Assembly (NCBI GenBank): GCA_031360505.1 | Contig: JANMBR010000107.1 | Coordinates: 608 to 64,607 of the forward strand | Reading direction: 5' to 3' | DNA length: 64,000 nt | Origin: Acidobacteriota bacterium | Lineage (GTDB): Bacteria > Acidobacteriota > Thermoanaerobaculia > UBA5066 > Gp7-AA6 | Shown here: positions 1-64,000 of the stretch, in pieces | How positions within the stretch are numbered: position 1 is the first letter of the stretch | How the letters are laid out: the number at the start of each line of letters is the position of its first letter | Program-made: the position numbers and the translations under genes | Notes under the pieces: model-generated | Database searches by the model: none | Told to the model about the DNA's origin: nothing | What the model saw: only the letters and a program-made list of their open reading frames with translations

Positions 1-599
1 TAATCGCCGCCGACGAGCTCGGCCGGAGTGGTGAACCCCGCAACCTCGATCTCCCCGCGGCGCAGCGCGCGCTTGGGCAGGATCGACATCTGGATTCGCC
101 GCGCCTCCTGCAGCGCCGAGACGTAGCGGTCCTGCCGCAGCTTCTGGTCGACCGCCAGGCGCAGGATGCCGAGCGAGGCGACGAGGTCGTCCTCGGGCGC
201 GGCCGGATCCACGGAGAACGCGATGATGTACTCGTCGTCGCCCACGGCGATCGCGGCGAAACGCTCCGCGCCGAGGCGGCGTTCGAGGTCCGGGTCCACT
301 CCCGGCGCGCTCAGGTCCATCACCACGACCCCCTCGTCCACGACGCGCTCGACCGGTGGATAGTCCTCGGGGATGAAGATCCCGGGCGCTATCGCGGGGA
401 CGTTGCCGAACGTCCGGGTCAGCTCGTAGCCCCCGTCACGGCGCACGTAGAGGCGTCCGCCGCGCACGCCGAGGACCTCGGAAAACTGCTCGATGACGGC
501 CGAGGCGGTCTGCGTGATCGTCGCAGACGGGTCCGCCGCCTGCTCGATCGCCTCGATCGCCTTCTCGACCTTGCGGAAGAGATATTTTCCGGTTGCCAT
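1..599 (-). CDS. GAF-domain / PP2C (SpoIIE/RsbU-family) serine phosphatase. Only the N-terminal ~200 aa is in the window; the C-terminus runs off the left edge.
   Basis: Translated by hand from the minus strand; this edge ORF is absent from the ORF track. ATG at ~597-599. The N-terminal region looks GAF-like, then '...LQEARRIQMSILPK...' and a window-edge '...VGGD(Y)' that matches the GGDYYD start of PP2C/SpoIIE domains. Confidence 0.65.
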   Translation of the reverse strand, partial: MATGKYLFRKVEKAIEAIEQAADPSATITQTASAVIEQFSEVLGVRGGRLYVRRDGGYELTRTFGNVPAIAPGIFIPEDYPPVERVVDEGVVVMDLSAPGVDPDLERRLGAERFAAIAVGDDEYIIAFSVDPAAPEDDLVASLGILRLAVDQKLRQDRYVSALQEARRIQMSILPKRALRRGEIEVAGFTTPAELVGGD

Positions 600-612
600 G
601 CGCGCCGGGATT

Positions 613-1248
613 CTACCGTGAGGTCGGCCGCGTCCTCCTGCGGACGGGTTTCTGCCATTTGAGGCGGCCGATCCCTTCGTGACGCTCGTTGAGCAGGCCG
701 AGCGTCAGCTCGAGCTCGGCGCGGCCCTCCTCGGGCTTCACCGTCCCGCGCGAGGCGCCAACCCGTTTGGCCCATCGCTCCCAGAGCTCGAGGACGCGGG
801 AATGCCGGCCGCTCTCGGTATGTACCTGCGCACCGCGGACGAGCAGCCGGATCTCGAGCTCGCGCGCGGGCTCTCCGGAAGCGGCGACCTCGCCCTCCTT
901 GCGCACCCGCGTCAGCAACGCCCGCGCATCCTCGGGGAGGCCGTCGACCTGCCAGGCCTCTCCCGACAGCGCGACGGCGAGCAATGCCGGCCAGAGGCGA
1001 CGATGCACCCACGTCGCCTTTCCCGACACGAGCTTGGCCAGGAGCACGTCGGGGTGGCCGAAGAGCGCCTCGCCCGCGGCGAAGATGGTGTGTCCGAGCG
1101 GATGGCCCCACCAGGAACCCTGGATGGGGCCTCCGGCGACCAGGGCGACGAGGCTCGGGAGCTTCGGATCGGTCTCGAGCATGAGGCCATCGCGCTCGAG
1201 CTCGCGAAGAGCCCGGGCCACGTACCGTTCGATGACGGGCGGTGCCAT
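613..1248 (-). CDS. hypothetical protein
   Basis: 211-aa ORF in tandem with the flanking minus-strand genes, 14 bp upstream of the phosphatase start. No recognisable motifs. Confidence 0.45.
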   Translation of the reverse strand: MAPPVIERYVARALRELERDGLMLETDPKLPSLVALVAGGPIQGSWWGHPLGHTIFAAGEALFGHPDVLLAKLVSGKATWVHRRLWPALLAVALSGEAWQVDGLPEDARALLTRVRKEGEVAASGEPARELEIRLLVRGAQVHTESGRHSRVLELWERWAKRVGASRGTVKPEEGRAELELTLGLLNERHEGIGRLKWQKPVRRRTRPTSR

Positions 1249-1314
1249 GCGTGGAGCCTAGCAGGCCGCTGAAAAGAGGATGCGGGCGTCGTGTCCGGGG
1301 CTCGGCCGTCCGGA

Positions 1315-2037
1315 CTAGGCGGTGGCGGGAGCGCTCGCGTGCAGCTTCGACGTGGTCCGCTCGTTGGGCTGGTCGTCGCGGACCTTGCCGTCCTTCAAGC
1401 GCACGATGCGTCGCGCGTGGGCGGCGATGTCCTCCTCGTGCGTGACGAGGATGATCGTATTGCCCTTGCCGTTCAACTCGGCGAAGAGGGCCATGATCTC
1501 GGCGCCGGTCTGCGAGTCGAGGTTACCGGTGGGCTCGTCGGCCAGCAGGATGCTCGGATCGTTGATGAGCGCCCTCGCGACGGCGACGCGCTGGCGCTGT
1601 CCGCCAGACAGCTCGTTCGGTGTGTGGTTCATGCGGTCGGACAGGCCGACGGCCTTGAGCGCCCTGACGGCGCGCTCACGGCGGTCCTTTCGCGAGACCC
1701 CCCCGTAGACGAGCGGCAGCTCGACCTGCTGCAGGGCCGAAGTCCTCGGCAGCAGATTGAAGGTCTGGAACACGAATCCAATCTCCTGGTTGCGGATCGC
1801 GGCCAGCTCATCGTCGGTCATCCGGGCGACTTCCTTGCCGTTCAGGACGTAGGAGCCCGAGCTCGGCGTGTCGAGGCAGCCAATGAGGTTCATCAGGGTC
1901 GACTTGCCCGAGCCGGACGGCCCCATGATCGCCACGTATTCGCCGCGCTCGACGCCGACCGTGACGCCGGAGAGGGCGTGGACTTTCTCCTCGCCCATCT
2001 CGTAGACCTTGGTGATGTCCCGGATGTCGATCAGCAT
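1315..2037 (-). CDS. ABC transporter ATP-binding protein (MacB/LolD/FtsE-like ATPase)
   Basis: Walker A 'GPSGSGKST', ABC signature 'LSGGQRQR' and Walker B '[12 protein letters not shown]'. The N-terminus '[18 protein letters not shown]' is typical of the MacB/LolD class. Confidence 0.9.
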
Positions 2038-2108
2038 TGGTCAGGGCTCTCCCTGGGGGATAGTACGATTTTCAGTCGCCCGTGTTTCGGTCCCTCCGGG
2101 CCTGCGCC

Positions 2109-2840
2109 TCAGGAGAAGATCGCCGTAACCCCTAGTTTTCCGAGCACGTAGACTCCCCAGAGGCCAAAAACGAGGCCGGCCATCCGTCCCCGGGGCGCCT
2201 TCGTCGCGGCCGAAAGGCCGAGAACGAGCAACCCCATCGTCCAGAAGGACATCAGGTCGAGCGACGAAAGCAGCGAGTGCAGCAGCTTCGCGCCCTTGGC
2301 GGTGACCAGGACTCCGGGGTTGGTTGGCAGCAGATCGCCCACCGTCTGGGGATCGATCGAATCCCGGTTCCAGAGCATCGCGAGCAGGCCCACCGACAGA
2401 ACGATGGACGGCAGAAAGGCATGGATCGTCACCCCGTAGGACTGCCGGAACTTGAGCTCCCATCCGAAGGCCTGGCAGGCCATCCAGTACACGCCCGCGA
2501 CGATCACCGAAAGCAGCGCCGGGATCACGGCGGGAAAAATCTCGAAGATCCAGGAGATCTTCTGCGACTGCTCGACGGCCTGCTCGACCTGTGCATCGGT
2601 CATCGTCTGGCCGCGCTGCTCGGCGCCGTCGCGAATGGTCTTGCGCAGATCCATCCGTGACACGACGAGCTGCCCGACCAGAAAGGACAGCGCCGTCCAG
2701 AGCAGCAGCGGCAGGAGGAACGTTGGGCTTCGCGCGATCGCGCCGAACGTGCGCACCGGCGAGACGAAGACCCCGACGAGCCGCCCAAAGGCGGAGTCAG
2801 GGCCCGGGGGCGCGGCCGCGGACTCTGGCGCCGCTAACAC
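2109..2840 (-). CDS. Yip1-family integral membrane protein
   Basis: Multi-pass hydrophobic protein with Yip1-like topology. Its start overlaps the stop of the TolC-like gene. Confidence 0.6.
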   Translation of the reverse strand: MLAAPESAAAPPGPDSAFGRLVGVFVSPVRTFGAIARSPTFLLPLLLWTALSFLVGQLVVSRMDLRKTIRDGAEQRGQTMTDAQVEQAVEQSQKISWIFEIFPAVIPALLSVIVAGVYWMACQAFGWELKFRQSYGVTIHAFLPSIVLSVGLLAMLWNRDSIDPQTVGDLLPTNPGVLVTAKGAKLLHSLLSSLDLMSFWTMGLLVLGLSAATKAPRGRMAGLVFGLWGVYVLGKLGVTAIFS

Positions 2841-4516
2841 TAGGGGGCCGCGGTCGAGGCCTGAATCGCCGTGCGAACGAGGTCGGCGCGCGTGTCCATG
2901 GACGGGGGCGCCATTTCGGGAATGCCCTCGATCTTGACGCCTTTCCAGTCGAGAATGTCGGCGATCGAGTTGTGGTACGCCGCCACGGCCTTGCGGTAGA
3001 TGACGAGGGCGTTGAGCTCGCGCGAGCGGGCGTCGGAAAGGTTCGTCTGCAGCTGCGAGACCTCGAAGCTGGTCGTCATGCCGTTCTCATACTTCCTGCG
3101 GGCGGCATCGAGGTTTCGTTCGGCCAGCTCGCGCCCCTTTCCGGCGGCCACGATCTGCTTCTCGGAGGTTTCAATCGCGCGGTGCGCGTTGCGCACGTCC
3201 ACGATGATGTTCTGCTCGATGACCGTCAGCTGCGCTTTCGACGTCTCGAGGGTGTATCTGGCGACGCCCTCGTTGCCTTTCGCCGCGCGGTTCAGGATCG
3301 GGTACGAGAACACCAGGCCGACTTTCCAGTTGTTGAAGTCTCTCGCAAACGTCGTGTCGACGGCGCCGCCCAAACCGGGGTTCAAGATGGTTCCATCCGG
3401 CAATACCGTCGCTCCCCCGCTGTTTCCGTAACTCGCCTGAAGATTCAGCTGCGGGAGGACCTGGTTCTTGTAGTACGCGTAGCGGATCTGGCCGGAGGCC
3501 ACTCTGTACTGCTGAGAGAGGATTTCCGGGCGCCGGGCCAGGGCGGTCTTCACCCCGTCCTCGAGGTTGAACTTCTGCTCCTCGACGCGCACGGGGTCGG
3601 TCGGGAGGATCGGCGCCGCGTTCCACGCCGTCGGATCGAAGTTGAGCTGCCGCTTGAGCTGGTCCTGCGCGAGGCCGATCGTGCCCTCGGCGTTGATGAT
3701 GTCCTGGTCTGCCGTGGCGATGTTGACTTCCGTCTGGACGACGTCGATGGGCGCCAGCGAGCCGACATCGATCTTGATCTTCGTGATGCGGTTCAACTCG
3801 ATCGCAATCGCTTTGGCCTCGAGCTTGACCTTGAGGTTATCGTAGGCGAACGCGAGATCCCAATACGCCTGCTCCGTCGCGTTGACCGTGGCCTGGACAC
3901 TGCGCACGAAATCCTGGTAGGCCGAGTCCCGCGTGTTGCGCGCCGTCTCGATGAGCCAGTTCGTCGGCAGCGTGCCGAAGCTCCGCAGCAGCGGCTGATT
4001 GACCGATGCGGTCAATCCCGACGTGAACGACGGGTTCACATCGTAAAAGGTCGAGTTCGTCTTGGTCCGGTTACCGGCAAAACCCAGGGTGAACGTGCCG
4101 CCCCAGGGGATCAGCTGGGACACCTGAGCGCCCGCGTCCGAGGTGTCGATTTTCAGAACCGACGCGCCGGACAGCCGTGAGGCTGACGGTTGCTCGTTGT
4201 GCGCCCGCGTGCCGAAAGCCTGGAGCAGCGGGTCGTAGATGCCGTAGTTCGAGAAAAGAAAGAACTGGGAGGCCTCCGCCGCGTTGACGGTGACGTTCAA
4301 GTCCTGGTTGTTCGCCAGGGCGTAGCCGACCGCCTGGTCCAGCGTCAGAGGGATTCCGTCCTTGCCCGCCGGCGGCAGCTGTCGAGGGCTGCGCTGTCCC
4401 GGCACGGCCGAGACGACCGGGGCCGGTTGCGCCACCAGGGCGCCAGCCAAGATCAGGAGCAGGCCCGCCCAAGACAAGATCGCGCGGCCGCCCCGGAGAA
4501 TACCCAAACTCTTCAT
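2840..4516 (-). CDS. TolC-family outer membrane efflux protein
   Basis: Signal peptide, 'LTLDQAVGYALANNQDL' OEP-repeat start and coiled-coil-rich OEP repeats throughout 558 aa. Confidence 0.85.
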   Translation of the reverse strand: MKSLGILRGGRAILSWAGLLLILAGALVAQPAPVVSAVPGQRSPRQLPPAGKDGIPLTLDQAVGYALANNQDLNVTVNAAEASQFFLFSNYGIYDPLLQAFGTRAHNEQPSASRLSGASVLKIDTSDAGAQVSQLIPWGGTFTLGFAGNRTKTNSTFYDVNPSFTSGLTASVNQPLLRSFGTLPTNWLIETARNTRDSAYQDFVRSVQATVNATEQAYWDLAFAYDNLKVKLEAKAIAIELNRITKIKIDVGSLAPIDVVQTEVNIATADQDIINAEGTIGLAQDQLKRQLNFDPTAWNAAPILPTDPVRVEEQKFNLEDGVKTALARRPEILSQQYRVASGQIRYAYYKNQVLPQLNLQASYGNSGGATVLPDGTILNPGLGGAVDTTFARDFNNWKVGLVFSYPILNRAAKGNEGVARYTLETSKAQLTVIEQNIIVDVRNAHRAIETSEKQIVAAGKGRELAERNLDAARRKYENGMTTSFEVSQLQTNLSDARSRELNALVIYRKAVAAYHNSIADILDWKGVKIEGIPEMAPPSMDTRADLVRTAIQASTAAP

Positions 4517-4584
4517 TCCATGACTCCTTTGTCAACCCACTCTACGCAACGGGGAGGGGGAAAGTTTCGGAATGGCCCTTCATA

Positions 4585-5709
4585 TCACCCCATTTCGCCC
4601 GGATAAAAGCAAGCGACCCGGTGGCCGGTTGCCGCCTCCGAAAGGGCCGGGGCCTCCTGGCTGCAGCGTGGACGCGCGATCGGGCAGCGCGGATGGAAAT
4701 GGCACCCCTCCGGGGGATTCACGGCCGAGGGCAGCTCTGCCGGCAGAGCGGCCGCCCGCGGCGGGGTCGAGGGATCCGGGCCGCCCGCGGCAGCGACGAG
4801 CGCGCACGTGTAAGGGTGAAGCGGCCGCGCGATGATCTCCTGCGCTGTGCCCTCTTCGACGATCGCGCCGAGATAGAAGACGGCGATGCGGTCCGAAACC
4901 CGGGACACAACGGCGAGGTCGTGCGAGATAAACAGGTAGGACAGCCCCGCCCGCTCGCGCAGATCGAGCAGCAGGTTGACGACCTGGGCCCCGACCGAAA
5001 CGTCGAGCGCCGAGACGGGCTCATCGCAGACGACCAGAAGCGGCCGTGTTGCAAGTGCACGCGCGATCGCGACACGCTGGCGCTGTCCACCCGAGAGCTC
5101 CGACGGGAATCGAAAGGCCGTCTCGGCGCCGAGACCCACGTCGGCAAGCAATTCCCGGACCCGTTCGGCGAGGGCTCGTCCCCGCGCCAGCCTCTGGACG
5201 CGCAGCGGTTCGGCGATCTGGTCTCCAGCCCGCATGCGAGGGTTCAACGAGTTCTGCGGATCCTGAAAGACCACCTGGAGCTCGCGCCGGCGCTTGCGCA
5301 GAGCGGAACCGGAAAGCGAGAGCCAGTCGGTTCCGTCGAACTCGATGCTGCCCGCGTCCGGCGGGACGAGGCGTGCAACGATTCGCCCCGCGGTGGTCTT
5401 TCCGCTCCCGGATTCGCCGACGAGCCCGAGCGTCTGGCCGGGAGCGATCTCGAAGCCGACCCCGCGCAACGCGGGCAACACCTGCCCCCCCGATCCGGAG
5501 AAACCGCGCGCGAGCGAGTACCGCTTCGTGAGCCCTTGCGCCCTCAGCAGCGCCCGCACGGCGGCTATCGCCGGGATCACGCGCCGCTCCCCGCGACCGG
5601 GCGGGAGAGAAAGCAGCTCGACTGCCCCTCGTCGCCGACGGGGTACAGGGGCGGCACGCTTGCGTCGCACGGAGCGAACCGATCCGGACAGCGCGGCGAA
5701 AACGCGCAC
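4585..5709 (-). CDS. oligopeptide/dipeptide ABC transporter ATP-binding protein (DppF/OppF-like). The true start is probably near 5580.
   Basis: 'LRAQGLTKRY', Walker A 'GESGSGKTT', 'LSGGQRQR' and a C-terminal oligopeptide-ABC extension 'HPYTCALV...CHFHPRCP'. The ORF's 5' extension overlaps the upstream ATPase. Confidence 0.85.
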   Translation of the reverse strand: MRVFAALSGSVRSVRRKRAAPVPRRRRGAVELLSLPPGRGERRVIPAIAAVRALLRAQGLTKRYSLARGFSGSGGQVLPALRGVGFEIAPGQTLGLVGESGSGKTTAGRIVARLVPPDAGSIEFDGTDWLSLSGSALRKRRRELQVVFQDPQNSLNPRMRAGDQIAEPLRVQRLARGRALAERVRELLADVGLGAETAFRFPSELSGGQRQRVAIARALATRPLLVVCDEPVSALDVSVGAQVVNLLLDLRERAGLSYLFISHDLAVVSRVSDRIAVFYLGAIVEEGTAQEIIARPLHPYTCALVAAAGGPDPSTPPRAAALPAELPSAVNPPEGCHFHPRCPIARPRCSQEAPALSEAATGHRVACFYPGEMG

Positions 5710-6602
5710 CCGCCAGATCGCCGCGCCGAAAGGTCCTCAAGAGCTCCGGCGATCGCCTCGTAGCGCTCGCCCCGAAGCCGCCCGGGCGCAAGCACCGGAA
5801 CCGAACGCAGGAGACCTCGCGTGTAAGGATGGGCCGGGGACCGAAGCCGCTCTGCTGTGCTGCCCTCTTCCACGACGCGGCCCGCATAGAGCACGAGGAG
5901 GCGGTCGCAGTGCCTGGCCACGACTCGAAGGTCGTGCGTGATCAGCAGGACCGCGAGGTCGCGCTCGCGCCGCAGCCGGTCGAGCAGCTCGAGGATCTGG
6001 ACCGCCACGGTGGAGTCGAGCGACGCCGTCGGCTCGTCGGCGAGGAGCACCTTTGGCCTCGCCGCGAGTGCGATCGCGAGGCAGGCGCGCTGGCGCAATC
6101 CTCCCGATAGCCGGTGCGGATACTCGCCGAACACCCGCCCGGGCTCCGGCAACGCCACCTCGGCCAGCACGTCCAGGGCCCGGCGCCGCGCTGCGGCGCG
6201 GGAGACCGGTTCGTGGAGGAGGATCGCCTCGACGACCTGCGCTCCGATCGTCTGCACGGGATCGAGTGCGGCCGCCGGCTCCTGGAACACCAACCCGATC
6301 TCTCGTCCCCGAACCTCGCGCCATTCGCGGTCCGATAACGTGGAGAGGTCGCGCCCCGCGCAAAGGACCCTCCCGGTCACGCGCGCGCCTTCCGGGGAAA
6401 GGCCCAGGATGGCACGCACGAGCTGGGTCTTCCCGCTGCCGCTCTCACCCACGACGGCCAGCGCCCGCCCCGCCCCGAGCGCAAACGACACGCCGTCGAC
6501 TGCGGGGCGCAGGACGCCGTTCACGGGCAACTCGACGCGCAGATCCTCCACCGAAAGAAGCGGCGCCGGTGTTTTCGCGAGGAGCGGGAAGGATGTCACC
6601 AC
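5577..6602 (-). CDS. oligopeptide/dipeptide ABC transporter ATP-binding protein (DppD/OppD-like)
   Basis: 'LSVEDLRVEL', Walker A 'GESGSGKT', 'LSGGLRQR' and a C-terminal 'HPYTRGLL...CAFSPRCP' domain. Confidence 0.85.
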   Translation of the reverse strand: MVTSFPLLAKTPAPLLSVEDLRVELPVNGVLRPAVDGVSFALGAGRALAVVGESGSGKTQLVRAILGLSPEGARVTGRVLCAGRDLSTLSDREWREVRGREIGLVFQEPAAALDPVQTIGAQVVEAILLHEPVSRAAARRRALDVLAEVALPEPGRVFGEYPHRLSGGLRQRACLAIALAARPKVLLADEPTASLDSTVAVQILELLDRLRRERDLAVLLITHDLRVVARHCDRLLVLYAGRVVEEGSTAERLRSPAHPYTRGLLRSVPVLAPGRLRGERYEAIAGALEDLSARRSGGCAFSPRCPDRFAPCDASVPPLYPVGDEGQSSCFLSRPVAGSGA

Positions 6603-6640
6603 GGACTACAGACCACAGACTACAGACTACAGACTTCTTC
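6603..6640. repeat. heptanucleotide tandem repeat (ACTACAG/ACCACAG x ~4.5) immediately 5' of the dppD-like start codon
   Basis: The plus strand reads 'ggACTACAGACCACAGACTACAGACTACAGACTt', lying between the TPR-gene stop and the GTG start of the DppD-like gene. Confidence 0.7.
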
Positions 6641-6642
6641 TC

Positions 6643-9159
6643 TCAAAGGTTCTTCCGGACCTCGTCGAGCTCCCTCACGCGCCGCACGACGTCGCGGTAG
6701 TTCGCATTCAGCCCGTAGACCTCCTGGAACGTCCGGTAGGCCGAGTCAGTGTCTCCCGTGTCCTGGTAGACCTGGGCGAGGTCGTAGAGCATGCCGGCCG
6801 TGGCCATCTCCACGATGCCCGGCGACTCGAGCCCCTTGCGGAACCAGTTGATCGCCAGCTGCGGCATCCCCTTCTCGAGGAAGCAGTGCCCGAGCATGCT
6901 GCAACACTCGACCAGGCGGGCCGGATCCTTGCTGGCGAGCTGGAACTCTCCAATCGCCTCGTCGATCAGTCCCATCTCCTTGTAGGCAATGCCCAGGTTG
7001 TAGTGCGTCTCGTAGTCCTCGGCGGAGAGCTGCTGCTCGACGCCCTTCTTGAACTCGCGGAAGATCTCTTCGAGTGAGACTTCGCCCTGTGGCGTGGAGA
7101 TTTCGGATGACTCCTCGGCGCAAGGCTCGTCGCCGAGGTCCTTCTCCAGCTCTTCGGCGAGGTTGAAGAACTTCTGCTCGTCGGAAAAGAGATTCTCATC
7201 GTCGACGGCCGGGACATCTGTCGATGCCGGAGCCTCGCTCTCTCCGGCCCGATGCATCTCGTCCACGAGCAGGTTGCCGAGCTGCTCGAACGAAACGAAC
7301 TCGGTGTCGGCGGCCGCCAGTGGCGGCGGCGTCGAAAGCTTCTCCATGACGAGCGGCGGCCCGGGCTCGCCCCCGACGAACTCGATGCCGTCATCGGGAA
7401 ACGCCGCCTCCGCAGGCGCAATCTCGGCCGGAGGCGCCGCCGGGCGGACAACATCGAACTCCTCGAATTCCACTTCGAGGCCGGGTGCCGGAAGCGGCGC
7501 GGGCGCGACAGGATGCCCGAGCTCCGGCTCCGCGCTGTCTTGCCCTGCTCGCGCCAGGATGCGGCTGGCATCGGCGGGCCGCCCGGCATCGTTGTAAGCG
7601 GCAGCCAGAGCTTCGGCCTCCCGGGAAAGTCCCGGGTTCCTCGTCTCTGCAAGCAGCTCGACGAGCCGCTCGCGCGCCTTCAGCAGGTCGGGCCGCCGCC
7701 GCACCAGGGAGAAGAGCCGTTCGATCGCCTTGTCGGCGAGGCCGTACCGGGCAAACACCTCGGCCTCCACGATCAATGTCTCGACCTGCTGTTCCTCGCC
7801 GGCTGCCGCGGGCGATTCCTCGACCGCCGCGGACGGCGAGACCGACGCCCCGGCATGCTCGTCCGCCGCCTTCTCGTCGTATTCGATCGAGGCGACCCTG
7901 GGTTGGGGCGCGTGGACGGAAGCCGACTCCTCCAGATCGATGATGAGTTCCTGGTACTCCGGCGCCTCGTCCGAGGGGGAGGCGGCCTTGAGCGCCGCCT
8001 CCGTCGGTATTCCGATGCTCTGGACGTGCGTCGCCGCCTCGCTGTTGGACGGGTCGGCCTCCTGGGCGCGCCGGTAATGCTCCAGAGCGACCGCCGGGTT
8101 CTGCTGACGTTCGGCCACCTGGCCGAGGCAGACGTGGACCTTCGCCAGCGCCGCCCGATTGCCCTCGGCCTCCAACACCTGCGCCAACTTCTCGAGGGCC
8201 CCGACGTGCCCGGGGTCGGCGGCGAGGATGGGTTCGAGGTAGTCCGCGGCCTTGCCGAACTCTCGCCGGGCCACAGCGGTCAGCACGAGCGGAGCCACCG
8301 CCGCCACAGCCTTGTCGAGGGCCATCTCCTGCACGCGGAGCCGGCAGAGGAACAACCGCGGGGTCTCGGCGTCCGCATCGAGGGCGAGCGCCTGCTCCGC
8401 GGTCCGCACGGCCTCGGCGCGTTCGCCCATCTCGAGCTGCGCTTCGGCCATCAGGCCGAGGCTCTCGCCGGTGCGGGGCGCCGCCTTGAGGACGGCCATC
8501 GCGGCCGTCGCGTTCTTCTGGGCGAGCAGCGAACGCACCAGGTTGCGCTGCGTCTCGACGTCGTCGGGCGAAAGCTCGAGCGCCTTCTGGAAGACCTGAG
8601 CCGCCTCGTCGTGCGCGCCGCGCTTCAACAGCATCGACCCGATCAGGCCGTACTGCATCACGGCCTGGTCCTTCTGATTGGCGGCCCGATAGACGTCCGC
8701 GAGCCGGACCTGGATTCGGAGATCGGCAGGATCGATCTGCGCCATCTTCTTGTAGACCGTGATCGCGTCGGCCAGCCGGTTGTTCTTCTGGTAGTGGTCG
8801 GCAAGAACCTGGTACTGGCTGCGTGCGTCCTGGACGAGGCCTTGCTTGTGGTACAGGTCGGCGAGTCGGTCGTAGACCTCGAGCCGGGCCGGGTCGATCT
8901 TGTTAATTTTCTTGTAGATCGCAATCGCCTTGAGGAAGAACCCGTCCTTCGAATAGAAGTCGGCGATCCGCTCGAAGTACGGGATCGACTCGCCGGGACG
9001 GTTCATCCGGACGTGGAGATCGCCGACCTTGTTCAGAGTCGGAATGTCCTTGGGGTTGTCGTCGAGGACGCGCAGGTATTCCTTCAGCGCCTGATCGAGC
9101 TTGCCCCGGGAGAGAAGCTTCTCGGCGGACTGAAGGACCTGTTCGCGGTTGACCGCCAT
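6643..9159 (-). CDS. TPR-repeat protein (838 aa) with a long acidic low-complexity central linker
   Basis: N- and C-terminal TPR-like repeats (e.g. 'AIAIYKKINKIDP', 'HYNLGIAYKEMGLIDEAIGEFQLA') flank a ~250-aa Ala/Glu/Pro-rich region. Confidence 0.85.
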   Translation of the reverse strand: MAVNREQVLQSAEKLLSRGKLDQALKEYLRVLDDNPKDIPTLNKVGDLHVRMNRPGESIPYFERIADFYSKDGFFLKAIAIYKKINKIDPARLEVYDRLADLYHKQGLVQDARSQYQVLADHYQKNNRLADAITVYKKMAQIDPADLRIQVRLADVYRAANQKDQAVMQYGLIGSMLLKRGAHDEAAQVFQKALELSPDDVETQRNLVRSLLAQKNATAAMAVLKAAPRTGESLGLMAEAQLEMGERAEAVRTAEQALALDADAETPRLFLCRLRVQEMALDKAVAAVAPLVLTAVARREFGKAADYLEPILAADPGHVGALEKLAQVLEAEGNRAALAKVHVCLGQVAERQQNPAVALEHYRRAQEADPSNSEAATHVQSIGIPTEAALKAASPSDEAPEYQELIIDLEESASVHAPQPRVASIEYDEKAADEHAGASVSPSAAVEESPAAAGEEQQVETLIVEAEVFARYGLADKAIERLFSLVRRRPDLLKARERLVELLAETRNPGLSREAEALAAAYNDAGRPADASRILARAGQDSAEPELGHPVAPAPLPAPGLEVEFEEFDVVRPAAPPAEIAPAEAAFPDDGIEFVGGEPGPPLVMEKLSTPPPLAAADTEFVSFEQLGNLLVDEMHRAGESEAPASTDVPAVDDENLFSDEQKFFNLAEELEKDLGDEPCAEESSEISTPQGEVSLEEIFREFKKGVEQQLSAEDYETHYNLGIAYKEMGLIDEAIGEFQLASKDPARLVECCSMLGHCFLEKGMPQLAINWFRKGLESPGIVEMATAGMLYDLAQVYQDTGDTDSAYRTFQEVYGLNANYRDVVRRVRELDEVRKNL

Positions 9160-9171
9160 TCGAGGACGATT

Positions 9172-9874
9172 CTAACCGCTCTGACCGCGACGGCGCTCCT
9201 GCCGCCCTCCGAAAGGCCCGGAACCCGCCTCGGGCGTCACCCCGCGGAAGGTCATCCGATGCTCGGGGCAAGGTCCGTAGAGCCGCAGCGCTTCCCAGTG
9301 CTCGGGGGTCCCGTAGCCCTTGTGCGACTCGAACCCGTAGACCGGATGGCGCCGTCCGAGCTCTCCGAGCAGCTGATCGCGGTGGACCTTCGCGACGATG
9401 GAACCTGCCGCGATCGACACCGAGAGCGCGTCGCCATGGATGACAGAGAGCTGGGGCACCCGGACCGCGGGAACGCGCACCGCATCCACGAGCAGCACGT
9501 CCGGCATCGGGTCGAGGCAAGAGACCGCCCGGCGCATGGCCTCCAGGCTCGCCCGCAGGATGTTCTCTGCATCGATCTGGCGAGCCTCCACGACGCCGAC
9601 GCCGACCGCCACCGCCCGACGCCGGATTTCACGATCGAGCCGGTCCCGTGAATCGGGATCGACGCGTTTGGAGTCGTCGAGACCGGGAAGCACGCAGCCC
9701 TCGGGAAGGATCACGGCGCCGGCAACGACCGGTCCCGCCAGCGAGCCGCGGCCCGCTTCGTCCACTCCGGCGATGTGCGTGAAGCCCCTCGCGGAGAGCT
9801 CCGACTCGAGGCGCGCCAGCTGGCGCAGACGACCCAGCTCGGCGAACAGGGCGGCGAGCGGGTCGGTCCTCACG
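9172..9874 (-). CDS. rnhB: ribonuclease HII
   Basis: Contains 'IAGVDEAGRGSLAGPVVAGAVIL' and 'DDSKRV' catalytic motifs. Start placed at an in-frame GTG (9872-9874) so the gene does not enter the repeat element; the ORF track extends it to 9936. Confidence 0.85.
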
Positions 9875-9883
9875 GAGCGGCGA

Positions 9884-10015
9884 CTAGTGTTCTGTAACCG
9901 AAGTATCGATCGCGCCAACCAGCTTCTCACGAGCACCGTGGCTCTCGCTCTTCGAGCCTTGTTGCATCATTCGAGCGGGGAGGTTGGTACCGTGACTCCT
10001 GTGACAGGACACTAG
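9884..10015. mobile_element. MITE-like ~132-bp repeat, copy A. It is CTAG-bounded with imperfect ~18-bp terminal inverted repeats GTGTYCTGTMACCGAAST.
   Basis: About 83% identical to the reverse complement of 29069..29201. Both ends read ctaGTGTTCTGT...ACAGGACACtag. It fills the rplS-rnhB intergenic space, and its right CTAG supplies the rplS TAG stop. Confidence 0.55.
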
Positions 10016-10362
10016 TCGGTCCGCTTCTCGTCGATGCGGGCGGCCTTGCCCTTGCGCTCGCGGAGGTAATAGAGCTTCGCGCGGCGCACGGCGCCCCGCC
10101 GCTCGACTTCGATGCGCTCGATGATCGGCGAGTGGAGCGGGAACACGCGCTCGACACCGACGCCGCCCGAGATCTTCCGCACCGTGAACGTCTCGCGGGA
10201 GCCGCCGCCCCGGCGCGAGATCACGACGCCGGCGAAGAGCTGGATGCGCTCTTTCTCGCCTTCGCGGACCTTCACGTGCACCTTGATCGAGTCTCCCGGC
10301 GCAAACGCCGGCAAGCCGCTCTTGAGCGACAGTTTTTCCACGTCGAGAAGGACATCACTCAT
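10012..10362 (-). CDS. rplS: 50S ribosomal protein L19
   Basis: '[11 protein letters not shown]...[24 protein letters not shown]...' matches L19. Start set at the ATG for MSDV; the ORF track shows a 5' extension to 10458. Confidence 0.9.
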
Positions 10363-10371
10363 GGCAAACCT

Positions 10372-10400
10372 CTCCAAAAACAGGGCGGGCCTTGGCCCGC
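10372..10400 (-). promoter_or_regulatory. leader stem-loop plus U-tract abutting the rplS Shine-Dalgarno (putative attenuator / ribosomal-protein leader)
   Basis: The minus-strand RNA reads GCGGGCCAAGGCCCGC-CCUGUUUUU-GGAGAGG-uuugcc-AUG: a GC-rich hairpin followed directly by a U-run, then the SD and start codon. Confidence 0.45.
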
Positions 10401-10514
10401 AGCCTCGCCAGGGAACGGTGGATCCTACACGAAGGCAGGGCCCGGTTTCAAGCTTCAAGTTTCAGGTTTCAGGGCACTTACTCGACCCATCTCCCGAGCC
10501 TGCGACTCCCGTTC

Positions 10515-11234
10515 CTACCCTTCCTCCCCCTCCCCCGGCTCGGCAGGGCGCCGCTCCAGCAGATCCGGGCGGCGGGCGCGGGTGCGTTCGAGCGCTCGGG
10601 CTTGCCGCCACCGCTCGATCCTGCGGTGATCCCCGGACAGGAGCACGTCCGGCACCGCCGCTGCCCGGAACTCCCGGGGGCGCGTGTAGTGGGGATGGTC
10701 GAGCCGGTCCCGGAAGAACGACTCGTTCTCGAGCGACTCCGCGGCGCCGACGACGCCGGGTACGAGCCGCGTGACGCACTCCGTCAGGGACAGGGCCGCG
10801 GCCTCCCCGCCCGGCAGCACGAAGTCTCCGAGCGAGATCTCTTCGTCGAAAAGGCCGAGGTCTCGGACCCGCTCGTCGATCCCCTCGTAGCGCCCGCAGA
10901 CGATCAGGACCCGCGGCCGGAGGGCCAGCGCGGCCGCGCGGCGGTGGTCGAGCCGGGCGCCGTCCGGGCTCATCAGCACGGTCCAGGCCCGAGGCAGTCC
11001 CTCGGCGTCCCGGCGCGCCTCGATCGCCGCGGCGATCACCGGCGCCATCATCACCATCCCCGCCCCGCCGCCGTACGGCTCGTCGTCCACCTTGCGATGG
11101 CGGTCCGCCGCAAACCCGCGAATGTCCGTGACCGTGACCCCCACGATCCCCTCGGCGATCGCCTTGCCGAGTAGGCTCTCGCGCAGCGGCGACTCGAAGT
11201 ACGCCGGGAAGATCGTCAGGATCTCCACGTGCAT
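10515..11234 (-). CDS. trmD: tRNA (guanine37-N1)-methyltransferase
   Basis: 'MHVEILTIFPAYFESPL...YGGGAGMVMM...' Start set at the ATG for MHVEIL; the ORF track carries an Arg-rich spurious 5' extension to 11702. Confidence 0.9.
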   Translation of the reverse strand: MHVEILTIFPAYFESPLRESLLGKAIAEGIVGVTVTDIRGFAADRHRKVDDEPYGGGAGMVMMAPVIAAAIEARRDAEGLPRAWTVLMSPDGARLDHRRAAALALRPRVLIVCGRYEGIDERVRDLGLFDEEISLGDFVLPGGEAAALSLTECVTRLVPGVVGAAESLENESFFRDRLDHPHYTRPREFRAAAVPDVLLSGDHRRIERWRQARALERTRARRPDLLERRPAEPGEGEEG

Positions 11235-11260
11235 GGCGGGGGTCGGCGCCGCAGAGCCCA

Positions 11261-11764
11261 TCACAGCTCCAGAAGTCCTTCCGGCGGATCGAGAACGATG
11301 CGGCGACTCTCTCGATCGACCGACACCACGATCGGATGCACGAACGGCACGAGCGCTTCTCGGCCGGGTCCGACGTCCACGGAAAGCATCGGCCCGGCGG
11401 GCGTGCGCTCGAGCCCCGAAGCGATGCCGAGCACGCGGCCTCCCGCGTCCTCGCACGAAAATCCGCGAATCTCGTGCTCGTAGAAGAAACCCTCGGGCGC
11501 CGGATGTGCCTGCTCGATCGGGACGAACAGCTCGCCGCCCTGCAGGGCCCGGGCGGAGTCCACGTCGTCCACGCCCTCGAACCTCAGGAGCAGCTGATCC
11601 GGATGCCCGCGCGCGCCCACGAGCGAAAGCGTTCTTTCCGGCGCGCCCCCGCGCCAGAGCAACGACGTGCCGGGAGCGAATCGCTCGGGAAAGTCCGTCC
11701 ACACTTCGACCGACACTTCTCCCGTCAATCCGTGGGGCTTGCGAATCCGACCGACGGCGAGCAT
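11261..11764 (-). CDS. rimM: 16S rRNA processing protein RimM
   Basis: 'MLAVGRIRKPHGLTGEVSVEVWTDFPERF' has the RimM N-terminal hallmark plus a PRC barrel. Sits in the conserved rpsP-rimM-trmD-rplS order. Confidence 0.85.
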   Translation of the reverse strand: MLAVGRIRKPHGLTGEVSVEVWTDFPERFAPGTSLLWRGGAPERTLSLVGARGHPDQLLLRFEGVDDVDSARALQGGELFVPIEQAHPAPEGFFYEHEIRGFSCEDAGGRVLGIASGLERTPAGPMLSVDVGPGREALVPFVHPIVVSVDRESRRIVLDPPEGLLEL

Positions 11765-11818
11765 TGGCGAAGTCAGGGTCCGCGCACGGCTGCGGGGCTC
11801 CCGCGGCGGGTGCTCCGG

Positions 11819-12049
11819 TTAGTCGCGGACGCGAATCAGGACGCGCTTGCCGCGGGCGGTGGCGGCCGCGCCGACGAAGGCGCGCAGCGCGCGCACGGTG
11901 CGGCCTTCGCGGCCGATCAGGCGGCCGCGATCCGCCTCCGGCACTTCCACGTCATAGACGACCGTTTTGCCTTCAAAGGTCTCACTGACCCGGGCTTTCT
12001 CCGGGTTGTCCGAGAGGCGGCGGACGATCGTCTCGATCAGGCGCTTCAT
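11819..12049 (-). CDS. KH-domain RNA-binding protein (YlqC/UPF0109 family)
   Basis: 76 aa with 'LIGREGRTVRALR' KH GXXG-like motif, between rpsP and rimM as in many bacteria. Confidence 0.8.
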   Translation of the reverse strand: MKRLIETIVRRLSDNPEKARVSETFEGKTVVYDVEVPEADRGRLIGREGRTVRALRAFVGAAATARGKRVLIRVRD

Positions 12050-12059
12050 GAGGGGCGCC

Positions 12060-12314
12060 TCACGCGGCCGGAGCCGGGACCGGCTCGGGGCGATCGAGCA
12101 GCGACTGGATCGTCGGCGAGGCGTGGGCGCCCTTGCCGATCCACTGGCGGGCCTTTTCCCGATCGAACGACACGGTCGGCGGGTCGGTGACCGGATCGTA
12201 GGAGCCGAGCTCTTCGAGGACCTCGGACTGCGAGGTCAGACGCGAGTCCGAGACCACGATGCGGTAGTACGGACGATTGCGGGTGCCCATGCGGCGCAGG
12301 CGGATTTTTACCAT
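12060..12314 (-). CDS. rpsP: 30S ribosomal protein S16
   Basis: 'MVKIRLRRMGTRNRPYYRIVVSDSR' is canonical S16. Confidence 0.92.
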   Translation of the reverse strand: MVKIRLRRMGTRNRPYYRIVVSDSRLTSQSEVLEELGSYDPVTDPPTVSFDREKARQWIGKGAHASPTIQSLLDRPEPVPAPAA

Positions 12315-12372
12315 TTCAGTTCCCCTTCGTTACTTGAGCAAAAGCGGGGCATTCTACACGAAGTACGACGGC

Positions 12373-13719
12373 TTACTGCCCCTTCGGCCCCGGAAAGGCC
12401 ATTTTCGACATATCCAGGCCCCTCATACCCTTTTTTGCGGTCTTCATCATCCGCCGCATTTGCTGGAACTGCTTGATCAGGCGGTTGATCTCGGCGACCG
12501 ACGTGCCCGAGCCCGAGGCGACGCGTTTCTTGCGGCTCCCGTTGAGAATCTGGGGGTAACGGCGCTCTTCCAGGGTCATCGAATCGATGATCGCCGTCGT
12601 CCGCGTGAGCGCCTTTTCGTCCACGCTCTGGGGAGCGCGGAGGCCCTTGAAGGCCCCTCCCTTCGGCAGCAGGTCGACCAGGCTCTCGAGCGGCCCCATC
12701 TTCTTCATGGACGCGAGCTGTTCCTTCAAATCCTCCAGCGTGAACTCGCCCGCCGCCGTTTTCTCGGCGAGCTTCTCTGCCGCGCCGGCGTCGATGGTCG
12801 CCTCGACCTTCTCGATGAGCGTCAGCACGTCGCCGAGCCCGAGGATTCGCGATGCCATGCGGTCCGGGTGGAACGCCTCGAAATCCTCTGGCTTCTCGCC
12901 CACGCCCACGAACTTGATCGGCTTGCCGATGGTCGTCACGACCGAAAGGGCCGCTCCCCCGCGCGCGTCGCCGTCGGTCTTCGTGAGGATGATGCCCGTC
13001 AGGGCGAGCGCCTGGGCGAAGCCTGCGGCGGATCGGACGGCATCCTGCCCGGTCATTGCGTCGGCGACGAACAGGATCTCCTGCGGCTCCACGGCGGCGG
13101 CGACGGCGCGGATCTCGGACATCAGCGCCTCATCGATGTGGAGGCGTCCGGCCGTGTCCACGATGACCGTGTCGCGGCCCGTCTGCTTCGCCTCCCGCAC
13201 ACCGTCGCGGGCCACCGCCACCGGATCCTGGCCCGCGCGGGGCTCGAAGACCGGGACGCCGATCTGCTTTCCGAGAGTCACGAGCTGCTGGACCGCGGCC
13301 GGTCGGGCGAGGTCCGCAGCGACGATCAGTGGGTAGCGCCCGCGCGCCTTCAGCAGGCGCGCGAGCTTCGCCGCCGAAGTCGTCTTTCCCGAGCCCTGCA
13401 GCCCGACGAGAGCGATGACCGCGGGTTTCCCAAGGAGGGCGACGTCCGTGAGGTCGCCGCCGAGCAGGCCCTTCAACTCGTCGCGGACGATGCGGGTCAC
13501 TTCCTGGGCCGGCGACAGCTGCTGCGTGACCTTCGCGCCGACCGCCCTCTCGCGCACCCGGGCGATGAATTGCCGCACCACCGCAAGCGCGACGTCGGCC
13601 TCGAGCAGCGAGAGGCGGATCTCCCGCAGGGCGGTCTCCAGGTGGTAGTCCGTCAGGTGCCCCTCTCCCCGGAGCTCCTTGAAGACCCCCTGGAGCCGGT
13701 CGCCGAGACTCTCGAACAC
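12373..13719 (-). CDS. ffh: signal recognition particle protein Ffh (SRP54)
   Basis: N-domain, G-domain 'GLQGSGKTTSAAKLA', 'DTAGR', and a Met-rich M-domain 'MKKMGPL...MMKTAKKGM'. Confidence 0.95.
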   Translation of the reverse strand: MFESLGDRLQGVFKELRGEGHLTDYHLETALREIRLSLLEADVALAVVRQFIARVRERAVGAKVTQQLSPAQEVTRIVRDELKGLLGGDLTDVALLGKPAVIALVGLQGSGKTTSAAKLARLLKARGRYPLIVAADLARPAAVQQLVTLGKQIGVPVFEPRAGQDPVAVARDGVREAKQTGRDTVIVDTAGRLHIDEALMSEIRAVAAAVEPQEILFVADAMTGQDAVRSAAGFAQALALTGIILTKTDGDARGGAALSVVTTIGKPIKFVGVGEKPEDFEAFHPDRMASRILGLGDVLTLIEKVEATIDAGAAEKLAEKTAAGEFTLEDLKEQLASMKKMGPLESLVDLLPKGGAFKGLRAPQSVDEKALTRTTAIIDSMTLEERRYPQILNGSRKKRVASGSGTSVAEINRLIKQFQQMRRMMKTAKKGMRGLDMSKMAFPGPKGQ

Positions 13720-13820
13720 TGGGTAACCCCCGTCCGGCCTGTTCGGCTCTTCCCCGGGAGAGCGCGGCCGGCCCCAAGGATAGCCGCGAGTCGAGGCCGC
13801 GTCGAGAGCGCCTTTCTGAC

Positions 13821-13848
13821 TTGACAGGGCGCGGGCTTTCGATATGAT
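13821..13848 (+). promoter_or_regulatory. sigma70-like promoter (TTGACA-N16-TATGAT) upstream of the small lipoprotein gene
   Basis: Near-consensus hexamers read directly from the sequence. A good SD 'AAGGAGATGAGGGATATG' follows. Confidence 0.5.
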
Positions 13849-13919
13849 TCCGCGTCGATTTTCGACATCGCGCTTCGCGTGCGCTTTCGGTTGGAAAGCG
13901 CTTTCTTAGAAAGAAGGAG

Positions 13920-14159
13920 ATGAGGGATATGAAGAAGTTTCTGACCTTGGGTTTCGCGGCTGCGACGGCCTTGGCGCTTGCCACGGGTTGCCAGAAGAAA
14001 GAGGCGGCTGTTCCCGAGGCCGCGCCTGCGGCGGAAGCCCCGGCCGTTGTCGAGGAGACCGGCACGGCGGCGACCACCACCACGGAGTCGATGACCACGA
14101 CGACCACCACGACGACCACCGAGACCGCTCCGGCGACCTCGACCGGCACGTCCAAGTAG
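13920..14159 (+). CDS. small Thr-rich lipoprotein (79 aa)
   Basis: Signal peptide with lipobox 'LALATGC', then a poly-Thr tract 'TTTTESMTTTTTTTTTET'. It has its own promoter, a strong SD and an intrinsic terminator. Confidence 0.6.
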   Translation: MRDMKKFLTLGFAAATALALATGCQKKEAAVPEAAPAAEAPAVVEETGTAATTTTESMTTTTTTTTTETAPATSTGTSK

Positions 14160-14180
14160 TCTTTTCGAGCTCGCAACGAA

Positions 14181-14210
14181 AGAGGCCCCCAAAGGGGCCT
14201 CTCTTTTTTT
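14181..14210 (+). terminator. rho-independent terminator
   Basis: 'AGAGGCCCCCAAAGGGGCCTCTCTTTTTTT' is a perfect GC-rich stem followed by a T-run. Confidence 0.85.
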
Positions 14211-15402
14211 GTGCCTGCGCCTGGGGCCCCGAGTCCCGCTAGACTTGTCGCAAGTGTTGCCGGTCTGGGCGGAGGCCCTTCTCCTTCTTGCGGCCTGCGC
14301 GGCAGGGCTTCGCGCCTGGCGCCTGGGTCGGCATGTCCGCAGCCTGACAACCCGGCTCCAGGCGCGCGAGCGCGAGGGCCATTTCCTCGGCGAGTCCCCC
14401 GACCCACAACAGATCCTGCTCCACGCCTACCAGGCGGCCTCCGAGATCCTGCCGATCTCGGCATTCGATCTCTACCGGGTCGACCAGTCTCAGCGGATCT
14501 ACGAGGTCTGGACCCTGCACGGAAACGCTTCCGAGCGCCGGCCCACGCGCGACGCGGCGCACCCCTACCTCAAGGAGATGATCGACTCTCGGGCCGTACT
14601 TCAGTTTGCGGCGACCGAAACCGACCGCTCGTTCGCGCCCCTGCAGCTCTTGCCGGGCAGCCCGCCCACGCAGCACCTGCACCTGCCCCTCTACTCCGGC
14701 GACTCGCTCGTGGCGTACCTCACGCTCGGCTCGACCGAGCCGATCGGCGAGCAGCGCAAGGCGGAGATCCGAGCGCTCCTCGCGCCGCTGACCGCGTCGC
14801 TCCACGCCTCGCGCAACTGGGAGATCGCGGTGACCGACGAGCTCACCGGCCTTTCCGCCCGACGCTACTTCGAGACCCGCCTGGCCGAGGAGTGGGCGCG
14901 CCACCGCCGATACGAGGCGCCCGTTTCGGTCGCGCTGTTCGACCTCGACCACTTCAAGCGGATCAACGACACCCTCGGGCACGGAGCCGGCGACATGGCG
15001 ATCCGGAAGTTCGGCGAGATCCTGCGAGCGACCGTGCGCGCGAGCGACCTGGCTTGTCGCTACGGGGGCGAGGAATTCGCGGTGCTCTTCCCGGAGACGG
15101 GTGCGCGCGCCGCGCTGGCCGTCGCCGACCGCGTGCGCCGAGCGATCGAGCGCGAGCGCTTCGAAAGCGAGGGCAAGCCTTTTCAGCTCACGGTCTGCGC
15201 CGGCGTCGCCGACACCACCGATCTCCACGAAGACGAACGCCACCAGCTGCTCTTCCGGGCCGACAAGGCTCTCTACGCCGCCAAGGACGAGGGGCGCAAT
15301 CGCGTGAGGCTGTGGACCGATCGGCGCCGAGCCCCGCGGGCCCGCAAGTCGACCTCGACGCTCAGCGGGCGAGCCGGGCTACCCGGTACAAGAAGCGACT
15401 GA
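14209..15402 (+). CDS. GGDEF-domain diguanylate cyclase with an N-terminal TM/sensor region. The true start is probably ~14245-14254.
   Basis: 'ALFDLDHFKRINDTLGHGAGD...CRYGGEEFAVLFP' carries the GGEEF active site. Confidence 0.8.
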   Translation: MCLRLGPRVPLDLSQVLPVWAEALLLLAACAAGLRAWRLGRHVRSLTTRLQAREREGHFLGESPDPQQILLHAYQAASEILPISAFDLYRVDQSQRIYEVWTLHGNASERRPTRDAAHPYLKEMIDSRAVLQFAATETDRSFAPLQLLPGSPPTQHLHLPLYSGDSLVAYLTLGSTEPIGEQRKAEIRALLAPLTASLHASRNWEIAVTDELTGLSARRYFETRLAEEWARHRRYEAPVSVALFDLDHFKRINDTLGHGAGDMAIRKFGEILRATVRASDLACRYGGEEFAVLFPETGARAALAVADRVRRAIERERFESEGKPFQLTVCAGVADTTDLHEDERHQLLFRADKALYAAKDEGRNRVRLWTDRRRAPRARKSTSTLSGRAGLPGTRSD

Positions 15403-15558
15403 CGAACACAGGCAAGCGCAGGACCGGGGTCGTGAGGCTGGCGATCGCATCCGCCTCGGATCGGGTCCAGGACGCATCCGACGGCCGCACGCCGAGCTCG
15501 CCGAGCGCGCGGCCGCGTTCCCGCGCGAGCCGACGCAGGGGATCTGCCGGGGAAGCGT

Positions 15559-16611
15559 TCATTTGAGCCCCGCCGCCGCGAGCAGCGCCTGGATGGGACC
15601 GTCCCAGTCGAGCCGCGCCGCGCGGGCCCGTCCGGCCTCCCCCATCGCAAGCAGCGCGTCGGGCTTCGACCAGGCCAGGCGCAGGGCAACCCCGATCGCC
15701 TCGGGCCGCGGCGCCGTCACGATGCCCGTCTCCCCGTCTTTGACGAACTCGAGCGGGCCTCCCGCGTCCTGCGTCGTGAGGACCGCCTTGCCCGAGAGAA
15801 ACGCTTCGAGCGGGACGTATCCCAGGTCCTCGCCCGCGGCGGTGACGGCGACGATCCGGGCTTCGGCATAGAGCGAGAGCAGCGACTCGTCGTCCACCTG
15901 GCCGGCAAACCGCACACGCCCCTCGACGCCGAGCTCGGCCGCCAGGCTTCGCAGCTTCGCCTCTTCCGGGCCGCGCCCGACCAGGACGGCACGGGCCTCG
16001 GGCGCGTGCGGCAGGGCCCGCAGCAGCAGCGCCGGACGCTTCCATTCGTCCAGCCGCCCGACCCACAGCACCGTGTCGCCGGCAGGTCCGTTGCGATAGC
16101 GGCCCGCGAGCGGCGGCGGATGGTACAGGGGCTCGCTCGCGATCCCGTTGAAGCGACGCAGCCTCGCCGCCACCGTCTGGGAGTTGGCGAAGACCTTGCG
16201 CGCCTCGAGCAGGCCGACCTGGTCAATCCTCGCGATGACCTCGCGCGTGCGGCGGTCCTCGGGGGAAGACGTGAGGTCGCTGTAGGCGGTTCCGTACTGG
16301 TCGTACGCCTGCCGGTACTGGTGGATCAGCCACACGACCTTGCGCGGATGCCGGATGGCGTAGGTTGGAAACCGCGTTGCGATCACGGCGTCGACCGGCT
16401 GGCCCCCCGCTTCGGAGAGATCGAGGCTGCGCCAGCCGAGCGCGCCGCGCACGAGGTCGAACCGCTCGCGCTCGGCCAGGGGCATCGAAACGAGATCCGC
16501 CTCCACGCCGCGCTTGCGCAACTCCTCCGTCAGCCGGCGCACGTGCCGTTCCGCGCCCCCGTCGGCGAAGGGCGTCTGGACGGCGAGAACGAGAACCCGG
16601 CGCGGTCTCAA
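15559..16611 (-). CDS. glycosyltransferase, family 4 (GT1/GT-B fold)
   Basis: C-terminal 'EDLGYVPLEAFLSGKAVLTTQDAGGPLEFVKDGETG' EX7E-type motif. TTG start overlaps the upstream methyltransferase stop. Confidence 0.85.
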   Translation of the reverse strand: MRPRRVLVLAVQTPFADGGAERHVRRLTEELRKRGVEADLVSMPLAERERFDLVRGALGWRSLDLSEAGGQPVDAVIATRFPTYAIRHPRKVVWLIHQYRQAYDQYGTAYSDLTSSPEDRRTREVIARIDQVGLLEARKVFANSQTVAARLRRFNGIASEPLYHPPPLAGRYRNGPAGDTVLWVGRLDEWKRPALLLRALPHAPEARAVLVGRGPEEAKLRSLAAELGVEGRVRFAGQVDDESLLSLYAEARIVAVTAAGEDLGYVPLEAFLSGKAVLTTQDAGGPLEFVKDGETGIVTAPRPEAIGVALRLAWSKPDALLAMGEAGRARAARLDWDGPIQALLAAAGLK

Positions 16612-17702
16612 GGCGCGGCCGGCACGCGGGCGATGAGGGCGTAGTCCTGCGGAGCGAAGAGCAGGGCGTTCAACTTGCGCGCGTCCTCGTCGGACCCGGC
16701 GAGACGGTCGGCCGCGGGCAGCGGCGACCGGTACTCGATCCGCGGGTCGGTGAAGCCGGCCGCCTCGGCGAGAAAGCGCAGCGCGTCGGGCGGCACGGGC
16801 CGGACGTGCGTGGGATCGAGGTAGAACGCCCTGAGCGCGGAGATCGAATCCACGTTGATCGTTTCAGCCACGAGCACGCCCCCCGGGGCGAGCGCGCGCC
16901 GCGAGAGCTGCAGGAACCGAAAGATGTCCCCTGGCGGCCAGTGCTCGACCACCTGGAACGCGACGACGGCGCCAAGCTTGCCGGCGGGCCGGCCGGCGAG
17001 CTGCTCGAGGGCGTCTGCCCGTTCCACGGTGAGGCCCCGACTCCGTGCGGCTTCGACCGACACGGGGTTCGATTCGACGCCGCTCGCGGAAATGCCCTCG
17101 GCGGCAAGAAGTTGCAGAAACTCGCCGCGCCCGCATCCGACGTCGAGCACGGGCCCGGGCAGATCGCGCAGCAGGTCGAGGTACGACCGCTGCCCTCGCG
17201 CGATCTCGGCCGGGCTGCCGCGAAACCGCTCCTCGAAGAGCGCGTAAACGCCTGGCGGAATCGAGGTCGTGCTCGCTGTCGTCGCCGCTGCCGCCCCGGT
17301 CGCCAAACCCGCAGCCGGAGCCCCTCGGCTTCCCGACTCGAGAAGCGAGAGTCGGGCCTCTTCGATGCCCTTGCGCCTCGAGAGCTCCTCGACGTCGCGG
17401 TGCAGCCGATCCAACGCATCCGCGAAGCCGCTCGACGCTTCCAAGCAGAGGGAGTTGAAAGCCGACTGGTTGCGCCAGAGAAACCGGAGCGCCCGGATCA
17501 CGAGCCGCTTCACCGGCTCGAGTGGCGCCCCCGCAGGGACCGATGGCGTGAGGACCTCGGCCGCGCGCGAGAGCGATGCGCGCCCGGCCGCGGTGGCCCC
17601 GTCGGCCGCATTGCGCCCGGCGCCCGGCGCCGGCGCCGTCTCGGCGATTGCCGCGCGGATCTCCTCCGCGAGCACTCTCTTCAGGTCGGTCGGACGGTCC
17701 AT
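16608..17702 (-). CDS. class I SAM-dependent methyltransferase with an N-terminal coiled-coil region
   Basis: 'VLDVGCGRGEF' motif I and 'LAPGGVLV' region. Start set at the ATG for MDRPTDL (17700-17702), because the upstream part of the 738-aa ORF overlaps the plus-strand propeller gene. Confidence 0.75.
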   Translation of the reverse strand: MDRPTDLKRVLAEEIRAAIAETAPAPGAGRNAADGATAAGRASLSRAAEVLTPSVPAGAPLEPVKRLVIRALRFLWRNQSAFNSLCLEASSGFADALDRLHRDVEELSRRKGIEEARLSLLESGSRGAPAAGLATGAAAATTASTTSIPPGVYALFEERFRGSPAEIARGQRSYLDLLRDLPGPVLDVGCGRGEFLQLLAAEGISASGVESNPVSVEAARSRGLTVERADALEQLAGRPAGKLGAVVAFQVVEHWPPGDIFRFLQLSRRALAPGGVLVAETINVDSISALRAFYLDPTHVRPVPPDALRFLAEAAGFTDPRIEYRSPLPAADRLAGSDEDARKLNALLFAPQDYALIARVPAAP

Positions 17703-17786
17703 CGCAGCCTCGGCCGAGAATAAAGGCCGCTCCGCGGGGATGCAACCAAAACACTCGGCCGCGGGCCTGCTAACATCCGCGGCCCT

Positions 17787-18863
17787 ATGCGAAACATCCT
17801 CCTTTTCTGCTGCCTCGCCTCCGCAGGCGCATACGCCTCCGCGCAGGGCGCCGGGCCCGCTGCGACGCCCGCCGGGGCGCCGGCTCCAACCCTGCTCGCC
17901 CCCGGTGAAGAGAAGCACCTCGCCAACATCCGGCAACTGACCTTCGGCGGGCAGAACGCCGAGGCGTACTGGTCCGCCGACGACACGCGCCTCATCTTCC
18001 AGTCCGACGAGGGCAAGCTGCCGTGCGACCAGATCTTCACGATGAAGGCGGACGGGTCCGACCGCCGCCGCGTTTCCAATGGCGAGGGCAAGACGACCTG
18101 CTCGTATTACTTTCCCTCCGGCGACCGCGTGCTCTACGCCTCGACGTTCCGCGCGGGTGCGGCCTGTCCGCCGCGGCCGGACCGCTCGCACGGATACGTC
18201 TGGGCGCTCGATGACTACGACATCTACTCCGCGAAGCCCGACGGCACGGACATCAAGGCGCTGTTCTCTTCCCCGGCCTACGACGCCGAGGCCACCATTT
18301 CGCCCGACGGCAAGACGATCGTCTTCACGTCGGCGCGTGACGGCGACCTTGAGCTCTACACCATGAGTGCCGACGGCTCCAACGTCCGGCGCCTGACGAA
18401 TGCCCCGGGCTACGACGGGGGCGCCTTCTTCTCCGACGACGGAAAGAAGATCGTGTATCGCGCCGACCACCCGACGACGCCCGAGGACCTGGCGCGCTAC
18501 AAGGAGAACCTCGCCCTCAACACGTACGCCCCGCGCTCGCTCGAGATCCGCGTCATGAACGCGGACGGCTCGAACGACCGCTCCGTGACGTCCAACGGGG
18601 CGGCCAACTTCGCGCCCTTCTATTTGCCGGGCGGCAGGCAGATCATCTTCTCCTCGAACCTTTCCGATCCCAAGGGCCGCGACTTCGACCTCTACACCAT
18701 CCGGGAGGACGGCACCGGCCTGACGCGCATCACGTTCAGCCCCGACTTCGACGGGTTCCCGATGTTCACGCGCGACGGAAAGCGGCTCGTCTTCGCCTCC
18801 AATCGCAACGGCAAGCAGCCGCACGAGACGAATATTTTCGTGGCGGACTGGATCGGGAACTAG
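17787..18863 (+). CDS. TolB-like periplasmic beta-propeller protein
   Basis: Signal peptide, then repeated 'SPDG..I.F.S.R.G...LY....DGS' blades typical of the TolB/WD40-like propeller family. Confidence 0.8.
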   Translation: MRNILLFCCLASAGAYASAQGAGPAATPAGAPAPTLLAPGEEKHLANIRQLTFGGQNAEAYWSADDTRLIFQSDEGKLPCDQIFTMKADGSDRRRVSNGEGKTTCSYYFPSGDRVLYASTFRAGAACPPRPDRSHGYVWALDDYDIYSAKPDGTDIKALFSSPAYDAEATISPDGKTIVFTSARDGDLELYTMSADGSNVRRLTNAPGYDGGAFFSDDGKKIVYRADHPTTPEDLARYKENLALNTYAPRSLEIRVMNADGSNDRSVTSNGAANFAPFYLPGGRQIIFSSNLSDPKGRDFDLYTIREDGTGLTRITFSPDFDGFPMFTRDGKRLVFASNRNGKQPHETNIFVADWIGN

Positions 18864-18899
18864 TCTCCAGCCGGTTCGGGTCGAGCGCGCGCCTGCCCG

Positions 18900-19994
18900 C
18901 TACCTGGCCGGCGCTTCGTTTTCCTCTGCGAACTCGACCAGCGTCAGCACCAGCGCGAGGATCACCGGCCCGAGGAAGAGGCCGATGAAGCCGAAGGCGG
19001 CCAGGCCTCCGAGGACGCCGAAGAACACCGTCAACGTGCCCATTTTGGCCTGCCCCGACACGAGCATCGGGCGCAGGACGTTGTCGGCCGAACCGACGAC
19101 GACGGCGCTCCAGGCGACGAGGAAAATAGTCTTCCAGGCCACGCCCTGGGCCATCAGGTAGAGGGCCGCGGGCACCCAGATGAGCGCGGTGCCGACGAAT
19201 GGAATGAACGAGGCCACGGCCGCGAGGACCCCGAAAACCACCGGCGACGGGACCCCCGTGATCCAGAACCCGACTCCGAGCAGTGCGCCTTGCGCGAGCG
19301 CGGTGAAGACCGTACCGAACACCACCGCCCGCGTCACCTGCTGGAGGTGCTCATCGAGCCGCGCCTTGCGCTTGGGTTCAAGCGGTATGAGGCCGCGGGC
19401 ACGCCCGGCCATCGTGTCGCCGTCCCGGAAGAAGAAGAAAAGGATGAAGAGCGTCAGCGTCAGGTTTCCGAAGATGCCGAGCGCCCCGAAGAGCACGTCG
19501 CGGCTGTGCGAGAGCAGGAACTGCACTGCGCTCTGCACTCCCTGCACCGCCCAACCCTGGACCTGCGCGCCGTTGATGCCCGTGTGCTGCTCGAGCCACT
19601 GCACGCCGCCGCCGATCACGGGTAGCCGGAGCACGTCGTCAATTCCGCCGATCTGGTACCGCTGGCCCAGGCGCGAAAGCGCCTGCCCGAGCTCCACCGC
19701 CTGCCGCGCGAACGCCATCATGACCACCGCGGCGGGAGCTGCGATTCCAATCGTCACACCGATCGTCATCACCGCCGCCGCAAGCCCCCTGCGGCCCTTG
19801 AAGCTCTTGCGAAGGCGCCGGTTGAGCGGAAAGAGCATGAACGCGAGGAGGAACGCCCAGTAGATCGACCCGAAGAACGGGCTGAAGATGATGTACAGCA
19901 GGTAGGCCAGGATCGCTACCACGGCAAGGCCGAACACGCGGGTCGAAAACTGGTCCTGTTGCGGCAAGAAACCTCCGTGATCGGATGCTAGCAT
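18900..19994 (-). CDS. AI-2E family transporter (PerM/YhhT-like permease)
   Basis: Eight hydrophobic segments. Conserved 'SFIPFVGTALIWVPAAL' and 'VLRPMLVSGQ' motifs of UPF0118/AI-2E. Confidence 0.85.
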   Translation of the reverse strand: MLASDHGGFLPQQDQFSTRVFGLAVVAILAYLLYIIFSPFFGSIYWAFLLAFMLFPLNRRLRKSFKGRRGLAAAVMTIGVTIGIAAPAAVVMMAFARQAVELGQALSRLGQRYQIGGIDDVLRLPVIGGGVQWLEQHTGINGAQVQGWAVQGVQSAVQFLLSHSRDVLFGALGIFGNLTLTLFILFFFFRDGDTMAGRARGLIPLEPKRKARLDEHLQQVTRAVVFGTVFTALAQGALLGVGFWITGVPSPVVFGVLAAVASFIPFVGTALIWVPAALYLMAQGVAWKTIFLVAWSAVVVGSADNVLRPMLVSGQAKMGTLTVFFGVLGGLAAFGFIGLFLGPVILALVLTLVEFAEENEAPAR

Positions 19995-21037
19995 CCGCCG
20001 CCATGAACCCGGCGCAAGCTCCCGACCGACTCCTCGCCGCGTGCGTCCTGCGCGAGGAAGCCCTTGTCGCAGGCTTCAGTCGATTCGGCATCGCGCGGGC
20101 CACACAGCCGCCCCGCTTCGAACGATTCGAGGAGTGGATCGACGCGGGGCACCACGCCGACATGCGATACCTCGAGGATACGCGGCAGCTGCGCCGGCAA
20201 CCCGAAGCCCTGCTGCCCGGCGCCCGTTCGGTCGTCTGTCTTGCGGCGCCCTACTCCGCTGCTGCCTACGAAGGGCCGGACGGCGCCCGGTTCGCCCGCT
20301 ACGCGCGCGGGCCCGACTACCACGGCACGCTGCGGGAGCAGGCGCTCGAGGTCGTCGCCCGTTCGCGCCAGCGGCTGTCCGGCGCCTGGCAGACCCGCGT
20401 CTGCGTGGATTCGACGCCGCTCGCCGAGAGGGCATTCGCCGCGGCCGCCGGACTCGGCTGGATCGGCAAGAACGGTTGCCTGATCGACGCCGAGCAGGGC
20501 TCGTACCTGCTCCTCGCCGAAATTCTCACCGACCTCGATCTGCCGCCCGACGCTCCTGCGGCAGAACAGTGCGGCTCGTGCACGCGCTGCCTCGACGCCT
20601 GCCCGACGTCCGCCTTCGTTGCGCCGGGGACGCTCGATGCGGGGCGCTGCATCGCCTACTGGACGATCGAGCATTACGGCGCGGTCCCCGATGCCTGGAA
20701 GGCTGCCGTCGGCGATCACGTCTTCGGGTGCGACATTTGCCAGGAAGTCTGCCCCTGGAATGCTCCCGTGACCCGGCTTGCCGGCCCGGCCTGCGCCGCC
20801 CCTGCCCGGGCGGAGATTCTCGGCATGGGCAGGGGCGCGTGGCGCCGGCGCTTCGGAAAGACCGCCGTCAACCGCGCCGCCCGGCGCGGACTCCAGAGGA
20901 ATGCGGCCCTTTCGGCCGGCGCGAGCGCGGATGCGACGTGCCTGCCCGCGCTGCAGAGCGCGGCCGGCGTGCAGGAGCGCGGCCTGTCGGACGCCGCGCG
21001 ATGGGCGCTCACCCGGCTCGAAGGGCGCCCCCTGTAA
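19985..21037 (+). CDS. queG: tRNA epoxyqueuosine reductase QueG (likely true start is the ATG at 20003)
   Basis: 'GLGWIGKN', the 4Fe-4S ferredoxin motif 'CGSCTRCLDACP...CDICQEVCPWN' and a HEAT-like C-terminus. Confidence 0.85.
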   Translation: MLASAAMNPAQAPDRLLAACVLREEALVAGFSRFGIARATQPPRFERFEEWIDAGHHADMRYLEDTRQLRRQPEALLPGARSVVCLAAPYSAAAYEGPDGARFARYARGPDYHGTLREQALEVVARSRQRLSGAWQTRVCVDSTPLAERAFAAAAGLGWIGKNGCLIDAEQGSYLLLAEILTDLDLPPDAPAAEQCGSCTRCLDACPTSAFVAPGTLDAGRCIAYWTIEHYGAVPDAWKAAVGDHVFGCDICQEVCPWNAPVTRLAGPACAAPARAEILGMGRGAWRRRFGKTAVNRAARRGLQRNAALSAGASADATCLPALQSAAGVQERGLSDAARWALTRLEGRPL

Positions 21038-21071
21038 ACTCTCGCGTCCGGAATCGAAAGGAAGCCCGACC

Positions 21072-22345
21072 ATGGACCAATCGCACACGGCTCTGTATGT
21101 CATTGCGTTCCTGCTCTCGCTCGTATTTTCCGGCTTCTTCGCCGGATCGGAGACGGCCCTGGTGGCCCTCGGCCGCATCGACCTCCAGGCCATGCGCGAA
21201 AAGGGCGACCGGCGCGGCGCCATCATCCGGAACCTGAAGGCCCACACGTCGCGGCTGCTCGCGGTCATCCTCATCGGCCAGAACCTCTTCCTCTCGGCCG
21301 CGTCGGCGTCCGCGACCACCCTGGCGACAGGATGGTTCGGCCCGCAGTACGGGGTCATCCTCTCCGTGCTCTTCTCCACGATCACGCTCTTCATCTTCGC
21401 CGAGATGACGCCCAAGGCGATCGGCGCCGCCTCCCCTGCGGCGGTCGCCCGCGCGGTGGCCATCCCGCTGTCCTGGATGGTCAAAGTCCTCTCTCCCCTG
21501 GCGGAGGTCTGCGTCAAGCTCACGAACTCGATCCTGCGCCTCTTCGGCACTCCCCTCGTGCGGCCGGGCCTGACGGAGGAGGAACTCAAGAGCGTTTTCA
21601 ACCTCGGGGCGGACGAAGGCGTCATCCATCGCGAGGAAAAACGCCTGCTCCACAAGGTGGTCGAATTCGGGGACAAGACCGTTCGCGACATCATGGTGCC
21701 GCGCACGAAGATCGTGGCCCTGCCCGAGACGGCGAGCTTCGCCGACGTGCGGGCCCTCCTGCGGGAGCAGAAGCTCTCGCGCCTGCCCGTCTACCGCGGC
21801 TCGATCGACAACGTCATCGGCATCCTCCACGCCAAGGACCTCTTCGACCTGTCCGATGCCGACGAGCAGAGCTTCGATCTGGCGAAGTACGTGGACCCGC
21901 CCTTCCTCGTCCCCGAGTTCAAGCGGGCCGAGGAGCTCTTTCGCGAGATGCGCCGCCGCCACACGCACATGGCGATCGTCGTCGACGAGCACGGCGGAAC
22001 CGCGGGACTCGCGACCATCGAGGACGCCATCGAGGCGCTGCTCGGACAGATCCAGGACGAATACGACGAGGAGCAGCCGGAGTTCGTCGCGGCCGGCGAC
22101 CGGAACTACCTGCTCGACGGCAGCCTGCGGCTCGACGACCTCGAGGAACAGTTCGGCATCGCCCTTCCGCGCGACGAGGCCGAGACCATCGCCGGCCACC
22201 TGATGCTGCGGTTCGGCCGGATTCCCCGCAAGGGCGAGCGATGGAAGGGCCGTTTTGCCGACTTTGTCATCGAGGATGCGACCCCGACGGCGATCCGAAC
22301 GGTGCGCATGATCCTTCCGGCCGCGCCGGAGAAGAGGGAACTGCA

Positions 22346-22349
<4 letters not shown>
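21072..22349 (+). CDS. CNNM/CorC/HlyC-family transporter-associated protein (DUF21 TM domain, CBS pair, CorC_HlyC domain)
   Basis: 'GSETALVAL...', the CBS-pair region and a C-terminal transporter-associated domain. Start at the ATG for MDQSH; the ORF track has a 5' extension. Confidence 0.85.
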
Positions 22350-23347
<998 letters not shown>

Positions 23348-23359
23348 GCCGACCGTCGG

Positions 23360-23653
23360 CTAATACATCTCCACCTTCGGGATCATCAACGCCCGCACCG
23401 CACAGTTTCCGTTGATTCGCGCCTGGCACCCGAGCCGCCGGCCCTCGCCCATGTCGTAGGCCAGCTCCTGCGGATTGACCGGAGAGAGACTCTCGCTCCC
23501 CACGACGACCTCCACGCGGCAGGTCGAGCAAGTGCCATTGCCGCCGCACACGTGGCTGATCCTGACGCCCAGATCGAGTGCAGCCTGGAGCACCGTGGTG
23601 CCGTCCGCGACCACGCCGGCTTTCCCCTCGTTGACGAAAACGATCGTGGGCAT
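23360..23653 (-). CDS. 2Fe-2S ferredoxin
   Basis: 97 aa with 'CGGNGTCSTCRVEV...C' plant/adrenodoxin-type Cys spacing. Confidence 0.8.
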   Translation of the reverse strand: MPTIVFVNEGKAGVVADGTTVLQAALDLGVRISHVCGGNGTCSTCRVEVVVGSESLSPVNPQELAYDMGEGRRLGCQARINGNCAVRALMIPKVEMY

Positions 23654-24293
23654 GACAATCGCGACCTTGCAGAATCAGGGTAGCACAGCGAATTCGCCAG
23701 GCCGCTTTCCGGCTCGGCCCGACGAGGAGTTCTGGATTGGACGCCCGTTCGACGCCCGCGCGCGCTTCGGCCGCGTTGCCCCGCTCGAGGTCGAGATCGG
23801 CAGCGGTAAGGCCCGATTCCTCGTCGCCTCGGCGCTCGAGCATCCGGCCCACAACTTTCTTGGGCTGGAGCGGTCGCTCTCCTACTACCGCCTCTGCCGC
23901 GAGCGCGTCACGCGCGCCGGGCTCGCCAACGCGGCCATGGTGCGCGCCGACGGGCGCCTGTTCGTCGAGACCGCTCTGGCCGAGGGCTCCGTGCGCGCCT
24001 TCCATGTGTACTTCCCCGACCCGTGGCCGAAGAAGAAGCAGAAGAAGCGCCGCCTGCTCGACGGCGTCTTCCTCGAGACGGCCGCCGGACGGCTCGAGCC
24101 GGGCGGAATCCTCCGCATTGCCACCGACCACCCGGACTACGGCGCGCACCTCGAGACCGTCGTCGAAACCGTGCCTCCACTCGAGCGGCTGGCCTGGGAC
24201 GCCTTCCCGCTGCCCCCGCCGACGAACTACGAGATCAAGTACGAGCGGGAGGGCCGGCCGATCTGGAGGTTCCTGCTCCGCAGGAGATCCTAG
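23652..24293 (+). CDS. trmB: tRNA (guanine46-N7)-methyltransferase TrmB (start uncertain)
   Basis: 'LEVEIGSGKARFLV', 'AFHVYFPDPWPKKKQKKRR' and 'ILRIATDHPDY' are diagnostic TrmB motifs. Confidence 0.75.
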   Translation: MTIATLQNQGSTANSPGRFPARPDEEFWIGRPFDARARFGRVAPLEVEIGSGKARFLVASALEHPAHNFLGLERSLSYYRLCRERVTRAGLANAAMVRADGRLFVETALAEGSVRAFHVYFPDPWPKKKQKKRRLLDGVFLETAAGRLEPGGILRIATDHPDYGAHLETVVETVPPLERLAWDAFPLPPPTNYEIKYEREGRPIWRFLLRRRS

Positions 24294-24844
24294 GGCTTCT
24301 CGGGCCCGGCCAGGACGATCCGCCGCAAGAATCGCACGAAGTACTCGGTCCCCGAACCCAACGCGACGGCGACGACGAGCCAGAGCGCGACCAGGCCCGG
24401 CCCGGCGAACATCTTGTGCCGCAGCGCCAGGATCAACAGCGAGACTGCGGCAACCTGGGTGAGCATCTTTGCCTTGCCCCAGCCCGACGCCGCGATGATG
24501 ATGCCGCGCCCCGACGCGATCGAGCGCAGGCCCGACACGGCAAACTCGCGGCCAATCACCACGACGACCATCCAGGCCGGCGCCAGGCCGAGCTCCACGA
24601 GCGAGATGAACGCCGCCGAAATGAGCAGCTTGTCCGCGATCGGATCGAGCAAGGTCCCCAGGGTCGTGATCTCGCCGCGGCGGCGCGCGAGCCACCCATC
24701 GAGAAAGTCGGTCGTCACGGCCGTGAGAAAAATCAGCAGCCCCACCGTCTCCCGGCCGTCGAACTTCGTCAGCAGGACGACGACGAGGAACGGGACGAGG
24801 AAGATGCGCAGCAGCGTCAGCGCGTTGGGAAGATTGATCTTCAA
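24290..24844 (-). CDS. pgsA: CDP-diacylglycerol--glycerol-3-phosphate 3-phosphatidyltransferase
   Basis: 'NALTLLRIFLVP...DFLDGWLARRRG...TLGTLLDPIADK' is the CDP-alcohol phosphatidyltransferase motif. Confidence 0.85.
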   Translation of the reverse strand: MKINLPNALTLLRIFLVPFLVVVLLTKFDGRETVGLLIFLTAVTTDFLDGWLARRRGEITTLGTLLDPIADKLLISAAFISLVELGLAPAWMVVVVIGREFAVSGLRSIASGRGIIIAASGWGKAKMLTQVAAVSLLILALRHKMFAGPGLVALWLVVAVALGSGTEYFVRFLRRIVLAGPEKP

Positions 24845-24912
24845 GGTCGTGGCCTCGAACTATAACGTCTTCGCGAGCGCCTCCGGTTTCGGGCCTCGCG
24901 CATAATAGACGG

Positions 24913-26358
24913 GTGAACGTCCCCTGCCCGACGCACTCCGGCCGGCGCGCCCACAAGAGCTGCCACTTCTGCCGGAAGGCGATCTGCCGACTGTGCGAAG
25001 TTCGGATGCGGGGCCACCTGTATTGCTCCGAGCGCTGCGCACGCGACGCCGGGCGCCATGCCGTCTGGCGCAACGTTCGAGGCATCCTCGCCCGGCCCGT
25101 CCCGGCCCGACTGGCGGTCGCCGCCGTGGCCCTGGCCGCAGCGGCTCCGGTCCTTCTGGCCCTTCGGACCGTTCGCGAGCTCGACAGCCTCAACGCGCCC
25201 TCACCCCTTGCCCGTCCGCGGCGCGAGGCTCCCACCGCACGCCTGGATAGCGTGGTCGCGGCTGGAGCGGGCCTGCGACTCGAAGGCTCGGCCTCGGACG
25301 GAACGGCAGTTTTTCTCTTTGCCGGGCCGCAGCTGCTCGGCGCGGCGCCGGTCGAAAACGGTCGATTCCGCTTCGACGGCATTCGCGAGAAGGGGCCCTT
25401 CCGGGTCGGCGCGATGCCGCTGTCCTCGCCGCTGGCCTATGCGCCGGCTCCGCCGCCCGTTCCCGCGCCCGTGGCAGCGGCTCCTGCGCCTGCGCCTTCC
25501 GCCCCCCGCCTGGCGGCCTCGTTGCCACCCCGCCGGCCAACGTCAGCCCCTGCGCTGGTAGCGCCACCCGTCCGCGACGCCGCGCCGCCTCCGGCCATCG
25601 TTGCCCGCGGCCCCTCTCCCCCGGACCTCACGCGAGGGCCCGACGACCGCGCCGACATCCTCGTCTCCTTCGACGCCGGCTCCTCCGACCGCGGCGCCAC
25701 CCAGATTCTCGATGCGCTCTCCGCGCGCGGGATCCGCACCACGATCTTCCTGACCGGCGAATTCATACGCCGTTATCCGGACATCGTGCGCCGGGTCGCC
25801 GCGGACGGGCACGAAGTGGGCAATCACACGGACACTCATCCTCACCTGACGACGTACGCATCCGACGGCAGGCAGGTCACGCGCCTCGGAGTCGACCGCG
25901 CGTTCGTCGCCGGCGAGCTCGCCCGCACCGCCCGGCTCTACCGCGAAGCGACCGGCCGTTCGATGGCGCCGCTCTGGCGGGCGCCCTTCGGCGAGCACAA
26001 TCCCGAGATCCGGCGCTGGGCCGCGGAGCAGGGGTACTGGCACGTCGGCTGGACGGGCGGACGCTCCGGCCTCGACGGCCTCGATTGGGTCACCGACCCC
26101 GCCTCGCGCTCCTACCAGCCGGCCGACCGCCTGCTCGCGCGCCTCGTTCACCACGCCGAGAATGGCGGCATCGTCCTCTTGCACCTCGGCAGCGACCGCG
26201 AAGAGCCGGTCGCTTCGAAGATCGCCATCCTGTTCGACGGCCTGAGGACGCGGGGCTTTCGCTTTGCGCGCGCCTCGGAGTTCCTCGCGCGGCAGGGCTA
26301 CGACGAAGCGAAGCTCGCGGCGTTTCGCGAGACTTCCGGCTCGGGCGCCGCGCGTTGA
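24913..26358 (+). CDS. membrane-anchored polysaccharide deacetylase (NodB/CE4 domain) with an N-terminal Cys-rich zinc-ribbon-like module
   Basis: N-terminus 'CPTH...CHFC...CRLC...YCSERC', one TM helix, a Pro/Ala linker, then NodB motifs 'VSFDAG', 'HEVGNHTDTHPHL' and 'LLHLG'. Confidence 0.75.
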   Translation: MNVPCPTHSGRRAHKSCHFCRKAICRLCEVRMRGHLYCSERCARDAGRHAVWRNVRGILARPVPARLAVAAVALAAAAPVLLALRTVRELDSLNAPSPLARPRREAPTARLDSVVAAGAGLRLEGSASDGTAVFLFAGPQLLGAAPVENGRFRFDGIREKGPFRVGAMPLSSPLAYAPAPPPVPAPVAAAPAPAPSAPRLAASLPPRRPTSAPALVAPPVRDAAPPPAIVARGPSPPDLTRGPDDRADILVSFDAGSSDRGATQILDALSARGIRTTIFLTGEFIRRYPDIVRRVAADGHEVGNHTDTHPHLTTYASDGRQVTRLGVDRAFVAGELARTARLYREATGRSMAPLWRAPFGEHNPEIRRWAAEQGYWHVGWTGGRSGLDGLDWVTDPASRSYQPADRLLARLVHHAENGGIVLLHLGSDREEPVASKIAILFDGLRTRGFRFARASEFLARQGYDEAKLAAFRETSGSGAAR

Positions 26359-27776
26359 CGATTCCCTTCGGCACCGACGGCTGGCGCGGCGTCATCGCCG
26401 ATGACTGCACCTTCGCCGAGATCCGGCGCATCGCCGCCGCCACGGCGCGGTTCTATGCGCAGGACGAGGGCCCCGGCGACCGCAACCGCATCGTGGTCGG
26501 CTACGACACGCGATTCCTCTCGCCGGAGTTCGCGCGCGCGGCCGCGGAGGTGTTTGCCGAGGCGGGAGTCGACGTGCTCCTCTCGGACCGAGCCATCCCC
26601 ACGCCGGCAGTCTCCTTCCACGTGCGCCGCCTGGGCCTGAAGGGCGGGATCGCCATCACCGCGAGTCACAACCCGGGCCGCTACAACGGGTTCAAGGTCA
26701 AGGCGCATTTCGGCGGCAGCGCCCCGCCGCAGGACTACGAGGCAATCGCTGCCGAGGCGGACCGGCCGCTGCCCGCCGCCGCGCGCCGAGGCCGCGTCGA
26801 GGTGCTGGATCTGGCAACCACCTATCGCGAGCGGCTCGCGTCCCTGGTGGACGTCGCGGCGATCCGCGGGTCGCGCCTGTCCGTGCTCGCCGACGCGATG
26901 CACGGGGCGGCGGGCGCGCTGGTCTCGGAGATCTTGTCGGGCGGCGCGGGCCCCTTTCGCGTCGCCTCGTTCCGATCCGAGCGCGACCCGCTCTTCGGCG
27001 GTGTCCACCCCGAGCCGATCGGCGCAAACCTGGCCGCCGCTGCCGAGCGCGTGCGCGCCGGGGGCTTCGATCTCTGCGTTGCCCAGGATGGCGACGCCGA
27101 CCGACTCGGCGTGCTCGACGCGCAGGGCCGCTTCGTCTCGCCGCACCAGGTCCTCGCGCTGCTGCTCCTGCACGTCTTTCGAAACCGGGGCGAGAAGGGC
27201 GGGATCGCGAAGACCTTTTCGACATCCTTCCAGGTGGACCGGATCGCGCGCGCGCTCGGGGCGCCCCTGATCGAGACCGGGATCGGATTCAAGTACGTGG
27301 CCGAGCTCATGAATCGCGGCGAGGCGGTCGCGGGCGGCGAGGAGAGCGGAGGCTATGCCTTCACCTTCCACCTGCCGGAGCGCGACGGCGTCCTCTCCGC
27401 CCTCCTGCTCGTCGAAAGCCTGGCAAAAACGGGCCAGGATCTCTCACAGGCTCTCGCCGCGCTCTCGGCCGAATTCGGCCGCTTCGAATACGGCCGCCGC
27501 GACGTCTACCTGCCCGTCGACCTGATCCGCCGGTACATCTGCGAGGTCCACGACGCGCCGCCCGCCTTGGTCGCCGGCGAGCCCGTGACGGCCGTCCAGG
27601 ACCGCGACGGCGTCAAGTACGTCCTGGGCGACCAGGGCTGGCTGCTGCATCGCCTCTCGGGTACGGAACCGATGGTGCGGCTCTATTGCGAGCACACGGA
27701 TGCGGGCAGGATGCAGCAGATTCTGGGAGAAGCCGAGGGGCGGTTGAGGGACTTCGCGAAGAACGGGAACAGGTAG
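26355..27776 (+). CDS. phosphoglucomutase/phosphomannomutase family protein
   Basis: 'FGTDGWRG', active-site 'TASHNPGRYNGFK', 'DGDADRLG' and 'GEESGG'. TTG start overlaps the upstream stop. Confidence 0.85.
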   Translation: MTIPFGTDGWRGVIADDCTFAEIRRIAAATARFYAQDEGPGDRNRIVVGYDTRFLSPEFARAAAEVFAEAGVDVLLSDRAIPTPAVSFHVRRLGLKGGIAITASHNPGRYNGFKVKAHFGGSAPPQDYEAIAAEADRPLPAAARRGRVEVLDLATTYRERLASLVDVAAIRGSRLSVLADAMHGAAGALVSEILSGGAGPFRVASFRSERDPLFGGVHPEPIGANLAAAAERVRAGGFDLCVAQDGDADRLGVLDAQGRFVSPHQVLALLLLHVFRNRGEKGGIAKTFSTSFQVDRIARALGAPLIETGIGFKYVAELMNRGEAVAGGEESGGYAFTFHLPERDGVLSALLLVESLAKTGQDLSQALAALSAEFGRFEYGRRDVYLPVDLIRRYICEVHDAPPALVAGEPVTAVQDRDGVKYVLGDQGWLLHRLSGTEPMVRLYCEHTDAGRMQQILGEAEGRLRDFAKNGNR

Positions 27777-27791
27777 GCCTGCCTCCCGTTC

Positions 27792-29123
27792 CTAGTTTCT
27801 CCGCTGATCCACCGGCCGATCCTGGTCCGATGCGCGGCGCCTCGGGCGTGGCGGCTCGGTCAGGACCACGCCCTCGCCTTCGAAGCGGATCTTCGGCGGA
27901 CTGGCGATGTCCGGCTGCATGACCTCCTCGAGGAACTGGTCGTCGAGAACCGACGCGACGAGATCGCCGCTCCAGGCCACGAGATCGCGCGAGGAGATGG
28001 AAAGCGGATACTGCGCCGACACCTCGTGCGCGAGCACCGGGCCGCCGACCGAAAAGACCACGCTGCCCTTGCCCTGCACTTTCAGGATGTCGATGCGGCG
28101 GCTGCGCCGAAAGTCGTGGATCGCGTCGAGCCGGAACGTGAGGCCGTGGTCGAGCGCCAGCAGCCGGCTGCCCTCGACGTGCAGCGTCTGCCCTGTCAGG
28201 TCGCGCCTGTAGGCGCGCCGGCCGGAGTCGTTGACGAGCAGCGTCCCGAGGCCCGTCGCCCGCAGGATCCGCTCGAGCGAAGTGCCCGCGAAGGCGGTCT
28301 CCGGCGTGAATCGGAACTTGCCGCTGTACCAGGCCACGCAACCCTTGCGCACGAAGACCGTGCCCCGGGAGGCCACTTCGAGCCCGCCCTCGGGCCGGAT
28401 CTTGAAGAGGGGGCGCGTCTCGGGAGTGGCGACCGCGATCGAGGCCGAACCCTCCGGGACTTCCGGAAACGCCGGGGCAAATCCGGGCTTCTCGACCCCG
28501 GCCGCATCGCTCACCGCCGCCTTCAGCGTCGGCGCCGCGTCCGAGAGCGATCCGCTTCGGGGCGCGCCGTCGCGGCCCGGCCGGCGCAGCGCCTCCTCGA
28601 TCTCCGTGACCCTTCGCCGCGCGCCCGCCACGCGCAGATGCTCGAGCGCGAGCCCGAGCTTGCCGCGCATCTGGTAGAGCAGTCCGAGGTACAGGTGGCT
28701 GCGCAGGTGGCCCGGCGCCAGCTCGATCGCCGACCGGAGCTCCTTTTCGGCCTCGGCGAGCCGGCCGGACTTGAAGAGGATGAGGCCGAGGTTCGACCGC
28801 AGGACTTCCGACGCCGGGTTCTCGGCGACCAGCGTGCGCGCCGCGTTGGCCGCCTCATCGTACCGGCCGCGCTTGAATTCAAGGATCGAAACCAGGTTGA
28901 GGACATCCTCGTCGTGCGGCCGGAGGGTCCGGGCCTGCTCGAGCTCCGTCCAGGCTTCCTCGAAGTGCGCCTCCCGCACCTCGCGCCGCGCGCGATTCAG
29001 GTGCAGGAGGAACAGTCCCTGATCCACGGGGGAAGGATCTCCGGCGGCCGGCACGTGCGCTGCCCGGACTAGTGTCCTGTAACCGAAGTCACGATACCCA
29101 CCCTCTTCGCTCGAAGGATGCAA
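27792..29123 (-). CDS. TPR-repeat / AIM24 (DUF124) domain protein. The true start lies downstream of the repeat element, at <29069.
   Basis: N-terminal TPR repeats ('AEKELRSAIELAPGHLRSHLYLGLLYQMRG'). The C-terminal ~230 aa resemble AIM24/DUF124. Confidence 0.65.
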   Translation of the reverse strand: MHPSSEEGGYRDFGYRTLVRAAHVPAAGDPSPVDQGLFLLHLNRARREVREAHFEEAWTELEQARTLRPHDEDVLNLVSILEFKRGRYDEAANAARTLVAENPASEVLRSNLGLILFKSGRLAEAEKELRSAIELAPGHLRSHLYLGLLYQMRGKLGLALEHLRVAGARRRVTEIEEALRRPGRDGAPRSGSLSDAAPTLKAAVSDAAGVEKPGFAPAFPEVPEGSASIAVATPETRPLFKIRPEGGLEVASRGTVFVRKGCVAWYSGKFRFTPETAFAGTSLERILRATGLGTLLVNDSGRRAYRRDLTGQTLHVEGSRLLALDHGLTFRLDAIHDFRRSRRIDILKVQGKGSVVFSVGGPVLAHEVSAQYPLSISSRDLVAWSGDLVASVLDDQFLEEVMQPDIASPPKIRFEGEGVVLTEPPRPRRRASDQDRPVDQRRN

Positions 29124-29201
29124 GAAGGCCCAAGAGCGAGAGACACGGTGGTCGTCAGAAGCTGCATGGCGCTATGGAGAGTTCGGTGACAGAACACTAG
29201 C
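29069..29201. mobile_element. MITE-like ~133-bp repeat, copy B (inverted relative to copy A)
   Basis: The reverse complement aligns along its whole length with 9884..10015, core '...AGCGCCA..CAGCTTCT.ACGA.CACCGTG.CTCTCGCTCTT...GCCTT.TTGCATC.TTCGAGCG...'. CTAG termini; the right CTAG supplies the TAG stop of the SLT gene. Confidence 0.55.
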
Positions 29202-29895
29202 CGAGGCGGCGCGGCACGGGCCGGCCCTTGGTCGTCAGCGTGACGCGATTGGTGCGCGCGTCGCGGACCCACTGCACCGAGCGGCCCTGCGACGCGGCGA
29301 TGCCCCGGTACGTCTCGGCGGCCGGCTTGCCGAATCCTCCACCCAGCGTGGACTTGCCGTAGTAGGCCGCCAGAGCCTTGCGGACGTAGAGCTGCGTTTC
29401 TGCATACGGGGGCACACCGTTGTACCTGTCGACCGCCCCTTCGCCCGCGTTGTATGCGGCGAGGGCCTTCACCAGGTCGCCGTCGTAGTAGGACATCAGG
29501 TGCGAGAGCTGGCGCGTTCCGGCGGCGATGTTCTGCTTCGGGTCGTGGACGTCGCTCACGCCATGTTCGGCGGCAACCGCGGGCATGAGCTGCATGAGGC
29601 CGCGGGCCCCCTTGCGCGAGATCGCGGCCGGATTGAAGCCCGACTCGATGAGCATGACCGACTTGACGAGCTTCGGGTCCACGGCGTTGTCGCGCGCCGC
29701 CACGTCGATCAAATCGTCGTACGCGGACGCACGGCCGACGCGGGCGGCCAACCAGCCTTCGCTGGCGGCGATATTGGCGGGGCCGTCGTTGTAGATCACG
29801 CGCCGCCCGTCCTTCACGGCCACGCGCACCTGCGCCGAAGCCGCCGCGGCCATGGCGACAAAAATCCCCACGGAGAGAAGGAGCCGAAGCTTCAT
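29197..29895 (-). CDS. lytic transglycosylase (SLT domain), secreted
   Basis: Signal peptide, 'LVKSVMLIESGFNPAAIS', 'GLMQLMP' and 'AYNAGEGAV' SLT family-1 motifs. Confidence 0.8.
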   Translation of the reverse strand: MKLRLLLSVGIFVAMAAAASAQVRVAVKDGRRVIYNDGPANIAASEGWLAARVGRASAYDDLIDVAARDNAVDPKLVKSVMLIESGFNPAAISRKGARGLMQLMPAVAAEHGVSDVHDPKQNIAAGTRQLSHLMSYYDGDLVKALAAYNAGEGAVDRYNGVPPYAETQLYVRKALAAYYGKSTLGGGFGKPAAETYRGIAASQGRSVQWVRDARTNRVTLTTKGRPVPRRLG

Positions 29896-29999
29896 GACGT
29901 GTGGGGTTGATTATAGCGCCGGGATCCGGCCGCGGAACCCCTATCGGCTCAGAAAGTTACCCGTGCCTGCAACGTGACCCAGCGCACAATGGCGGATCG

Positions 30000-32673
30000 T
30001 CAGGCGGTCGGCCCGGGCTCCGCGAGCAGATCCCGCACGGCTTGCGCCGCCGCTTTCAATCCGTTCGGAAGTTCTGCCGGATTCTTGCCTCCCGCCTGGG
30101 CGAGCTCGGGCTTGCCGCCTCCGCTGCCGCCAAGCGCCTTACCGACGCGCCCGGCGATCTGGGAGGCCGGCAGCTTCTTCACCAGGTCCGGCGTGACCGC
30201 AACGATGATCGAGGTCTTCCCATCCGCGACCGTGCCCACCACGACGACGCCGCTCTTCAACTTCGAGCGCAGGGTGTCCGATAAATTGCGCAGCTCCGGA
30301 ATCGACAGCCCCTCGACGATCCGCGTCACGATGGGAATCCCCCCGACCTCCAGCCGGTCGCCCTGCGACCCCGCGTCGCCCGAGGCGAGCTTCAACTTGA
30401 GCGAAGCGACCTCGCGCTCGAGCGCCCGGACGCGATCCTCGCGCTCGCCCCAACGGGCCGCCAGCGCTTCGCGCGGAGCCTGGGCCGCGCCCGCGAGCGC
30501 GTTCAGGATCTGCTCGTCGTTGGACAGCAGCTCGACCGCGCCGAGCGACGTCACGGCCTCCAGCCGGCGCACTCCCGCCGCGAGGCCGCGGTCGGATACG
30601 ACTTTGAAGGCCCCGATCTCTCCCGTGCGCGGCACGTGGCAGCCGCCGCAGAGCTCGGTCGAGAACCCGGGCACCTCCACAACGCGGACGCGCTCGCCGT
30701 ACTTCTCGCCGAAGAACATGTCCGCGCCCCTGCGGCGAGCTTCGTCCATCGGCATCGTTTCCTTGGTGACCGCCTGGTCGCGAAGGATCTCCTCGTTGAC
30801 GAGCCGCTCGATCTCGGCGATCTGCTCGGGCGTCGTCGCTGCGGCCGCGGCATAGTCGAAGCGCAGCCGGTCGGGAGCAACGAGGGACCCCATCTGGCGA
30901 GCCGTATTGCCGACCACCTTGCGCAGGGCCGCATGGAGCAGATGGGTCCCGGTGTGATTGGCCTGCGTGCGCCGGCGCGTCCATTCGGGGACGCTCATGT
31001 CCACCACGGAGCCGAGTTCGAGCCGCCCGCTGCCCACCCGCACGCGGTGCGCGATGAGATTCGGCACCGGCTTCTGCGCGTCGGTGACGTCCGCATGGCC
31101 GCCGGCCCAGGTCCATGCCCCGGTGTCTGCGACCTGGCCGCCGCCCTCGGGATAGAAGACCGTCCGATCCACGACCACGTCGCCGCTCTCCCCTTCGGAA
31201 AGCAGCGAGGCCTCGCGGCCGTCCTTGACGATCGCGAGGACACGGGCGCCGGAGAGTGAAACGAAATCCTGCTCGGGGTATCCGCGAAACACCGAGTGCT
31301 GCGCAGGCAACTCCAGCCGCTCGTACACCGACGCGTCCGCGGCCTCGAACTTCGCCGACGCGCGCGAGGCGGCGCGCTGGCGTTCCATCGCCTCTTCGAA
31401 GCCGGCGCGGTCCACGGCCACGCCCTCGTCGCCTGCGATTTCCTCGATGACGTCGAGGGGAATGCCGTAGGTGTCGTAGAACCGGAAGACGGCCTCTCCC
31501 GACAGGGCCGTGGCCCCCTCGCGGCGCAGCCGCTCGATCCCTTCGCCCACCCGGTCGGCCCCCTCGGAGAGAGTCTTGCCGAAGCGCTCCTCCTCGGGTG
31601 CGAGCACGCCGGCGACGGTCTTCTCGACCCGGTCGATGTCCGACGGCTCGAAGTACACGCCTGCAAAACTCTCGACGACCGCGGGCACCAGGCGGTACAG
31701 AAACGGCCGGTCCAGACCGAGGCGCCTGCCGTAGCGCATGGCCCGGCGCAGGATCCGCCGCAGGACGTACCCCCGTCCCTCGTTGGAAGGCTGCGCGCCA
31801 TCGGCAATGAGCATCGTGGAGGCGCGAACGTGATCCGCGATGACGCGCAAGGGCGCGTCCTCCGGCGCCATCCCCCCCTTGTACGCGTGCCCCGAGAGCT
31901 CCGCGATCCGGGCGAGGATGCCTTCGAACAGGTCCGTGTCGAAGTTGTTGTTGACGCCCTGCAGGATGGCCGCGAGGCGCTCGAGCCCGGCACCCGTGTC
32001 CACCGAGGGGCGCGGCAGCGGTGTCATCTTTCCCGACGCGTCGCGCTCGAACTGCATGAAGACGAGGTTCCAGATCTCGAGCGTGTCGTCGCCGGGACCG
32101 TTGACGAGGGCCGGCGTGTTGCCGGCCAGATCCGCGCCGCGGTAATAGTGCAGTTCCGAGCAGGGCCCGCAGGGGCCCGTCTCCCCCATCGCCCAGAAAT
32201 TGTCCTTCTCTCCAAATCGCAGCACCCGCGAGGCCGGGAGGTGGCGCTGCCAGAGCTTCGCCGCTTCGTCGTCCTCCGTGTACACCGACGCCCAGAGCCG
32301 CGCGGGATCGAGCCCGTAGCCCTTCCGGTCGGTGACGAGCTCCCAGGCAAACTGGATCGCCTCGGCCTTAAAGTAGTCGCCGAATGAGAAGTTGCCCAGC
32401 ATCTCGAAGAAGGTCTGGTGGCGGCCCGTGTATCCCACGTTGTCGAGATCGTTGTGCTTGCCGCCGGCACGCACGCATTTCTGGGCGGTCGTCGCGCGGA
32501 CGTAGTCCCGCTTCTCGCGGCCCGTGAAGACGTCCTTGAACTGGTTCATCCCGGCGTTGGTGAAGAGCAGCGTGGGGTCCTCGGCCGGGATGAGCGAGGA
32601 CGACGGGACGCGGCGGTGCTGCCGCTCTTCGAAGTAGCGCAGAAACCTTTCCCGGACTTCAGTCGATTTCATA
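30000..32673 (-). CDS. alaS: alanine--tRNA ligase
   Basis: 'MKSTEVRERFLRYFEERQH...FTNAGMNQFK...' class II core, editing domain and C-terminal DHHA1. Start at the ATG for MKSTEV; the ORF track extends to 32807. Confidence 0.95.
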
Positions 32674-33087
32674 CCAGCCCCGGATAATCTCAGAAATCTT
32701 CTCCGCCCGAAAACCGCGTCGGACCAGGGCCGCGAAAACTCGCCGGCGGCGAAGGGCCGGCGCGAGGTCGGCGCGGGCCTTCCAGAGCTTGCGAAAGAGG
32801 CGCGCAAGCTCCTCGTTCTCCCGCTCGGCGCCGCCCTCGGCCTCGAAGGCGGCGCCGATGGTCTCCCGGGAGAATCCGCGGGCTTTCAGCTCGCGCTCGA
32901 CTCGAGCGCGTCCGTAGCGCGCCCCGCGCAGACGCACGGCCGAGCGCGCCACCGAGAGGTCGTCGAGCAGACCCTGCGTTTCGAGACGCCCGAGCGCCCC
33001 GGCGACGGCAGCGGGCTCGAAGCCGCGTTCTCCGAGGGTCCGCTCGAGCTCCACGCGCCCGCGGGGCCGGACCCCGAGCAGCCGCAA
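32659..33087 (-). CDS. recX: regulatory protein RecX
   Basis: 142 aa built of repeated three-helix RecX repeats. Sits immediately upstream of alaS, the conserved recX-alaS linkage. Confidence 0.7.
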   Translation of the reverse strand: MRLLGVRPRGRVELERTLGERGFEPAAVAGALGRLETQGLLDDLSVARSAVRLRGARYGRARVERELKARGFSRETIGAAFEAEGGAERENEELARLFRKLWKARADLAPALRRRRVFAALVRRGFRAEKISEIIRGWYEID

Positions 33088-33159
33088 CGCCCTTTCGAAC
33101 GCCGCAGCGGCGGACGCAGGTTGCGCCGGGGGTTGGCCCTTGCGAAACGTCGAGCCGGC

Positions 33160-34347
33160 CTAGCCGCGACCCGGTGGCTGGTTGGAGAAGTCGAAGGGCG
33201 ACTCCTCCTGGGCCGGATTGAAATCGGAGGGCGCCTCGAGGGCCGCGTCCATCTCCTCGCGCGCGAGGTCCGACGTCGACTGGATGCCCTGGATGCGCAG
33301 CTTGAACTCGTTGGGATTGGTCGAACGTTTCAGGGCTTCCTCGAGCGTGATGAGGCCCGACTTGTAGAGGCTGTAAAGCGACTGATCGAAGGTCTGCATG
33401 CCGTACTGCGAGGTGCCCTGCTGGATCGCGTCCTTGATGTACTTGGTCTTTTCCTTGTTCTCGATGCATTCCCGCACGTAGTTGGTGCGGATGAGGATCT
33501 CGGCCGCCGGTACGCGGCCGAGCCCGTCGGCGCGCGGCATGAGGCGCAGCGAGATGACGGCCTTCAACACCGCCCCGAGCTGCAGGCGGATCTGCTTCTG
33601 CTGATGCGGCGGGAACACCGCGATGATGCGGTTGATCGTCTCGGTGGCATCGAGCGTATGGAGGGTGGAGAACACGAGGTGGCCGGTCTCCGAAGCCGTC
33701 AGGGCCGTCTCGATGGTCTCGTAGTCGCGCATTTCGCCGACGAGGATGACGTCCGGGTCCTGGCGCAGCGCGCTGCGCAGGGCGATCGAGAACCCCTTCG
33801 TGTCGACGTCGACTTCCCGCTGGTTGACGAGCGACTTCTTGTCGCGGTGGAGGAACTCGATCGGGTCCTCGACCGTCATGATGTGCTCGTTGCGCGTCGC
33901 GTTGATGTGGTCGATCATCGCCGCGAGCGTCGTCGACTTTCCGGAGCCGGTCGTCCCGGTGCACAAGACGAGGCCGCGCTGTTCCTGGCAGATCTTCTCG
34001 AGCACGGGTGGCAGCAGCAGGTCTTTCATGGACAGGATGCGGGCCGGGATGACGCGCAGGACCAGCCCGACGGTTCCGCGCTGCTGGAAAATGTTGCACC
34101 GGAAGCGCCCGAGGTTCGGGACGTTGTAAGCGATGTCGATCTCGAAGTTGTTCTTGAACTTCTCCTTCTGCCGGGCCGACATGATCGAGAAGGCCATCGC
34201 GATCGTGTCTTCCTGCATCAGGCGTCGCATGTCGGACAGCGGAATGAGCGATCCGTCGATCCGGATGACGGGAAAAGCGCCCACTTTCAGGTGCAAGTCG
34301 GACGCCTTGCGCTCGACCGAAATCTTCAGCAGATCGTTGATATGCAT
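33160..34347 (-). CDS. pilT: type IV pilus twitching-motility ATPase PilT
   Basis: 'LCTGTTGSGKSTTLAAMIDHIN', 'TVEDPIEF' and 'GHLVFSTLHT' are PilT/PilU secretion-ATPase motifs. Confidence 0.9.
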   Translation of the reverse strand: MHINDLLKISVERKASDLHLKVGAFPVIRIDGSLIPLSDMRRLMQEDTIAMAFSIMSARQKEKFKNNFEIDIAYNVPNLGRFRCNIFQQRGTVGLVLRVIPARILSMKDLLLPPVLEKICQEQRGLVLCTGTTGSGKSTTLAAMIDHINATRNEHIMTVEDPIEFLHRDKKSLVNQREVDVDTKGFSIALRSALRQDPDVILVGEMRDYETIETALTASETGHLVFSTLHTLDATETINRIIAVFPPHQQKQIRLQLGAVLKAVISLRLMPRADGLGRVPAAEILIRTNYVRECIENKEKTKYIKDAIQQGTSQYGMQTFDQSLYSLYKSGLITLEEALKRSTNPNEFKLRIQGIQSTSDLAREEMDAALEAPSDFNPAQEESPFDFSNQPPGRG

Positions 34348-34474
34348 GGCTTTATTTTTCCTCGGTTGGTGGCTAGATTACGCCGGTTAAGCGAGGAAGG
34401 GAAGGGAGAAGGGATCGTAGGGACGGCCCTTGCGGCCGGCCGCGGTCAGGAACAAAGGCCGAGTTCACAGAGCT

Positions 34475-35416
34475 TTACCTGACCGCTGCCTCCACCGGCA
34501 GCGGCGTCAGCCAGCCGTAGCGGTCCTCGGCCTCGCCATGGATCATGGCGAAGAACTCTTTCTGAAGGCGCTCGGTGATGGGTCCCCGGCGGCCCGGACC
34601 CACGACGATGCGGTCCACCGACCGGATCGGCGTGATCTCCGCCGCCGTGCCCGTGAAAAAGATCTCGTCGGCAAGGTAGAGCATCTCCCGGGCGATCGGC
34701 TGCTCGACGACCGTGTATCCAGCGTCCCTGGCAATCCTCATGATCGAGTCCCGAGTGATCCCGGGCAGGATCGTTCCCGCGAGCGGCGGCGTCAGCAGCC
34801 GGCCCCCGTACGCCAGGAAGATGTTCTCGCCGCTGCCCTCGGAGACTCGGCCCGCGTTGTCGAGAGCGATTCCCTCGGTGAAGCCGTTGGTGATCGCCTC
34901 CATCTTGATCAGGGCGGAATTCAAGTAGTTGCCCGTCGCCTTCGCCATGGCCGGAAACGTGTTCGGGGCCATGCGGTTCCAGGAGGAGACGCAGACGTCC
35001 ACGCCGCTCTCGAGCGCCTCGTCGCCGAGGTACTTTCCCCAGCGCCACACGGCGATCATGACGTCCACCGGACTGTTGAACGGGTTGACGCCGAGCGCGC
35101 CGAGGCCCCGGTACACCACCGGGCGGATGTAGCACTCGTCGTAGCCGTTGGAGCGAATCGTCTCGAAGATCGCCTCGCGCAACTCCCTGGGCGTATACGG
35201 CACTTCCATCCGGTAGACCTTGCAGGAGTCGTAGAGCCGCTTGATGTGCTCCTCCAGGCGGAAGGCCGCCGAACCGTGTTTCGTCTTGTAGACGCGGGCG
35301 CCCTCGAACATTCCGGAGCCGTAGTGAAACACGTGCGAGAACGCGTGGATCTTCGCGTCGGCGAAGTCCACCAGCCGGCCATTCATCCAGACTTTTTTGA
35401 CGTCCTCGTAGGACAT
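34475..35416 (-). CDS. ilvE: branched-chain amino acid aminotransferase
   Basis: '[16 protein letters not shown]', '[18 protein letters not shown]' are fold-type IV PLP motifs. Confidence 0.9.
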
Positions 35417-35483
35417 GCCGCCTCCAAGTTTGTGACCCGCGGTCGAAGTATTTCGCTCCGCCGTGGGAGTGTCAATGCGGATT

Positions 35484-36206
35484 TCAGCGGCGCGCCAGCG
35501 CCGTGCGCGCGAGCGTCAACGCCGCGACCGCGGCGGTCTCGGCCCGCAGCTTTCCGGCAGCCAGAGACGCCGCGACCCATCCTTGCGCGAGCGCGGCCGC
35601 GAGTTCCGCGTCCGTCCACCCGCCCTCCGGGCCCACGAGCAGCGCCGTCGGCCCGGCCGGCAGCACAGCCGGAAACGGCTCGCCGCTCAGGTCGAGGATG
35701 AGCCTCGACCCTGCCGCCTCACTTCGCAGCACGTCAGACAGCGCGACCGGCCCGATGATCTCGGGCCAGCGAGACGCCTGCGCCTGCTTGGCCGCCTCCC
35801 GAACCACCCGGGCCAGCCGCGGGCAGAGCGCCTCGCTTGCGCGAAAGCTCTGCGTCCGTTCACTCGACACCAGCGTAAGGCGCGCGGCGCCGAGCTCTGT
35901 CGCCTTTTCGGCGATCCACGACAGGCGCTCGGAGCGCACCACAGCGACGAGCAAGTGGATGGGCGCCGCCGGCTCGGGAGCCGCGGCGCGCACGTGCTCG
36001 ACGTCCACGTCCACGCGCCCACGGTCAATTCGGGTCACGAGGCCGGCCGCCTCCCGGCCGCTGCCGTCCAGGAGCACGACGGCGTCGCCGGCCGCGACCC
36101 GCCGCGCGCGCGCGTGGGCCGCTTCTTCGCCCTCGATCCGGCAGGCGGAGCCCGCCTCGGGCAGCGCGCCGACGATCAGTCGTGCGCCAGGCAGAGGCTG
36201 ATCCAT
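35484..36206 (-). CDS. rsmE: 16S rRNA (uracil1498-N3)-methyltransferase RsmE
   Basis: C-terminal SPOUT domain '[13 protein letters not shown]...[12 protein letters not shown]'. Start at the ATG for MDQPL; the ORF track carries a 5' extension. Confidence 0.8.
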
Positions 36207-37009
36207 TCTCCCTCCGTGCGGCGGCCGTCGAGCTTCCATCGACCGGTCCGCATCTTCGAGAGCACCGACGGCTCGCGGTCCCGCGTGACACCCGAGAGCA
36301 AAACACGGCCCCGTCGCGCCGCGCCGCCGAGCAGGCGACGCGCCTCGGGCAGGATCTCTGCCGCAAGCATGTTCGACACCACGAGGTCGAACTTTCCGGC
36401 GCATGCGGCGAGGGGCCCCGCATAGAGGCGCACTCGATTGCCGAAGGAGTGCCGCGCGAGGTTCTCCCGGGCGACGAAGACGGCTTCCGCGTCCGTGTCG
36501 AGGCCCACCGCCAGTCGAGCGCCCAATGCCGCCGCCGCAAGGGCGAGAACGCCGGAGCCCGTCCCGACGTCGAGCACGGTCCGGCCTTCCAGCGCTTCGT
36601 CCTCGAGCGCGAGCAGCGCGAGCCGGGTCGAAGCATGGCTTCCCGTGCCGAACGCCCGCGATGCAGGCACGCGCAGGGAGATCCTCCCCTCCGGTGCCTG
36701 CGCGCGGGAAGAATCGCCCGGTTCCATCCACAGGCGACGGCCGATGGGAAACGGCTGCGAGGCCGCCCGGTAGGCCTCGAGCGGGTCGCCCTCGGAGATG
36801 TCCGTCGTCAGATCGTGGCGGACCTTGCGCGACCGCAGACTCTGTGCGGCCCCGCGCGCCGCTTCGGCTTCGCGGAAAAAAGCGACGAGATTCCGGCCCG
36901 CGTCTTCGAATCCGAGAGGGTCATGGAGGAGGAGGAGTCCGAGCACGGCATCGTCGCCGGACTTCTGGGGGACGAAGAGGCGGCTGTAGCGTTGCCGCGG
37001 CGGATTCAC
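36176..37009 (-). CDS. prmA: ribosomal protein L11 methyltransferase
   Basis: '[13 protein letters not shown]', '[16 protein letters not shown]' and '[10 protein letters not shown]'. GTG start overlaps the dnaJ stop (GTGA). Confidence 0.85.
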
Positions 37010-38127
37010 GAAAAGATCTTCTTCGCCTTCCGAAACACTCCCTTGCCCTTGCCAACCGGCGCTCCGGTCAGCTCGGCGTACCGACGCAGGAGCTCTTTCT
37101 CGTCCTTCGACGGGGATTCGGGCACGTTCACGCCGACGCGCACGACGAGATCGCCGCGCCCGTTGCGGCCGAGTCGGCCCATGCCCTTGCCCTTCAAACG
37201 CAAATCGGACCCGACCGGCGTCCCCGGCGAGACCGTCAGCTCGTCCGCGCCCTCGAGCGTCGGCACCGACACCTCGCCGCCGAGCACCAGAGTCGGGAAC
37301 GGGAGATCGAGGCTCACGACGATGTCGTCGCCGTCGCGCGAGAAGATCTCGTCTTCGGCGACCGTCAGCACGACGTAGAGGTCGCCGGCCGGGCCGCCGT
37401 TGGGGCCCGCGTCGCCCTCCCCCGTCAGGCGCATGCGCGAGCCCGTCTCCACGCCCGCGGGGATGCGAATCGTCATGTCCTTTTTCGAGCGCCGACGCCC
37501 CTCGCCCCCGCAGGCAGCGCACGGTTTCTCGATGATCTGACCTTCGCCGTGGCAGGCCGGGCACGGACGCATCACGGTGAGAAAGCCCTGGGATACGCGC
37601 TGGCGCCCCTTCCCGTCGCAGGTGGGACACCGCTTCGGCTTCGAGCCCGGTGCGGCGCCGCTGCCTTCGCAGCCCTCGCACCGCTCGAGCCGGGAGATCG
37701 CGATGGGCGCCTCGACTCCGAAGGCCGCGTCGCGAAACGCGATCGTCATGCGATAGACGAGATCGCTGCCCGCCATCGGCCCCGGCGCACCGCCGAAGCC
37801 TCCGCCGGACGCGAAGCCGAAGAGACCGCCGAAGAGATCGGAAAGGTCGCCGAACCCCGAGGCCTCGAACCCCGAGAAACCCCCGGCGCCGGCCCCGCCC
37901 GGAGAGTTGCCGGCGTGGCCGAATCGGTCGTACCGCGCGCGCTTGTCCGAGTCGGACAGCACGGCATACGCCTCCGAGGCCTCCTTGAACTTCTCGGCCG
38001 CGTCCGGATTGTTCGGATTGCGGTCCGGGTGGTACATGAGCGCGAGCTTGCGGTAGGAGGACTTGAGCTCGGCGGCATCGACCTCGCGGGTCACACCCAA
38101 TACTTCGTAATAGTCGCGTTGTGCCAT
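37006..38127 (-). CDS. dnaJ: chaperone DnaJ
   Basis: J-domain 'DYYEVLGV...HPDRN', a G/F region and four CxxCxGxG zinc-finger repeats. Confidence 0.95.
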
Positions 38128-38138
38128 AGGAAGAACGG

Positions 38139-38206
38139 GTCATGGGTCCTGAGTTGCGAGTCTTGAGAGGGCTCGTCCTGCCGACTCACAACTCATGACT
38201 CATGAC
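38139..38206 (-). promoter_or_regulatory. extended imperfect hairpin in the dnaK-dnaJ intergenic region
   Basis: 'GTCATGGGTCCTGAGTTG' pairs with 'CAACTCATGACTCATGAC' (2 mismatches), with an inner GAGTC/GACTC stem. The 3' arm ends ~9 nt before the dnaJ ATG. Confidence 0.5.
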
Positions 38207-38219
38207 TCACGACTCTCCG

Positions 38220-40049
38220 TCAGCTCGCCGCCGCTCCCCCTGCACCGGCCCGCTGGAGCATCACGCGCGTCAGCACCTTCGAGACTCCCTGCATGTCGAA
38301 GATCGCCTCGTTGAAGGCTTCCCGCGACTCGCCGCCGGCGATCTCGTGGGAGCGCCGCAGCGTCTCCTCGATGCGCTGCCGCTCGTCCTCGGCGAGAGCG
38401 GCGCCGAATTCGGAGAGCACGCGCTCGTTGGACGCGATCATGCCTTCGAGCCGGTTCTTGATTGCGGCGATCTCGCGGCGCTCGTGGTCGGCCTCGGCGA
38501 AGGACGATGCGTCCTTGATGATCTTGTCGATCTCGTTCTGCGACAGACCGCCGGCCGGGTTGATCTGCAGGCCCTGGGCCTTGCCGGTCGTGAGGTCGCG
38601 CGCCGAGACGCTGACGATGCCGTTCGAGTCGATCGCGAACGTGACCTCGATCTGCGGCACCCCGCGGGGCGCCGCCGGAATGCCGACGAGCTCGAAGCGC
38701 CCGAGCGACTTGTTGTCCTTGGCGATCTCACGCTCGCCCTGCAGGACGTGGATCTCGACGACCGACTGGTTGTCGGCGACCGTCGTGAAGACCTTGGTGT
38801 TCTTGGTCGGGATCGTGGAGTTGCGCTCGATGAGCTTTTCGAATACGCCGCCGTGCATTTCGATGCCGAGCGAGAGGGGCGTCACGTCGAGGAGCACGAC
38901 GTCCTTGATCTCGCCCTTGAGCACCCCGCCCTGGATCGCCGCGCCGATCGCGACGACCTCGTCCGGGTTGATGTCCCGGTTGGGCTCGCGGCCGAAGAGC
39001 TCGGCCACCATTCGCTGCACTTTCGGCGTCCGGGTCTGGCCGCCGACGAGGATCACCTGGTCGACGTCCGAGGGCTTCAACCCCGCGGCCGAAAGCGCGT
39101 CGAGGCACGGCGCCGCCGTCCGGTCGATCAGGTCGGCGACGAGAGACTCGAAGCGCTCGCGCGTCAGTGTCCGGTTGATGTGCTTCGGGCCGGACGCGTC
39201 GGCCGAGATGAACGGCAGGGTCAGCGTCGTCTCGGTGGCCGTCGACAACTCGCACTTGGCCTTCTCGGCGGCTTCCTTTAGCCGCTGGAGGGCCATGCGG
39301 TCCTGCCGCAGGTCGATCCCGGTGGACTTGCGGAAGTCGTCGAGGAGCCAGTCCATGATTTTCTTGTCGAAGTCCTCGCCGCCGAGGTACGTGTCGCCGG
39401 CCGTGGCCTTGACCTCGTAGATCCCGTCGCCGAGCTGCAGGATCGAGATATCGAACGTCCCACCGCCGAGGTCGTACACCGCGACCGTCTCGCTGCCCTT
39501 GCGGTCGAGTCCGTATGCGAGCGACGCCGCCGTGGGCTCGTTGATGATGCGTAGGACTTCGAGCCCCGCGATCCGCCCCGCGTCGCGCGTGGCCTGGCGC
39601 TGCGCGTCGTCGAAGTACGCGGGCACCGTGATGATCGCCTCGGTGATCTCCTCGCCGAGCGCCTCCTCCGAGAATTCCTTGATCTCCCGCAGGATGAACG
39701 CCGAGATCTCCTCGGGGCTGTACTCGCGGGCGCGCGCGCGGATCTTCACATCGCCGTTGACCGCGCGGACGATCTCGTAGGGAAGCACTTCGCGGGCGTG
39801 CTGTGTCTCCTCGGCCTCGTACTTGCGTCCGACCAGGCGCTTGACGGCGAACACGGTGTTCATCGGGTTGGTGATCGCCTGGCGCTTGGCGATCTGACCG
39901 ACCAGGCGCTCCCCATCCTCCGTGAAACCGACGATCGAGGGCGTCGTGCGGCTACCCTCCCGGTTCGTGAGGACCTGCGGAGTGGCGCCCTCGACCACGG
40001 AGACGCAGCAGTTCGTCGTGCCGAGGTCGATGCCGAGGATCTTTCCCAC
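38220..40049 (-). CDS. dnaK: chaperone DnaK (Hsp70)
   Basis: '[13 protein letters not shown]', 'DLGGGTFD' and a C-terminal lid. 609 aa. Confidence 0.97.
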
Positions 40050-40058
40050 GATGCCTCC

Positions 40059-40649
40059 TTACCCGTTCCCGCCGGACTCGCCCTTGCGCACGGCCACCTT
40101 GACGAACGACGGCCGGATCAGCCGGTCGTTCAGGAAATACCCCTTCTGGAGCTCCGCGACGATCATGTTCGGCGCGATCGCGTCCGTCTCTTCGGTCGCA
40201 ACCGCCTCGTGCAGGTTCGGGTCGAACACCCCCGAAGTATCGATCGGGATCAGCCCGTAGCGCTTCCAGAGCTCGGCGATCTGCTTGCGGATGATCACGA
40301 CGCCCTGGCCGAAGTCGCTCTCGAGGTCGGCGGGGCGGGCGTGCTCGAGCGCGCGCTCGAAATTGTCCATCACCGGAAGAAAGTCGTGCACGAAACCGGC
40401 GAGCGCGATCTTGAAATACTCCTGGCGCTCTTTCTCGCTGCGCTTCTTGTGGTTCTCGAACTCGGCAAGCTTGCGGACGTACCGGTCCTTGAGCTCCTCG
40501 AGGTCCTTCTGCACCGACTGGACTTTCTCCTGCGCCGCCGTCAAGGCCGCCGCCTCTTCCTGCGCAAGCGCGGAGTCGAGGGAGTCGCCGGAGTCCCTCA
40601 GCTCGATCAGGTCCTCGTCCGATCCCGGGGAGCGATCCCGGCCGCTCAT
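40059..40649 (-). CDS. grpE: nucleotide exchange factor GrpE
   Basis: 'DRYVRKLAEFENHKKR' GrpE signature. Confidence 0.9.
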   Translation of the reverse strand: MSGRDRSPGSDEDLIELRDSGDSLDSALAQEEAAALTAAQEKVQSVQKDLEELKDRYVRKLAEFENHKKRSEKERQEYFKIALAGFVHDFLPVMDNFERALEHARPADLESDFGQGVVIIRKQIAELWKRYGLIPIDTSGVFDPNLHEAVATEETDAIAPNMIVAELQKGYFLNDRLIRPSFVKVAVRKGESGGNG

Positions 40650-41710
40650 TCCCCGTCCCGTCCGGACGGGGTGTCCTCGCGCCGGTCGAGCCGGTCGGAA
40701 ACGGCCCGGCCCAGAAGCTCGACGACGGGGATCACACGCGTGTACTCGCGGCGCGCGGGTCCGATCACACCCAGCATTCCCGTCAGTGTCTCTCCCGTGC
40801 CGTACGAGGTCAAGACGGCCGAGAGCCGCGGGTCGACGGCGTGGTCGTCCTCGGAGCCCAAAACCACGCTCGTTCCAGGCGAATCCAGGTAGCGCGACAC
40901 GAGATCCAGGACCCGCGCCTTCTCGTCGAAGGCCTGAAAAATCTTCTTCAGCGAGAAGACGTCCGAGAATTCCGGCTTCTCGAGGAGGCGGGCGGTTCCG
41001 TCAAAGAACAGGCTGTCCTCGGCGTCCTGCTTCTCGAACGCCCGGTTGGCCAGGGACGCCGCCCGGTCGATGATCCGGTCCGCCTCGGCCCTCTCCCGCG
41101 CCATGGCGGCAAGGAGTCGGCGGCGCACCTCGTGGAGGGTCAGACCCCCGTACTCCCGTGTCAGCCGGTCGGAGAGCGCATCGAGCTCCGTCGGCGTGTA
41201 TGCGACGTCGGTTTCGAGGACCCTGGAAATGACGACGTCCGGGTCGTTGACCTGCACCACGAGGATCTTTCCGGGCGCGACCGCCAGGAAGCGCAGGCTC
41301 TTCACGACCGTGTGCAGCGCGTCCGGCGCCACGACGAATCCGACCTCTCCCGAGAGCTGCGAAAGCAGGCGCGAGGCCGCCGTGAACAGATGGCTCACGT
41401 CCCCGCCGGCGAGGTCGAGGTCCGAATCCACCTGCTCCCGCACATCGTCGGCAACCTTGCGCTGGCGCATCAATTCGTCGATGTAGAGGCGGTATGCCCG
41501 ATCCGTGGGAACGCGGCCGGCGGAGGTGTGGGGCTGCGCAAGATACCCGCCGTCGGTCAGATCCGCCATGATGTTCCGGATCGAAGCCGGCGAAAGCGCG
41601 AATCGGTCGCACTTGAAAAGCGTCCGCGAGGAGACCGGGCGCCCGGTGTCCACGTGGACCCGGATGATCTCCTTCAGAATCGCGCGGCTGCGAACGTCGA
41701 GCCCGGGCAT
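40646..41710 (-). CDS. hrcA: heat-inducible transcription repressor HrcA
   Basis: 'MPGLDVRSRAILKEIIRVHVDTGRPVSSRTL' winged-helix N-terminus with a conserved HrcA C-domain. Start at the ATG for MPGLD; the ORF track extends to 41908. Confidence 0.9.
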   Translation of the reverse strand: MPGLDVRSRAILKEIIRVHVDTGRPVSSRTLFKCDRFALSPASIRNIMADLTDGGYLAQPHTSAGRVPTDRAYRLYIDELMRQRKVADDVREQVDSDLDLAGGDVSHLFTAASRLLSQLSGEVGFVVAPDALHTVVKSLRFLAVAPGKILVVQVNDPDVVISRVLETDVAYTPTELDALSDRLTREYGGLTLHEVRRRLLAAMARERAEADRIIDRAASLANRAFEKQDAEDSLFFDGTARLLEKPEFSDVFSLKKIFQAFDEKARVLDLVSRYLDSPGTSVVLGSEDDHAVDPRLSAVLTSYGTGETLTGMLGVIGPARREYTRVIPVVELLGRAVSDRLDRREDTPSGRDGE

Positions 41711-41736
41711 TAGCAGTCTCTCCTTGGGAGTGCCAA
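41710..41736. promoter_or_regulatory. CIRCE operator (TTAGCAGTC-N9-GAGTGCCAA) at the hrcA start
   Basis: Matches the consensus TTAGCACTC-N9-GAGTGCTAA with 2 substitutions. Its terminal base is the A of the hrcA ATG, and the spacer contains the SD (AAGGAGAG on the mRNA). Confidence 0.8.
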
Positions 41737-41795
41737 GGATAACAGAACTCAGACGGCAGACGTCAGGATGTCGACGGCGGCATACACTCCGACGC

Positions 41796-42656
41796 GTGGC
41801 CGGCGCAGACGTTCTCGCAAGCCGCGTCGCGCTGGTCGGGCCTGGGAGGGCCGGGCGCGCGTTCGCGCGATCGTGGGCGCAAGCCGGAGGGCGCATCGCC
41901 ATCGTCATCGGGCGCGCGTCCCGAGAGTCGTCCGGTGTGGCCGGGCTCCCGGTCGTCTCCGTCGAATCGAGCGCGTTCGCGCCGTGCGACGTCGTCGTGC
42001 TCGCCGTTCCGGACGACCGAGTCGCTTCCGTTGCGATGCAGCTGGCGCCGAGGCTCCCCTGCCACTTTGCACTTCACCTTTCCGGCGCGCTCGGAAGCGA
42101 CTCCCTCTCTCCGTTCGCCCGCTCCGGCGCCGAGGTCGCCTCCCTGCATCCGGTGCGGCCCTTCACGGGGGCCTCGGACGAAGACTGGCGGGGAGCGTTC
42201 GTCGCACTCGAAGGGGAACCCCGGGCCGTCCTGCTCGCCGAGGCGATCGTGGAGGCGGTCGGCGCGAAAGCGCACCGGCTTCTGCCCGGGAACCGATCGC
42301 TGTACCACGCGTCCGCCACGCTGGCGGCGGGAGGAGCGGCCGCGGTCGTATCGATCGCGGTCCGCGGTTGGGTGGCCGCCGGAATTCCCGAGGACGTGGC
42401 GCGCGAGACGCTCGCCGGCCTCGCTTCGCGCGCCACCGCGGCCGTGGGCGTGCGGAGTTTTACCGAAGCGTTCACCGGGGCCGTGGCGCGCCGCGACACG
42501 GGCACCGTCCGGTCGCACGTGGACGCGCTCCGCGACGAGCCGCGGAGCCTCGCGCTCTACTGCACGCTCGCCGACGAGATCCTGCTCCGAACCGCAGGCG
42601 CCGGACGCGAGGCCGAGATCCGCGCGATCCTTCACGGCCGGAAATCCGACGGGTAG
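41796..42656 (+). CDS. Rossmann-fold NAD(P)-binding protein (DUF2520 / F420-dependent NADP-oxidoreductase-like)
   Basis: 'VALVGPGRAGRAFA' dinucleotide-binding motif. The alternative overlapping frame (41768) is Arg-rich nonsense. GTG start assumed downstream of CIRCE. Confidence 0.55.
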   Translation: MAGADVLASRVALVGPGRAGRAFARSWAQAGGRIAIVIGRASRESSGVAGLPVVSVESSAFAPCDVVVLAVPDDRVASVAMQLAPRLPCHFALHLSGALGSDSLSPFARSGAEVASLHPVRPFTGASDEDWRGAFVALEGEPRAVLLAEAIVEAVGAKAHRLLPGNRSLYHASATLAAGGAAAVVSIAVRGWVAAGIPEDVARETLAGLASRATAAVGVRSFTEAFTGAVARRDTGTVRSHVDALRDEPRSLALYCTLADEILLRTAGAGREAEIRAILHGRKSDG

Positions 42657-42741
42657 CCCGCTCTCCGGCTCGTCGTAACCCTCTCAGGGTGTTACAATTT
42701 CCGCAAGCCGCGCGTCGCGCGCCGGCGAAAGCGGAAGCAGC

Positions 42742-44094
42742 ATGGTTTTCTTCAACTACGCCACGATGCAGATGGCGGCCAAGGTCGTGTACTACGGCCC
42801 CGGCCTGTGCGGAAAGACTACCAACCTGCACCACATCTACGGCCGGACGGCGCCTGGCTCGCGCGGCGAGATGGTGTCGCTCGAGACCGAGACCGACCGG
42901 ACCCTCTTCTTCGACCTGCTTCCCCTCGACGTGGGGGTGATCGGCGGGTTCAAGACGCGCGTCCAGCTCTACACGGTCCCGGGCCAGGTCTTCTACAACA
43001 CGACGCGCAAGCTGGTCTTGAAGGGCGTCGACGGCATGGTCTTCGTGGCCGACTCGCAGCGCGCGATGAAAGACGCCAATGTCGAGTCGCTCGCCAACCT
43101 GGGGACGAACCTCGCAGAGATCGGGATCAAGCTGGACGAAATCCCGCTCGTCTTTCAGTACAACAAGCGCGACCTTGCGAACATCCTTTCCGTCGAAGAG
43201 CTCGAAGAAAGCTTGAATCTCGAGCGCCATCACGAGAGCTACGAGGCGTGCGCCGTCCTCGGACAGGGAGTCTTCGAGACACTCAAGGCGATTTCGCGAC
43301 TCACGCTGCGCTCGCTCAAAAAGCGCATGCTCGGCGAGGAGAAGGCGCCTCCGAGCAGGTCCGCTGCCGCACCCGCCCCTCCCGCAAAGGTCGAGCCGCC
43401 GGCGCCGCCTCCTGCGCCGGCGCTTTCGCGGCCCGCCACCCACAAGGCGACCGCCGAGATCGAGGACACGCTCGACGTCGATCCCGGCACCTTTTCCGCC
43501 GAGCCTGCCCGCCCAATCCTGGCGCACGAGCTCAATCAGCCGCCCGGGACCTTCGACGGCGGCGACTCCTCGACGGTTCAGGAATTCGAACAGGCGCTCG
43601 ACTCCCTCGACGCGCCGCTGCCCGAGCAGCCGGCGCGCTCCGCCGCGCCCGCGACGCCGGAAGCGGAGATCGCCGACGTGTCCTTCGCGGAGGCCGAAGA
43701 GCCCGAGCCCGAGAAGGCCGTCGACCAGGAGGTCCGCCACGTCAAGGTCGGGTCCAACATCGACATCCTCGCGGAGCTCGAGCGACTCCGGAAGACGTCC
43801 ACGGCGACCACTTCCGCGGCCGACGGAAAGCCGCGCCGCGCCGCGGCGGGTATCTCGGTCGACGACCTGCTCGCCTCGAGCCTCAACCACCGCAAGGAAG
43901 TCAGCAAGGTCTTCGAGGTGCAGATGCCCAGGCGCGAGCTCGCGCAGGGCCACAAGGTGACCGTCGGCCTGCGGTTCGAGGACCGCCAGGGAAATGCGAT
44001 CGGCGAGGGGCAGAATTTCGCAATCGAGCTTCAGTCGAGGAGCGACATCGAAAAGCTGCTGCTTTCCCTCAAGTTCCACATCCTGGGCAAATAG
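42742..44094 (+). CDS. MglA/SofG-like Ras-superfamily small GTPase with a ~250-aa C-terminal extension
   Basis: The first ~195 aa parallel M. xanthus MglA: 'KVVYYGPGLCGKTTNL', 'TDRTLFFD', 'YTVPGQVFY', 'FVADSQ', 'YNKRDL'. A Pro/Ala-rich linker and a unique C-terminal domain follow. Confidence 0.8.
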   Translation: MVFFNYATMQMAAKVVYYGPGLCGKTTNLHHIYGRTAPGSRGEMVSLETETDRTLFFDLLPLDVGVIGGFKTRVQLYTVPGQVFYNTTRKLVLKGVDGMVFVADSQRAMKDANVESLANLGTNLAEIGIKLDEIPLVFQYNKRDLANILSVEELEESLNLERHHESYEACAVLGQGVFETLKAISRLTLRSLKKRMLGEEKAPPSRSAAAPAPPAKVEPPAPPPAPALSRPATHKATAEIEDTLDVDPGTFSAEPARPILAHELNQPPGTFDGGDSSTVQEFEQALDSLDAPLPEQPARSAAPATPEAEIADVSFAEAEEPEPEKAVDQEVRHVKVGSNIDILAELERLRKTSTATTSAADGKPRRAAAGISVDDLLASSLNHRKEVSKVFEVQMPRRELAQGHKVTVGLRFEDRQGNAIGEGQNFAIELQSRSDIEKLLLSLKFHILGK

Positions 44095-44208
44095 CTCGTC
44101 TGCCTCCTGCCTCCCGTCTCCTGCCAAAGTGACCCCCATTACTGTCCTCGTCTCAAGACACTGTCCCGAAAAGGCTTTGCAATTGCGGGCACCGGCGTTT
44201 ACCCTTTT

Positions 44209-45816
44209 TTGATGCGGGTACTGGATAGGGGTCTTGCTGTCTTCACGGCACTGTTGACAGGCGTCGGCTGCGCCACAGCGCCGCAGAAGGTCGTCAGCAC
44301 GTCGGCGCCGCCCGCGGCCGACGCGGCAACCACCCGCGCCACTGACGCCTTCGCGCTCGGGCGCGATGCGGCCCTGGCGGGCGACTTCGAGTGCGCGCGC
44401 CTGTATTTCGGAGAGGTGATCTCTGCGGTCCAGCCCGCCGGAGGGCCCGCCCTCTCGGGCTCGCGGCTCGAGCTTTCCTACGAGCTGTGGGACGGGATCC
44501 AGCGCTACGAGGCCCTGGCCGGAGCCACGGAAGAAGCCGGCACCTCGCACGGGCAAATCTCGCCCGAGCTTGCCGAGATCGAGACCCCCACCGCAACGCC
44601 CGAGGAAATCTCGACGGCGCGCGCGGAGGTCGCCTCGGCGATCCCGACGGTTTCCTCCGACGTCCCCATCGTCGTCAACGACTCCGTGCTGCGGGTGCTC
44701 GCGGCCTTCCAGAGCGCCAGCCTCCACGACAAGATCGCCGCGGGCCTCGAGCGCTCGGGCCGCTACGTCCCGATGATCCAGCAGATTTTCGCCGAGGAGG
44801 GGCTCCCGCAGGACCTCGCCTGGATCGCCTTCATCGAGTCGTCCTTCCTGCCGCACGCGCGTTCGCCTAAATCCGCGCACGGGATCTGGCAGTTCATGCC
44901 GCGCACCGGCCGGCAGTATGGTTTGAAGTCCAACGGCGTCGTCGACGAGCGCAGCGACCCCGAGAAGGCCACCCGGGCGGCCGCGAAGTACCTCTCGTAC
45001 CTGCACGAAATCTTCGGCGACTGGTACCTCGTCATGGCGGCGTACAACGCCGGCGAGGGCAAGATCCTGCGCGCGATGGGCAAGACCGGCGCGCGCGACT
45101 TCTGGCAGCTTGCCGGGACCCCGGCCATCCGCCGGCAGACGCAGAATTACGTTCCGGCGTTCCTCGCGTCGGTCCTGATCTCGAAGGATCCGACCCACTA
45201 CGGATTCGACGTCGTGCTCCAGCCGCCGATCGCCTACGAGACGGTGCGCCTCGATCGCCCCATCGACCTCGCAACACTGGCCGGCCCAGCGGACCTCTCA
45301 CTCGAAGAGCTCCAGGCCCTGAACCCCGAGCTGCGCTCGGTGGTGACACCGCGCCAGGACGAGGGGTACGAGCTCAAGATCCCACCGGGCGCTCGAGAAT
45401 CGGTCCTGCTCGCATTTGTTGCGGCGCCAACCGCGAAGCCCCCGTCCTTCGCGACGCACCTCGCGAAAAAGGGCGAAACTCTGCCCCGCATCGCGAAGCG
45501 CTACGGCGTTACCGTCACGGCGCTGGCGTCGGCCAACTCTCTCTCGACCCGGTCCAAGGTCTCCCGCGGACAGGAGCTCCTCATCCCACAGAAGGTCGCG
45601 TCCGCCTCGAAAACGAAGAAGACCGGCGCCGGGAAGGTCACGAAGGCGGCTGCGGCGCAACAAAAGAGCTACAAGGTGAAGAACGGCGACACGCTCTACA
45701 GGATCGCGCTTCACCACGGCGTAAGCGTGGCCGAGCTGCTCGCGATCAACAGCCTCGGCGGCGCGCCGTCGATCAAGGCTGGCGACCGCCTCGCGATTCC
45801 GGGCGCCGGCAAGTAG
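44209..45816 (+). CDS. MltD-like membrane-bound lytic murein transglycosylase lipoprotein with two C-terminal LysM domains
   Basis: Lipobox 'LTGVGC', an SLT domain ('AWIAFIESSF...', 'AYNAGEG') and LysM repeats ('HLAKKGETLPRIAKRYGVTVTALASAN', 'YKVKNGDTLYRIALHHGVSVAELLAIN'). Confidence 0.85.
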   Translation: MMRVLDRGLAVFTALLTGVGCATAPQKVVSTSAPPAADAATTRATDAFALGRDAALAGDFECARLYFGEVISAVQPAGGPALSGSRLELSYELWDGIQRYEALAGATEEAGTSHGQISPELAEIETPTATPEEISTARAEVASAIPTVSSDVPIVVNDSVLRVLAAFQSASLHDKIAAGLERSGRYVPMIQQIFAEEGLPQDLAWIAFIESSFLPHARSPKSAHGIWQFMPRTGRQYGLKSNGVVDERSDPEKATRAAAKYLSYLHEIFGDWYLVMAAYNAGEGKILRAMGKTGARDFWQLAGTPAIRRQTQNYVPAFLASVLISKDPTHYGFDVVLQPPIAYETVRLDRPIDLATLAGPADLSLEELQALNPELRSVVTPRQDEGYELKIPPGARESVLLAFVAAPTAKPPSFATHLAKKGETLPRIAKRYGVTVTALASANSLSTRSKVSRGQELLIPQKVASASKTKKTGAGKVTKAAAAQQKSYKVKNGDTLYRIALHHGVSVAELLAINSLGGAPSIKAGDRLAIPGAGK

Positions 45817-45891
45817 CCCGACTCCCCCCGACTCTGCTAGCATCCCTCCGTCCTCATCCGATCAGGCGCTCCTCGGCCCCGAGGAGGCCCG

Positions 45892-47448
45892 ATGCTCGCC
45901 CGAATCAACTCCGCCGCCACACTCGGTATCGACGCCCGCATCCTCGACGTCGAGGTCGATGCTTCAGGCGGCTTTCCCCGGTTCACGATCGTGGGTTTGC
46001 CCGACACGAGCGTTCGCGAGGCCCGCGAGCGCGTGCGTTCGGCCCTGAAGAACTGCGGGTTTTGGCTTCCGGCCGGGGCCGTCACCGTCAACCTCGCTCC
46101 GGCCGACTTTCGCAAATCGGGCGCCTCGCTCGATCTTCCGGTCGCGATCGGCCTTCTCTGTCTGCAGGGTGTGCGGTCGAGCTCTGCCGCGCGGCGGGTC
46201 TTCGTCGGAGAGCTCGGGCTCGGCGGCGAGGTCCGGTCTGTTCGCGGCGCGCTCTGCCTCGCCCTGGCTGCGCGCGAAGCCGGCTTCGACGAAATCGTCC
46301 TTCCGGCCGAGAACGCTGCCGAGGCCGCGGCGATCGACGGCATCCGCGTGATTCCTGTTTCGCATCTCTCCGCCGCCGTCGATCACGTCGCGGGCACCCG
46401 GCCCATCCCGGCGGCCCGGGCGCCAGAAGCGACGCTCTGCCGAACAGCGGGGCCGGACTTCTCCGAAATCCGGGGACAGGCCATCGCTCGCCGCGCGGCC
46501 GAAATCGCGGCCGCTGGCGGCCACCACCTCCTGTTGACGGGCCCGCCCGGCGCGGGCAAGACCATGCTGGCGCGCCGGCTGCCCGGGATCCTTCCGCTCT
46601 TGACCGCGCCCGAAGCCATCGAGGTCACGCGCATCCATTCAGTCGCCGGGGCGCTGCCGCCCGGTTCGGGCCTGATCACGGCGCCGCCCTTCCGCGCCCC
46701 CCACCACGGGATTTCGAGCGCCGGCCTCGTGGGAGGCGGATCCAGACCGGCGCCCGGCGAAGCGTCACTCGCCCATCGCGGGATCCTTTTCCTCGACGAG
46801 CTGCCGGTGTTTCGGCGTGACGTGCTCGAAGCCATCCGCCAGCCGCTCTAAGAGCGCCGCCTCTCGGTCGTCCGCGCCCAGGGCGCCGCCGTGTTCCCGT
46901 GCGACGTGTTGCTCGTCGCGGCGATGAATCCGTGTCCCTGCGGATTCCTCGGCGATCCGCGGCACCCGTGCGCCTGCGACCCCCGCGACCGCGTCCGATA
47001 CGCGCGCAAGCTCTCGGGCCCGCTGCTCGATCGCATCGATCTTCACGTGACGATGGCTGCCGTCCCCTGGAAAGAGCTGTCGGCCGCGGACAACGGCGAG
47101 AATTCCGCTGCCGTGCGTTCGCGGGTCGAAGCGGCACGGCTTCGCGCGGCGGAGCGGCGGCCGGCAGTCGCCGGCTTTCGCAACGCGGACCTCTCTGCAC
47201 AGGAACTTGGGCAATATTGTGTTCTCGATCACCAAGGCCTGCTCCTTCTCGAAAAAGCGGTCGCGCGCCTCGGCCTGTCCGTTCGCGCGGTGCACCGAGC
47301 GCTCCGTGTCGCCCGAACGATCGCGGATCTGGCCCAATCGCAACGGGTTACCCCTGCGCATCTCGCCGAGGCATTCTCGTTCCGAGCGCCGGCGCTCGTC
47401 TCGTCCTGCCCGAACGAGCAGGTTGACTCCCGCCTGAGGCCTACATAG
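45892..47448 (+). pseudogene. comM: YifB/ComM-family Mg-chelatase-like AAA+ ATPase interrupted by an in-frame TAA at 46849-46851
   Basis: The ORFs 45892..46851 and 46891..47448 share one frame: '...[39 protein letters not shown]...'. Homologs have Glu (GAA) at the stop position. Confidence 0.8.
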
Positions 47449-47558
47449 GATCGCTTCACTTCGGGGGCGTGAAGCCTTCGGTCTGTGACTCTTCCAAGCG
47501 GTCCCGCGGCGTAGACGGACTGGGTCTGCCCGCGAGGCGACGCGAGTGAGGCGAGACG

Positions 47559-48401
47559 GTGAAAAAGTACAACACGATCATCTTCGTCCCCCACGCCCGG
47601 GCGCGCTTCCGCAAGCTGACGATCTCCACCCGGTTCCTTGGCCTTTGCGCCGGCGCCGTCGCGCTGCTCCTGGTGGCCGCCCTCGCGTTCGGATGGGCGT
47701 TCTTCGCGTCTTCCGCGAGCGACCGCCAGTATCGGCTCGCGATGGCCGAGAACGACCGGCTGCGCGCGACCACGGCCACGATGCACCAGCGCCTCGACGG
47801 CATCACGAAACAGATGTCGGACTTCGAGGCCCGCACCCGGCGCCTGGCGATCGTGGCGGGCCTTTCGGACTCCGTGCGCTTGGGGCTGGGCGGCCCCCGC
47901 TCCACCGACAGCCAGCCGGACACGCTGGCCAGCGAAAGCGCACTGCTCTCGTCGCGGCTGACGCTGCTGGAAGGCCAGTTCACCCGGCGATCGGCGCTCA
48001 TCGCCTCGACGCCAACGGTGTGGCCGGTCCACGGTGCGGTGAACTCGGGTTTTGGCGCACGCTCGGATCCCTTCAACGGCCTGCCCGCATTCCACGAGGG
48101 CGTGGACATTTCGACCGCGCGGAGTGAACCGGTCCTCGCGACGGCCGACGGCATCGTGCTCCGCAGCGGATGGGCGGGCGAGTACGGCAAGGCGATCGCG
48201 ATCGCCCACGGCGACCGCTACGAGACGCTCTACGGCCATCTCGAAGAAACGCTCGTGACCGAGGGCCAGAGAGTCCACCGGGGCGACCGCGTGGGACTGG
48301 TGGGATCGACGGGCCGCTCGACCGCGCCGCATCTGCACTATGAGGTGCATGTGGACGGTCGGGCCGTCAATCCGCTCGAGTACATCCTCGAGAGCCGATA
48401 G
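47559..48401 (+). CDS. M23-family metallopeptidase (LytM/EnvC-like) with an N-terminal TM and coiled coil
   Basis: 'HEGVDI', 'YGHL' and 'GSTGRSTAPHLHYEV' LytM motifs. Confidence 0.85.
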   Translation: MKKYNTIIFVPHARARFRKLTISTRFLGLCAGAVALLLVAALAFGWAFFASSASDRQYRLAMAENDRLRATTATMHQRLDGITKQMSDFEARTRRLAIVAGLSDSVRLGLGGPRSTDSQPDTLASESALLSSRLTLLEGQFTRRSALIASTPTVWPVHGAVNSGFGARSDPFNGLPAFHEGVDISTARSEPVLATADGIVLRSGWAGEYGKAIAIAHGDRYETLYGHLEETLVTEGQRVHRGDRVGLVGSTGRSTAPHLHYEVHVDGRAVNPLEYILESR

Positions 48402-48500
48402 CATCGAGTCCGCGACCCGCACCCTCGACCGGCCCCCCGCGCTTCTCCCCCTCCCAAATCCGAAATAGACTGGGCCCCTCATGCTGTTAGCGGCTTAATC

Positions 48501-52843
<4,343 letters not shown>

Positions 52844-52850
52844 TCAAGGG

Positions 52851-52878
52851 ACGGCCGTGAGTCACGACCGTTTTTTCT
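52851..52878 (+). terminator. rho-independent terminator of guaB, embedded in the 3' end of convergent rarA
   Basis: 'ACGGCCGTGA-G-TCACGACCGT' is a 10-bp stem with 1 mismatch, followed by TTTTTTCTT. Confidence 0.65.
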
Positions 52879-54274
52879 TCCGCTTCTCGCTCTCATCCGC
52901 CGCTTCCCTGTCCCACTTTTCCTGTCGCAGCTTGAGCACGGCCTCCAGCCGCTGTGACAGCTCCGACTCTTCACCCGACGACCGCGGTCGGTAGTACCTC
53001 CGCCCTCTCAATCCGTCCGGCAGGCACTCGATCCCGCCGACGCCCTCGGGCTCGGAGGGCGCATAACGATAGCCCTTGCCATACCCGACGTCCTTCATCA
53101 GCGTCGTCACCGCGTTGCGAATGACCTGGGGCACGGGCTCGGCCGGCTTCTCGGCCACGTCCCGCTTCACCTCGCCCTCGGCCTCGTAGAGGGCGTTGGA
53201 CTTCGGCGCCATGGCGCAATAGACCGCCGCCTCGACGAGGGCGAGCGAGCCCTCGGGCATCCCGAGAAACTCGAAGGCCTCCTTGGCGTCGAGCGAGACC
53301 CGCAGGGCGCGCGGGTCGGCCAGGCCCACGTCTTCGGAGGCGAAGCGCACGATCCTCCGCGCCACGTACAGCGGGTCCTCCCCCGCTTCGAGCATGCGCA
53401 CGAGCCAGTAGATCGTGGCGTCCGGGTCGGACTCCCGCATGGACTTGTGCAGCGCCGAAATCAGGTTGTAGTGCTCTTCGCCGGCCTTGTCGTAGAGCAG
53501 GACCTTGCGCTGCAGGAGGTCCCGCAGCCGGCCCACCTCGATCCGGCGCTCACGGGCACCTTCGGCGTCCGACGCCGCCGCTTCGAGCAGGTTGAGCGCG
53601 CGGCGCGCGTCTCCGCCCGACGCCTGCGCGATGAAAGAGAGTGCATCATCATCCACGGCGAAATCGCGCGCGCCTAGCCCCCGCGACATGTCGCGCAGCG
53701 CCCGCTCGACGATCCGCGCGATGGCTTCCGCGGCAAGCGGCTCGAGCACGACGACCTTGCACCGTGAGAGCAGGGCGCCGTTCAACTCGAAGGACGGGTT
53801 TTCGGTCGTTGCGCCCACGAGAACGATGTCTCCCGACTCGACGTACGGCAGGAACACGTCCTGCTGAGAACGGTTGAACCGGTGGATCTCGTCGAGGAAG
53901 AGGATGGTCCGCTTGCCCTGGCGCGCGCGCAGCCGCCGCGCCTCCTCCAGGACCTCGCGCATCTCTTTGACCCCGGTCGCGACCGCCGAGTAGGAAAGGA
54001 ACAGTGACGATGTCTGCGTCGCGATCAGCCGAGCCAGGGTCGTCTTCCCGACGCCCGGCGGCCCCCACAGGATGAGGGATGGCACCCGGTCCTCGGCGAC
54101 GGCACGGCGCAGGAACCCGTTGGCCCCGACGACCGCCTCCGGGCCCTCGACCTCGTCGAGGGATCGCGGCCGCATCCGGTCGGCGAGGGGCGTCGCTGGA
54201 GGAAACTCTCCGTCGGAGAGCCCGCCCTCGCGTGCTTTCCCCGCCTCGTCGGCGCCGAAGAGGTCACCGCTCAT
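52862..54274 (-). CDS. rarA: replication-associated recombination protein A (RarA/MgsA AAA+ ATPase)
   Basis: 'LILWGPPGVGKTTLA', 'ILFLDEIHRFNRSQQD' and a C-terminal MgsA domain. Start at the ATG for MSGDLF. Confidence 0.9.
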   Translation of the reverse strand: MSGDLFGADEAGKAREGGLSDGEFPPATPLADRMRPRSLDEVEGPEAVVGANGFLRRAVAEDRVPSLILWGPPGVGKTTLARLIATQTSSLFLSYSAVATGVKEMREVLEEARRLRARQGKRTILFLDEIHRFNRSQQDVFLPYVESGDIVLVGATTENPSFELNGALLSRCKVVVLEPLAAEAIARIVERALRDMSRGLGARDFAVDDDALSFIAQASGGDARRALNLLEAAASDAEGARERRIEVGRLRDLLQRKVLLYDKAGEEHYNLISALHKSMRESDPDATIYWLVRMLEAGEDPLYVARRIVRFASEDVGLADPRALRVSLDAKEAFEFLGMPEGSLALVEAAVYCAMAPKSNALYEAEGEVKRDVAEKPAEPVPQVIRNAVTTLMKDVGYGKGYRYAPSEPEGVGGIECLPDGLRGRRYYRPRSSGEESELSQRLEAVLKLRQEKWDREAADESEKRKKKRS

Positions 54275-54537
54275 GGCGCCGCCTCGAGGCGGCGGCGGCA
54301 GTCCTCGGAACACACGGGCACCGTTTCCGCGCCCTTGCGGACGAGCACCGCGATCCCCCGGTCGATCCAGGTGCCGCAGACGGGATCCCGCACCATCTCC
54401 GCCTCGCGCGTGCCTCCCTGCCGCGCCGCCCCCGGCGGTCCCTGCGGGCGCAAGACCGCCGCAAAGAAAATGCGCAGTCCGCGCAGCACCGTCAGAAAGA
54501 GAAAGAGCGCGAAGACGAGAAGGACGAGACGAAGCAT
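54271..54537 (-). CDS. small membrane-anchored YHS-domain protein
   Basis: An N-terminal TM helix then 'DPVCGTWIDRG...PVCSEDCRRRLE', a YHS-like Cys motif. Start and stop are tightly coupled to the flanking TPR and rarA genes. Confidence 0.55.
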   Translation of the reverse strand: MLRLVLLVFALFLFLTVLRGLRIFFAAVLRPQGPPGAARQGGTREAEMVRDPVCGTWIDRGIAVLVRKGAETVPVCSEDCRRRLEAAP

Positions 54538-55103
54538 CAGGTGCGCGCGCGGATGCTCGAGATCTGTTCCTGGATCTTGTCGATCTGCGGGATTTCGGGG
54601 TAGCGCTGCTTGACCTCGTCGAAGAGCCGCTGCGCCGCCGCCGCGTCCCTGCGGTCGTAGGCCTCGAGCAGAAGCCAGTTCAGGAGCGATTGCCAGTGGT
54701 TCGCGTCGCTTTCGCGCGCCTTCTGAAAATAGGCGACGGCGAGCTCGAATTCGCCGCGATTGCGGTGCGCGGCACCCAGATCGGACAGCAGGTTCGGGTT
54801 CTTCGGCGCCTTGCGCCGCGCCTTCTCGTACGTCGCAACGGCGCGGTCCCAGTCCTCCCGGTCGTAGTACAGGTTGCCGAGATCCATCAGGATCTCCGGA
54901 TTCTCGGGATCGCGATCGAGAGATTGCGTGAGCTCGGCGAGCCGATCGCCGGCGGCGGCGCCGGGACCGGTGGCCGCGGGCATCCCGGACCCGGCCGACC
55001 GGCCCCCGCCCCCCGCGAAGTAGCCCGCCCCGAATCCGAGCAGGACACCCACGAACAGCATCACGACGGATTGAGCCCCGAACGGTTTCCTGGTTGATTC
55101 CAT
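54537..55103 (-). CDS. membrane-anchored TPR-repeat protein
   Basis: An N-terminal TM helix and a Gly-rich linker, then TPR repeats ('ILMDLGNLYYDREDWDRAVATYEKARRKAPKNP'). Confidence 0.7.
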   Translation of the reverse strand: MESTRKPFGAQSVVMLFVGVLLGFGAGYFAGGGGRSAGSGMPAATGPGAAAGDRLAELTQSLDRDPENPEILMDLGNLYYDREDWDRAVATYEKARRKAPKNPNLLSDLGAAHRNRGEFELAVAYFQKARESDANHWQSLLNWLLLEAYDRRDAAAAQRLFDEVKQRYPEIPQIDKIQEQISSIRART

Positions 55104-55179
55104 GAACGCATTCTATTCTCGCGGGCAAAAGAAAACGGGGCGGCTTGCGCCGCCCCGTCGAGAAATCACCTCGGGCGCC

Positions 55180-55695
55180 TCAGTGGGTCGTGACCCGGCT
55201 CCCCGCCGACCGCGCCAGGGCGCGGTCCACCTGCCGCTCGACCTCTTTCTCGTCGAGGCCGTTGATGACGGCGATCTCGGAGACGATGAGGTACTTGGCA
55301 CGCTCGTACATCTTCTTCTCACGGAAGGAGAGAGTCTTGCGGGAAGAGATGAAGTTCAGGGTCTTCAACACATCGGCGATCTCGTGCAATTCGCCGCTCT
55401 TCATCTTGTCGAGGTTCTGCTTGTAACGGCCCTTCCAGTCGCCCGTGGCCGAAAAACGCCCGTCGCCGAGCGTCTTCATGAGGCCCGTGATGTCCTTGCG
55501 CTGCGTCAGGCGCCTCAGGCCGATCAGGCCTGTGTTGCCCACGGGGACCATCACGCGGGAGTTGTTCGACAGGAGACGGAGATGATAGAAGCTCCTGGGA
55601 GCCACCGGCTCCGTCTGAAACCCCTCGCCGATCTTCTCGACCACCGAGACCCCGTGGTTGGGGTACACGATCTTCTCTCCCACCTTAAAACTCAC
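55180..55695 (-). CDS. carD: CarD/CdnL-family transcriptional regulator
   Basis: 'FKVGEKIVYPNHGVSVVEKI' is the CarD_CdnL_TRCF RNAP-interacting domain. 171 aa. Confidence 0.9.
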   Translation of the reverse strand: MSFKVGEKIVYPNHGVSVVEKIGEGFQTEPVAPRSFYHLRLLSNNSRVMVPVGNTGLIGLRRLTQRKDITGLMKTLGDGRFSATGDWKGRYKQNLDKMKSGELHEIADVLKTLNFISSRKTLSFREKKMYERAKYLIVSEIAVINGLDEKEVERQVDRALARSAGSRVTTH

Positions 55696-55929
55696 ACAGC
55701 CTCCTAAAAGAAATTCGAAAGGGCCTGATCCGGGAGCCGCGGATTATAAGGAAAAGAGCGCAAAAACTCAAACCCGAGACCGGTTACATCGGGCTGGAAC
55801 CTATGCGGTTGCAGCAAGTTACGAAATGTCTGTGAGCCTCATCACACCCCTGCCAGCGAGATTAAGTCGGTGCAGGTCAATACGATGCCGGCACCCGCCG
55901 GCCCGCGCATAATCGGGACACAAGCGCGG

Positions 55930-57105
55930 CTAGCGGCCCGACGCAGCCTTTCGATTCGAACGTCGCCCGGCGCCCTGAAGCTCCCCGAGCAGCTCGTCCA
56001 CACGGGCCAGACCCTCGAGCGTCTTCCCGACGTCGTACCCGTAGCCGATCCGAATGTAGCGCCCGATCCCGAAGTGCGCCCCCGGTGTGATCAGGACCGA
56101 CTTCTCGAGCCGCAGGCGGTCGAAGAGGGCCGGCGAGCCGATCGGGAGGCGGTATTTCACAAGGGCAATCGCTCCTGCCACCGGCGCGATGTACTCGAGG
56201 AGGTCTCCGTGCCCCCGGATCCATTCCTCGACCCGGGGCAGGTGGCGGCGGATGATGCTCCGCGTCCGCGCCAGGATCTCCTCGCGCCGGCCAGGCTCCA
56301 TCGCCGCGCGCGCGAGTCGGTCGGACAGCATGGACGGCGTCAGCGTCGTGTAGTCCTGGTAGGACCAGAAGGACGCCGTTTGTTTCGGAGGGGCCACGAT
56401 CCAACCGATGCGCAGGCCCGGGAGGCCGAAGGCCTTGGACAGGCCCGCCGTGACGATGACCTTGGAATACCGGCCCCAGAAGGTCGGCGAGCTCGTGTCC
56501 GTCCCGACTTCGGCGCCGCGGTAGACCTCGTCGGAAACGACCCATGCCCCGAACTTGCGCGCCACCCGGATGATCTCCCCCATCTCCTCCTCGGTCAGCA
56601 CGGCGCCCGTCGGGTTGTTCGGGTTGGTCACCATGATGACCTTCGTCTTCTTCGTCACGGCGCGCTCCAGGCTCGCCACGTCGAGCCCCCACCGGTGGTG
56701 CAGGCCCCGGCGCTTCTCGACGAGCCGGTAGGCATCCGCCCGCCCCGCGTAGGCCCGAGCGAGACCCCACGACTGCATGTAGTTCGGGATCATCACGGCG
56801 ACCCGGTCGCCCTTTTCGAGCAGCCCCCAGAGGGTCGTGTAGTTCGCTTCGGAGCAGCCGGTCGTGACGAGCACGTTGTCGGCCGTCGCGCCCGGGTAGA
56901 ACATCGCGATCCGCTCGCGCAGCAGGCGGGAGCCGTTCGACTCCGGGTACTTCAGAGCGAGGCCGAGGAACTCGGCACTGCCCGCTTCCCCCTCGAGGAG
57001 CTCCTCCACCCGCAGGGGCGCAACGCCGCTCTCCGAGATGTTCCACTGCACCTCGTTCTCGTAGAGGCACTGGGTGCGTTCCATCTGGAAACGATCAATG
57101 CGCAT
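55930..57105 (-). CDS. class I/II PLP-dependent aminotransferase
   Basis: 'NPNNPTG' and 'LSKAFGLPGLRIGW' (PLP-Lys in SKAF) motifs. Confidence 0.85.
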   Translation of the reverse strand: MRIDRFQMERTQCLYENEVQWNISESGVAPLRVEELLEGEAGSAEFLGLALKYPESNGSRLLRERIAMFYPGATADNVLVTTGCSEANYTTLWGLLEKGDRVAVMIPNYMQSWGLARAYAGRADAYRLVEKRRGLHHRWGLDVASLERAVTKKTKVIMVTNPNNPTGAVLTEEEMGEIIRVARKFGAWVVSDEVYRGAEVGTDTSSPTFWGRYSKVIVTAGLSKAFGLPGLRIGWIVAPPKQTASFWSYQDYTTLTPSMLSDRLARAAMEPGRREEILARTRSIIRRHLPRVEEWIRGHGDLLEYIAPVAGAIALVKYRLPIGSPALFDRLRLEKSVLITPGAHFGIGRYIRIGYGYDVGKTLEGLARVDELLGELQGAGRRSNRKAASGR

Positions 57106-57214
57106 GGCAACCCCCGAACGGTGCGAGGATCGTATCAGCGCGTCGGATGGGCGCGTTGCGCGTGATGCAAACGCACCACTCCGCGGAGCGCGCGCTCGAC
57201 GACACTGGATCCGG

Positions 57215-58693
57215 ATGACGGACCGGAAGCTGACCCCGAGTCAAGCCGGAGCGGCGTTTGCCCGACTGACGCCGGCGCAGTGCGAATCTCTGCACGGCGC
57301 GAGCCTCGAGATTCTCGAACGCACGGGGGTTCGGCTCTTCGAGCCGGAGGCGGTCGAGCTCGCCCGCCGCGCCGGCGCGGCGGTCTCGGACGGCAATCGC
57401 GTCCGGATTCCCCCGCGGCTGATCGAGCAAGCGTTCGCGACGGTTCCTCGGCGCGTCGTTCTCCACGACCGCCTCGGCCGCCCGGTCATGCCGCTCGAGG
57501 GGGCCCGAACCTATTTCGGACCCGGCTCGGATTGCCTGAACATCATCGACCACCGCACGGGCGAGCGGCGACGCGCCTCTCTCCAGGACGTCCGGGAAGC
57601 CGCGCGCCTTTGCGACGCGCTCGAGCACATCCGCTTCGTGATGTCCATGTTCCTGCCCTCCGACGTCCAACCCGATCTGGCCGACCGGCTCCAGTTCGAG
57701 GCGATGCTCCAGAACACGTCGAAGCCCATCGTCTTCGTCACCTACGAGATGTCCGGCTGCGCCGACGTGATCGAGATGGCCGAGGCGGTCGCCGGGGGAG
57801 CCGACGCGCTCCGCGAGAGGCCGTTTGCGGCCTGCTACATCAATGTCACGACAGGCCTGCTCCACAACGCCGACGCCCTGCAGAAGCTCCTCTTTCTCGC
57901 CGAAAAGGGCCTGCCGGCGCTCTACATCCCGGTGGTGTCGGGAGGGACGAGCGGGCCGATGACGATGGCGGGAGGCCTGGCCCTCTCCAACGCCGGTGCA
58001 CTGACGGGCCTCGTACTCTCGCAGTTGAAGCGCCCCGGGGCGCCCTTCGTCATGCCCGGGTTCGGCGGCGACGCGCTCGACATGCGGACGATGGTCGATC
58101 CGTACTGCGCGCCCGAGCCCCGGGGGATGGCCGAGGCGCTCGGGCATTTCTATGATCTGCCCCTCTTCTGCCTCGGCGGCAGCAGTGAATCGAAACTGGT
58201 CGACGCGCAGGCCGGCATCGAAGCAGCCCTGAGCATGCTGGTCGGCGCGATGGCGGGCGGCCACCTCTTTCACGACCTCGGCTACCTCGAGTCGGGACTC
58301 TCGGGCTCGCTTGCTCAGCTGGCCATCTGCAACGAGATCGCGGGCTGGATCTCGAGCTTCCGGCAGCCGGTCGAGATCAATGCGGAGACCCTCGCCCTGG
58401 ATCTCATCGACCAGGCGGGGCCGGAGGGCCAGTTTCTGAAGTTGCCGCACACCCGGCGCCACATGAGGGAGCGCTGGTATCCGACGATCTTCGACCGCGA
58501 CAACCATCACGGCTGGCTCGCGCGGGGCGGCAAGACGCTGCCGGAGCGGGCCGCGGACCACGTCGCGCGCCTCCTCGACAACCACCGACCGCAGCCTCTC
58601 GATGAGGCCGCCGCACGGGCGGTGGCTCGTGTCATCGAGCGCGCCGCGGCACGAACGGCGTCCGGGCCGGCGCGAGCAAAAGCCCATGCATGA
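57215..58693 (+). CDS. MttB-family (trimethylamine methyltransferase superfamily) substrate:corrinoid methyltransferase, non-pyrrolysine type
   Basis: Full-length MttB-like TIM-barrel protein (PF06253-like) with no in-frame amber codon. Start at the ATG for MTDRKL. Confidence 0.75.
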   Translation: MTDRKLTPSQAGAAFARLTPAQCESLHGASLEILERTGVRLFEPEAVELARRAGAAVSDGNRVRIPPRLIEQAFATVPRRVVLHDRLGRPVMPLEGARTYFGPGSDCLNIIDHRTGERRRASLQDVREAARLCDALEHIRFVMSMFLPSDVQPDLADRLQFEAMLQNTSKPIVFVTYEMSGCADVIEMAEAVAGGADALRERPFAACYINVTTGLLHNADALQKLLFLAEKGLPALYIPVVSGGTSGPMTMAGGLALSNAGALTGLVLSQLKRPGAPFVMPGFGGDALDMRTMVDPYCAPEPRGMAEALGHFYDLPLFCLGGSSESKLVDAQAGIEAALSMLVGAMAGGHLFHDLGYLESGLSGSLAQLAICNEIAGWISSFRQPVEINAETLALDLIDQAGPEGQFLKLPHTRRHMRERWYPTIFDRDNHHGWLARGGKTLPERAADHVARLLDNHRPQPLDEAAARAVARVIERAAARTASGPARAKAHA

Positions 58694-59333
58694 CGATCTT
58701 CTCGACGCGATGCGCCGCAGCATCCTCGAGGGCGATCCCGATCGGGCCGCCGCGCTCGCGACCGAGGCCCTCGCGCTCTGCCTCGCCCCGCTCGAGGCCA
58801 TCCAGCGGGGATTCGTTCCAGGCCTGGACGAGGTCGGCGAAGGGTTCGGAAGAGGCGACCTTTTCCTGCCCGATCTCGTGATGGCCGGCGAGGCGATGAA
58901 GGCGGCTACGGCAGTGCTCGAGCCGGAGATGCAGAGGGGCGGCGTGCATCGGGAGATCCTGGGCAAGGTCGTGCTCGGGACCGTCCAGGGCGATATCCAC
59001 GAGATCGGCAAGACCCTCGTCTCCACCATGCTCTCGGCCGCCGGCTTCGAAGTGCACGACATCGGCGTGGACGTGCCGTTCGAGACCTTCGCCCTGCGCG
59101 CGCGCGAGCTCGACGCCGACATCGTGGGCGTCTCGGCGCTGCTGACGACGACGATGACCGGCCAGCGCCACGTCGTCGAGGCGCTCGACCGACACGGCTT
59201 GCGTCCCCGGGTGAAAGTCATCGTGGGAGGCGCTCCGGTGACCCGGGGCTGGGCCGAAGAGATCGGCGCGGACGGCTACGGGGAGGACGCGGTGGCTGCG
59301 GTGGCGCTCGCCAAGGCGCTCGTCGGCCGCTAG
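58686..59333 (+). CDS. cobalamin-binding corrinoid protein (B12-binding domain, MtbC/MtgC-like)
   Basis: 'GTVQGDIHEIGK' DxHxxG cobalamin-ligating motif and a Rossmann B12-binding fold. Overlaps the upstream MttB stop by 8 bp. Confidence 0.85.
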   Translation: MHDDLLDAMRRSILEGDPDRAAALATEALALCLAPLEAIQRGFVPGLDEVGEGFGRGDLFLPDLVMAGEAMKAATAVLEPEMQRGGVHREILGKVVLGTVQGDIHEIGKTLVSTMLSAAGFEVHDIGVDVPFETFALRARELDADIVGVSALLTTTMTGQRHVVEALDRHGLRPRVKVIVGGAPVTRGWAEEIGADGYGEDAVAAVALAKALVGR

Positions 59334-59344
59334 CAGGAAGCTCG

Positions 59345-60790
59345 ATGCGGCCGAGGTTCTCTCTGCTCGACCCGGTGCTTCTCGGGCGGATCCTCGAGGA
59401 GGCCTTTACCCTGCTGATGCGGCCGGGGGTGCGGGTCCACGGCGTCGCCGCCGAGATTCTCGCTTCCGCGGGAGCCGTCGTCGAGGCGGGTGTGGCGCAC
59501 ATTCCCGAGCCCCTCGCGCGCCGCGCCCTCGCCTCCGCACCCTCGGAATTCTTCCTCCACGATCGGAGCGGCCGCGCGTGCGTCCGCTACGGCGGGGACT
59601 CCGTGCACTTCGATCCGGGGTCGTCCTGTGTTCACGTCCTCGACCCGGAGACCGGGGAGCACCGCGAGTCGCTGTCGGCCGATCTCGTCCGCCTGGTCCA
59701 GGTCGCGGAAATGCTGCCCGAGTACGCAGCGCAGTCCACGGCCCTCGTCTGCGGCGACGTGCCGAAGGAGATCGGCGACCTGTATCGCCTCTTCCTCGTA
59801 CTGCTCTATTCCGAAAAGCCGATCGTCACCGGCGCCTTCACGGCAAGCGCGGTCAGATCGATGGTGGATCTTCTGGTGGCCGACGCCGGAGGAGAGGTGG
59901 CCCTGCGCCGGAGGCCGCGCGCCGTTTTCGACGTGTGTCCTTCCCCCCCGTTGAACTGGTCCGCGTTCGCGTCGGACAGCCTCGTGGAGCTCGCGCGCGC
60001 CGGTGTGCCGGCCGAGATCGTCTCCGTTCCGCTCGCGGGCGCCGCGGCCCCGGTGACGCTCGCCGGCGCCGCCGTGCAGCACGCGGCCGAGTGCATCACC
60101 GGAGTCACCATCTCCCAGCTCGCCGAACCCGGGGCGCCGGTCGTGTGGGGCGGGGCGCCGTCGATCTTCGACATGCGCACCGGCACGACGCCCATGGGAG
60201 CCGTCGAGACCGCCATGATCGACCTGGCGTGCGCCGAGGTGGGCAAGAGCCTGGGCCTTCCGACCCACGCCTACCTCGGCGGCAGCGACGCCAAGCGCGT
60301 CGACGCGCAGGCCGGAATGGAGAGCGGGATCGCGATCCTGCTCGGCGCGCTCGGCGGCATCAACATGATCTCCGGGGCCGGGATGCTGGACTTCCTCGGC
60401 TGTCAGAGCGCCGAGAAGCTGGTGCTCGATGCCGAAGCAATCGCCTCGGCGCGCCGGCTCCTCGACGGCATCGAGGCGCGGACGGATTCCCTCGCCGTCG
60501 GCATGTTCGAGCGGGTCGGCCTCGCGGGCGAGTTTCTGAAGCTGGCGGATACCCGCAGGCTCTTTCGGCTCGAGCAGCATCTTCCCTCGGCCGTGACGGA
60601 CCGCGGTTCGCTGCGGGCGTGGGAGGACGCCGGCAGGCGCGACGCCTTCGCCCGCGCTCGCACCCGCGTCGCGGATCTCGTCGCAGCGTACCGGCGGCCG
60701 TCGCTCGACCCAGCCACGCGACGCCGGATCTTCGACGTCGTGGAACCTCTGGCGGCGCAAGCCGGCCTGGACGGACTGCCGGGAACATGA
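59345..60790 (+). CDS. second MttB-family substrate:corrinoid methyltransferase paralog (non-pyrrolysine)
   Basis: 481 aa, homologous in architecture to 57215..58693, with no in-frame TAG. Confidence 0.75.
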   Translation: MRPRFSLLDPVLLGRILEEAFTLLMRPGVRVHGVAAEILASAGAVVEAGVAHIPEPLARRALASAPSEFFLHDRSGRACVRYGGDSVHFDPGSSCVHVLDPETGEHRESLSADLVRLVQVAEMLPEYAAQSTALVCGDVPKEIGDLYRLFLVLLYSEKPIVTGAFTASAVRSMVDLLVADAGGEVALRRRPRAVFDVCPSPPLNWSAFASDSLVELARAGVPAEIVSVPLAGAAAPVTLAGAAVQHAAECITGVTISQLAEPGAPVVWGGAPSIFDMRTGTTPMGAVETAMIDLACAEVGKSLGLPTHAYLGGSDAKRVDAQAGMESGIAILLGALGGINMISGAGMLDFLGCQSAEKLVLDAEAIASARRLLDGIEARTDSLAVGMFERVGLAGEFLKLADTRRLFRLEQHLPSAVTDRGSLRAWEDAGRRDAFARARTRVADLVAAYRRPSLDPATRRRIFDVVEPLAAQAGLDGLPGT

Positions 60791-61491
60791 CGGCCTCCCC
60801 CGGGATGCCAGTGTGGCTCGACGGGCTGGACGCGAATAGCGTCCTCCGGGCGCAGGGCGCCGACGCAGCGCGGGTGCGCGCGCGCAGTCCGCGCCTGGTC
60901 GCCGTCGCGGAACGGACCGTGAGGGAAGGCCTCCCGCTGCTCGACCCGCGCCTGACCTACTGCCTCCTCGAAGTGCGCCTCCGGGAGCCCGGACGCATCG
61001 TCCTCGAGGGCGGTGAGACCCTCACGGGACCTCTCGTTGCCAGGGTCCTCTCCAGCGCCAGGTCGGTGGCGGTCGTCGCCGCGACGGTTGGCGCGCGCCT
61101 GGAATCCCGCGTTTCACGGATGTTCGGCCTCGACCTGCCCTACGCCCTCGCCCTCGACGGGCTCGGGTCGTGCGCCGTCCAGTCACTGTCGCTTTCGGCA
61201 AGAAACCTCGTCCGTGAGCTCGCCCGGCGGGAAGGACTGCGTGCGACTGCTCCCGTGAGCCCGGGGATGGAGGGGTGGCCGCTCGAGGAGGGCCAGAAAG
61301 AGATTTTCCGGCTGCTCGACCCGGTCGTGTCCGGCGTCCGTCTGACTTCCAGGGGTTGGATGCTCCCGCGAAAGTCCCTCTCCATGGTGTTTGGACTCGG
61401 GGCCGCGGTCCGAGACAGCGGCGAGACCTGCGACACCTGCACCGGGCGCAATTCCTGCCGGTATCGGAATCGTCGTGGAACACCCGGCTAG
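60787..61491 (+). CDS. methionine-synthase activation-domain-like protein (Met_synt_B12-like), putative corrinoid-system accessory protein
   Basis: 'GMEGWPLEEGQKEIFRLLDPVVSGVRLTSRGWMLPRKSLSMVFGLG' resembles the MetH reactivation-domain C-terminus. ATGA overlap with the upstream MttB paralog. Confidence 0.5.
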   Translation: MTASPGMPVWLDGLDANSVLRAQGADAARVRARSPRLVAVAERTVREGLPLLDPRLTYCLLEVRLREPGRIVLEGGETLTGPLVARVLSSARSVAVVAATVGARLESRVSRMFGLDLPYALALDGLGSCAVQSLSLSARNLVRELARREGLRATAPVSPGMEGWPLEEGQKEIFRLLDPVVSGVRLTSRGWMLPRKSLSMVFGLGAAVRDSGETCDTCTGRNSCRYRNRRGTPG

Positions 61492-63106
61492 CCTCCGCCC
61501 CAGCGCCCACGGACTCGTCGTCGTGGATCTCCAGCCCGTCGGGCGCCGCGCCGGCGTGAAGAAGGGGACGACGATCCTCGCCGCGGCGCAGTCGGTCGGC
61601 GTGGAGCTCCAGGCCATCTGCGGTGGCGCGGGAACCTGCGGCGGTTGCCGCGTGCGCCTGGCCCATGGCGCGCTCGGCGATCCCACGCCCGAAGAGCTCC
61701 GCGAGCTTTCCGCGGCTGAGATCGCGTCGGGCCTGCGCATGGCCTGCCAGGCGACGGCCCCCGGAGACGTCCGCGTGGACATCCCGTCCGAGTCCCTCAC
61801 CGCAGCCCAGCGGGTGCAACTCGAGGGCGGGGAGGCAGCCATCCCGGCGGGGCCCTCGCGGCTCTTGCGCCTGGGGCTCGCAATCGACATCGGCACGACC
61901 AAGCTCGCGGTCTATCTCATGGACCTGGAGAGTGGCTGCACGGTGGCCCGCGCCGGGGCGATGAACCCGCAGATCGCCTACGGCGAAGACCTCATCAGCC
62001 GGATCGCGTACACGGACCGCACCCCCGCGGGAGGGCGGGTACTCCGGGAGAAGCTCCTGGACCGGCTCAACCGCCTGATCGAGGGAATGTGCAAGCAGGT
62101 CGGCGCTTCGCGAGACCGGATCCTCGACGTCGTCGCGGTCGGAAATACCGTGATGCATCACCTGTTCGTCGGGCTGCCCGTGCGCACGCTCGGCGCCGCG
62201 CCCTACCGCCCTCTCACGACCGACGCGCTCGATCTGTCTGCCCGCGACGCCGGGCTCGACCTTTGGGCCGGCACGCACGTCTTCGTTCCGTCCAACGTCG
62301 CCGGCTACGTCGGCGCGGACCACGTCGCCGCGCTGCTGTCGACCGGCGTCGGGGAGACGCGCCGCACGGCGCTCGCCCTCGACATCGGCACCAACACCGA
62401 AATCAGCCTCGCCCGCGGCCAGCGGCTCTTCTCGTGCTCGTCGCCGTCCGGGCCCGCCTTCGAAGGAGCGCACATCAGCGCCGGGATGCGGGCCGCGCCC
62501 GGCGCCATCGAGCGCGTCCGCATTCGCGGCGCCGAGGTTTCGACCTACACGATCGGGCGCCTGCCGCCGATCGGCATCTGCGGCTCTGGCGTCCTGGACG
62601 CTGTGGCCCAAATGCGCGCCGTGGGCGCCATCGACCGGCGCGGCAACTTCCGCGCGCAAGTTCCGGGCGTCCGCGCCCGAGAGGGGCAGCCCGAGTTCCT
62701 CCTGGTTCCGGCGGCGGAAACGGGCCACCGCCGCGACATCACGGTCACCCGCGGCGACGTCAACGAAATCCAGCTCGCGAAGGCGGCGATCCGCGCCGGA
62801 ATCGGCGTCCTCCTCCAGGAGGCGCAATGCGAGCCCGACGAACTCGAGGAGATCGTCGTCGCCGGCGCCTTTGGCTCCTACCTCGATCTCTCGAGCGCCG
62901 TGCGGGCAGGCCTGCTGCCCGCAGTCCCCCTCGAGCGCTTTCGCCAGGTCGGCAACGCCGCCGGCGCGGGAGCACGCCAGATGCTTCTCTCGGTGGAGAG
63001 ACGCCGCACCGCGCAGACGATCGCCCGCCGCATCGAATACGTGGAACTGGCGGCGCATCCGGCGTTCCACCGCGGCTTCGTAAACGCGATGAGCTTCGAG
63101 GACTGA
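61391..63106 (+). CDS. RamA/RACo-type ATP-dependent reductive activator of corrinoid proteins (2Fe-2S ferredoxin domain plus ASKHA/DUF4445). The true start is probably ~61520.
   Basis: N-terminal 'TTILAAAQSVGVELQAICGGAGTCGGCRV' plant-type ferredoxin, then 'GLAIDIGTTKLAVYLMDL', 'ALDIGTNTEISL' and 'ICGSGVLD' ASKHA motifs. Confidence 0.8.
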   Translation: MDSGPRSETAARPATPAPGAIPAGIGIVVEHPASLRPSAHGLVVVDLQPVGRRAGVKKGTTILAAAQSVGVELQAICGGAGTCGGCRVRLAHGALGDPTPEELRELSAAEIASGLRMACQATAPGDVRVDIPSESLTAAQRVQLEGGEAAIPAGPSRLLRLGLAIDIGTTKLAVYLMDLESGCTVARAGAMNPQIAYGEDLISRIAYTDRTPAGGRVLREKLLDRLNRLIEGMCKQVGASRDRILDVVAVGNTVMHHLFVGLPVRTLGAAPYRPLTTDALDLSARDAGLDLWAGTHVFVPSNVAGYVGADHVAALLSTGVGETRRTALALDIGTNTEISLARGQRLFSCSSPSGPAFEGAHISAGMRAAPGAIERVRIRGAEVSTYTIGRLPPIGICGSGVLDAVAQMRAVGAIDRRGNFRAQVPGVRAREGQPEFLLVPAAETGHRRDITVTRGDVNEIQLAKAAIRAGIGVLLQEAQCEPDELEEIVVAGAFGSYLDLSSAVRAGLLPAVPLERFRQVGNAAGAGARQMLLSVERRRTAQTIARRIEYVELAAHPAFHRGFVNAMSFED

Positions 63107-63124
63107 GCGGCGGGCGCTGTCGCG

Positions 63125-64000
63125 CTAGCTCACGGTGACGACGACCTTCCCGGTCGTGCCGCGGCCCGCCAGCGCGCGGTGGGCGTCGGGCAACTGGTCG
63201 AACGAGAACCGCGGTCCGAGAACCGGGCGGATGCGTCCGTCCTTCCAGAGCGCGAAAACATTCTGGGCCGCGCGCTGGAGCTCCCCCGTGCGGTCCGGAA
63301 GCAGCGACAGGTTGAAACCGATGAGCGTCTTGCAGGTCTGGACGAAGCTGTAGGGCGAGAAGAGCCCCATCGCAAGCAGCTCCCGGACCGCCGTCAGCTT
63401 GGCCACACCCGAGGCGCCGGAGGCCGCGGCAAAGCCGTAGAGGACGTAACGGCCCGAGGGGCCGAGCCGCCGCCACAAGCGGCGGAAGACGCGGCCGCCG
63501 ATCGCATCCACGACGACATCGGCGACGCCGCCGAAAGCGCGATCGACGAGCTCGTCGGCCGACTCGTAGATTCCGACATCCGAGGCGCCGAGCGCACGAC
63601 AGGCCGCAATCTTGGCTTCCGAGCCGACGAGAGCGATCACCTTCGCTCGCTTTTCTTTCAGTACCTGGAGCAGCGCCGAGCCCACTCCCCCAGCCGCCGC
63701 AGTAACCACAACCCGATCACCCTCAGCGACCTCAGCTCGCGCGCAGGCGTACCAGGCCGTCAGAAAGGCGACGGGAACGGCAGCGGCCTCCACGAAATCC
63801 ACGCCCTCCGGTAACGGGAACACGTGCGTCGCCTTCGAGACGACCTTCTCCGCGTGCCCCCCGAAGATCGGCACGGCCACGACGCGCCGTCCCGGCGTCA
63901 CATCGGTGACGCCCTCCCCCACCGCCTCAACAGTTCCCGAGATTTCCATTCCCGGCACGAACGGCGGCTTCGGCGCCCGCGGATAGTCTCCCGAACGCAC
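63125..64000 (-). CDS. NADPH:quinone oxidoreductase / medium-chain dehydrogenase-reductase family protein (N-terminus beyond the window)
   Basis: 'AAAGGVGSALLQV' cofactor-binding motif and an MDR fold. The ORF runs to the right edge of the window. Confidence 0.8.
   Translation of the reverse strand: MRSGDYPRAPKPPFVPGMEISGTVEAVGEGVTDVTPGRRVVAVPIFGGHAEKVVSKATHVFPLPEGVDFVEAAAVPVAFLTAWYACARAEVAEGDRVVVTAAAGGVGSALLQVLKEKRAKVIALVGSEAKIAACRALGASDVGIYESADELVDRAFGGVADVVVDAIGGRVFRRLWRRLGPSGRYVLYGFAAASGASGVAKLTAVRELLAMGLFSPYSFVQTCKTLIGFNLSLLPDRTGELQRAAQNVFALWKDGRIRPVLGPRFSFDQLPDAHRALAGRGTTGKVVVTVS

Follow-up and report, generated by a model that had tools for sequence, protein, structure and literature searches.

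The window analysed here, a 64-kb stretch of DNA, contains two closely similar blocks at positions 9884–10015 and 29069–29200, and they raise the question of what kind of sequence they are, how they came to lie between the genes of two operons, and whether they do anything there. We consider it highly probable (roughly 93%) that both are copies of a non-autonomous MITE that carries the terminal inverted repeats (TIRs) of a subgroup of IS630-family insertion sequences. The features that support this membership are all observed: matching TIRs, a CTAG target with empty sites, a small size without a transposase, and dispersed copies. The assignment accounts for two otherwise unannotated 132-bp intergenic blocks and leaves the current understanding of transposons unchanged, the mobile DNA being of an ordinary kind.

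In terms of sequence, the two copies are 83–86% identical in inverse orientation, with BLASTN of copy A against copy B returning 83.5% identity over 133 columns (E = 1.9e-33). When they are aligned with MAFFT together with 20-nt flanks, the likeness covers the full length and is confined between the CTAGs, in agreement with the initial annotation, which had described two inverted, full-length copies of ~83% identity. The terminal 15-mer CTAGTGTYCTGTMAC, searched with up to two mismatches, has four matches in the 64 kb, and these are the four copy ends; the expected count is 0.06, and four matches were reached in 0 of 100 shuffles. The portrayal of the repeat as CTAG-bounded and TIR-flanked is borne out by the occurrence of this 15-mer at all four ends and nowhere else in the window. 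Likewise, a profile HMM of 16 family copies finds nothing in the 64 kb beyond copies A and B. Two details required revision. The TIRs, put at ~18 bp and imperfect, are indeed imperfect but longer, with ~21 nt well conserved and imperfect pairing out to ~30 nt, and base 29201, given as the end of copy B, is already flank, the true limit being 29200. The element is 132 bp long, lacks a transposase gene and has a G+C content of 55–56%, as compared with 68% for the host.

Copy A (9884–10015, plus strand, including the flanking C-TA and TA-G) runs on the plus strand from a left end, CTAGTGTTCTGT, to a right end, ACAGGACACTAG. The left TIR (CTAGTGTTCTGTAACCGAAGT; 9884–9904, plus strand) is given with the target C and one TA copy (9885–9886) and matches the ends of full-length IS630-family elements; the right TIR (reverse complement CTAGTGTCCTGTCACAGGAGT; 9995–10015, minus strand) is given with the second TA copy (10013–10014). 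Under a TA duplication, the element proper of copy A would be 9887–10012. Copy B (29069–29200, minus strand) is inverted relative to copy A, with its left TIR (CTAGTGTTCTGTCACCGAACT on the minus strand) at 29180–29200 on the minus strand and its right TIR (CTAGTGTCCTGTAACCGAAGT) at 29069–29089 on the plus strand; here the element proper is 29072–29197 and the TA copies are 29070–29071 and 29198–29199. Both copies are delimited by the alignment, the 15-mer, BLASTN and the profile, and by empty orthologous sites (L135, L136 and L137 for copy A; L139–L142 for copy B).

A single open frame crosses the element. It encodes 42 amino acids (GTG to TAG), lies in reverse orientation and runs through the 132-nt copies at 9884–10012 (minus strand) and 29072–29200 (plus strand). 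In the 131-nt members of the family this frame is shifted, and it is therefore judged incidental; a peptide gene was rejected on the ground that the frame is not conserved among family copies. The earlier statement that the element holds no ORF is thus essentially right.

Both copies sit within operons that are transcribed from the minus strand. Copy A interrupts a conserved gene cluster, rpsP-KH-rimM-trmD-rplS-rnhB, between rplS (ribosomal protein L19, PF01245; 10012–10362, minus strand) on its upstream side and rnhB (RNase HII, PF01351 in orthologous loci; 9172–9873, minus strand) on its downstream side. The TAG stop codon of rplS (10012–10014, minus strand) lies within the CTAG target, in the right TIR of copy A, and the GTG start codon of rnhB follows 10 nt past the MITE. 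The arrangement at copy B, downstream of alaS, is similar: the stop codon of a gene for a lytic transglycosylase with an SLT domain (PF01464; 29197–29895, minus strand) is a TAG (29197–29199, minus strand) within the CTAG target, in the left TIR, and the gene for a TPR-repeat protein (27792–29054, minus strand) begins with a GTG 14 nt past the MITE. In the direction of transcription, the first end encountered is CTAGTGTCCTGT in copy A but CTAGTGTTCTGT in copy B, so the two copies point in opposite ways along the host mRNA. Among matches of the L19 and SLT proteins that bear a source name, the best are labelled Thermoanaerobaculia (Acidobacteriota), which points to this class as the source lineage.

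Orthologous loci without the element were found for both sites. For copy A, contigs that encode the closest relatives of the L19 protein were retrieved (L135–L138). Three of them, including L135, whose L19 is 97% identical, along with L136 and L137, have the sequence ...GAC TAG c..., in which one CTAG stands alone and the element is missing, and the rnhB start codon lies 16–23 nt after the rplS stop codon; in L138 the rplS stop codon is TGA and the CTAG is missing. The filled site in the window reads ...gaC-TA-[GTGTCC...GAACAC]-TA-Gtcgcc.... L135 belongs to the metagenome-assembled genome (MAG) MFD02134.bin.2.124 (ENA ERZ25039488), in which members of this repeat family occupy different loci. 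At the copy B site, contigs L139–L142, four in number and with SLT proteins that are 88–92% identical, carry the empty site ...cctcggCTAGcccgggg..., that is, ...cggCTAGccc... with one CTAG, and their TPR gene starts 14 nt downstream of the SLT stop codon, whereas the window has the element inside this same CTAG. The single intact CTAG of the orthologues at both sites, which the initial annotation had named as a check, indicates that both copies are independent insertions into a pre-existing CTAG; because each side of the insertion carries a restored target, the stop codon survives. These loci provide a clean comparison of filled and empty sites for an IS630-type MITE from a phylum that has received little study. 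L012, a contig of a second sample, encodes an identical L19 protein and has copy A in the same position; it represents the same species with the same insertion. Presence or absence of copies could mark strains.

IS630/Tc1-mariner elements duplicate TA and prefer CTAG, and the initial annotation had proposed a target and duplication of this type. The pattern fits the filled and empty sites described above. Among the matches listed, CTAG bounds 59 of 64 paired elements on either side, a preference that is partly ascertained because the one-end scan pattern used for the metagenomes demanded CTAG. Two further paired elements of the same 64 (L040 and L057, among the matches listed) combine a TTAG end with a CTAG end, as a 2-bp TA duplication in a TTAG target would predict and a 4-bp duplication would not. 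We therefore read the structure as probably C-TA-[element G...C]-TA-G, a reading based on these two TTAG/CTAG cases and on knowledge of the family, although the sequence alone does not strictly separate a 2-bp TA from a 4-bp CTAG duplication.

Read instead as CTAG-[TGT...ACA]-CTAG, the filled sites would contain a 4-bp duplication, and this second reading speaks in favor of different machinery, either an IS5-family transposase that duplicates CTAG/YTAR or a RAYT (IS200/IS605-like) that moves REP/BIME palindromes. IS5-group elements duplicate YTAR tetranucleotides, and REP units are ~35 bp in length and lack long TIRs. Such an origin is extremely improbable. The two TTAG/CTAG elements fit a TA rather than a 4-bp duplication, neither an IS5-type nor a RAYT-type gene is associated with the termini, and in the three long elements examined, the same termini bound a sole ORF that encodes an IS630-family transposase.

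Adjacent insertions were observed at two metagenomic loci, L111 (1380–1383) and L071 (119–122), where the terminus of a second element begins on the CTAG that closes the first. Such abutment would follow if every insertion restores, at its borders, a CTAG that can serve as a target.

The IS630-family assignment rests further on full-length partners. In the metagenomes, at least 25 long elements of 1136–1206 bp have the same 21-nt termini at both ends. Three were examined in detail (L028:941–2098, L087:105–1267 and L070:87–1265), and each has one ORF of 362–366 amino acids that matches the NCBIfam model NF033545, IS630 family transposase, at 270–277 bits (cutoff 100) and contains Pfam DDE_3 and HTH domains. 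An IS630-family transposase with matching TIRs, which the initial annotation had called for, is thereby found, and the identity of the termini to the sampled IS ends is 21/21 for the right end of copy B (L110) and 22/24 for copy A (L049). No autonomous IS with such termini is present in the 64-kb window by 15-mer and profile search. Outside the termini the correspondence ends: the similarity of the MITE to the 25 sampled full-length ISs stops 21–38 nt from the termini, and the interior is unrelated. Measured against these 25 ISs, the MITE is not recognizable as an internally deleted form of any of them.

In about half of the 25 long elements listed, the transposase ORF enters the right TIR, ends with ..RTSVTGH and uses the TAG of the flanking CTAG as its stop codon; the last seven transposase codons are thus encoded within the right TIR, as in L028, L087 and L070. 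When the 120 best-matching homologues are taken for one such transposase, 113 have a C-terminal ..GH, which indicates that the coupling of TIR and C terminus is a property of a large subgroup that spans multiple phyla. The family proved very large in the homologue search, where each of the 8000 candidates scored had E <= 1e-60, and it is distributed over several phyla; among these 8000 no tie of the IS to Thermoanaerobaculia was obtained.

This arrangement is reminiscent of IS870 of Agrobacterium vitis, which we take to be a member of the IS630 family, and of ISMt1. In IS870 and ISMt1, the TAG of the CTAG target is reported to serve as the transposase stop codon, so that a CTAG target is needed to complete the ORF (PMC13630536, citing Fournier et al. 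1993). In L028, L087, L070 and other partners, the flanking CTAG likewise supplies the stop codon of the transposase. The likeness is one of arrangement; unlike IS870 and ISMt1, which are autonomous and come from other phyla, the window holds only a non-autonomous derivative. In the plasmid collection, the annotated IS that comes closest is a plasmid-borne IS630-family element of Sinorhizobium medicae (WP_153417059.1, on NZ_CP140892.1), whose transposase is 63% identical in amino acid sequence to that of L087. Its ends, CTAGTCACCTGGAACTAAAATTC and CTAGTCATCTGAATCCGAAATTC, are flanked by CTAG and resemble CTAGTGTCCTGTAACTGAAGTT; however, the termini differ at about one-third of positions, the transposase has a TGA stop codon before the TIR, and the host is an alphaproteobacterium.

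From the matching termini and the filled and empty sites, the following course of events can be proposed. A transposase of the IS630 subgroup, supplied in trans, would bind the 21–30-nt TIRs; the element, of ~126 bp plus the duplicated TA, would be cut out and pasted into the TA of a CTAG, with duplication of that TA, a mode that is established for IS630/Tc1-mariner elements. In its present place the element is a hairpin-forming spacer of ~130 nt in each of two operons, in opposite orientations.

Further copies, another of the checks set out at the start, were found in related genomes and in metagenomes. A two-TIR pattern scan of species-representative genomes yielded 11 loci, in Acidobacteriota MAGs that include Vicinamibacterales and Acidobacteriaceae and in one 'Bacteroidetes' MAG of 30% G+C. 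The core of the window copies is common to 6 of these 11 loci, and the rest have the same termini with unrelated interiors. At least 16 copies with the same core and differing flanks were collected from several Acidobacteriota MAGs and from metagenomes, and the 16 that were aligned are 67–100% identical to copy A; at least four are in MAG MFD02134.bin.2.124 (L003, L007 twice and L010) and two are in OTE_51_metabat_380. The 33-nt core pattern searched against the contigs of species-representative genomes gave 0 matches. A single-TIR scan of metagenomes returned at least 120 loci, and pairing of termini in the window and all fetched loci identified at least 39 short elements of 128–306 bp. Short elements in this size range that lie outside the same-core set have these termini around different cores. 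A full-text literature search found no published description of an IS630-type MITE in Acidobacteria, and the family is probably undescribed so far.

Several of these loci merit separate mention. In the 'Bacteroidetes' MAG MFD02923.bin.1.10 (30% G+C), two AT-rich MITEs of 136–144 bp (L004:1965–2108 and L009:5235–5370) have the same 15-nt termini as the Acidobacteriota elements and interiors that are akin to each other and not to the window family, which implies that the same transposase subgroup operates across phyla. Most of the single-terminus matches listed lie within ~150 nt of a contig end (for example, L015, L019, L022, L033, L046, L067 and L081), a pattern that makes the repeat and its IS family a common point of assembly breakage in metagenomes from soil and peat. 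For Acidobacteriota genomes and MAGs, whose assemblies are broken by repeats of this sort, the termini and the profile offer a means of masking or annotating this one. Two matches in viral contigs of IMG/VR (L013:138–158 and L014:9369–9389) were rejected as elements: the 21-nt terminus lies within a phage ORF and lacks a partner terminus in its vicinity, and these matches are attributed to chance.

An RNA reading of the two blocks was also weighed. In addition to the transposon, the initial annotation had offered a structured small RNA with a conserved core. On such a reading the blocks would be a small noncoding RNA gene or a cis-regulatory RNA, with the core under selection and the terminal stem belonging to the RNA fold instead of being a transposase binding site. 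Each copy does form a long hairpin that is more stable than those of shuffled sequences (z = -2.5 to -4.2 on either strand), and a 33-nt core is well conserved between copies A and B. The stability is, however, equal on both strands, as it would be for any TIR element, and the copies are opposed relative to host transcription, so that polarity is not fixed. Rfam 15 gives no match at the gathering score for the whole window and none at E <= 10 locally, and no promoter-like or terminator-like sites were seen in scans.

Covariation was assessed on the family alignment. The RNAalifold covariation term for the 16 copies is +0.25, and the nearly invariant TIR stem is the only region that is paired consistently, the interior helices breaking in diverged copies. 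The covariation score of the minimum free energy (MFE) structure is 0.074 for copy A, as compared with 0.070 when shuffled (148 of 500 shuffles as high), and 0.087 for copy B, as compared with 0.086 (196 of 500 as high); these scores are also indistinguishable from those of slid controls. The core, cited as an RNA signal, fares no better: other elements have identical termini with unrelated cores, and core conservation therefore reflects shared descent within one subfamily. Together with the absence of the element at the orthologous sites of close relatives, the missing Rfam match, the lack of covariation above controls and the opposed orientations make a structured RNA very improbable, and the MITE reading is retained.

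A MITE, once inserted, could in principle be put to use by its host. As part of the transcript, the hairpin would then serve as an RNase III site, as a determinant of mRNA stability or as a decoupler of translation. By analogy with the Correia elements of Neisseria, it might adjust rnhB relative to rplS and the TPR gene relative to the SLT gene. Both copies are well placed for such a role, within operons and with the next start codon following after 10 and 14 nt, in an interval that spans just 14–23 nt in relatives; the predicted stem in the transcript is about -50 kcal/mol in either orientation, and copy A is kept at the same site in the second sample (L012). The position at the stop codon is nevertheless accounted for by the CTAG target alone, the copies differ in orientation, close relatives lack the element, and no conserved motif was seen outside the TIR. 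We regard exaptation of this kind, including its proposed effect on the two downstream genes, as unlikely; it would be an add-on to the MITE explanation and not a replacement for it, and nothing here requires one. A function of the element's own has no evidence in its favor.

The choice of landing site is best viewed against the abundance of CTAG in the window. There are 21 CTAG sites, as compared with 69.6 ± 8.0 expected from dinucleotide-preserving shuffles, a depletion of ~3.3-fold, and the MITE ends make up 4 of the 21. Several others lie at the ends of ORFs, as at 27792, the stop codon of the TPR gene. With CTAG depleted in a genome of 68% G+C, TAG stop codons preceded by C would constitute a large share of the available targets, and the scarcity of CTAG is the simplest explanation for the stop-codon position of both copies. 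A long open frame that ends at the TAG is also found at 15 of the 17 ordinary CTAGs of the window, a comparison that discriminates poorly in G+C-rich DNA. The two insertions illustrate how TAG stop codons may become preferred, insertion-tolerant landing sites in a CTAG-depleted, high-G+C genome. A more elaborate proposal is that the element targets CTAG stop codons, lands at operon junctions in a manner that spares both genes, and that its hairpin then re-tunes expression of the downstream gene. This scenario is slightly more doubtful than exaptation as such; if true, it would describe a natural 'operon-junction insertion' regulator family that is spreading through Thermoanaerobaculia.

The MITE assignment invites comparison with two named families of similar build. 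RUP (repeat unit of pneumococcus) is a noncoding, multicopy element of ~100–130 bp with IS630-like TIRs, insertion at TA and a long hairpin, and IS630-Spn1 is its proposed mobilizer (PMC2229807). The present element resembles RUP in its approximate size, its IS630-type TIRs, TA insertion, copy number above one and long hairpin, but base composition and host phylum (Firmicutes for RUP and Acidobacteriota here) are unrelated, as the sequence probably is too. The contiguous TIR of RUP is listed as 9 bp, as compared with ~21–30 nt here, and a strict CTAG preference and insertion at stop codons are features of the present element. The Correia/NEMIS elements of Neisseria are MITEs of ~107–155 bp with TIRs of ~24 bp and a TA duplication that often lie in transcription units, where the hairpin can affect mRNA (PMC2229807). 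They share with the present element the plan of a small TIR element with a TA duplication inside transcription units, whereas a relationship in sequence is implausible, and the present element has neither an IHF site nor a promoter-like motif. The transposase that mobilizes Correia elements is not established, whereas the present element has a matching IS family. Membership in Correia, RUP or another named MITE family is implausible, given the differences in host phyla and base composition, and the resemblance is functional only.

One other set of repeats was seen in the window. Three 54-nt direct repeats at 1567–1620, 5053–5106 and 6066–6119 are 72–76% identical and contain GCGCTGGCGCTGTCC...CAGCTC. 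They look like a conserved coding motif of paralogous genes rather than a mobile repeat.

Follow-up and report, generated by a model that had tools for sequence, protein, structure and literature searches.

Two CTAG-flanked 132-nt repeats at gene ends in Thermoanaerobaculia as probable MITE copies of IS630-family origin

The two 132-nt repeats present in the window (the whole 64-kb stretch of DNA that was analysed, with a GC content of 68.3%) are very probably non-autonomous MITE copies that derive from an insertion sequence of the IS630 family and were inserted into CTAG, a behaviour that is ordinary for a transposon. The pattern in which both copies coincide with the stop codon of the upstream gene is not due to chance, yet it is not peculiar to stop codons, and the comparisons reported below support the view that it follows from CTAG targeting. 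This explains a recurrent 132-nt repeat in metagenome-assembled genomes (MAGs) of Thermoanaerobaculia and other Acidobacteriota.

Results

The two elements and the adjacent genes

Copies A and B (Table 1) share the ends CTAGTGTYCTGTNAC...GTNACAGRACACTAG, which belong to 21-nt terminal inverted repeats, and are bordered by CTAG on either side. The end motif CTAGTGTYCTGTNAC/GTNACAGRACACTAG has four matches in the window, with none expected from shuffled sequences. The two copies are inverted with respect to each other. By BLAST, the identity of the elements alone is 83.5%, and their alignment has a mean column identity of 86% when the short flanks are counted in. A search with the family profile (nhmmer) detected nothing else of the element in the 64-kb window, be it a copy, a degenerate copy or a fragment.

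Table 1. Coordinates of the two elements and of the genes on either side of them
Feature	Coordinates	Strand	Remarks
MITE copy A	9884-10015	.	132 nt including both flanking CTAGs; nhmmer E = 1.5e-37; empty site in L039/L040
Copy A, element proper if TA is duplicated	9887-10012		
Copy A, terminal inverted repeat, left arm	9884-9904		pairs with 9995-10015
Copy A, terminal inverted repeat, right arm	9995-10015		CTAG 10012-10015 holds the rplS stop codon
MITE copy B	29069-29200	.	132 nt including both flanking CTAGs; empty sites in L044-L047 and L053
Copy B, element proper if TA is duplicated	29072-29197		
rplS, ribosomal protein L19, 116 aa	10012-10362	-	PF01245; stop TAG = complement of 10012-10014 (CTA)
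rnhB, RNase HII, 233 aa	9172-9873	-	PF01351; start GTG 9873, 10 nt past the element
SLT-domain lytic transglycosylase, 232 aa	29197-29895	-	PF01464; stop TAG = complement of 29197-29199 (CTA)
TPR-AIM24 protein, 420 aa	27792-29054	-	start GTG 29054, 14 nt past the element

Each copy is held by a pair of minus-strand genes, rplS followed by rnhB in the case of copy A and the SLT gene followed by the TPR-AIM24 gene in the case of copy B. The longest open reading frames (ORFs) of both downstream genes enter the element (rnhB from 9936, TPR-AIM24 from 29123), and the GTG starts listed in Table 1 were therefore set by homologues: the RNase HII thus delimited has the length of most of its closest relatives, and close relatives of the TPR-AIM24 protein have 421 aa. 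As for the next GTG of the TPR-AIM24 gene (29027), L053 alone among the five relatives shares it, the other four having GTA. The public proteins that are 100% identical to the two products comprise 233 aa (rnhB) and 411 aa (TPR-AIM24), which means that the public gene calls stop short of the element.

The first-pass annotation, made from the sequence of the window, had proposed that the right-hand CTAG of each copy provides the TAG stop of the upstream gene, that the element fills the gap to the next gene, and that the 5' extensions of rnhB and TPR-AIM24 into the element are probably artefacts. The positions of the rplS and SLT stops agree with the first proposal; as to the second, the downstream starts lie only 10 and 14 nt beyond the element; and the extensions are indeed artefacts, as the homologue-based starts lie past the element. 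A caution for gene callers follows, namely that ORFs reaching into this element are to be regarded as artefacts.

In the trmD-rplS gap upstream of rplS (approximately 10440-10475), short heptamer-like repeats TTTCAAG/TTTCAGG are found (ggtttcaagcttcaagtttcaggtttcagg), for which there is no Rfam match.

Empty sites in relatives

Relatives that have the same gene order and lack the element provide empty sites for both copies. In L039/L040, whose rnhB is 90% identical to that of the window, the rplS-rnhB junction reads ...ACCGAC TAG AATTTCTCC GTG AGG, where the window reads ...ACCGAC TAG(TGTCC...ACAC TAG)TCGCCGCTCC GTG AGG, the inserted part being given in parentheses. The junction between SLT and TPR-AIM24 without the element reads ...CTCGGC TAG CCCGGGGACCGACC GTG in L044-L047 and ...GGC TAG TCCGGGGACCGGCC GTG in L053; these five relatives, whose neighbouring proteins are 89-91% identical, have 13-14 nt between TAG and GTG. 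At both loci the window shows CTAG, 124 nt and a second CTAG at the place of the one CTAG of the relatives, so that each copy amounts to a 128-nt net insertion with the target duplicated. Since the single CTAG of the relatives already constitutes the stop codon, the stops of rplS and of the SLT gene pre-date the insertions. The element raises the spacer from 9-14 nt to 139-143 nt, and the reason why it fills the gaps is that they were so short before the insertion.

In more distant relatives, the element is absent and the rplS stop is TGA, or TAG that is not preceded by C (GTAG). The empty SLT-TPR/AIM24 site in L053 lies on the contig of L007, which carries two copies elsewhere, and thus genomes that have the family still leave this site empty. 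An exact look-up of the SLT protein matched no contig. Another metagenome assembly contains a contig of 1.3 kb (L038; ERZ28573526 scaffold_573561) that is the same as the window over 401 aligned bases (500-900); this stretch spans the rplS-MITE-rnhB junction, and its identity means that the same occupied allele is present in that sample. As it carries the element, L038 is uninformative as an empty site for rplS.

The comparison of orthologous loci, which had been suggested as a check, thus gave the outcome named beforehand for a neutral insertion, as the close relatives keep both the stop context and the downstream starts without the element. The other half of the neutrality test, which concerns transcription signals, was judged by consensus scans alone. 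Taken at the level of sequence, the insertions appear to be neutral.

The element family and its IS630-family relatives

When one genome of each species was scanned for a pattern made up of both ends, 12 loci were obtained, most of them in Acidobacteriota MAGs. A scan of metagenomes, for which the flanks were left out of the pattern, yielded 25 loci, of which 15 have CTA...TAG flanks and one more is off by a single base; the other nine, which include at least two longer palindromes of a different kind, have interiors unlike those of the flanked copies. Besides the two window copies, 24 more CTAG-flanked copies lie on GC-rich contigs, beside unrelated genes. The copies of the family are 131-132 nt long.

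The link to the IS630 family is provided by L023, where a MITE (11-134) adjoins an element of 1161 nt (131-1291) that has the same ends. This longer element contains one ORF of 363 aa, which is an IS630-family transposase (NF033545, 263 bits, cutoff 100) with DDE_3 and HTH (helix-turn-helix) domains. The MITE ends read CTAGTGTCCTGTAACCGAAGT, as compared with CTAGTGTCCTGTCTCTGAAGT at either end of the L023 insertion sequence. The same type of end is found in L048-L050, L054 and L055, the architecture of which is that of L023, with CTAG on both sides and ends beginning with GTG. Hundreds of 362-aa relatives of the L023 transposase were found, of which L048-L050 were examined; L054 and L055 come from plasmids of Streptomyces and Janthinobacterium, where the genes are annotated as IS630-family transposases. 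In the 64-kb window itself, no transposase of this type came to light. Because the full-length elements come from contigs of approximately 51-54% GC and from these Streptomyces and Janthinobacterium plasmids, they are relatives of the true parent of the window copies rather than the parent itself.

Several further features of these elements were observed. The transposase ORF (200-1291 in L023, and likewise in L048, L049, L050, L054 and L055) extends to the very end of the element (...GGACAC) and has no stop codon other than the TAG of the target. In L048, another element end (...GGGACACTAG, approximately 2430-2445) adjoins the left end of the insertion sequence. Given that the MITE and the insertion sequence of L023 share a single CTAG and that the elements of L048 are likewise abutted, the regenerated terminal CTAGs have evidently been re-used as targets. 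The same 15-nt terminal core CTAGTGTYCTGTNAC is combined with unrelated interiors in L004 (1965-2108), L010 (5235-5370, in a Bacteroidetes MAG of 30% GC), L006, L008 and L012; this occurrence of one core with unrelated interiors in other phyla and orders suggests that MITEs may have been born repeatedly and independently from this IS630 subgroup. The two low-GC copies among these are not at stop codons.

CTAG sites, stop codons and the proposed mechanism

The tetranucleotide CTAG is rare in the window, with 21 occurrences against 187 expected from the base composition, that is, an approximately 9-fold depletion. For nine of the 17 CTAGs that lie outside the elements and are unoccupied, there is a coding-like ORF whose stop codon overlaps the CTAG. 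One unoccupied CTAG (24290-24293) is the shared stop of two convergent real genes, one on the plus strand for a Methyltransf_4 protein (23460-24293) and one on the minus strand for a CDP-alcohol phosphatidyltransferase (24290-24859); an insertion at this site would keep both stops.

At 68% GC, TGA would be expected to dominate among stop codons. In approximately 210 kb of GC-rich related DNA, for which a crude GC3-based gene map was drawn, the stops comprise 75 TAG, 71 TGA and 16 TAA. According to the same crude map, C precedes 38 of the 75 TAG stops, and the 51 unoccupied CTAGs in this DNA are distributed among stop codons (23), intragenic positions (12) and intergenic positions (16). As for the occupied sites, 26 CTAG-flanked copies lie on contigs with a GC content of 58% or more; in 16 of them a coding-like ORF ends on the terminal TAG, and the remaining 10 are not at a stop codon. 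The proportion of 16 in 26 does not differ significantly from 23 of 51 (Fisher p = 0.23) and, when the intragenic sites are set aside, it is practically that of the unoccupied sites (23 of 39; Fisher p = 1.0). The upstream ORFs are for the most part real genes: nine of ten tested have Pfam domains extending to the C-terminus, their products being MutL, UvrB, S18, RsfS, an EAL-domain protein, PPIase, DAGK, DUF1501 and DUF885. The association with stop codons is thus the one to be expected if CTAG is targeted and intragenic insertions are lost. Of the earlier suggestion that insertion is directed to stop-proximal CTAGs, the part that concerns CTAG stands, and the part that concerns stop codons as such does not, the share of copies at stops being matched by both sets of unoccupied sites.

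The following mechanism very probably accounts for these observations. A cognate transposase would act in trans and bind the approximately 21-nt terminal inverted repeats. Insertion would occur into the TA of 5'-CTAG-3', the TA would be duplicated and, with an element proper that starts with G and ends with C, a full CTAG would be rebuilt at each junction. Where the target CTAG is composed of the last base of a sense codon and a TAG stop, the upstream gene would retain an in-frame TAG with the element in either orientation, the TA being supplied by the target and the G by the element end, and the insertion would for this reason be harmless to that gene. Selection would remove insertions inside genes, and copies would accumulate at gene ends. 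That about half of the available CTAGs are stops would result from the depletion of CTAG combined with the frequency of TAG stops in this lineage of 68% GC.

The duplicated unit is probably TA rather than CTAG, judging from family membership, as the G...C ends of the element make the two kinds of duplication indistinguishable by sequence. IS630-family elements duplicate TA (PMC2170065). According to the accounts of earlier work that these sources give, IS630 favours TA within 5'-CTAG-3' (Tenzen et al. 1990, 1991, as summarised in PMC2170065), and IS870 depends on CTAG for a stop codon of its own (Fournier et al. 1993, as summarised in PMC13630536).

A more far-reaching reading, which we consider unlikely, is that this IS630 subgroup has evolved to use the CTAGs of stop codons as a safe harbour, with TAG rebuilt on both sides and with a hairpin that might keep genes coupled and be recruited for mRNA processing. 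If this reading were true, the G...C termini would serve to keep stops in either orientation, and convergent genes that share a CTAG would both keep theirs. Furthermore, the terminal hairpin might hold the upstream stop near the downstream start across an insert of approximately 130 nt, and operon-internal hairpins could be recruited for the control of mRNA processing.

The hairpin in the transcribed strand

The elements, even if inserted as neutral transposon copies, might now act as hairpins in operon mRNAs, independently of orientation, and affect stability, RNase III processing or translational coupling, in the manner described for Correia and ERIC repeats. The hairpins predicted in the transcribed strand are strong (-52.7 and -48.5 kcal/mol; z = -3.6 and -2.5) and could affect the operon mRNA, the spacer of 9-14 nt that the element lengthens is of a coupling type, and RNase III processing is documented for Correia/NEMIS transcripts (PMC2229807). 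However, an RNAalifold analysis of 14 oriented copies found that the inverted-repeat stem alone is kept, with no compensatory support (covariation term +0.43) outside the transposase-binding repeats, and such conservation of the stem is what transposase-binding ends alone would give. A conserved RNA structure was ruled out on this ground, there being no covariation beyond the inverted repeats. The occupancy of the site by the element is, moreover, polymorphic among close relatives, and the interior sequence bears no sign of selection. An effect of this kind on operon mRNA is accordingly quite improbable.

Tests of built-in function

The first-pass annotation had also raised the possibility that the element is a terminator, promoter or RBS module of the downstream gene and is kept as such. 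The arrangement of the genes could be read in this way, since not only the two window copies but also those in L001, L008, L011, L018, L022 and L031 lie directly upstream of co-directional genes, and the downstream genes are without an obvious Shine-Dalgarno sequence. Against such a cassette, copies A and B are oppositely oriented relative to transcription, and in the whole family the orientation with respect to the upstream gene is random (6 forward, 7 reverse). The relatives have the same genes with gaps of 9-14 nt and no element, the copies in L003 and L027 lie between convergent genes, and the 10 of 26 copies away from stop codons count against this explanation as well. Scans of 9700-10200 and 28900-29400 on both strands found no promoter (-35/-10, sigma-70-type consensus only) and no hairpin followed by a T-run that would indicate a terminator. 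A search of the whole window against Rfam at the gathering score had no match, nor did a search around copy B with a limit of E <= 1. There is therefore no support for a function that the element would bring to the downstream gene, and a functional cassette, or regulatory device, is largely refuted and in our view very unlikely. A 42-aa ORF that runs across both window copies was considered as a gene and rejected, as it is not conserved: most family members have 131 nt, which breaks the frame.

A MITE of the IS5-family type, with duplication of all 4 bp of CTAG as in MITEPsy1 from Pseudomonas syringae, would explain equally well why CTAG flanks the element on either side and stands alone in the empty sites, and MITEPsy1 does duplicate CTAG or YTAA (PMC3189936). 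The termini, however, match IS630-family elements and not IS5-type ends, and the inverted repeat of MITEPsy1 (GGAAGGTCTGAAAAAGCC) is unrelated to that of the window element. An IS5-type origin, rejected on the evidence of inverted repeats and transposase, is most improbable.

Discussion

The value of these observations is mainly practical. The family offers a clean example of how CTAG specificity and genome composition send a transposon to gene ends without selection for function. It could, in addition, be used to trace recent polymorphism of insertions between uncultured strains that are closely related.

Comparison with known systems

Several known repeats resemble the window element in part. 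MITEPsy1 is a 100-nt MITE that likewise inserts at CTAG, which is duplicated (PMC3189936), and it differs in the 4-nt length of the duplication, in the inverted repeats and in its proposed parent ISPsy2, which is unrelated to the IS630-family elements described here. The Correia/NEMIS and ERIC repeats are also TA-flanked MITEs, are often co-transcribed in operons and form long hairpins; promoter, IHF-site and RNase III functions have been documented for them, whereas none is indicated for the window element.

A closer parallel in organisation is RUP of pneumococcus, a short (107 bp) non-coding repeat with terminal inverted repeats that match an IS630-family insertion sequence, which inserts at TA, is scattered over intergenic regions in many copies and is thought to be mobilised by IS630-Spn1 (PMC2229807). 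The sequence of RUP is unrelated, its host is a low-GC Firmicutes species and its target is TA in general; the window element, in contrast, is always CTAG-flanked and is found mostly on stop codons in GC-rich Acidobacteriota.

With respect to the target, the nearest counterparts are IS630 of Shigella sonnei and IS870 of Agrobacterium vitis, which, in the summaries given in PMC2170065 and PMC13630536, insert into the TA of 5'-CTAG-3' with duplication of TA. The transposase ORF of IS870 is described as closed by the target TAG (PMC13630536), and the same is the case in L023, L048-L050, L054 and L055 (...GGACAC|TAG), so that a stop codon generated from the target TAG is common to IS870 and the L023-type elements, which range from metagenomic contigs to plasmids. 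Unlike IS630 and IS870, the window copies have no transposase and measure 132 nt rather than approximately 1.15 kb, and the comparison with these two insertion sequences is one of published target behaviour and not of repeat sequences. Placed among these systems by their sequence, the window elements can be regarded as an IS630-derived MITE in Thermoanaerobaculia, an unnamed addition to an already known type.

What the first reader, a model, noticed from the sequence alone, without database searches (positions are those of the whole stretch)
57215..63106. Corrinoid-dependent methyl-transfer module: two non-pyrrolysine MttB paralogs, a B12-binding protein, a MetH-activation-domain-like protein and a RamA/RACo activator
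Five co-directional, overlapping genes encode MT1a, CoP, MT1b, an accessory protein and a reductive activator. This is the architecture of quaternary-amine (glycine betaine, proline betaine, carnitine) demethylation systems characterised in strict anaerobes such as Desulfitobacterium and Eubacterium. Two MttB paralogs flank one corrinoid protein, and no methylcorrinoid:THF methyltransferase (MtgA/MtqA-like) is in the window. This suggests either a shared or remote MT2 (MetH?) or a different methyl acceptor. Neither MttB paralog has an in-frame TAG, so they are not Pyl-dependent.
Basis: partly seen in the sequence, partly recalled or inferred. Interest (0 to 1): 0.6.

Follow-up and report, generated by a model that had tools for sequence, protein, structure and literature searches.

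The report
Corrinoid methyl-transfer operon with paired reactivators
A five-gene operon in a probable soil Acidobacteriota genome moves methyl groups through a vitamin-B12 carrier protein, using two uncharacterised MttB-type enzymes and an apparently undescribed pair of B12 repair proteins, with the methyl-acceptor enzyme encoded somewhere else.

Summary
Window 57215-63106 (+) carries five tightly packed genes: MttB-1, a corrinoid protein, MttB-2, a 234-aa accessory protein and a RACo-type activase. Neither MttB has an in-frame TAG. No pterin-binding or homocysteine-binding methyltransferase is found anywhere in the 64 kb.

The two MttBs are 32% identical and belong to two large, separately conserved clades. 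Both lack Arg312, which is conserved in every characterised betaine-type member, and they lack most other glycine-betaine contacts of MtgB. A glycine betaine, proline betaine or carnitine assignment is therefore not supported.

The accessory protein has the MetH reactivation-domain fold; its profile matches T. maritima TM0269 at E 6.7e-13. Its family replaces the AdoMet motif RxxxGY with PxxPGM and adds a C-terminal CxxCx5C. RACo lies directly downstream in 40 of 73 related loci with enough sequence. I found no paper describing this pairing.

In relatives the same parts sit next to a pterin MT2 (43 of 80 loci), a homocysteine S-methyltransferase, or both. So the missing acceptor is most likely unlinked. 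The whole resembles a fully split MetH toolkit with MttB methyl donors. This is a new variant of a known kind.

The parts
57215..58693 (+). MttB-1: non-pyrrolysine MttB-superfamily methyltransferase (putative MT1), 492 aa. Pocket signature S(or D)/F/S/H/G at MtgB Y97/R312/Pyl334/H348/F356.
   Evidence: PF06253 E 4e-87. TIGR02369 scores 361, below the 525 cut-off. Best PDB match is MtgB 9yce/2qne at 186 bits. No in-frame TAG. Member of a large clade at 61-93% identity. Signature from the alignments.
58157..58195 (+). MttB-1 segment LPLFCLGGSSESK. It covers the positions equivalent to MtgB R312 (Phe here) and MttB Pyl334 (Ser here).
58686..59333 (+). Corrinoid (B12-binding) protein, 215 aa, MttC/MtgC-like. 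Its start overlaps the MttB-1 stop by 8 nt.
   Evidence: PF02607 plus PF02310. TIGR02370 scores 219.7, above the 215.3 cut-off. Best PDB match is M. barkeri MttC 7xcn_M, E 5.5e-58.
58992..59009 (+). DxHxxG motif (DIHEIG) of the corrinoid protein, which supplies the lower-axial His ligand.
59345..60790 (+). MttB-2: non-pyrrolysine MttB-superfamily methyltransferase (putative core MT1), 481 aa. Pocket signature S/H/G/S/L.
   Evidence: PF06253 E 3e-83. Best PDB match is MttB 7xcl at 191 bits. 32% identical to MttB-1. Clade of 482-aa proteins at 65-93% identity, with signature S-H-(G/A)-S-L in 119 of 120. No in-frame TAG.
60257..60295 (+). MttB-2 segment LPTHAYLGGSDAK. It covers the positions equivalent to MtgB R312 (His here) and MttB Pyl334 (Gly here).
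60787..61491 (+). Accessory protein ('Acc'), 234 aa: a stand-alone MetH reactivation-domain-fold protein, joined to MttB-2 by an ATGA overlap.
   Evidence: Profile hit to PDB 1J6R (TM0269), E 6.7e-13. AF2 model pLDDT 87.6. The top 19 Foldseek PDB hits are all MetH reactivation domains. Family size is 435 cluster representatives at E<=1e-30.
61252..61269 (+). PVSPGM in Acc. It aligns with the E. coli MetH AdoMet motif R1134-P-A-P-G-Y1139, so Arg is replaced by Pro and Tyr by Met.
61429..61458 (+). C-terminal CxxCx5C motif of Acc (C215, C218, C224), a putative metal or Fe-S site. This region is low-confidence in the model.
   Evidence: C215 and C218 are invariant and C224 is 97% conserved in A1. 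CxxCx4-6C is present in 249 of 259 full-length family members. pLDDT is below 50 for residues 212-234.
61475..63106 (+). RACo-type ATP-dependent reductive activase of corrinoid enzymes, 543 aa from GTG 61475. Alternative starts are TTG 61391 and GTG 61523. It has an N-terminal 2Fe-2S domain (CGGAGTCGGC, 61619-61648) and ASKHA motifs DIGTT and DIGTN.
   Evidence: PF00111, PF17651 and PF14574. PDB 3zyy (C. hydrogenoformans RACo) E 3e-105. The start is inferred from sequence and from gene calls in L082/L083.

Best explanation
The five genes form one operon for corrinoid-dependent methyl transfer plus cofactor repair.

Methyl transfer (inferred from family chemistry): MttB-2 and MttB-1 belong to two different, widely conserved non-pyrrolysine MttB clades. 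Each takes a methyl group from a small methylated compound and puts it on the Co(I) form of the shared MttC-like corrinoid protein. The substrate is probably an N-methyl or quaternary ammonium compound, and probably not a glycine-betaine-type carboxylate.

Methyl acceptor (inferred from relatives): the methyl-Co(III) carrier is unloaded by an acceptor module that is not in this operon. In relatives this module is a pterin-binding MT2 that makes methyl-tetrahydrofolate, and/or a stand-alone homocysteine S-methyltransferase that makes methionine.

Repair (inferred): when the cofactor is oxidised to Co(II), a two-protein unit restores it. The RACo-type activase delivers a low-potential electron from its 2Fe-2S cluster, driven by ATP. 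The MetH-reactivation-domain-like accessory protein assists, most likely by docking on the uncapped B12 domain as the MetH domain does. Its Cys-rich tail may hold a metal or Fe-S centre.

What is shown: the family and fold assignments, the gene order, the conservation, the neighbourhood statistics, and the absence of both acceptor modules from the window.
For: - Domain and fold assignments are strong.
- Tight coupling of the five genes points to one transcription unit.
- The same five-gene order occurs in L002, L003, L083 and L082 (MttB-1 is truncated in L082). L082 sits in a different genomic neighbourhood, so the cluster moves as a unit.
- In 80 loci anchored on Acc homologs, RACo lies directly downstream in 40 of the 73 loci with enough sequence. 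A Pterin_bind MT2 lies directly upstream in 31 of 74 and is present in 43 of 80. Corrinoid proteins occur in about 30 loci and MttBs in about 18.
- Complete sets CoP-MttB(-MttB)-MT2-Acc-RACo exist in L022, L047 and L055. L024 and L063 carry the same set but with no clear corrinoid protein.
- L092 has MttB-1-clade, CoP, Acc and RACo divergent from formate-THF ligase, MTHFR, MT2 and an amino-acid permease.
- A homocysteine S-methyltransferase (PF02574) sits beside CoP-MttB-2-Acc in L084, L085, L068 and L061. In L090 it is inserted between CoP and the second MttB.
- The MttB-1 and MttB-2 clades co-occur with one CoP in the independent contigs L089 and L091.
- Precedent for dispersed components and a two-protein activator (RamA-like plus DUF1638) comes from PMC12478193 and PMC5764234.
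Against: - No acceptor module is present in the 64 kb window or within about 10 kb in the closest relatives. The acceptor is therefore inferred only by analogy.
- The substrate is unknown. The pocket residues differ from every characterised member.
- Acc lacks the RxxxGY AdoMet motif. AdoMet-dependent reductive methylation, the known role of this fold, may not apply.
- Metal binding by the Cys tail is untested, and that region of the model is low-confidence.
- About 45% of Acc homologs with enough downstream sequence are not followed by RACo.
- No promoter, terminator or riboswitch was detected.
Confidence: 0.7

Rival explanations
1. This is a canonical quaternary-amine demethylase of the MtgB/MtpB/MtcB type, acting on glycine betaine, proline betaine or carnitine. 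Its methylcorrinoid:THF methyltransferase is simply encoded elsewhere.
For: - Both enzymes belong to the MttB superfamily and lack pyrrolysine.
- MttB-1's best PDB match is the glycine betaine methyltransferase MtgB.
- MttB-1 keeps the His equivalent to MtgB H348.
- Relatives carry a THF-type MT2.
- L088 has proline-racemase and D-amino-acid-oxidase family neighbours, which would fit proline-derived betaines.
Against: - R312 makes the salt bridge to the substrate carboxylate and is conserved in all characterised members. It is Phe in the MttB-1 clade and His (rarely Gln) in the MttB-2 clade.
- The cation-pi residues Y97 and F356 are Ser (or Asp) and Gly in MttB-1, and Ser and Leu in MttB-2.
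- Identity to MtgB is only about 30%.
- No betaine transporter or downstream dimethylglycine or sarcosine genes were seen among the window genes scanned.
Confidence: 0.2
2. The system is mainly a methionine-synthesis route. It would be a fully split MetH-like enzyme in which MttB proteins replace methyl-THF as the methyl source. A stand-alone homocysteine-binding methyltransferase, unlinked in this genome, would be the acceptor.
For: - PF02574 genes lie directly beside CoP-MttB-2-Acc(-RACo) in four Acidobacteriota loci, and inside the MttB-1-CoP-MttB-Acc cluster of L090.
- Acc is homologous to the MetH reactivation domain.
- L055 carries separate Hcy, pterin, B12 and reactivation modules together with MttBs.
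- R. pomeroyi shares one corrinoid protein between glycine betaine demethylation and methionine synthesis.
Against: - No PF02574-type ORF is in the window or in its closest syntenic relatives.
- A pterin MT2 is the far commoner neighbour of Acc (43 loci against 7).
- L092 links the system to THF-dependent C1 oxidation genes.
Confidence: 0.25
3. One of the two MttB paralogs works in reverse as the MT2. It would pass the methyl group from the corrinoid protein to an unknown non-folate acceptor, making the operon self-sufficient.
For: - Two deeply diverged MttBs (32% identical) flank one corrinoid protein, and no other acceptor is present locally.
- The two clades recur together in L089 and L091.
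Against: - No MttB-superfamily member is known to act as an MT2 (my own knowledge of the family).
- Relatives with only one of the two clades still have a separate MT2 or Hcy methyltransferase.
- The MttB-1 ortholog is truncated to 213 aa in L082, while the rest of the cluster is intact.
Confidence: 0.05
4. The cluster is a decaying or non-functional remnant that has lost its acceptor gene.
For: There is no local acceptor, and MttB-1 is truncated in the relative L082.
Against: - All five ORFs are intact, with catalytic and cofactor motifs preserved.
- Orthologs are 80-93% identical across several MAGs with the same order.
- Dispersed components are normal for such systems.
Confidence: 0.03

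Closest known systems
Desulfitobacterium hafniense MtgB/MtgC/MtgA glycine betaine:THF methyltransferase system (MtgB structures 2QNE and 9YCE)
   Same: A non-pyrrolysine MttB-superfamily MT1 works with a small B12-binding protein. MtgB is the best PDB match of MttB-1. Many relatives of this cluster carry a pterin-binding MT2.
   Different: Identity is only about 30%. The glycine-betaine-binding residues Y97/R312/H348/F356 are not conserved. There are two MT1 paralogs and no adjacent MT2. An Acc plus RACo repair pair is encoded in the operon.
Methanosarcina barkeri MttB/MttC trimethylamine methyltransferase with RamA (7XCL-7XCN)
   Same: MttB is the best PDB match of MttB-2 (191 bits), and MttC is the best match of the corrinoid protein (E 5.5e-58).
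   Different: There is no pyrrolysine; the equivalent position is Gly or Ser, with no TAG. TIGR02369 scores are below the cut-off. The activator is RACo-type with a 2Fe-2S domain, not RamA with 4Fe-4S clusters. The host is bacterial, and CoM is not the expected acceptor.
Ruegeria pomeroyi / Phaeobacter inhibens MtgBCD(E) split methionine synthase-glycine betaine system, with a RamA-like protein and DUF1638 (PMC12478193, PMC5764234)
   Same: MttB-type donors feed a stand-alone corrinoid protein. That protein is unloaded by separate pterin-binding and homocysteine-binding modules. Genes are dispersed around the genome. A RACE-family activase is paired with a second accessory protein.
   Different: Here the accessory protein is a MetH-reactivation-domain homolog with a Cys tail, not DUF1638; no DUF1638 hit was found even at E<=10. 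Price et al. found no PF02965 member in P. inhibens. The MttB clades differ and lack the betaine-binding Arg.
Thermotoga maritima TM0268/TM0269 split MetH (PDB 1J6R)
   Same: Both have a stand-alone protein of about 215-235 aa with the MetH reactivation-domain fold. The profile E-value is 6.7e-13 and the Foldseek E-value 7.8e-09.
   Different: TM0269 keeps R-x-x-P-G-Y (RISPGY), while the Acc family has PxxPGM. Acc adds a CxxCx5C tail. Acc is coupled to RACo and to MttB/MT2 systems rather than to a MetH core. The reported TM0269 function (Huang et al. 2007) is cited from memory and from a reference list; the paper itself was not held.
Carboxydothermus hydrogenoformans RACo, the reductive activator of CoFeSP (PDB 3ZYY, 4C1N)
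   Same: Both have an N-terminal 2Fe-2S domain, a middle domain and an ASKHA ATPase domain. E is 3e-105, and the DIGTT/DIGTN motifs are conserved.
   Different: The linker region is shorter (543 against 631 aa). The AcsV equivalog score is 390, below the cut-off of 800. The partner is a small MttC-like corrinoid protein rather than CoFeSP. An obligate-looking upstream Acc gene is present.
MecG/MecH of the anaerobic dichloromethane (mec) cassette
   Same: An accessory protein of unknown function is encoded with a RACo-type activase inside a corrinoid methyltransferase cluster.
   Different: By that paper's description MecG shares domain organisation with the DUF1638-type partner. It is not a MetH reactivation-domain protein.

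Membership tests
MttB superfamily (PF06253) | Full-length match to the MTTB profile above the gathering score | tested here: met
   MttB-1 scores 292.7 bits and MttB-2 279.9 bits against a cut-off of 25. Both cover about 465 of 500 profile positions.
Pyrrolysine-dependent trimethylamine methyltransferase MttB (TIGR02369 equivalog) | In-frame UAG (pyrrolysine) at the active site, and a score above the equivalog cut-off | tested here: not met
   There are 0 in-frame TAG codons. The Pyl334-equivalent residue is Ser in MttB-1 and Gly in MttB-2. Scores are 360.6 and 335.2 against a cut-off of 525.
MtgB-type glycine betaine methyltransferase, and betaine-type members generally | Substrate-binding residues Y97, R312, H348 and F356. 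R312 is conserved in all characterised members (PMC13080624). | tested here: not met
   MttB-1 has S(or D)/F/H/G and MttB-2 has S/H/S/L in three independent alignments. The same signatures hold across each clade; 119 of 120 MttB-2 homologs show it.
Methyltransferase cognate corrinoid protein (TIGR02370; MttC/MtgC/MtbC-like) | B12-binding cap plus Rossmann B12-binding domain with the DxHxxG motif, and a score above the cut-off | tested here: met
   PF02607 and PF02310 are both present. TIGR02370 scores 219.7 against a cut-off of 215.3. The substrate-specific models (MtgC, MtbC, MtaC) all score below their cut-offs. DIHEIG lies at residues 103-108.
RACE / RACo family of ATP-dependent reductive activators | Fe-S domain plus RACo middle domain plus C-terminal ASKHA ATPase domain with its phosphate-binding motifs | tested here: met
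   PF00111, PF17651 (E 8e-51) and PF14574 (E 2e-82) are present. PDB 3zyy matches at E 3e-105. CGGAGTCGGC, DIGTT and DIGTN are present. ATPase and reductase activity cannot be tested here.
RamA (TIGR04270) / AcsV (NF040756) specific subfamilies | Score above the curated cut-off; for RamA, C-terminal 4Fe-4S ferredoxin motifs | tested here: not met
   TIGR04270 scores 132.3 against a cut-off of 500, and NF040756 scores 390.1 against 800. The Fe-S domain is an N-terminal 2Fe-2S type.
MetH activation (reactivation) domain, PF02965 | Fold of the C-terminal MetH domain | tested here: met
   The AF2 model has pLDDT 87.6. Foldseek ranks 1-19 are all MetH reactivation domains, with E from 7e-09 to 4e-05 and TM-score 0.56-0.68 normalised to the query. 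The profile hits 1J6R at E 6.7e-13.
MetH activation (reactivation) domain, PF02965 | Pfam gathering score | tested here: not met
   PF02965 scores 12.4 bits against a cut-off of 25 (E 0.11). Only 2 of 120 homologs carry a precomputed PF02965 hit.
MetH activation (reactivation) domain, PF02965 | AdoMet-binding motif Arg-x-x-x-Gly-Tyr (E. coli R1134...G1138-Y1139; Dixon et al. 1996, from my own knowledge) | tested here: not met
   The motif aligns to P156-V-S-P-G160-M161. Across 259 family members PxxPGM is the dominant form (145), and none of the listed variants has R...GY.
MetH activation (reactivation) domain, PF02965 | AdoMet-dependent reductive methylation of cob(II)alamin | not testable with these tools
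   This needs biochemistry: AdoMet binding, and reactivation assays with Co(II)-corrinoid protein.
DUF1638 (PF07796), the known partner of RamA-like activases | Match to PF07796 | tested here: not met
   A Pfam scan of Acc at E<=10 returned only PF02965.
Complete three-component MT1-CoP-MT2 methyltransferase system | A methylcorrinoid:acceptor methyltransferase encoded with MT1 and CoP (pterin-binding PF00809, Hcy-binding PF02574, or URO-D type) | tested here: not met
   The MT2 HMM found no hit at E<=10 among the window's six-frame ORFs of at least 70 aa. A phmmer search with two PF02574 proteins also found none. None appeared among the roughly 37 window proteins scanned with Pfam. No URO-D-type MT2 appeared among those proteins either, but it was not searched for separately. 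The rest of the genome could not be searched.

The most novel reading that the evidence does not exclude
Two linked novelties remain possible.

(1) Acc plus RACo may be a previously undescribed two-component corrinoid repair system. A derivative of the MetH reactivation domain has lost the AdoMet motif (PxxPGM in place of RxxxGY) and gained a three-Cys metal or Fe-S site. It would work with an ATP-dependent RACo activase, filling the role that DUF1638 has beside RamA-like proteins in Alphaproteobacteria.

(2) The MttB-1 and MttB-2 clades may define new substrate classes. Both are highly conserved across Acidobacteriota and Chloroflexota, and MttB-2 also occurs in a Gemmatimonadales MAG. Both lack the carboxylate-binding Arg. 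Their substrates may be amino-acid-derived or non-acidic N-methyl compounds. Their methyl groups would feed either tetrahydrofolate or homocysteine in a fully split, MetH-like modular toolkit of soil bacteria.
Probability: 0.35. Interest if true: 0.7.

Novelty: new variant of a known kind. Interest (0 to 1): 0.55.

Why it matters
Corrinoid-dependent demethylation of methylated nitrogen compounds has been characterised mainly in methanogens, in gut and sediment anaerobes, and recently in marine Alphaproteobacteria.

This cluster and its relatives point to two large, uncharacterised MttB clades in soil and freshwater Acidobacteriota and Chloroflexota; MttB-2 also occurs in a Gemmatimonadales MAG. 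These clades lack the residues that define betaine specificity. Annotating them as glycine betaine or trimethylamine methyltransferases in metagenomic carbon and nitrogen budgets is therefore probably wrong.

The recurrent pairing of a MetH-reactivation-domain derivative with a RACo activase suggests a second solution to B12 repair. It combines elements of the AdoMet-dependent MetH route and the ATP-dependent RACo/RamA route. This gives a concrete two-protein system for testing how low-potential Co(II) reduction is assisted.

The mix-and-match of donor modules (MttB, non-Pyl MtmB), acceptor modules (pterin, homocysteine) and repair modules around one corrinoid protein also shows how MetH-like enzymes may be assembled from parts, or taken apart.

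Tried and rejected
- Exact-protein look-up of MttB-2 for a longer source contig returned only a 2-kb metagenome contig. The region beyond the window end and the rest of the genome could not be read.
- Rfam at gathering thresholds over the whole window gave 0 hits, so no cobalamin riboswitch was found. ARAGORN found 0 tRNAs. Promoter and terminator scans over the operon gave nothing above shuffled expectation.
- Pfam and NCBIfam on Acc alone gave no significant hit. Only the family profile and the structure prediction resolved it.
- The Foldseek afdb50 library was not available. The Huang et al. 2007 TM0269 paper was not held.
- Literature searches returned nothing on a MetH-activation-like protein combined with MttB or RACo. 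This is an absence within the held open-access library only.
- I considered the divergent aminotransferase (55930-57105, minus strand) and the downstream quinone-oxidoreductase-like gene (63125-64000, minus strand) as possible members. I rejected both. The aminotransferase is absent in L083 and L082, and the oxidoreductase is absent in L082.
- I considered MttB-1 to be specific to this lineage, on the evidence of the Acc-anchored loci. I rejected this once one search showed a large MttB-1 clade elsewhere.
- A proper phylogeny against MtpB, MtcB, MtyB and MthB could not be built, because their sequences were not obtainable with these tools. Active-site residue comparison was used instead.

Full report
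**What is there.**
The window is about 68% G+C. Between 57215 and 63106 on the + strand lie five intact, tightly packed genes.

- MttB-1 runs from 57215 to 58693 (492 aa).
- The corrinoid protein runs from 58686 to 59333 (215 aa), overlapping MttB-1 by 8 nt.
- MttB-2 runs from 59345 to 60790 (481 aa), after an 11-nt gap.
- The accessory protein, here called Acc, runs from 60787 to 61491 (234 aa), with an ATGA overlap.
- The RACo-type activase ends at 63106. Its most likely start is GTG 61475, a 17-nt overlap. Gene calls in two relatives use the same arrangement.

The flanking genes are on the opposite strand: a PLP aminotransferase at 55930-57105 and a quinone-oxidoreductase-like dehydrogenase at 63125-64000. 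The operon therefore ends at 63106. The other window genes scanned are housekeeping: SecA, GuaB, RarA, CarD, DnaK/DnaJ/HrcA, AlaRS, Ffh and others. None of them belongs to a folate, C1, cobalamin or betaine-transport family.

**Identity of the parts.**
Both MttBs match PF06253 over their full length, at E 4e-87 and 3e-83. Both fall well below the cut-off of the pyrrolysine MttB equivalog. Neither has an in-frame TAG. They are only 32% identical to each other.

The corrinoid protein has the cap and Rossmann B12 domains and the DxHxxG motif. It just passes the generic 'cognate corrinoid protein' model. Its best solved relative is M. barkeri MttC at E 5.5e-58.

The activase has the 2Fe-2S, RACo-middle and ASKHA domains. 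It matches C. hydrogenoformans RACo at E 3e-105 and keeps the cluster cysteines and the DIGTT/DIGTN motifs. It is RACo-type, not RamA-type.

**The accessory protein.**
Alone it has no significant family hit; PF02965 scores E 0.11. A database search found a family of proteins of about 230 aa, where named almost all labelled 'hypothetical'.

- A 35-sequence profile hits the stand-alone MetH reactivation protein TM0269 (PDB 1J6R) at E 6.7e-13.
- An AlphaFold model (pLDDT 87.6) returns only MetH reactivation domains as its 19 significant Foldseek hits.

Two features set the family apart.

- The AdoMet motif of MetH is replaced. E. coli R1134-x-x-x-G-Y1139 and TM0269 RISPGY align to a near-invariant P-x-x-P-G-M.
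- A C-terminal CxxCx4-6C motif is present in 249 of 259 full-length members. TM0269 has no such tail, and the motif lies in the only low-confidence part of the model.

A profile search of 1.84 billion cluster representatives gives 435 members at E<=1e-30.

**Comparative genomics.**
I anchored 80 genome loci on Acc homologs. Most are Anaerolineales or other Chloroflexota MAGs. Others come from Acidobacteriota, Acidimicrobiales, Gemmatimonadales and Spirochaetales.

- RACo lies directly downstream of Acc in 40 of the 73 loci with enough sequence.
- A 290-aa Pterin_bind protein (MT2) lies directly upstream in 31 of 74, and is present in 43 of 80.
- Corrinoid proteins occur in about 30 loci, MttBs in about 18, and non-pyrrolysine MtmB homologs in 11.

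The exact five-gene order of the window recurs in Acidobacteriota MAGs L002, L003 and L083, which also share flanking genes with the window. It recurs in L082 in a different neighbourhood, where the MttB-1 ortholog is only 213 aa. The source organism is thus most likely an Acidobacteriota bacterium.

**The missing acceptor.**
An HMM built from the 43 MT2 sequences finds nothing at E<=10 in the window, and nothing in L002, L003, L082 or L083. In other relatives the same parts sit next to an acceptor module.

- CoP-MttB(-MttB)-MT2-Acc-RACo occurs in L022, L047 and L055. L024 and L063 carry the same set but with no clear corrinoid protein.
- L092 has MttB-1-clade, CoP, Acc and RACo divergent from formate-THF ligase, MTHFR, MT2 and an amino-acid permease.
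- L088 has MttB, MttB-1-clade and MT2.
- Alternatively, a stand-alone homocysteine S-methyltransferase (PF02574) lies immediately beside CoP-MttB-2-Acc(-RACo) in L084, L085, L068 and L061.
- In L090 that gene lies between CoP and the second MttB. In L055 it sits together with an MT2.

Separate Hcy-binding, pterin-binding, B12-binding and reactivation modules are the four modules of MetH. The picture is a fully split MetH-like toolkit to which MttB donors and a RACo activase have been added. This parallels the MtgBCD(E) plus RamA-like plus DUF1638 system of Ruegeria and Phaeobacter. There the genes are dispersed and one corrinoid protein serves both demethylation and methionine synthesis. Absence of a local MT2 is therefore not in itself exceptional. 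The most economical inference is that this genome encodes its acceptor elsewhere.

**What the MttBs do.**
MtgB binds glycine betaine through Y97, F356 (cation-pi), R312 and H348 (carboxylate). R312 is reported as conserved in all characterised members: MtgB, MtcB, MtyB, MtpB and MthB.

- In three alignments MttB-1 has S(or D)/F/H/G at these positions.
- MttB-2 has S/H/S/L at the same positions.
- Each signature is clade-wide. MttB-2 belongs to a clade of 482-aa proteins at 65-93% identity, with S-H-(G/A)-S-L in 119 of 120.
- MttB-1 belongs to a separate large clade at 61-93% identity, with S-F-x-H-G in the members examined.
- The two clades recur together around one corrinoid protein in the unrelated contigs L089 and L091. 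This suggests two steps or two substrates of one pathway.

The glycine betaine, proline betaine or carnitine assignment is therefore not supported, and the substrate is unknown. Neighbours in some relatives hint weakly at amino-acid-derived N-methyl compounds. These are proline-racemase and D-amino-acid-oxidase family proteins, amino-acid permeases, and here a PLP aminotransferase.

**Mechanism proposed.**
MttB-2 and MttB-1 methylate the Co(I)-corrinoid protein. An unlinked pterin MT2 and/or Hcy methyltransferase unloads it. RACo, with ATP and its 2Fe-2S cluster, re-reduces adventitious Co(II).

Acc probably assists by docking on the uncapped B12 domain, as the MetH reactivation domain does. 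Because the AdoMet motif is lost, AdoMet-dependent trapping is uncertain. The Cys tail may bind a metal or an Fe-S centre. All catalytic steps are inferred. Shown here are the family and fold assignments, the gene order, the conservation and the neighbourhood statistics.

**Novelty and score.**
The module type is known. Three things appear to be new:
- the two MttB clades with non-betaine pockets;
- the Acc family and its tight pairing with RACo, for which I found no description in the held literature;
- the interchangeable pterin and homocysteine acceptors around the same core.

I rate this a new variant of a known kind, with interest 0.55.

Noticed in passing
L060 7642-9051 (representative); 11 of the 80 Acc-anchored loci: Non-pyrrolysine homologs of monomethylamine methyltransferase MtmB (PF05369, E 5.5e-94) occur near MT2-Acc(-RACo) in Chloroflexota MAGs. 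A 2026 paper links such a homolog to tetramethylammonium and choline use in a methanogen (title seen).
   Followed up: partly
L084 12272-13168 (-), L085 12230-13099 (-), L068 12499-13404 (-), L061 3499-4398 (-), L090 12244-13122 (+): Stand-alone homocysteine S-methyltransferase (PF02574) genes lie directly beside, or inside, CoP-MttB-Acc clusters. This suggests that homocysteine is a methyl acceptor in those lineages.
   Followed up: partly
L082 7263-7904: On a 2.7-Mb contig the MttB-1 ortholog is called as only 213 aa, while CoP, MttB-2, Acc and RACo are intact. It may be a pseudogene or an assembly error.
   Followed up: no
L092 1319-8162 (-) and 8468-14530 (+): MttB-1-clade, CoP, DUF6580, Acc and RACo are divergently arranged from formate-THF ligase, a cNMP-binding protein, MTHFR(+DUF5981), a Pterin_bind MT2 and an amino-acid permease. 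This looks like a complete methyl-to-formate module.
   Followed up: partly
L088 186-13581: An MttB paralog, an MttB-1-clade gene and an MT2 sit downstream of an oligopeptide-type ABC transporter, a DAO-family oxidase and a proline-racemase-family protein. An Orn/DAP/Arg decarboxylase follows. This may hint at the substrate class.
   Followed up: no
L086 9342-17425: CoP and an MttB-2-clade gene are followed by an amidohydrolase, an SDR, two HGD-D (2-hydroxyacyl-CoA dehydratase-like) subunits and two BcrAD/BadFG activator ATPases. No Acc or RACo was found in the locus.
   Followed up: no
window 23363-23674 (-): A short ORF has weak similarity to the RACo query (42 bits). It is presumably a ferredoxin-like segment and overlaps other long ORFs in this high-GC region.
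   Followed up: no
window 45841-46851 (+): A ChlI/Mg-chelatase-like (ComM/YifB-type) ORF ends after only 130 of 207 positions of the Mg_chelatase domain. It may be a frameshifted or truncated gene, or an assembly error.
   Followed up: no
window 57095-59221 (-) and 61022-63070 (-): Very long antisense ORFs (708 and 682 aa) overlap the operon. They look like the usual artefact of 68% G+C and are not supported as genes; the sense-strand ORFs carry all the family matches.
   Followed up: partly
protein P0208 (392 aa): One Acc-family member carries an extra N-terminal region of about 158 aa of unknown nature. It may be a domain fusion that could indicate a partner.
   Followed up: no
window 1-64000: There are no tRNA genes and no Rfam family at gathering threshold in 64 kb. 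In particular, there is no cobalamin riboswitch upstream of the operon.
   Followed up: yes
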